20,000 nt of DNA, from IMG/VR virus record IMGVR_UViG_3300008954_000037, one strand, 5' to 3'. The notes under the pieces are model-generated. The model did no database searches and had not been told where the DNA came from. It saw only the letters and a list, made by a program, of their open reading frames with translations. The translations under genes were made by a program, and so were the position numbers. This DNA is from an uncultured virus (IMG/VR IMGVR_UViG_3300008954_000037). Its lineage: Duplodnaviria > Heunggongvirae > Uroviricota > Caudoviricetes. This document shows, in pieces, positions 1 through 20,000 of the stretch (position 1 is the first letter of the stretch; the number at the start of each line of letters is the position of its first letter).

Positions 1-263
1 CGCCTGTAGGTGGCGCGGCCCTTGGCGGCGGCCTTCCGCCGCTTCTCCCGGTGAGCCTTCATCTTCGCGTCGGCAACGGCACGACTTTCCGCCTTCCGGC
101 GCCGCTCGCGCTCGTGGAGGGCGTCCCGGCGCCGGCAATACTCGGCCCACTCCTCGTCGGTGTAGTGAGGGGCGGTGACAGGGGGGACGCCCGCAATCGC
201 CATCTCGATCACGGCGGGGCGCTTGCTGGCGGGTGTGACTTCTTGTTGGAGGGTCTCAGCCAT
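1..263 (-). CDS. Hypothetical protein, basic C-terminal part, runs off window edge (partial)
   Basis: Hand-translated open frame from ATG at 263 (MAETLQQEVTPASKRPAVIEMAIAG...KAAAKGRATYR); same strand as neighbouring genes. Confidence 0.6.
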   Translation of the reverse strand, partial: MAETLQQEVTPASKRPAVIEMAIAGVPPVTAPHYTDEEWAEYCRRRDALHERERRRKAESRAVADAKMKAHREKRRKAAAKGRATYR

Positions 264-269
264 GGGCAG

Positions 270-299
270 ACACTAACATATCACGGCAGAAAGCTGCAA
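270..299 (-). promoter_or_regulatory. Putative sigma70-type promoter, possibly for a leaderless transcript
   Basis: Minus strand TTGCAG-18 nt-TAGTGT with extended TG, 6 nt before ATG 263; no RBS. Confidence 0.3.
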
Positions 300-305
300 C
301 CGGCT

Positions 306-548
306 TCAGTGTTCTTCGCCGTGCATGGCTACGGTGATGTTCCACCCGCACTCCTGTTTCTCCACCAGCAGCGCCTTGAGCTTGTCAGGGTCGAGCGTGG
401 TGCCGGTCTGGAAATTGTAGAATTGGCACAGGTGTTCGATCAGGGCAAGGGCGACGATGTTGATGGGTTTTCTGTCCAGCACCTTGCCGATCTGGTCGTA
501 GAGGTCTTGGATCTCTTTGAGGTCGTCGTCATCCCATTGAAACTTCAT
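306..548 (-). CDS. Hypothetical protein (80 aa)
   Basis: ATGA overlap with recombinase stop; protein-like composition. Confidence 0.7.
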   Translation of the reverse strand: MKFQWDDDDLKEIQDLYDQIGKVLDRKPINIVALALIEHLCQFYNFQTGTTLDPDKLKALLVEKQECGWNITVAMHGEEH

Positions 549-1576
549 AGACCAATCCCCGCTGCGGCGTTGTCATCCCAGAGCCCCTCGTCGCGGATGT
601 AGCGCATGATCATCTCGACCGACCTGTGCCGGGTCTGGCGCATGATGGTGTGGACGGGCTTGCCGGCCTTGGCGGCGGCAGTGGCCAGACCTGCACGGAG
701 GCTGTGCCCAGAGATTCTACCCTGCACCCCGGCCCTCTTGGCGGCCCGCTGGACGACCTTAGCGATGGCCCGTGGGGAGAGGGTCTTGTTCAAGATCTCA
801 CCATTGCGAAGGATGGGCCGAAACACCGGCCCGCTGGCCTCCTTACCACCGACCACGCCCCGCCACGCCAGCAAGGAGCGAACAGGACAGGTAGAGAGTT
901 GGCCGCCGTAAGGGAGCCCGACAACGTGCCCCACCCGCTCCTGATCCGTCTTGGACTTGCGGATGGTGACGCGCAGACCCTCGTCCACCAACTCGATGTC
1001 GCGCCAGCACAGGTCCGAAAGCTCAGAGCGGCGAAAGGCGCCAGCGAAGCCAACGGTCAGCAGTGCCCGGTCGCGGATACTGTAGCTGTTGTAGGTGTCG
1101 ATGAGCGGGGAGGGGGGCGCATTTGGATTCTCAGGGGCCGGGTTGAGGGTCTTGCGACCGATCTCCACCATCAGGCGCAGGTCCACAGGCAAAATCGGAG
1201 AGGCACGATCCTGTTCCCTTCCCAAGGTGCGGCGCACGCCCTTCATCACCCGCCGGACCACCGGGGTCATGCGGGGGCTGTCGTAGCCTTGGACGCCGTA
1301 GGCGTAGGCGATGGAGGACAACGCCCGGTCCACCGTCGAGAGCTTCTTGCCCGCGTCGGCCAGGGTGGCGAGATAGATGGCCACCACCGGGGGCTGGTCG
1401 AACGCGGGGTCGATGTTCCGTGATTGGCACCACACGTCGAAGCGCCCCCAGTCAGATCTGTAGGCGCGTTTGGTCTCGGGCGCCAACTCCGCGTCGAGAT
1501 AGAAGTCTGCTCTGGCCACGTCAGCGATCAACGCCGGGGTGGCCTCGGCAGGCAGTTTGGTCAATTCATTCGTCAT
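545..1576 (-). CDS. Tyrosine recombinase/integrase (Cre/XerC-like, N-terminal core-binding domain)
   Basis: Catalytic motifs RDRALLTVGFAGAFRRSEL (R), KSKTDQ (K), GHSLRAG (HxxR), TRH, RYIR (Y); likely start MTNEL at 1576 after GGGAG. Confidence 0.93.
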   Translation of the reverse strand: MTNELTKLPAEATPALIADVARADFYLDAELAPETKRAYRSDWGRFDVWCQSRNIDPAFDQPPVVAIYLATLADAGKKLSTVDRALSSIAYAYGVQGYDSPRMTPVVRRVMKGVRRTLGREQDRASPILPVDLRLMVEIGRKTLNPAPENPNAPPSPLIDTYNSYSIRDRALLTVGFAGAFRRSELSDLCWRDIELVDEGLRVTIRKSKTDQERVGHVVGLPYGGQLSTCPVRSLLAWRGVVGGKEASGPVFRPILRNGEILNKTLSPRAIAKVVQRAAKRAGVQGRISGHSLRAGLATAAAKAGKPVHTIMRQTRHRSVEMIMRYIRDEGLWDDNAAAGIGL

Positions 1577-1802
1577 CTTCAAGGCTCCCGCATAGCTCAC
1601 ACAATGGATTCTCAGGCACGTCACGGGCCGCGCCAATGGGTACGCCGCACTCCTGGCAGCGCACTACGATAGTTGCAAAACATCCCTGACATAGCACCCC
1701 ACCCCTCACCAAAGGGTATCCGCAGAGGGTACAGGTCCACGCAGGTCGCTGGATGCGGAACGGCGACGGGGGCCTCGTGCGGATGGGGAGGGCTTGGGGC
1801 AC
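1566..1802 (-). CDS. Double zinc-ribbon protein (78 aa)
   Basis: Four CxxC pairs (CTLC, CQGC, CQEC, CELC); overlaps both neighbours. Confidence 0.65.
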   Translation of the reverse strand: MPQALPIRTRPPSPFRIQRPAWTCTLCGYPLVRGGVLCQGCFATIVVRCQECGVPIGAARDVPENPLCELCGSLEDDE

Positions 1803-2122
1803 TACGCCACCTCACCCTGGAAGAAGGTATCGTCGTCGTCGTCGTGGCGGAACGTGGGCGTGCCTTCACCCATCCAGGCCCCGGAGGTGTTGAAGTCGAA
1901 CCACGTCACCGCCTCCTCGTAGTTGCAGTCCATCCACTTCTCAATGGCCTTGATGCACAGGTCGGCGTCGTAGATGAACACCCATTCTCGGGCTGTACGA
2001 GGCCAGTGATCCTTGGGGTCACAGGTCCGACCGACGATGGCCACGTCGTACACGTCCCGAGGCTCCAGCAGCAGCGCGTCTGGGGCGTTATCCTCCATCC
2101 ACTTCAAGATCTCAAGCCGCAT
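1802..2122 (-). CDS. Phage-type hypothetical protein (106 aa)
   Basis: Motif IYDAD...EEAVTWFDFNTSGAWMGEGTP resembles a common phage hypothetical family (from recall); GGGGGTGA RBS. Confidence 0.75.
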   Translation of the reverse strand: MRLEILKWMEDNAPDALLLEPRDVYDVAIVGRTCDPKDHWPRTAREWVFIYDADLCIKAIEKWMDCNYEEAVTWFDFNTSGAWMGEGTPTFRHDDDDDTFFQGEVA

Positions 2123-3042
2123 CGGTCACCCCCCTGTCGATTCTGAGTTTTGTTTTCCGCAAGCTCGATCCACCCCGAGGGGGCATTGGCGGCGGCCTTT
2201 TGGATCCTCTCGACGAGCGTGATGGCGGGGCGGGCGTCCTCCACCCCGAAGCCGTCGCGAACCAGGGTGCGCTTGTAGACCTGGGTGTGCAGGTCGCCAA
2301 AGCCGGTGGACAGGTCGACCGTCACATCCCCCACCGACAGGCGCCGGTAGGAGGCCCCCACCCCCTCGGGGATGTCGCTGGCCCGCAGAGACAGAAACCA
2401 CTTCACGTCCACGTCACGCAGCGCCAGGACGCCACGCATGCAGTCCGGCTCGGCGGTGGACACCACGAACCGCTGCACCGGCCCGAAAAGCATGATGAGC
2501 AGGTCGAAGAAGTGGACTCCGATGTTCATGGCCACGCCGCCAGAGAGCTTGGGGTCTCCCTTCCACGACTCGTGGTACCACGGGCCTCGGCGGGTGATGT
2601 AGGTGATGTCGACGTTGCGGCGCCGGCCAGCCGGGGCGCCCACCTTCAACAGGGCCTCGTGCAGCCGCAGTTGCAGGACACAGAAGGCCCGCTGCCCGGT
2701 TTCCGCCTCCACCGCTGCGATGTTGTCCAACTCCCCTGTGGTCAGGGCCATGGGCTTCTCGGACAGGACGTTGGCCCCGGCGCGCATGGCCCTGTTGATC
2801 TGAGCGGTGTGGTGATGGTTGGGTGAGCAGATGACCACCCAATCCACCTCCAAAGCCTCCACACGGCCCCAGAACACCTCCTCGTCGGTGGTAAACTCAG
2901 CCTCGGGGAAGTGTTGGTCCAACACCCCCACCGAGTCATGGGGGTCGTGAGCCAGCACCAGCTTGTTGCCAGTCGCGTGAATGGCTTGGAGGTGTCTGGG
3001 GGCAACGAAGCCCGCTGCCCCCAGCAGCGCAAAGGTCAGCAT
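2104..3042 (-). CDS. wbpB: Gfo/Idh/MocA oxidoreductase, WbpB/WlbA-like UDP-GlcNAcA 3-dehydrogenase
   Basis: FALLGAAGFVAPRH, ICSPNHHH, EKP, LQLR, TYITRRGPWY..SWKGDPKLSGGVAMNIGVHFFD, WFLS, GFGDLHT match WbpB/WlbA-type sequence. Confidence 0.85.
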   Translation of the reverse strand: MLTFALLGAAGFVAPRHLQAIHATGNKLVLAHDPHDSVGVLDQHFPEAEFTTDEEVFWGRVEALEVDWVVICSPNHHHTAQINRAMRAGANVLSEKPMALTTGELDNIAAVEAETGQRAFCVLQLRLHEALLKVGAPAGRRRNVDITYITRRGPWYHESWKGDPKLSGGVAMNIGVHFFDLLIMLFGPVQRFVVSTAEPDCMRGVLALRDVDVKWFLSLRASDIPEGVGASYRRLSVGDVTVDLSTGFGDLHTQVYKRTLVRDGFGVEDARPAITLVERIQKAAANAPSGWIELAENKTQNRQGGDRCGLRS

Positions 3043-3164
3043 TTCTTCGCCTCCTCGACCCGTTGGAGATGCCCCTCGATGGCGGCGTTGGGGTCGGGTT
3101 CGTCCAGGGCGAAGATGCGCGGGCTGTCGACGTTGGCGACCTTGTGTGTGGTGATTTCCCTCAT
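3036..3164 (-). CDS. Small ORF (42 aa), possibly a truncated gene
   Basis: MREITTHKVANVDSPRIFALDEPDPNAAIEGHLQRVEEAKKC; AAGGAGAG RBS; overlaps next start. Confidence 0.5.
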   Translation of the reverse strand: MREITTHKVANVDSPRIFALDEPDPNAAIEGHLQRVEEAKKC

Positions 3165-3205
3165 TTGCTCTCTCCTTCGCAGAAGACGATCAGGTCTGTG
3201 CCCAT

Positions 3206-3475
3206 CTACCCCTCCTCGGCGGCTTCACGCTTGGCGTCCCAAACCTGGGCCTCCTCGTAGGTCAGACCATCTGGCACGGGGTCACGCTTCATGCGGCGGC
3301 GCTCCTTGGCGAAGCCGGCCTCGGTCTCGGTCTGCATCCGCATGCGGGGGGCCTGCAAGATCTGAATGGCCCGCACACCACCACACTCCGGGCACGGCTT
3401 CACGTCCTGGCTCGGACGCTTCCAGATGATGAATCGGGCGTTGCAACCCTTGCACTTCACGTCGTAACTCGGCAT
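3206..3475 (-). CDS. FmdB-family zinc-ribbon protein
   Basis: MPSYDVKCKGC...CPECGG signature; AAGGAG RBS before ATG 3475. Confidence 0.8.
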   Translation of the reverse strand: MPSYDVKCKGCNARFIIWKRPSQDVKPCPECGGVRAIQILQAPRMRMQTETEAGFAKERRRMKRDPVPDGLTYEEAQVWDAKREAAEEG

Positions 3476-3494
3476 CTCAATTCTCCTTCCCGCC

Positions 3495-4148
3495 TCAGCG
3501 GAGCCCTCCAGGCTTTTGCAAGTCCCAGCCACGCATCACCACGAGCCCTCGGGTGACGCCCTCAGCGCCCTCGACTTCAACGGTCGCGGGCTTGCCGGCG
3601 ACGATCACCTTGGGGAAGGACAACAGCGGCAGCCGGTCGCGGGTGGGTGCGTGTTCGATGGAGAGGGTCTCCAACTGCTGATCCATCCGACACATCCAAA
3701 CTTCGATCCGGGCCATCACGTCCCAGACAGGGTCGCCGGAGGGGGTGGCCGGGGTGGCGGGAGGGGTTTGACCGGGCACCAGCCACAGGCTGGCCAGCTT
3801 CCAAGTGATCTTGTCGCTCTCGTATGCAGTCACCCGGAACCGGGTCTCGGAGTCGTCGCCCAGCAGCATGGGAACATCGTCAGCGCCCCACAGCAGGATG
3901 CCCACACGGGTGATGACGCGCACCACGCAGGCGTCGACATTCTGCGACAGCATCACCGGAGAGTCGCGACCCTCAAAGGTCACCCACTCCTCCACCACAG
4001 ACGAGAACAGGCACTCACCAAGACGCATCCCCATATCCGGGTCCACCACCAAGTACGAATATGGGGTCAACTCCTCCAAGACCTTGCACTTCGGCACGCC
4101 CTCTCGACCGCTCAAAACCTTCTGCCCAGGCTGAATCGAACCACTCAT
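3495..4148 (-). CDS. Hypothetical protein (217 aa)
   Basis: Start MSGSIQPG after GGAGGG; overlaps upstream stop. Confidence 0.65.
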   Translation of the reverse strand: MSGSIQPGQKVLSGREGVPKCKVLEELTPYSYLVVDPDMGMRLGECLFSSVVEEWVTFEGRDSPVMLSQNVDACVVRVITRVGILLWGADDVPMLLGDDSETRFRVTAYESDKITWKLASLWLVPGQTPPATPATPSGDPVWDVMARIEVWMCRMDQQLETLSIEHAPTRDRLPLLSFPKVIVAGKPATVEVEGAEGVTRGLVVMRGWDLQKPGGLR

Positions 4149-4387
4149 TTCGCCCTCCACGCCTTGAGTCGCAATCCACGTTCCGTGGCCAGGACGCCCA
4201 TCGCGGCACCCACTGCCGCAACCACCACGCCCCGTTGCCGGCCAGACGCCTTGAGCAACTCCGTATCCCCCTCGTGGACCATCGCCCACCAGTCGCCCTT
4301 GCCCGCAGGCAAGTGCAGGTTGTTCCAGAGCCGGACCCGGAACGGCCCCCACTTGGTGTCGAGGTTGGAATCACTCGTAGATGCCAT
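4145..4387 (-). CDS. Hypothetical protein (80 aa)
   Basis: GGAGG before ATG 4387; overlaps both neighbours. Confidence 0.5.
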   Translation of the reverse strand: MASTSDSNLDTKWGPFRVRLWNNLHLPAGKGDWWAMVHEGDTELLKASGRQRGVVVAAVGAAMGVLATERGLRLKAWRAK

Positions 4388-4868
4388 CGGTGGCCTCCGG
4401 CAGATCATCGGTGAAGGTCACCTTCTCACCCTCGTATCCCACGGTGCGGTTGTTGTAGACGAGGACGTGAGAGTCCACCGTCATCCCCTCGTTGACGAAG
4501 CGACCACCGTTGCGGGTAGGCACCCACCAGCCACGCGCTTTTTGACTGGCCAACCCCCACTTCTCCAAGAAGCTGTAGTCGCGGCTGCGAACGTAGGGGC
4601 GGGGAGCCTCAGTGTTGAGGTGGTAGGCCCGTGCATCGCGGTCGAAGGCGTCCACCAGCCAGCCCAGAATCTGGGCAAAGCCCGCCCGGAAGGGGCGGCG
4701 GTAGACCTTGGCCTTCTGGCCGCAGCAGGGGCAGACGACCCCGTGCGGGGTGAGGGCCTCCCTGGCGACGTATTTGCGCGCATCGGCCATCTCCACACGC
4801 TCCATGCCGCGAGGCAGGATCGACCACAGCGACAATTTGAGTTTCGATTTCTCCGTACCGTTGACCAT
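4371..4868 (-). CDS. Hypothetical protein with CPCC motif, possibly winged-helix-like
   Basis: AGGAGAG RBS; VVCPCCGQKAKVYRR...LEKWGL...GWWVPT. Confidence 0.75.
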   Translation of the reverse strand: MVNGTEKSKLKLSLWSILPRGMERVEMADARKYVAREALTPHGVVCPCCGQKAKVYRRPFRAGFAQILGWLVDAFDRDARAYHLNTEAPRPYVRSRDYSFLEKWGLASQKARGWWVPTRNGGRFVNEGMTVDSHVLVYNNRTVGYEGEKVTFTDDLPEATDGIYE

Positions 4869-4877
4869 CTGACTCTC

Positions 4878-5255
4878 CTAATCTGAAATGTCGGTGGGGC
4901 GCCCTTCCATGCAGGAACGCTCTGACGACGCCACCGATCGCCGCTCACTTGCTGATGCCTCGATGTCCCTTGGGCCGAGAGGCTTACGGCTTCCCCTATG
5001 TTGGGCGGGCCGTGAGCGACCCGAGGAGGTGCGGCCCTCCACTTGGTGGTTGCCGAGCGCGGCCAGGATGGCATCGCCCAGACGATCGAACAGGTCACCA
5101 CCCCTGCGAAGCTGTGTCGCCCGGTGGTCCAGGCGGTCAGCGGTGTTGTGGCAGAGGTTGCGGCCAACCTCGCAGACGACGGCAGCGCCCAGAGGGGTGA
5201 ACAGCTTGGTGATCAGGCCCGCAGTGAAGATCAGCCGCCCTGGGAGGTCACGCAT
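4878..5255 (-). CDS. Hypothetical protein (125 aa)
   Basis: TGATG coupling at 5255; AAGGAG RBS. Confidence 0.5.
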   Translation of the reverse strand: MRDLPGRLIFTAGLITKLFTPLGAAVVCEVGRNLCHNTADRLDHRATQLRRGGDLFDRLGDAILAALGNHQVEGRTSSGRSRPAQHRGSRKPLGPRDIEASASERRSVASSERSCMEGRPTDISD

Positions 5256-5488
5256 CAGATGTCTCCTTTCCAGAGGCCGAAGGCGAGTCCACAGGCCCCG
5301 ATCACGACTGCCACCACCACTGCCAGAACGATCCCAGCGACGACCACCACAACGGGCACCCAGAGCGGCGACAATACCCACAGCCACGACCAGTCGATGA
5401 CGCCGACGAGTTTCAAGCCGATGAACAGCATCAGCAGCATAGACGCCGTGCTGGTGCTGTGGCCCACTACGGAGGGGTTGTCGCGCAT
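5255..5488 (-). CDS. Small membrane protein (phage-type LKL..VIDWSWLWVLSPLW family)
   Basis: Two hydrophobic segments with the characteristic IDWSWLWVLSPLW motif; AAGGAGG RBS. Confidence 0.8.
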   Translation of the reverse strand: MRDNPSVVGHSTSTASMLLMLFIGLKLVGVIDWSWLWVLSPLWVPVVVVVAGIVLAVVVAVVIGACGLAFGLWKGDI

Positions 5489-5700
5489 CGAGAGCCTCCT
5501 TTCTGTTTGGTGACCAGAGCCTCGACCCCCTCGTAAGGCGGCGGATCAGCGCCCATCGCGACGTACATGAGGTGCAGGTTCACCAGATGGTTCAGGCACG
5601 GGATGCAGGTCACCTTGTGCCAGTCAGGCGCGATGCGCCGGGCCTGGGGGTGGTTGCAGAGCGGGTTCATGGTCGGGCCGTTGATGTAGTGGGTCTTCAC
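5467..5700 (-). CDS. Hypothetical Cys/His protein (77 aa)
   Basis: GTGA overlap at 5697-5700, AGGAG RBS; H..PLC...VTCIPC. Confidence 0.6.
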   Translation of the reverse strand: MKTHYINGPTMNPLCNHPQARRIAPDWHKVTCIPCLNHLVNLHLMYVAMGADPPPYEGVEALVTKQKGGSRCATTPP

Positions 5701-6116
5701 GCTGTCTCCTGCGCGGCCCACCACCCCTCGACGGCGACCATGGCATCGACGCGGCTGCCGTAGCGGGGCGTCATCTCCTCGTCGGTGGCCTCCTCGCCGC
5801 AGACGTACCAGAGCCCCCCTTCCACGTCGGCCACACAGCGTCCGCTGGCAGCGTGTTGCCTCATGGCTCCGTATGTTTCGGCCTTGATCCAACCCTCCCG
5901 CTCCGGCGACGGGATGCCCAGGATGACCTCGTCCCACTCAGCCATGGTGCCGTCGATGTCGACGTAAGTCTGGTCGCCGTCCGCATCTGCCATGGGTTGA
6001 TAGAGCCTCAACCCACCATCCCTCATCGTAAAAACCTCGGTGACGAGGGAGAGGTTCACACGGACGGAGAGCCCGTTGAGGGTCTCGCCCACCAGCCAGT
6101 CAGCGTAGCGTTTCAT
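5697..6116 (-). CDS. Hypothetical protein (139 aa)
   Basis: ATGA overlap; protein-like composition. Confidence 0.7.
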   Translation of the reverse strand: MKRYADWLVGETLNGLSVRVNLSLVTEVFTMRDGGLRLYQPMADADGDQTYVDIDGTMAEWDEVILGIPSPEREGWIKAETYGAMRQHAASGRCVADVEGGLWYVCGEEATDEEMTPRYGSRVDAMVAVEGWWAAQETA

Positions 6117-6397
6117 CCCATCCTCACTTCGCCCCGTTGGGCCTTGTCACGGGCCTTGGTCAGCGCGTCGATGAGGGTAGTGGCCTTGGCGCTGACCTCG
6201 GCGCGCTCCTCGGGCGCTCCCAGGCCGTCGCCAGAGGGGGTCGAACGGGTGTGCCAGACGGTCACCCTCCACCCCCCATCGGCCCAGGCGGTGATCTTAA
6301 CGGTGACGAGCTTGACGCTGACCTTGAACGCCTTGGCGGCGGCCTTCATCAGGTCGTTGCGGGCCTTGCTGATGTACGCGGTTGCCAGACGGCTCAT
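6113..6397 (-). CDS. Hypothetical protein (94 aa)
   Basis: ATGA overlaps at both ends; AAGGAG RBS. Confidence 0.7.
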   Translation of the reverse strand: MSRLATAYISKARNDLMKAAAKAFKVSVKLVTVKITAWADGGWRVTVWHTRSTPSGDGLGAPEERAEVSAKATTLIDALTKARDKAQRGEVRMG

Positions 6398-7563
6398 GCT
6401 TTCTCCTTGCTGTTGTGGAACGCCATGGCGACCTCCAATACGTCCTTGTCGACGGACAGCAGCGCCTTGGCGGCGGCAAGGGTGGCGCCACTGGTGCCCA
6501 TCTTCCAGCCGAAGGCCAGCGTGTGCTGGATACGATCTGGAGACACCGACCGGGCATCCGAGAGCAGCGCCAACGCCACCTTCAACTCGGCCTTGACCTT
6601 GTCCTTCGTGGACCGCAGCCCGTCTCGCTCGGTCTGCGTGGCGGTGTAGTCGACAATGACCGCGTCATGCTTGGCGCGGAGATCTGCCAACGCCTCCTGC
6701 GCGCACTTCAACTCAAACGACAGGTCGTTGCAGTTGGTAGCCAGGGTGGTGTGGGCGACTTCGACATCCTTCAGCTTCGCCTCCAGGGTCTTGACCTGGG
6801 CTTCGGCCTCATCAGCGCGCTCGGAGTGCTTGACCGCCATCGCCAGCGCCTCCTCGACCTCCTCGGAGCCTGCGGCTGCCGTGGGGAGAGGTGGTGGTGC
6901 TGGGGTGGTCGCTGCCGCCTCAGATGGGGCCTGTGACTGTGACTCCATGGCCACCCGCATGTCTCGGGTGGACGCCGACAAGGGGCCGCCGCCCGCCACG
7001 AATGCCTCCACCGCCGCATGTAGGACGTTCCTACCGCCGTACTGCTTAACCAGGGCGCTGTAGTATTTAGCGAGCCGCTTGTTGGGCTTGTCGATGGCTT
7101 TGCCAATCTCGACCCAGCCCCGACCCTCACCCTTGAGGCGACACATCGTCAAGACTTGGCCCACTGTCCATGTACGGGTATTGGACGCCTTTTGGGATGG
7201 CACCACCGTCAATGTGGGTACCGCTGGCTTGGTGACTGCAAGGCCCAGGGTCTCTGCGACTCGGTGGGCGTCCGAGTGCTGTAGACGTACCACCTTGAGG
7301 CCAAGATCTGAGGCCACGCCCGACGCCGACGCATCGGCGCCGTGACCCATCCAACGGGTCAGCAGCACCATGTGGCTTGGGGCTGGGGTGGTGTCGGAGT
7401 AGATGGTCTCCCACTTCATTCGCCCATCACCGGGCCACCATCGGCTCACGATGACGCCCACCTTTTTCCACCGGGCGAATAGCTCCATGTTTTGTCGGCG
7501 CTGGCCACCTGTGACCCAGACCACGACCTTGGTCGGACTCTTTGTTTTGCGTTGTGCGTTCAT
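6394..7563 (-). CDS. Multi-domain hypothetical protein with C-terminal coiled coil (389 aa)
   Basis: AAGGAGAG RBS before MNAQRK; heptad-rich A/E/K/L segment after a Pro/Ala linker. Confidence 0.75.
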   Translation of the reverse strand: MNAQRKTKSPTKVVVWVTGGQRRQNMELFARWKKVGVIVSRWWPGDGRMKWETIYSDTTPAPSHMVLLTRWMGHGADASASGVASDLGLKVVRLQHSDAHRVAETLGLAVTKPAVPTLTVVPSQKASNTRTWTVGQVLTMCRLKGEGRGWVEIGKAIDKPNKRLAKYYSALVKQYGGRNVLHAAVEAFVAGGGPLSASTRDMRVAMESQSQAPSEAAATTPAPPPLPTAAAGSEEVEEALAMAVKHSERADEAEAQVKTLEAKLKDVEVAHTTLATNCNDLSFELKCAQEALADLRAKHDAVIVDYTATQTERDGLRSTKDKVKAELKVALALLSDARSVSPDRIQHTLAFGWKMGTSGATLAAAKALLSVDKDVLEVAMAFHNSKEKA

Positions 7564-7632
7564 CCTACTCTCCTTTGCTTGCGTTTTGGGCGTCGGCAAC
7601 CGTTGCTTCTGCCCCGAATCTGAGTTTTGATT

Positions 7633-7773
7633 CTACTTCCGCACCACCTCAAACACTGACGTAGGTGCAGCCGCCATGATCAGGTCGTACACCCGATGGT
7701 TGTGCGGATAGACGGTGTGTTGGAGGTGGTAGCGGTCGCGGCAGAATAGGGTCGCTGGATGGGGTTGGTTCAT
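7633..7773 (-). CDS. Small hypothetical protein (46 aa)
   Basis: Hand-translated MNQPHPATLFCRD...VVRK; TGATG coupling and AGGAGG RBS. Confidence 0.5.
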   Translation of the reverse strand: MNQPHPATLFCRDRYHLQHTVYPHNHRVYDLIMAAAPTSVFEVVRK

Positions 7774-7970
7774 CAGATGTCCTCCTGGGTGCCGGCATTC
7801 TTGTCAGGGACGGCGTGCAGAAGCAGAAGCTCCAGCAGGGAGGCGATATGGTCCAGATCCCCAGGCATCACGCTCACCGTCCGTTTGTTCTCGCGGGCCA
7901 CCTCGGCCTGCTGCCGGAGCCACCGAATCTTGTTCTCCGCAACCGCCTTCAAATCAACAGACATCGTCAT
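7773..7970 (-). CDS. Hypothetical protein (65 aa)
   Basis: GGGAGGG RBS; coupled to neighbours. Confidence 0.6.
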   Translation of the reverse strand: MTMSVDLKAVAENKIRWLRQQAEVARENKRTVSVMPGDLDHIASLLELLLLHAVPDKNAGTQEDI

Positions 7971-8085
7971 CCCTCCCAGAGCGCCGACGCGCCCAGAACC
8001 ATGAGACCCCGGCGAACACGACCAGAACCCCTACGGGGACCGCCGCCAGAAGGGCGTAGCCCCACATGGGAAACTCAGCCGTCAT
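7954..8085 (-). CDS. Small single-pass membrane protein (43 aa)
   Basis: MTAEFPMWGYALLAAVPVGVLVVFAGVSWFWARRR; GGAGGG RBS. Confidence 0.55.
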   Translation of the reverse strand: MTAEFPMWGYALLAAVPVGVLVVFAGVSWFWARRRSGRDDDVC

Positions 8086-8257
8086 CGCTACCCTCCGGGC
8101 CGCAGCCGTCATCGAGCGGCGGCAACTCCGTCCCCACCTTGCAGCGGCTGTGCCCGCAGACTCGACACTGACCCCGTTGGATGCCGTTGTAGATGTTGCA
8201 CTGGCAGCATCCCCAGCCAGGGGCCAAATGGGGGATGTCTTCAAGGCTCTTGCACAT
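8075..8257 (-). CDS. Small zinc-finger-like protein (60 aa)
   Basis: WGCCQCNIYN...CRVCGHSRC; GGAG RBS. Confidence 0.6.
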   Translation of the reverse strand: MCKSLEDIPHLAPGWGCCQCNIYNGIQRGQCRVCGHSRCKVGTELPPLDDGCGPEGSDDG

Positions 8258-8432
8258 GGTTCGTCTCCATCCACACCCCCCGCCCGGCCAGCAGGCCCCG
8301 TTGCCTGCCGGCCAGGAGGGGAGCGCCAGTGTAGCCGGAGCCCTGACAACCCCTGACCACGTCCTTTACTTTGTCCTCCAAGACAATCCCGGCCCCCACG
8401 AGCAGCGTCTTCGGATGCTCCTCACGCGGCAC
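8241..8432 (-). CDS. Possible hypothetical ORF or gene remnant (63 aa)
   Basis: Fills the gap on the operon strand; no clear RBS. Confidence 0.3.
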   Translation of the reverse strand: MPREEHPKTLLVGAGIVLEDKVKDVVRGCQGSGYTGAPLLAGRQRGLLAGRGVWMETNHVQEP

Positions 8433-8455
8433 CTAGGGCTGCGGTAGTCGGCGCG

Positions 8456-9565
8456 TTACCGACCGAACAACCGCTGCTGCACACCCTGCTCGCGGATTCG
8501 AGACAGCCCGTAGTGGAAGTACGTGCCGTCGATCTCACAGCCGTAGGCACGCCGCTCAAGCTCTCGCACCGCTACGCAGGCCGTGAACAAGCCGCCGAAG
8601 GGTTCCCACACCACGTCACCGGGGTTGCTTGACGCCTCAATGACCCTCCGCACAAGGTCGAGTGGCTTCTGGTTCAGGTGGACAGCCCGCCCGTTGCCCA
8701 CCTTGAACCGCTCCTTGCCCCGAAGGGCAGGTCGCTCCCAGACGTTGGTGACGCCGTGAGGGCAGTTGAAGGTCGAACGCATATCCGTCCATTCCGCTGC
8801 GGTCATCGGGCGAACACCGTCCCGAGAGAAGTAGGGGCGACCTGATGGGTCGCCGTGCTCGTTCGCGTAGTCTGCGAGGGCTTGAAAGGCGTGGGGCGGC
8901 GGGAAGTACCACAGGTGGCCCTGGTCGAGGTACTTGCGAACGGCGGCGTCCTTTACCCCACAAGCCTCATTTGCCTTCCGAAGCGGCAAGCCTGATCGCT
9001 GCCACTCGGACTTCAACCACTTCTTCAACTCGACGCCACCGATTCCCGCCTGGAACACGTACTGGACGCAGACCTCGGTGACGACGGGGAAGCGCCGGAT
9101 CTTGGCCGTGTTGACGTTCCCGGCGATGTGGCCCTTGCCCTTGTTCCAGATGTTGCAGTTGACGTAGCGGAACCCGTACCGCTCCAGCACTGGATGAACG
9201 ACCGCCCAGCCGATCTCCGAGTTCCAGAACCAGAGCGTCGTGGCAGCGGTCGCCTGCTCGGCCCACGCTGCTACGTGGGGCTCGTACCAAGCCGGGAGAT
9301 CGAGGTGGTCAGACGTGTCCCCCTCGAAGCCCAAGACGCCGTAGCCCCCGTCCGACACAATGACCTTGGGCGCAGGCCAGGTCTGGTAGTGGTCGAGCGA
9401 GTCGCCGTGGCTCACGCTGATGAAGTCGTCCGACCAGCGATCCAGTTCGGGGGCCTCTTGCCTGACCACGGCCCGGCCCCGACCCACCGTGCTCGTCGGG
9501 GCTGCCCCCTTTATCGCAGCACGGCGCTCCTCGACCGTCGCCGACTTGTCATTCGTTGGAGTCAC
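8456..9565 (-). CDS. DNA methyltransferase, N4-cytosine/N6-adenine family (beta motif order)
   Basis: Catalytic-like SDGGYG near N-terminus, HLNQKP, C-terminal GDVVWEPFGG...AYGCEID SAM-binding region; AGGAGG before GTG 9565. Confidence 0.88.
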   Translation of the reverse strand: MTPTNDKSATVEERRAAIKGAAPTSTVGRGRAVVRQEAPELDRWSDDFISVSHGDSLDHYQTWPAPKVIVSDGGYGVLGFEGDTSDHLDLPAWYEPHVAAWAEQATAATTLWFWNSEIGWAVVHPVLERYGFRYVNCNIWNKGKGHIAGNVNTAKIRRFPVVTEVCVQYVFQAGIGGVELKKWLKSEWQRSGLPLRKANEACGVKDAAVRKYLDQGHLWYFPPPHAFQALADYANEHGDPSGRPYFSRDGVRPMTAAEWTDMRSTFNCPHGVTNVWERPALRGKERFKVGNGRAVHLNQKPLDLVRRVIEASSNPGDVVWEPFGGLFTACVAVRELERRAYGCEIDGTYFHYGLSRIREQGVQQRLFGR

Positions 9566-9781
9566 CGTTCCTCCTGCTCGTAGCCGGGCCGCTCCTCCTA
9601 GACTTGGCCGCCCAGACCGTCCGGGCAGCGTGAGGACCGATAATAATTCCTTATCGGAGCCAAAAGCAACCCCAAAGGACCCTCTGAGTCGCATTCTGAG
9701 ATTTTTTATTAGCGCGATCACCAGACGCTCAGGACTGGACGATTCTCGCGCGCACGCGCGGGGTATATAGGGTGTCCGGGG

Positions 9782-10216
9782 CTACACCTCAGAATCTGAG
9801 TTTTGGAATCGGTTAACGATCCTGCGGCGCATCTCGGCCTCTGACACCTCACTGGCGTAGGCCCGAATCGTCGGGGGTGGCTTGTCAGGGAAAGGGAGTC
9901 TGGACAGCCTGTCAGCCACAACCTCCGGGTCGGCCTCCATGGCATCTTCGTTCAGATCTGTCCAAGCCATATCAGCCGCGCGCCACACCCAAGGGTCTTG
10001 CTTCGACTGATCACGCCAGATCAGACTCAGCACGCCCTTATAGTCCATCACACCGAGCAAACAGTAGGCAGGGGTGTAGCCGAGACGGACATACGTCTTC
10101 TCGTACCAGCGGCCCAGACGAGCGAAGCGGAAACGAGAGTGATCAGAAGCGTAGAGCGCAAGCTCAAGATCAGCAGAATCGCTGGCCACGAAAATCGAAT
10201 CGAAAAAACGTCTCAT
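9782..10216 (-). CDS. Hypothetical protein (144 aa)
   Basis: GGAGGG RBS before MRRFFDSIFV. Confidence 0.6.
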   Translation of the reverse strand: MRRFFDSIFVASDSADLELALYASDHSRFRFARLGRWYEKTYVRLGYTPAYCLLGVMDYKGVLSLIWRDQSKQDPWVWRAADMAWTDLNEDAMEADPEVVADRLSRLPFPDKPPPTIRAYASEVSEAEMRRRIVNRFQNSDSEV

Positions 10217-10280
10217 GTGCCCTCCAAGGCTTTTCCAGCGCGCCCAGGCGCCGGGACGAAATCTGGCAGAGAGACTATCT

Positions 10281-10311
10281 ACAACAACCTTGTTGCACAA
10301 CAACCTTGTTG
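10281..10311. repeat. Tandem duplicated palindrome ACAACAACCTTGTTG x2
   Basis: Perfect 15-nt direct repeat at 10281-10295 and 10297-10311; each contains CAACAA-CC-TTGTTG. Confidence 0.85.
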
Positions 10312-10382
10312 TGTAACTCAGCCAGCCACCTCCCAGAATCCGCCTACGGCCCAGAATCTGACTTCTGAAATCCCGAATCCGC

Positions 10383-10412
10383 TTGCAATCTGAGAATCGG
10401 CAATGGTATGTT
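10383..10412 (+). promoter_or_regulatory. Putative sigma70-type promoter for DUF932 gene
   Basis: TTGCAA-18 nt-TATGTT with extended TG. Confidence 0.5.
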
Positions 10413-10468
10413 GGTTGGTGGCACATGCTGTGCCCAACAGGCGCCACGGCGCCACCAAGGAGATCACC

Positions 10469-11245
10469 ATGCAACTCATGCTTCACTGCGGCGCCAAGGC
10501 CGCCACCCGCGAAGATGTCCTCGCGGTCCCATGCCCCGAGGCATACACCCTTGGCTCACGCCACAAACCCGTCAGCTACGGCGACATGCTGACCATGATC
10601 GACGACCGCATCGCCCGCATGGGCTTCACGGTCGCTGAGGAGGCGTTCGGCCTCAACAGCAAGGGTCAGCAACTGTTCGGCGTCATGTCCGTCGACACCG
10701 GCATCAAGGACGAGCGGCTTGCCTTCGGCTTTCGACAGTCGTTGAACAAGACCTTCGGTCTCGGCGTATGCGCCGGCCACCACGGTCTGGTGTGCGACAA
10801 CCTGTCCTTCAGCGGCTCGTACTTCACCGCCGTCCGCAAGAACACGGCCAACGCCCACGAGACGTTCCGCCTGATGTTGCTTGACCAGTGCGACCGGGCG
10901 CTGGACAACTTCAACCGGCTGCGCGCCGACTTCAAGTCCTTGGCTTCGGTGCCCGCTGACGAGCGTGAGGGCTTCGCCCTGCTCGGCCAGATGGTCGGTG
11001 ACGACGCGCTCAAGGTCATGGAGTTTTCGGCAGCCCTGGAAAACTGGAAGAAGGACCAGCACAAGCACGGTCGCAACCTGTGGGGCGTCTACAACGCCGC
11101 CACCTGGGGCGCCAAGAGGTCTGCCACCAGCGTGAGGCTCAAGCATCTGCTCGACATCCACCAGTGGTGGGGCAACGAGATGGTCCGTCGCGGCGTCGAG
11201 CCTGTCAGCGTGACGGCCAAGACCGAAGGACTGGAGATCGACTAG
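10469..11245 (+). CDS. DUF932-like phage/plasmid protein
   Basis: MQLMLHCGA...HKPVSY...LFGVM...GFRQSLNKT...GLVCDNLSFSG...NLWGVYNAATW; AAGGAG RBS. Confidence 0.8.
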   Translation: MQLMLHCGAKAATREDVLAVPCPEAYTLGSRHKPVSYGDMLTMIDDRIARMGFTVAEEAFGLNSKGQQLFGVMSVDTGIKDERLAFGFRQSLNKTFGLGVCAGHHGLVCDNLSFSGSYFTAVRKNTANAHETFRLMLLDQCDRALDNFNRLRADFKSLASVPADEREGFALLGQMVGDDALKVMEFSAALENWKKDQHKHGRNLWGVYNAATWGAKRSATSVRLKHLLDIHQWWGNEMVRRGVEPVSVTAKTEGLEID

Positions 11246-11257
11246 AGCCCCAACCAG

Positions 11258-11306
11258 AACGCCAGCGACCCCCGGAGGCACTTGCTTCCGGGGGTCGCGG
11301 CGTTTT
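11258..11306 (+). terminator. Intrinsic terminator between convergent genes
   Basis: GCGACCCCCGGAGGC/GCTTCCGGGGGTCGC stem followed by GGCGTTTT. Confidence 0.75.
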
Positions 11307-11331
11307 AGGTGGCGAAATCTGAGTTGTGGAT

Positions 11332-11946
11332 TTACCAGCCGGGCACGTCCAGGGGCTCGACGCCCTCAAGATCCTCAGCGCGTAACGCCTGAGCCTGATG
11401 GTGCGCGGCGGTGTGGATGGCCGCGCCGGCCAGAAGCGTCTGGAGGGCGAGCTTGGTCTGGGCGCTCACGCCGTCCAAGTCGGACACCACCGCCAGGATG
11501 TGGTGAAGCTGCTCGTCTGCCGCCCAGAAGAATCGCTGGACGAGGCCAACGACATCCCAGGGCTCGGGGTCGGAGGTAGTGCCGTGCCAGCCGGGCATCC
11601 CCCGGTTGTCGAACGCCACGCCGCGCCCGTCTCGCGCGCATGCGGAGATAACGGCGCCATGTGAGATCTCCTCACACTGCACGAACCCACCCCTGGACAG
11701 CCACAGGTCCACGGCGGCGGCCACGCGCGCCGCGACCGGCTCCAGAGGATCAGGCCCGAAGTTGTTAGAACATGGCGCGGCCAGGGTGACGGGCTCGCCA
11801 GAGGCGGCCTCGTCCTCCCACCGCTCCAAGACCTCGGGGGTCATCCGGTCGCGGTAGCCAGCGGGCAACACCAGGGGCTCTGGTATGGGCTGGGGCGGTA
11901 GGCGGGTTGGGGTTGGTCGGGGCTGGTTCATGATGACCTCCTTCAC
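11332..11946 (-). CDS. Hypothetical protein (about 200 aa)
   Basis: Long ORF, GGAGGT/GAGGT RBS candidates (start 11946 or 11931). Confidence 0.7.
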   Translation of the reverse strand: MKEVIMNQPRPTPTRLPPQPIPEPLVLPAGYRDRMTPEVLERWEDEAASGEPVTLAAPCSNNFGPDPLEPVAARVAAAVDLWLSRGGFVQCEEISHGAVISACARDGRGVAFDNRGMPGWHGTTSDPEPWDVVGLVQRFFWAADEQLHHILAVVSDLDGVSAQTKLALQTLLAGAAIHTAAHHQAQALRAEDLEGVEPLDVPGW

Positions 11947-12026
11947 CCTGTAGACCTCCCTGGAGTTTTCATCTGACGCGAAGCCTCAGATGTCAGATTA
12001 TTTTTCTAATCGTGACACTGAATATG

Positions 12027-12055
12027 TTGACAGGGTGTTTCGTCCTTGATATGAA
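12027..12055 (+). promoter_or_regulatory. Putative sigma70 promoter for the rightward arm
   Basis: TTGACA-17 nt-TATGAA preceded by an AT-rich UP-like tract. Confidence 0.55.
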
Positions 12056-12059
12056 GGCG

Positions 12060-12490
12060 GTGCCCCAAGCGGGCAACCAGGGCGAGAGCCCCCAGACGAG
12101 ATTGACAACCGACGAGTTTGAATCGCGAAGCGGGGCGCGCAAGCGCCCCCTGGGTACGGGCCGCGAGGCTTCCCCCAGCGACCCTTGGACCGGACCACGA
12201 AGTCCCGTCCCCGAGTGTAAGTCGCCCCTGCTAGTTGGGGGGTGCGGAGTTGGGGAACGGACAGGCGCAGCCGGGCACGATGAACCGACCTCTACAAGGG
12301 GCGGGCCAAGGACCACCGACTTCCCGATCTGCACATCTGATCATACGGGTGGCCAACCTTCGGGTTGGTCATCCTGTCAGGTCTCTCAGCCGAACCAACG
12401 TAGTGAGGCGGGCGCAGCCGATGGCTCGCTCGGGCCTTGTGAGCGCTGGGAGATCTGACAGGGTGAGCCACGGCGGCACGACCCTATCCA
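12060..12490 (+). ncRNA. Candidate large structured RNA or leader
   Basis: No credible ORF; GGGC-GAGA-GCCC, GGGGCGC-GCAA-GCGCCCC, GGCC-GCGA-GGCT, GGGTGGCCAACC-TTCG-GGTTGGTCATCC, and a long CTGTCAGGTCTCTCAGC/GCTGGGAGATCTGACAG stem. Confidence 0.6.
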
Positions 12491-12517
12491 AATCCCCGAC
12501 CGGGGGTGGAGCACATC

Positions 12518-12973
12518 ATGAAGACCAAACAACAAATCAAAGCACAGATCCAAAAACGCAGAGACAAAATCAGCGTACTCGAAGATCAGATCACCGCCCT
12601 TGTCGCAGAAGCCCGCGCAATCAAGGACGCAGAAATCCAGGCCGAGAACGAGCGCACCGCACCGCTACGCCAGCCATACGTGGACGACCAAGGACGCACC
12701 CTGCGAGCAACGTGGCTGTGGACCGAGAACCCAGAATCGCAAACGGCGATCCCAAACTGGTTCGTGACGCTCGGTACCGAGAAAGCCGCCTACGCATACA
12801 TCCAACGACGCATGGCCGACGGCTACCCACACCACAACAGCACCAAGGTGGTGCAGCCGCGATACACCGGCAAGCACGGCATCTCGGTGCTGGACAAAAA
12901 CGGCAACGAAGAACGCCTGATGCTGGCGCCCCTGTTCCGAGAGTCCCTGCTCTCCGCAGAAGTCACCACCTGA
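12518..12973 (+). CDS. Hypothetical protein with N-terminal coiled coil (151 aa)
   Basis: GGAG RBS before MKTKQQIKAQ. Confidence 0.75.
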   Translation: MKTKQQIKAQIQKRRDKISVLEDQITALVAEARAIKDAEIQAENERTAPLRQPYVDDQGRTLRATWLWTENPESQTAIPNWFVTLGTEKAAYAYIQRRMADGYPHHNSTKVVQPRYTGKHGISVLDKNGNEERLMLAPLFRESLLSAEVTT

Positions 12974-13028
12974 CACCCCACTTACACCTCAACGACATAG
13001 GGAGGCGCGGGATGCAGCACAGAAGATA

Positions 13029-13068
13029 AGCGAGGCGGGCCGGCGCAGACCGGCTCGCCTTGCTGTTT
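13029..13068 (+). terminator. Strong hairpin, possible terminator or processing site
   Basis: AGCGAGGCGGGCCGG-CGCAGA-CCGGCTCGCCTTGCT then GTTT (short U tract). Confidence 0.45.
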
Positions 13069-13132
13069 GGATCTGACCACAGCGGTGGGATCAAAACAGC
13101 AAGGCGATGAAGCCTGGAGAGAGGAGGTCAAG

Positions 13133-13357
13133 ATGACTGGCTACACATACGCTGGCGGTCGACACTACACTCGGCTCGCAGAGCGCGTTCTGGAGTACGC
13201 CACGGACAACTCGGATGACGGGGCCTGGGATGAGATCCTCTGCGGAGGGTGGCAGCCCGAGGTCATCGCCTTTGAGTTGGAGCGAGCCAACATCGGCTCG
13301 CTGCCCATGGCGTTGGCCATGTTCCACAAGATCGGCAAGCTGCTCGCAGCGGCTTGA
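13133..13357 (+). CDS. Hypothetical protein (74 aa)
   Basis: GAGGAGGT RBS before MTGYTYAG. Confidence 0.7.
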   Translation: MTGYTYAGGRHYTRLAERVLEYATDNSDDGAWDEILCGGWQPEVIAFELERANIGSLPMALAMFHKIGKLLAAA

Positions 13358-13359
13358 AC

Positions 13360-13785
13360 AATCCGCGCCGTTTGTCAGCGGCTAGTCGGGGGTGGCGAGA
13401 CCCCGATGATGAACCCGGATGACACCGGGAAACAAACGCTGTGGACCCCGCTTGGGGTCGGGCCGGGGAGTCCGTCAGGAGGTAGCGGTGGAGGCGTGAG
13501 CCGGCGAAGCCACCCTCCATCCCCAATTTCAAAACTCAGATTTACAGCAGTGCTGAGGAGGAGTGATTTCAGCCGGCTGATCACCGGATAGTGGGGAGGA
13601 TGTACCCCATGACAAGCCCCTGTAGCAGGGGTACGAACCGCAGGAGCCCGTTGAAGGCAAATCGCTGGAGGGTCACCACGGGGAGATAGCTGCGAGCCTC
13701 GCATGAGGCCGGCACTTCGGGATGTCGTGAGGGGGGTGCGAGTGGAGGGTTTCGGCCCGCTAAGATACTGGCACCCCCCTTCCCC
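13360..13785 (+). ncRNA. Hairpin-dense non-coding block, candidate structured RNA(s)
   Basis: Many stems, e.g. TCGGGG/CCCCGA, CCCGG/CCGGG, GACCCC/GGGGTC, GCCCCTG/CAGGGGT, GCCTC/GAGGC, AGGGGGGTGC/GCACCCCCCT. Confidence 0.45.
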
Positions 13786-13797
13786 CGGATTTCCAAA

Positions 13798-13879
13798 CTC
13801 AGGTCGTGCGGGCGGGCCCTCGGGCTTGTCGTCACCGTAACCAGTCGGTGAGGCCCCGGCTGCCGGGGTCGGCGCTGAG
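13798..13879 (+). repeat. Structured inter-gene element, copy 1
   Basis: CTCAGGTCGTGCG...TCACCG-TAACCAGT-CGGTGA...GGCGCTGAG. Confidence 0.95.
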
Positions 13880-13895
13880 AACAAGGAGGTGCGAG

Positions 13896-14114
13896 ATGAT
13901 TGGCTCTCGCGTGCGTGTGATGATCGCTGAAAACCCCATCGGAGACGGCGTCCTCGTGGACGTGGTCGCCGGGGCTGAGGAGCCCTATGTGGTGCGCTTC
14001 CCCTCTGGCTGCGATGCCGAGGACTGCGACTGCCCCCGCAAGGACGTGCCCGAGACCCTCGGGTTCTTCCCCGAGGAGGTCTTCCCCCTCTACGGCCCTG
14101 TGCCCGAGGGATAG
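13896..14114 (+). CDS. Array gene, hypothetical (72 aa)
   Basis: AAGGAGGT RBS after element; MIGSRVRV... Confidence 0.75.
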   Translation: MIGSRVRVMIAENPIGDGVLVDVVAGAEEPYVVRFPSGCDAEDCDCPRKDVPETLGFFPEEVFPLYGPVPEG

Positions 14115-14193
14115 CCAGAACATGACTCATCAAGGAGGAGGTGTGGAGACGAGGTGGTGGCCTCTGAACGGAAGGGACATCACCCCACAGTCA

Positions 14194-14276
14194 CTCAGGT
14201 CGTGCGGGCGGGCTTCGGCCCGCCACTACGGTAACCAGTCCGTGGCATCCCGGCACCCGCCGGGGTGGGCGCTGAG
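14194..14276 (+). repeat. Structured inter-gene element, copy 2
   Basis: CTCAGGTCGTGCG GGCGGGC-TTCG-GCCCGCC A CTACGG-TAACCAGT-CCGTGG...GGCGCTGAG. Confidence 0.95.
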
Positions 14277-14290
14277 AACAGGAGGATGAG

Positions 14291-14824
14291 ATGATTGAAC
14301 AGGAGTTGCGCGAGCGTATCGCGAAACTGGAGGCGGATTTGGCCCAGGCCAGGGCTTCCCTGAGCTTCTGCGAGAGCCCTGCCGAGAACGAAGACAAGAC
14401 CAGCGACCGCGAGGGCTTCATCGAGTGCCTCATCGGCGGCGAAGACCACATCGGGGACATGCTGCTGCGCGGCCTCTCTGGCTACTGGCTGCGTGGGCTC
14501 GACTTCTACCGATGCAAAAACGGTACGGCCATCGGCTGGCTGGTGGAAGACTTCGACTGCTATGACTTCGACAACCCTTGGCACGCTCGTCATGCTCACC
14601 GAGAGGCCAGGAAGGTCGTTGGGGTCTGGAGGGACAACAACTTCAAGGGCGCCCTCGGGCATCTCCCCGAGGGCACCTACTTCATCGACCGTGAAGTCGC
14701 GCTGCGGGCCTGGGAGGCCGGGACCGAGCGTTGGGGCATAGGCTTCGGTGACGGAGACTGCGACTACAGCGACTGGGACTGGGCAGTCCAGATGGGCGTG
14801 CTGGGAGAGTGTGTCTACGGTTGA
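14291..14824 (+). CDS. Array gene, acidic hypothetical (177 aa)
   Basis: AGGAGG RBS; ends DWAVQMGVLGECVYG. Confidence 0.85.
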   Translation: MIEQELRERIAKLEADLAQARASLSFCESPAENEDKTSDREGFIECLIGGEDHIGDMLLRGLSGYWLRGLDFYRCKNGTAIGWLVEDFDCYDFDNPWHARHAHREARKVVGVWRDNNFKGALGHLPEGTYFIDREVALRAWEAGTERWGIGFGDGDCDYSDWDWAVQMGVLGECVYG

Positions 14825-14832
14825 TGACCACA

Positions 14833-14871
14833 CTCAGGTCGTGCGGGTGGGCTTCGGCCCCGCCGCCACGG
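14833..14871 (+). repeat. Structured inter-gene element, copy 3 (5' half only)
   Basis: CTCAGGTCGTGCGGGTGGGCTTCGGCCCCGCCGCCACGG, then diverges. Confidence 0.9.
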
Positions 14872-14930
14872 GGATCCCAACAACGACTGGCTGCCCGGCC
14901 AGCGGTAGAAAATCGAAACTCAGATTTCAA

Positions 14931-15015
14931 GTCAGGTCGTGCAGGCGGTCCCTCGGGGCCGCCACTACGGTAACCAGTCCGTGGCCCGCGCCATGTCGGC
15001 GCGGTGGGCGCTGAC
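14931..15015 (+). repeat. Structured inter-gene element, copy 4
   Basis: GTCAG...CTGAC compensatory closing stem. Confidence 0.95.
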
Positions 15016-15039
15016 ACAAGAAACATCTAGGAGGATGTG

Positions 15040-15774
15040 ATGCAAACCGACAACAGCAACACCATGCTGAACACCATGCTGGAGGCCATCGTGGCCGTCA
15101 TCCTGAGCATGGTCCCGGTGGACAAGCTCATCGACGCCATCATGGGGCGCGATGACGACGACAAGGCTCAGATCAAGACGGCGCTCGACGGCACCGCTGG
15201 CACCACCCCCTACGGCGCCGACGATAAGGCCGACACCGCCCCTGCCACCTCGGCGGCGGTTGTGGACCGCGTCCTGACCTTGATCGACACCTACCCAGTG
15301 GCAGACCGCAACGGCAAGATGCTCCTCGTCGCTCGCAAGCTGGTCACCCTGATCGGCGGCGCCACGGTGTCCGACCTGCTCACCAAAGAGGAGATCGTCG
15401 AAGCCGCCGAGTGCGCCGGCCTCGCGATGGAGGGCGACGACGCCCTGGACGTGTGCCGAAAGTCTATGGAGTCGGGAGACCGCACCGCAGAGGAGTTCGC
15501 GAACGTGGCACTGGAGTACGACGCAGACGCCGTCGTCGAGGAGGTCCATGGACACCAGGGTGATGCGCTGCTGGAGTTGTTCCAACCCTCCGATGTCGTA
15601 GACCACTTCTGCCACGATGAATTGCGCGGCTGCATGGATGCGGACGAGACCAAGCAGTGGCTCCGCGACAACGGCTACGGCGCCGATGTCGACATCGACA
15701 CCATCCGCTCGGCTGCCGAGGAGTTGGTGGAGTACGCCCAGAGCCTCGTCAACACCGTCGATGAGTACAGCTAG
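15040..15774 (+). CDS. Array gene, highly acidic helical hypothetical (244 aa)
   Basis: AGGAGG RBS; D/E-rich C-terminal half. Confidence 0.85.
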   Translation: MQTDNSNTMLNTMLEAIVAVILSMVPVDKLIDAIMGRDDDDKAQIKTALDGTAGTTPYGADDKADTAPATSAAVVDRVLTLIDTYPVADRNGKMLLVARKLVTLIGGATVSDLLTKEEIVEAAECAGLAMEGDDALDVCRKSMESGDRTAEEFANVALEYDADAVVEEVHGHQGDALLELFQPSDVVDHFCHDELRGCMDADETKQWLRDNGYGADVDIDTIRSAAEELVEYAQSLVNTVDEYS

Positions 15775-15779
15775 ACCCT

Positions 15780-15864
15780 CTCAGGTCGTGCAGGCGGGGC
15801 CTCGGCCCCGCCCCTACGGTAACCAGTCCGTGGCCCGCGCCATGCCGGCGCGGTGGGCGCTGAG
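15780..15864 (+). repeat. Structured inter-gene element, copy 5
   Basis: Begins 6 nt after TAG; full consensus. Confidence 0.95.
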
Positions 15865-15880
15865 AATGTAGGAGGATGAG

Positions 15881-16300
15881 ATGGCATTGCACTGGAATCT
15901 GACGGACATCGACAACCACGAGGAGTTGTGCTGGCGTCCCCACGAGACCGAGAAAAACGAGGACGGCTCGCCGGTTCGCTACATGCGGCTGACCACCGAG
16001 CGGATGATCTGGGCCACCATCGGCGTGGACATCGGATACCTCAAGACGGACAAGATCTGCCGCGAGTTCTATCGCCGCTACTGCGAGGCGTCCTGGGCCA
16101 TGGGACACCCCGTGAACCTGACCCTGGAAGACGTGCTGGCCCACAAGGGTCTGTCCACCAACGTCCACAAGACCAGCGAGGCCGCATGGCGCAAGCGCCT
16201 GGGTCTCATGCTGCGTGACCGGGGCGACCGCCACATGCGGAGCCTCGACCGCAAGGCAAAAGAGGTACAGAAAACCAAGGAGGTGGCAGTGAACCCGTAA
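15881..16300 (+). CDS. Array gene, hypothetical (139 aa)
   Basis: AGGAGG RBS; MALHWN...HKGLSTNV. Confidence 0.85.
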   Translation: MALHWNLTDIDNHEELCWRPHETEKNEDGSPVRYMRLTTERMIWATIGVDIGYLKTDKICREFYRRYCEASWAMGHPVNLTLEDVLAHKGLSTNVHKTSEAAWRKRLGLMLRDRGDRHMRSLDRKAKEVQKTKEVAVNP

Positions 16301-16318
16301 CATCACAACAACATGAAG

Positions 16319-16402
16319 CTCAGGTCGTGCGGGTGGCCCCCTCGGGGGCCATCGCTACGGTAACCAGTCCGTGGGGCCCCGGCTTCCGGGGTCGGCGCTG
16401 AG
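16319..16402 (+). repeat. Structured inter-gene element, copy 6
   Basis: Full consensus. Confidence 0.95.
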
Positions 16403-16419
16403 AATCAAGGAGGTGAGAG

Positions 16420-16884
16420 ATGGAAACCACACAGGGTGCGAAGGAGCCGACCGGGCCCGTCAGCTTTGCTGAGTACGAGCGCATCGCCAGCGAATGGGAT
16501 GCGGAGGCTCACAAGGCCATCAGGCGCGTGAGGCAGGAGACGCGACCCCGCTGCCGCGCTGTCCGCGTCACCGAGATCTGCCTGATGGCGTTCACCGCCA
16601 AGGGCGACGAGGTGTTCCAGCGGATGTACTACGAGATGCCCGAAGGCGAGCAGAGCGACCCAGAATTTTGCTCGGCCATCAGCAGCGACGACCTCACCGA
16701 GTACGTCACCACCGCCATCATGGAGGGCGCTGACTACGTCGAGACCGACGCGCGGGCCGACCCGTACTGGCGCACCCCGCCAGACAACGTCGACCTCATC
16801 GGCGGCGACGACGAGGATGGCTGGTACACCCCCGGCGAGTACATCAACCCGCCCGGTCTGGTCTGGAGCGCGGAGAAGCAGTAG
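16420..16884 (+). CDS. Array gene, acidic hypothetical (154 aa)
   Basis: AAGGAGGT RBS. Confidence 0.85.
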   Translation: METTQGAKEPTGPVSFAEYERIASEWDAEAHKAIRRVRQETRPRCRAVRVTEICLMAFTAKGDEVFQRMYYEMPEGEQSDPEFCSAISSDDLTEYVTTAIMEGADYVETDARADPYWRTPPDNVDLIGGDDEDGWYTPGEYINPPGLVWSAEKQ

Positions 16885-16889
16885 ACCCT

Positions 16890-16971
16890 CTCAGGTCGTG
16901 CGGGCGGGGCTTCGGCCCCGTCGCTACGGTAACCAGTCCGTGGGGCCCCGGCTTCCGGGGTCGGCGCTGAG
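16890..16971 (+). repeat. Structured inter-gene element, copy 7
   Basis: Full consensus, 6 nt after TAG. Confidence 0.95.
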
Positions 16972-16987
16972 AGCAACGGAGAGTGTG

Positions 16988-17380
16988 ATGGGATGTTACG
17001 GACACGAGAGTACCGCCAGCTTCCGCAAGAAGGAGCATGACGGCTACAGCTACTACGACGACGAGAGCGACACGGAGTACGAGATCTGGGCCGGTTACGG
17101 GCGCCGCTGGAAACGCAAGGTCGGCACCATCAAGAAGGTCACAACCTACGACAACGACGACTACTGCGGTGACCACCCCAAAACAAACTGGGATGTGGAT
17201 CTGTGCTGCGAGGAGTTCTACCGCGACAACGGACTGCGCTTCTCGACGCTCGCCAAGGCCAAAAAGGCCGTGAAGCGAGCCCTGGACGGCGGCACGGTAT
17301 GGATCAACAACAGCACCGACCATGACTACCTGTCGTCCATCAACAGCAGGAGGGGTGAACGCATCCACTACGGCGACTGA
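16988..17380 (+). CDS. Array gene, hypothetical (130 aa)
   Basis: GGAGAG RBS before MGCYGHES. Confidence 0.8.
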   Translation: MGCYGHESTASFRKKEHDGYSYYDDESDTEYEIWAGYGRRWKRKVGTIKKVTTYDNDDYCGDHPKTNWDVDLCCEEFYRDNGLRFSTLAKAKKAVKRALDGGTVWINNSTDHDYLSSINSRRGERIHYGD

Positions 17381-17385
17381 CACCA

Positions 17386-17465
17386 CTCAGGTCGTGCGGG
17401 CGGGCTTCGGCCCGCCGCCACGGTAACCAGTCCGTGGGGCCCCGGCTTCCGGGGTCGGCGCTGAG
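17386..17465 (+). repeat. Structured inter-gene element, copy 8
   Basis: Full consensus, 6 nt after TGA. Confidence 0.95.
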
Positions 17466-17479
17466 AACAGGAGGACGAG

Positions 17480-17986
17480 ATGAGCTACCTGCCAGACCAC
17501 TACCGGGCAATCAACCGCGAGTCGGGACACGCCTACAACTGCGCCTGGGGCGGGGGCGCGGACTGCAACTGCGGCAAACACACCTGTCCAGACTGCGGCT
17601 TCTGCGGCGACTGCTTCTGTCACGAAATCGCGGAGGAAGCCAATCAGGCCGGCATGGCGCACGGCGTCGAGGCGGCCAACGAGGTGCGCGGTAGCGGCCC
17701 CAGCGGGCCCCCGGACTGCCCGACGTGCCTGCGGCCCAAGGAGCCGGGGCACCACGGCTGCGTGTGCGTGGACGACGACGCCTGCGAGGGTTGCGAGAAG
17801 CTGACGGGGACCGAGAAGGACTACCACGGCGAGTGGCTCTGTTCCGAGTGTCGTGAAATGGCCTTTGAAGGCTACTGCGACAGTCAGGCAGACAGCAACT
17901 ACCGCGACTACGATGACTCCCCCAGGCCACGCGGAGGCGCGGACCTGTGGTGGGACAAGGAGTCGGGCGAGCCGCGCTGCGGCTGA
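17480..17986 (+). CDS. Array gene, Cys-rich multi-zinc-binding hypothetical (168 aa)
   Basis: AGGAGG RBS; CPDC, CGDC, CPTC, CEGC, CSEC and other Cys motifs. Confidence 0.8.
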   Translation: MSYLPDHYRAINRESGHAYNCAWGGGADCNCGKHTCPDCGFCGDCFCHEIAEEANQAGMAHGVEAANEVRGSGPSGPPDCPTCLRPKEPGHHGCVCVDDDACEGCEKLTGTEKDYHGEWLCSECREMAFEGYCDSQADSNYRDYDDSPRPRGGADLWWDKESGEPRCG

Positions 17987-17993
17987 GATCGAT

Positions 17994-18089
17994 GGCGCAG
18001 ACCTCTACGGGGTGAGGCCCGGACGTGACCGAGGCGGCTCCTCCTCACAGGACCGTCCCGGTCGGGGGTTCAAATCCCCCCTGCGCCCA
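17994..18089 (+). ncRNA. tRNA-like element with abnormal anticodon arm
   Basis: Acceptor GGCGCAG/CTGCGCC, T arm GGGGG-TTCAAAT-CCCCC, D-like CCTC/GAGG stem; followed by T6. Confidence 0.55.
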
Positions 18090-18113
18090 CTTTTTTCGCA
18101 ACTCAGATTTCAA

Positions 18114-18198
18114 GTCAGGTCGTGCAGGCTGCCCCTCGGGGTGGCCCCCACGGTATCGAGTCCGTGGCACCCGACAATTCAGCCGGGTGGGCGCTGGC
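18114..18198 (+). repeat. Structured inter-gene element, copy 9 (divergent)
   Basis: GTCAG...CTGGC closing stem; loop TATCGAGT. Confidence 0.93.
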
Positions 18199-18213
18199 AC
18201 AAGGAGAACAGAG

Positions 18214-18627
18214 ATGGAGAACACTTATCACACCCGCGATTGGACGGGCCCGGTCACAGCATCCAGGCCCCGGCTGGATTTCGGCTACGACGTGGCCGTA
18301 CCCAACGGCGTCAAGGCTGCCTGGGGTGCGCGGGCCATCTTCAAGATGCCCACCTACCCCCACAAGGCGTTCATGGACCTGCTCCCTGACCGTCAGGGTG
18401 TCTGCTGGCTCGACGGGCACAAAGACTCCGTGACGACCCTCACGGAGTTGCTCAACGGGGGCGTCCTGGCCGCCGCGCAGGAGCGGTTCGACGCCCTGGT
18501 CCAGTTGGGCGAGGTCCACACCCGCGAACCCCACGCGGTTGTGGTCTACGAGGACGACGACATCAAGATGGTGGGCAACAGCAACGGCAGCCACGGTTAC
18601 TTCTACGTCGCCGCGTGGCTCAAGTAG
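18214..18627 (+). CDS. Array gene, hypothetical (137 aa)
   Basis: AAGGAG RBS; ends NSNGSHGYFYVAAWLK. Confidence 0.85.
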   Translation: MENTYHTRDWTGPVTASRPRLDFGYDVAVPNGVKAAWGARAIFKMPTYPHKAFMDLLPDRQGVCWLDGHKDSVTTLTELLNGGVLAAAQERFDALVQLGEVHTREPHAVVVYEDDDIKMVGNSNGSHGYFYVAAWLK

Positions 18628-18632
18628 ACCTT

Positions 18633-18714
18633 CTCAGGTCGTGCGGGTGGTCCTTCGGGGCCGCCGCCACCGTAACCAGTCGGTGGGGCCCTGGTTTCCA
18701 GGGTCGGCGCTGAG
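18633..18714 (+). repeat. Structured inter-gene element, copy 10
   Basis: CCACCG/CGGTGG and GGCCCTGG/CCAGGGTC compensatory variants. Confidence 0.95.
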
Positions 18715-18731
18715 AACAGAGGAGGTGAGAA

Positions 18732-19106
18732 GTGCGAGAACAACCCTTCACACAGGTCTGCGTATGGCCCGGCACTCTGATGGGTGTAGCCACGCCGCTA
18801 CAATTTGAGGTCTTCATCAAAGAGGAGTTGGGCGCTCGGGTCGAGTTTCTGGAGGTCATCATGACCAATCCAGATCTCGACGACGACGGCAACCCGGTCC
18901 CCGAGACCGGCGATCGGAGCGACATCTTCTTCGCGGTCCACAGCGAAGACCTCGCCGGATTCGCGGTGCCTCGGCTGGCCTACGGCATCCGCTGGTTTGA
19001 GGACGTTGTGGGCACCCACAACAGCAACGGCACGCTCTCCCTGTACCCATCCCGCGTGATGGACTACTGGACGTGGGATGACGAGTTGAAGCCCAGGGCC
19101 GCGTAG
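18732..19106 (+). CDS. Array gene, hypothetical (124 aa)
   Basis: GAGGAGGT RBS, GTG start; FTQVCVWPGT...RLAYGIRWFEDV. Confidence 0.85.
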   Translation: MREQPFTQVCVWPGTLMGVATPLQFEVFIKEELGARVEFLEVIMTNPDLDDDGNPVPETGDRSDIFFAVHSEDLAGFAVPRLAYGIRWFEDVVGTHNSNGTLSLYPSRVMDYWTWDDELKPRAA

Positions 19107-19112
19107 CGGCCT

Positions 19113-19196
19113 CTCAGGTCGTGCGGGCGGGGCCTCAGCCCCGCTGCCACCGTCAAGTCGGTGGGGCCCCGGCATGTCGCCAGGGTCGGCGCTGAG
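19113..19196 (+). repeat. Structured inter-gene element, copy 11
   Basis: Loop variant TCAAGT; otherwise consensus. Confidence 0.95.
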
Positions 19197-19210
19197 AACA
19201 GGAGAATGAG

Positions 19211-19504
19211 ATGGGAAGCTATCACGCAAGGGTGGACGTTGAAGCGGTCGTGGAAATCCACCTCACCGGCACCGTCAACCTCGACATCGAAGTGGATGAC
19301 GAGGAGGCGGAAGGTTTGTCGAACGATGAGATCTCCGCATTGGTCCACGCCAAGGCCGTCAACGCCATGGACTGCCAGGGCGACTACGAGGTGGAGGAGC
19401 AGATGCTCTACCAGCACTGCCGAGGCGTAGACGTGCGCCAAGGGGAGTACGGCAGCATCTACATCAACAGCGTGGAGGTCGGCAGCGTCGACACGGGGGT
19501 GTGA
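19211..19504 (+). CDS. Array gene, acidic hypothetical (97 aa)
   Basis: AGGAG RBS. Confidence 0.8.
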   Translation: MGSYHARVDVEAVVEIHLTGTVNLDIEVDDEEAEGLSNDEISALVHAKAVNAMDCQGDYEVEEQMLYQHCRGVDVRQGEYGSIYINSVEVGSVDTGV

Positions 19505-19505
19505 G

Positions 19506-19742
19506 ATGGCCAAGTACCAAGTGAGCGGGAATCTGCTGGTCGAGGTCACGGCAGTCGTCGAGGCAAACGACCACAACGAGGCCCTGACAGCCGCCTCCGA
19601 CGAGGTCTCTGTTGCCGAGTACGGCGGTATGGGCAGCGGTTGGGCGGCAGGAGGTATCGAGGGCGACGGGGCCGACGCGACCTGCTACGGGGTCGAGTGG
19701 CAGCACGCCGAGTGCATCGAAGACAACGACGATGCCGAATAG
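19506..19742 (+). CDS. Acidic hypothetical (78 aa)
   Basis: Directly coupled to previous gene; MAKYQV...VEANDHNEA. Confidence 0.75.
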   Translation: MAKYQVSGNLLVEVTAVVEANDHNEALTAASDEVSVAEYGGMGSGWAAGGIEGDGADATCYGVEWQHAECIEDNDDAE

Positions 19743-19965
19743 CTACGCGGGTGAGGTGGCCACTGCACTGCTCTGGCAGCAAGGCTACATCGACCCCATA
19801 GAAGCCCCAACCGACTCCCTGGCCCATGTCATGGAGTTGGTGTCCTCAAAGGGTAGCACGCTCCGCGCCTACCAAGCGTGGGGCGTGCCGCCCGACGAGG
19901 CCGCACGCCGAATCCAGGCAGCGCGGTGGGAGGGCCAAGAGCAAATCCAAAACTCAGAATTGTAG
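19732..19965 (+). CDS. Hypothetical protein (77 aa)
   Basis: Overlaps previous stop; ends at start of element copy 12. Confidence 0.5.
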   Translation: MPNSYAGEVATALLWQQGYIDPIEAPTDSLAHVMELVSSKGSTLRAYQAWGVPPDEAARRIQAARWEGQEQIQNSEL

Positions 19966-20000
19966 GTCGTGCGGGTCGCTGAGAGGCGGCCACGACGGTA
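19962..20000 (+). repeat. Structured inter-gene element, copy 12 (cut by window end)
   Basis: GTAGGTCGTGCG GGTCGC-TGAGAG-GCGGCC A CGACGGTA... Confidence 0.85.

Follow-up and report, generated by a model that had tools for sequence, protein, structure and literature searches.

Results

Repeated elements punctuate an array of small genes

The window analyzed here, a 20,000-nt stretch of DNA from an uncultured virus (Caudoviricetes; IMG/VR record IMGVR_UViG_3300008954_000037), carries an integrase gene at 545-1636 and, ~12 kb away, a gene array in which nearly all small genes are preceded by an element of ~83 nt that folds into a four-way junction. The elements spread over 13.8-20 kb of the window, all on the plus strand (Table 1). 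Exact copies of their signature AGGTCGTGC occur 12 times between 13801 and 19964, likewise always on the plus strand; allowing up to one mismatch retrieved 24 matches against 7.95 expected, a count reached in none of 200 shuffles. Ten copies are intact and measure 74-79 nt from AGGUCGUGC to GGCGCU; the copy at 14836 is truncated, and the window ends within the one at 19964. A covariance model scanned along the window scored the complete copies at 84.9-99.7 bits and the truncated one at 16.6 bits, with 14.8 bits at the next best place. An earlier reading made from the sequence only (hereafter, the sequence-only reading) had described copy 2; its closing strands CUCAG and CUGAG lie at 14194-14198 and 14272-14276, respectively. 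Downstream of the truncated copy lies the remnant of a gene 3' end, followed by a promoter-like motif.

Table 1. Coordinates of the element copies, of the parts of copy 2 and of the translation signals that follow it
Feature	Start	End	Strand	Remarks
Copy 1, P1 to P1	13798	13879	+	97.4 bits; then SD and a 72-aa ORF starting at 13896
Copy 2, the one first reported	14194	14276	+	93.5 bits
Copy 2, closing stem, 5' strand	14194	14201	+	outer CUCAG, inner GUC
Copy 2, junction strand GUGC	14202	14205	+	invariant; alignment
Copy 2, hairpin A, GGCGGGC UUCG GCCCGCC	14207	14224	+	variable sequence, covarying pairs
Copy 2, hairpin B	14226	14245	+	6-bp stem, conserved loop UAACCAGU at 14232-14239; counterpart of twister-sister P4-SL4
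Copy 2, hairpin C	14246	14267	+	sequence and loop variable; first pair G-C or C-G
Copy 2, 3' strand	14268	14276	+	GGC, bulged G (14271), then CUGAG; alignment
SD AGGAGG (14280-14285) and ATG (14291)	14280	14293	+	downstream of copy 2; start of a 177-aa ORF, 14291-14824
Copy 3, truncated	14833	14876	+	16.6 bits; only 5' strand, hairpin A and start of hairpin B
Copy 4, GUCAG/CUGAC	14931	15015	+	directly 3' of promoter-like motif 14908-14927
Copy 5	15780	15864	+	repeat pattern and covariance model
Copy 6	16319	16402	+	repeat pattern and covariance model
Copy 7	16890	16971	+	repeat pattern and covariance model
Copy 8	17386	17465	+	repeat pattern and covariance model
Copy 9, GUCAG/CUGGC	18114	18198	+	directly 3' of promoter-like motif 18091-18110
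Copy 10	18633	18714	+	repeat pattern and covariance model
Copy 11, 6-nt loop variant UCAAGU	19113	19196	+	repeat pattern and covariance model
Copy 12, cut by window end	19961	20000	+	P1 of the UGUAG type, shared with relatives L254 and L261

The proteins encoded between the copies are largely featureless in database terms. Pfam, PHROGs and NCBIfam gave no match above cut-off for the 10-11 array proteins searched; the ORF at 18214-18627 yielded a sub-threshold match to CbeA_antitoxin (17.8 bits, cut-off 27). The protein encoded at 15881-16300 has just 11 relatives among 5.8 billion clusters, none of them named, and no relative was found among viral contigs. Many conserved ORFs with no assigned function are carried by both related islands. 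Relatives of other genes come from diverse taxa: those of the methylase occur on Nostoc and actinobacterial plasmids, the DUF932-like protein has relatives on a Planctomyces plasmid, and the Atlas neighbors of an oxidoreductase are mostly from Pseudomonadota.

Each copy lies between a stop codon, 3-11 nt upstream, and a downstream Shine-Dalgarno (SD) sequence, at a distance of ~3 nt. Among the 41 distinct copies with flanking sequence, from the window and its relatives, the SD core begins a median of 3 nt past P1, all 41 are followed within 30 nt by the start of an ORF of 50 aa or more, and a stop triplet occurs 3-11 nt upstream in 28. Some copies, namely those at 14931 and 18114 and further ones in the relatives, follow a promoter-like motif directly. 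Since the element is found both internally and right behind such motifs, every cistron, first or internal, begins with the fold. This placement, together with a multi-helix junction and invariant junction nucleotides immediately 5' of the SD, could be that of a riboswitch-like RNA sensing a ligand and gating translation of each gene. However, the SD stays outside P1 in every copy, no conserved alternative pairing that would hide or free it was detected, and the occurrence of at least 10 copies before unrelated ORFan genes fits metabolite control poorly. We thus regard ligand sensing as highly improbable.

A covarying four-way junction on the sense strand

RNAalifold applied to the 10 complete window copies predicted a four-way junction of 30 base pairs, 10 of them with compensatory changes. 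For a larger alignment, 47 matches (10 from the window and 37 from related marine metagenome contigs) were reduced to 42 distinct sequences. In these, 95.3% of the paired cells held a base pair, compared with 82.0% in shuffles, both sides had changed in 20 of the 30 pairs, and any of the observed measures was reached in 0 of 500 shuffles. As the copies are paralogues, the shuffle control overstates their independence; the sturdier control, in which partners were slid along the alignment, left only 35-50% of the cells paired. The fold is also specific to one strand: the plus strand folded better in 40 of 40 copies, by 11.4 kcal/mol on average, and the 1214 cells included 149 G-U against 10 A-C combinations. 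This strand specificity indicates that the element acts as RNA, and the G-U wobbles bear out the sequence-only reading, which had taken them as a sign of RNA in proposing a covarying four-way junction on the plus strand.

The alignment further details how the parts of the fold evolve. In the outer closing stem CUCAG, the first three pairs covary, reading CUC/GAG in 32 of the 42 rows, GUC/GAC in three, and GUC/GGC, UGU/ACA and AAC/GUU in one each, whereas the A-U and G-C pairs beneath them are invariant; these two pairs, the inner GUC/GGC stem and the bulged G are kept in 39-40 of 40 rows. The stem variants GUCAG/CUGAC and GUCAG/CUGGC, previously noted in copies 4 and 9, and the GUC/GGC extension around the bulged G were thus all recovered. 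Apart from this bulged G, the arms contain no internal loop. Hairpin A stays paired despite its variable sequence and is flanked by a correlated pair of positions (G/A...G/C/A); hairpin C is variable, and the details listed for both hairpins before are present in the alignment. Hairpin B takes the three reported stem forms, CUACGG/CCGUGG, UCACCG/CGGUGA and CCACCG/CGGUGG. Its loop, closed by G-C, is UAACCAGU in 29 of the 42 sequences, UAUCCAGU in six, UCAAGU in four and UAUCGAGU in three, a set that includes the three forms anticipated (UAACCAGU, UAUCGAGU and UCAAGU). The hairpin stems vary, and both AGGUCGUGC (40 of 40 rows) and GGCGCU (41 of 41) stay constant, which extends the invariance first seen in the window copies. 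A mutual-information scan for a pseudoknot disclosed no new helix, only lineage-like correlations at the junction.

These data bear on two explanations that dispense with a function of the RNA. One is a role of the DNA itself, which might shuffle gene cassettes by recombining at the element (a site or hot spot, in the manner of integron attC) or might form a structure as single-stranded DNA. Indeed, the window and its 93.7-kb relative do not have the same gene order between copies, one truncated copy is accompanied by a gene remnant, contigs of three sequencing runs join position 17383 to 14192 across 33 shared bases, and an integrase is encoded in the window. As in integrons, structured repeats separate small promoter-less ORFs with no assigned function near an integrase gene, and cassette order varies between relatives. 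Nonetheless, the 17383-14192 join may have arisen in assembly, by a path through the 33-base repeat, and homologous recombination between any 80-bp repeats would shuffle genes anyway. Selection of the structure on the sense strand only and the fixed SD distance, which has no reason at the DNA level, also argue against this role. Typical attC sites work as folded single-strand DNA, with a structure tied neither to the coding strand nor to an RBS; they feature R and L core boxes and a GTTRRRY-type core, and form an imperfect hairpin with extrahelical bases; inspection by eye of copies and alignment revealed neither such boxes nor such a core, and the element is a four-way junction with RNA-type strand bias. 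We consider a DNA-level role very unlikely. The other explanation, a selfish or neutral intergenic repeat of the REP or MITE kind devoid of function of its own, would account for a multi-copy sequence confined to intergenic gaps and tied to rearrangements. Yet the orientation is always the same, placement is always from stop to SD at fixed distances, four helices are kept by compensatory changes, and 15 core nucleotides remain constant even though the islands have diverged, with gene identities of only 68-83%; we give this possibility little credence.

The element is absent from Rfam 15

Rfam 15 yielded no match at gathering score in the window and 61 kb of its relatives. When one copy was searched as a 106-nt stretch at E<=10, only chance-level hits of 7-12 bits to unrelated families were returned, and no known ribozyme was among them. 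We also compared the element by eye with the hammerhead core, which GUC and CUGAG had suggested; the core did not fit, and Rfam returned no hammerhead match. A tRNA-like or RNase P-like RNA was discarded too, given that ARAGORN found no tRNA in the window, the copy tested matched no tRNA family of Rfam, and the last arm carries no T-loop. A blastn comparison of positions 13500-20000 with phage and plasmid records gave no match. The element is a well-supported compact structured RNA that is absent from Rfam 15.

Pattern searches for relatives were screened with the covariance model. The pattern CAGGTCGTGC..GGCGCTG hit at least 120 stretches in viral contigs; 80 loci were scored, all at or below 19.1 bits. 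Stretches retrieved with TCAGGTCGTGC..AGTC..GGCGCTG (four viral, at least 120 from genomes; 84 scored) were dismissed as chance matches, all of them scoring 20.1 bits or less. A stricter pattern had no match in viral contigs and 22 stretches at 21 loci in metagenome contigs. Nineteen of these loci were screened; the remaining two, L252 and L258, lie on one contig with L251, L253 and L261 and overlap them. Eight of the 19 (L245, L246, L248, L257, L259, L262, L264 and L265) lacked a model match at E<=0.1. The family has thus been seen in a handful of marine metagenome contigs, as paralogous copies.

Resemblance to the twister-sister ribozyme

The sequence-only reading had likened the element to a twister-sister (TS) ribozyme and had named a covariance-model search as the check on that link, with missing model similarity to refute it. 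We compared both RNAs using the Rfam RF02681 alignment, real TS from phage contigs and the description of the TS structure by Zheng 2017. The TS strings quoted in that reading are real, the Rfam consensus being GCAAG-GCC ... G-GUGCAAGCC-c ... GGC-GCUCAU, and the shared architecture held feature by feature. Model similarity did not: RF02681, with a family threshold of 34 bits, scored 75-84 bits on the real TS from phage contigs and failed to match the element, whether the cut-off was the gathering score or E<=10 and also with a single copy searched as the 106-nt stretch. A TS model built here and run with filters off reached 6.0-7.3 bits on three of the 10 copies, with noise matches of up to 11.5 bits. 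Judged by these scores, the element is not a member of the TS family. In the reverse test, models of the element aligned real TS in register and on the TS strand in 23 of 31 copies, which are closely related and do not amount to 23 independent trials, at 4.8-14.5 bits (best E, 0.04). Scores at 20 decoy loci were at most 5.1 bits, and antisense or out-of-register matches at the same TS loci rose to 10.4 bits; we take the in-register alignment as suggestive, not significant. TS were also sought in Clostridia, with none found among three and then 150 genomes.

The likeness resides in the four-way junction and in what surrounds it. In both RNAs, the hairpin bearing the conserved loop is the middle one of three, set between two variable ones, and a 3-bp stem leads into the junction, GCC/GGC in TS (P2) and its equivalent, the inner GUC/GGC, in the element. 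An extruded G sits on the 3' strand beside conserved G-C and A-U pairs; in the model alignments, GUC/GGC and the bulged G of the element fall on GCC/GGC and G59 of TS. The 3' strand reads GGCGCU and the 5' strand AG-G[U/C]C in the two families. The loop of the second hairpin agrees in part, in the form G-U..A-G-U-C, represented by GUGCAAGUC in TS and by GUAACCAGUC or GUCAAGUC in the element: compared with TS SL4 (G-UGCAAGU-C), it retains the U at the start and the A-G-U at the end and diverges between them in both sequence and length; the UCAAGU form lacks just one G. Residues at these positions make up the T2 contact of TS, which Zheng 2017 assign to A8-U61, G9-C60, G59, C12-G56, G35 and U36 and describe as a docking contact that holds two helical stacks side by side in the solved structure.

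The main difference concerns the cleavage site. The 3x3 internal loop L1 of TS, located between P1 and P2 with GCA opposite CAU, the C-A cut site and an extruded A, is replaced in the element by three Watson-Crick pairs; these replacement pairs covary, in agreement with the swap of the cut-site loop for a paired stem originally proposed. From GCAAG opposite GCUCAU, only AG and GCU are preserved. Further differences are the junction strand, two variable nucleotides in TS and an invariant GUGC with no TS counterpart in the element, the 5' half of the conserved loop, and the length of the hairpins (6-9 bp in the element, 3-6 bp in TS). According to Zheng 2017, A7, G5 and C62-A63 belong to T1 and the cut site. 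With covarying Watson-Crick pairs in place of the loop, self-cleavage at the TS site would not be expected.

The genomic niche is shared as well. The phage records examined contain 12 TS copies in five records, always on one strand within a record; a stop triplet, whose frame was not checked, lies within 20 nt upstream of all 12, and an SD plus ATG within 60 nt downstream of eight. Both RNAs thus form co-oriented multi-copy arrays between stop and ribosome binding site (RBS) in operons of mobile elements, although the SD follows the element after ~3 nt and TS after 20-35 nt. A tblastn search of the array proteins against the 12 TS-bearing phage loci returned nothing below E 0.4. From this resemblance in sequence and fold, we infer that the element and TS may share common descent.

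Discussion

Our tentative preference, held at somewhat less than even confidence, is that the element is a cis-acting, TS-related intercistronic mRNA element of ~83 nt, non-cleaving at the TS site and serving as stabilizer or insulator. It would be part of the polycistronic mRNAs transcribed from a gene array of marine mobile elements, with a four-way-junction core that matches the lower half of the TS ribozyme: the invariant A-U and G-C pairs, the bulged G, the GUC/GGC stem into the junction and the G-U...A-G-U-C loop on the second hairpin. Lacking the TS 3x3 loop with its C-A scissile step, and also the extruded A that docks into a hairpin loop, it would mark the start of each cistron by folding, downstream of the preceding stop codon and ahead of the SD, into a compact block that resists nucleases. 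Such a block would probably keep the RBS free of upstream sequence and might protect or define message ends, in the same niche that self-cleaving TS occupy in phage operons. Nine invariant junction nucleotides are more than a plain stabilizer or insulator would call for; such invariance is found more typically in catalytic cores or specific binding sites.

Both of these options were weighed. The RNA could still cleave itself, as a new ribozyme class or variant evolved from, or ancestral to, the TS scaffold, having kept the T2 module and with its active site moved, for instance to around GUGC and the bulged G, and would then cut the mRNA at each cistron boundary. It shares its niche with TS arrays, its core is invariant at the nucleotide level beside freely covarying stems, as ribozyme cores are, and the invariant GUGC is new relative to TS. 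According to a review, such contexts seem to require efficient self-cleavage whichever the motif, and some motifs from them are reported not to have cleaved under the conditions tried. On the other side, the residues that Zheng 2017 connect with TS catalysis (G5, C62-A63 and A7) are absent and their positions are taken by covarying Watson-Crick pairs, the search at E<=10 returned none of the known ribozyme families, and the arms lack any internal loop other than the single bulged G. Self-cleavage is, in our view, unlikely, yet it deserves serious consideration.

A binding site for a protein appears rather unlikely. The partner could be an endoribonuclease of the island or the host that processes the operon at each copy, in the way of Csy4 or RNase III, or else a regulator that controls translation of all array genes together. 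Recognition by such a protein would fit the invariant nucleotides, which a rigid scaffold displays, and the spacing of ~3 nt to the SD in every copy, and candidates might hide among the many conserved ORFs without annotated function of both related islands. No RNA-binding or nuclease family was recognized, however, in either the window or the 28 kb examined of a relative, and the RNA-RNA tertiary contact of TS already accounts for the conserved nucleotides.

The element family combines the docking core and the niche of TS with a helix, itself under selection, in place of the cleavage loop, and may help to show what TS-type ribozymes are for. If it does not cleave, it would constitute a natural separation-of-function variant, and exchanging it with an active TS would tell the contribution of cutting from that of a folded block. 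If it is a natural, catalytically dead TS that still serves in the ribozyme niche, the essential function of such ribozymes in mobile elements would be something other than cleavage. Conversely, if it does cleave, it would represent a new ribozyme class or a variant with a relocated active site. In high-GC hosts, the element might also be put to use to insulate an RBS by natural means.

Intercistronic elements that process or insulate messages are known from other systems, such as the RNase III sites that separate genes of phage T7 and the ribozyme or Csy4 insulators engineered before an RBS. They likewise place a structure immediately 5' of the RBS wherever one cistron of a polycistronic message gives way to the next; unlike the present four-way junction with its invariant core, they are simple long hairpins or active ribozymes. 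Structured RNAs beside ribozyme-associated genes that did not cleave in tests, the RAGATH motifs, provide another precedent, and RAGATH families are included in Rfam 15. The element differs from them in that no Rfam 15 family matches it at E<=10 and in its specific resemblance to one ribozyme scaffold. Short motifs of ~13 bp with optional inverted repeats, the start-associated sequences of cluster K mycobacteriophages, occur immediately 5' of many start codons; these also are repeats preceding many starts within one phage genome, at a scale far from that of an 83-nt covarying multi-helix fold. The RNAs beside ribozyme-associated genes that did not cleave in tests resemble the element in their conserved structure and in occupying intergenic regions of mobile elements, of the kind that also host self-cleaving ribozymes.

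A covarying four-way junction repeated in the gene array

The 9-mer AGGTCGTGC occurs exactly 12 times in the window, always on the plus strand and between 13801 and 19964; searches tolerating one mismatch found 24 matches against 7.95 expected, a number attained in 0 of 200 shuffles. Ten complete copies of the element were delimited, and both the numbering of the sequence-only reading (copy 4 at 14931, copy 9 at 18114) and all its sequence details agree with the window sequence. A covariance model built from these 10 copies (R1) scored them at 84.9-99.7 bits, and its best match in the rest of the window with filters off (16.6 bits) was the truncated copy (see table). A pattern scan of metagenome contigs followed by the covariance model revealed relatives on nine further contigs, among them one of 93.7 kb (L253/L261) with ~17 copies, and yielded 47 matches in window and relatives, 42 of them distinct.

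RNAalifold predicted for the 10 window copies a four-way junction of 30 pairs, with compensatory changes in 10. Among the 42 distinct sequences, both sides changed in 20 of the 30 pairs, double changes were present in all four helices, and 95.3% of paired cells could pair versus 82.0% in shuffles; the observed covariation and pairing measures were reached in none of 500 shuffles. The copies are paralogues of a few related islands, so that this shuffle control overstates their independence, a weakness from which the slid control is free: when the 3' partners were displaced by 1-3 columns, 35-50% of cells remained paired and the covariation score, 0.368 in register, was 0.040-0.095. The proposal of a covarying four-way-junction RNA was thus borne out by the RNAalifold fold, the two-sided changes and the slid controls. 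AGGUCGUGC was invariant in 40/40 rows and GGCGCU in 41/41, and the hairpin-B loop read UAACCAGU (29), UAUCCAGU (6), UCAAGU (4) or UAUCGAGU (3). The two nucleotides flanking hairpin A also correlate (G with G in 22 and A with C in 13 of 41), as they do with the first hairpin-C pair (G-C or C-G), which reflects either two element sublineages or a junction contact; columns 14, 54 and 75/111 of the alignment (A2) correspond to 14206, 14225 and 14246/14267 of copy 2.

With RNA parameters, the plus strand was more stable than its complement in 40/40 copies (by a mean of 11.4 kcal/mol), and with DNA parameters in 38/40, while the paired columns held 149 G-U versus 10 A-C cells among 1214. The G-U excess and the greater plus-strand stability indicate that selection acts on the structure as formed by the genes' sense strand, and hence in mRNA, as had been proposed from the sequence. 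Descriptions of the motif were absent from the literature searched on twister-sister variants, non-cleaving relatives and phage contexts, a search with most subscription journals outside its scope, and from the available parts of PMC6765202 and PMC5737381. The element is a genuine structured RNA family with strong support, and it has apparently not been described before.

Features of the window, with strand and remarks
Feature	Position	Strand	Remarks
Tyrosine integrase	545-1636	-	
N6/N4 DNA methyltransferase	8456-9721	-	N-terminal half without assignment
DUF932-like gene	10403-11245	+	recognised only via the relative's copy, E 1e-6
AAACTCAGATT motif	2140, 4834, 7617, 9693, 9793, 10355, 10387, 11316	-	
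AAACTCAGATT motif	13532, 13795, 14916, 18099, 19950	+	
Structured stretch, ~240 nt	13560-13790	+	between promoter-like motif 13532 and first element copy
Element copy 2	14194-14276	+	CUCAG-GUC-GUGC, three hairpins, GGC-G-CUGAG
Truncated element copy	14833-14876	+	ends after first hairpin
tRNA-like fold	17994-18087	+	between end of gene 17480-17986 and promoter-like motif
Small gene	18214-18627	+	sub-threshold CbeA-antitoxin-like C-terminus
Element copy cut by window end	19961-	+	

Position of the element ahead of array genes

In the 41 distinct copies with flanks, the Shine-Dalgarno (SD) core starts a median of 3 nt past the closing stem, and an ORF of at least 50 aa begins within 30 nt downstream in every case. 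Upstream, 28/41 have a stop triplet at a distance of 3-11 nt, and several of the copies without such a stop directly adjoin the 3' side of a conserved AT-rich motif, AAACTCAGATT (extended form rAAWYCrAAACTCAGATTy). Since copies stand behind either stop codons or this motif, every array cistron, first or internal in its operon, starts with the fold. With up to two mismatches, the window contains 14 occurrences of AAACTCAGATT, where 1.6 were expected; those left of 11.4 kb lie on the minus strand, those right of 13.5 kb on the plus strand. Because this switch follows gene orientation, the motif probably serves as a promoter or 5' leader signal, perhaps the island's own; 13300-20000 yielded no sigma-70-like promoter. 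The array genes are small ORFans matching no Pfam, PHROGs or NCBIfam family.

Relation to the twister-sister ribozyme

The sequence-only reading likened the element to a twister-sister ribozyme (TS) scaffold, a link that held for shared residues and arm order but not for model similarity. At gathering score, neither the window nor 61 kb of relatives matched any Rfam 15 family. At E<=10, searches of the 6.5-kb array and of one 106-nt copy found no TS match to the element and, for other families, nothing beyond chance-level hits (7-12 bits) to unrelated ones on that copy. For direct comparison, viral contigs were searched with a TS pattern derived from residues named in the available text of Zheng et al. 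2017 (PMC5660989). Rfam, applied to 20 of the 80 listed pattern loci, confirmed six ribozymes in five of them (75-84 bits), and a stricter regular expression retrieved 51 distinct TS cores. The Rfam TS consensus runs P1, GCAAG, GCC, 2 nt, hairpin, 2 nt, stem with loop GUGCAAGCC, hairpin, GGC, GCUCAU, P1; the element runs P1 (3 bp), AG, GUC, GUGC, hairpin, 1 nt, stem with loop GU[AACC/AUCC/AUCG/C]AGUC, hairpin, GGC, G, CU, P1 (3 bp). Both share the AG, the 3-bp stem, the arm order, the loop ends G-U...A-G-U-C and GGCGCU, whereas the element lacks the 3x3 loop and carries a junction GUGC absent from TS. Tertiary contact T2 of the TS crystal structure comprises, in the accessible text of PMC5660989, A8-U61, G9-C60, the extruded G59, the C12-G56 pair, G35 and U36, and each of these residues has an identical counterpart in the element.

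Covariance models detected this likeness faintly. A TS model (R2), trained on a low-diversity set picked by our own pattern, scored 3/10 element copies at 6.0-7.3 bits with filters off, below noise of up to 11.5 bits. Conversely, R1 with filters off, run over 30 TS loci (31 copies) and 20 decoy loci (pattern matches that are not TS), gave in-register full-length alignments on the TS strand in 23/31 copies (4.8-14.5 bits, best E 0.04) against three decoy matches, all <=5.1 bits; antisense or out-of-register matches at TS loci reached 10.4 bits. The model from all 47 matches (R3) rendered the same picture (best 13.0 bits). These comparisons suggest a resemblance specific in its details, albeit without statistical significance. 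Common ancestry or a shared tertiary module is fairly probable, and we would class the element as a new variant allied to the TS scaffold, outside the TS family as defined.

TS ribozymes in phage contigs occupy the same niche. Five TS-bearing phage records, searched whole, contained 12 copies (1-4 each, on one strand per record), spaced 0.5-1.9 kb in the four records with more than one. A stop triplet, counted in any frame, lay within 20 nt upstream in 12/12, and an SD with ATG within 60 nt downstream in 8/12. TS and element thus share the stop-RNA-SD layout, with a spacer to the SD of 20-35 nt in TS versus ~3 nt in the element; no protein similarity was found between these loci and the window array. 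Co-oriented TS arrays were seen in IMG/VR loci L267, L277/L278, L333/L334 and L389-L400, the densest with four copies in 4.6 kb, each just past a stop triplet and mostly 20-35 nt before an SD with ATG. The consulted portions of the TS literature do not state this layout.

Candidate functions

The TS 3x3 loop holds A7 (contact T1), G5 and the C62-A63 scissile step, according to the accessible text of PMC5660989, and A63U abolishes cleavage, according to that of PMC11620745. At the A63-equivalent position the element has a covarying pair (U-A 36, A-U 2, G-C 1, U-G 1); with a covarying Watson-Crick helix at the cut site, the canonical TS cut should not be possible. We tentatively favour, at somewhat below even confidence, a non-cleaving, TS-related 5'-UTR module. 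From its position, the RNA would begin every cistron as a compact four-way junction that the retained T2 contact holds together; it would keep the A-rich SD region clear of GC-rich sequence on the upstream side and form a boundary that is structured and resists nucleases. However, nine invariant junction nucleotides, including the GUGC that TS lacks, exceed the needs of such a role, and because of this invariance two rivals stay in consideration: a ribozyme whose active site has moved, which is rather unlikely, and a specific site for a protein, either endonuclease or translational regulator, which is unlikely. Whether the element cleaves is the decisive point.

Rearrangement and genomic setting

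The element repeats clearly promote rearrangement. Compared with window 13500-20000, the 93.7-kb relative is collinear in the left flank and carries homologous genes in another order inside the array (window genes 4, 6, 3, 7, 5 by blastn). The stretch 14833-14927, which comprises the truncated copy, the apparent 3' end of a lost gene whose final bases are common to relatives L249 and L261, and a promoter-like motif, is a recombination or deletion scar within an element. In contigs from three DNA runs of two studies, 17383 is joined to 14192 over 33 bases common to copies 8 and 2, linking the end of gene 16985-17380 to copy 2 and gene 14291-14824; the joint may reflect a population variant in which the cassettes are ordered differently, or else the assembly may have passed through the repeat. 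Most contigs of those runs stop at element copies. Such rearrangement would fit a DNA-level role of the element, but the strand bias and the constant distance to the SD make this reading very improbable.

The surroundings of the array (see table) point to a mobile element; the relative also has a weak, sub-threshold helicase/SNF2-like match, and two studies contain window DNA in their marine and seawater metagenome runs. The tRNA-like fold, which ends ahead of a U run, combines a 7-bp acceptor-like stem with a GGGGGUUCAAAUCCCCC T-arm; ARAGORN called no tRNA, there or elsewhere in the window, and Rfam matched the fold weakly (mascRNA 25.5 bits, tRNA-Sec 22.1 bits). A similar T-arm lies just upstream of the element copy at 1340-1429 (minus strand) of relative L250. 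The stretch ahead of the first copy is 80-93% identical in two relatives, versus 68-83% for neighbouring genes, and is predicted to be highly structured, with two compensatory pairs among three sequences only; a leader is one possible role, a separate non-coding RNA another.
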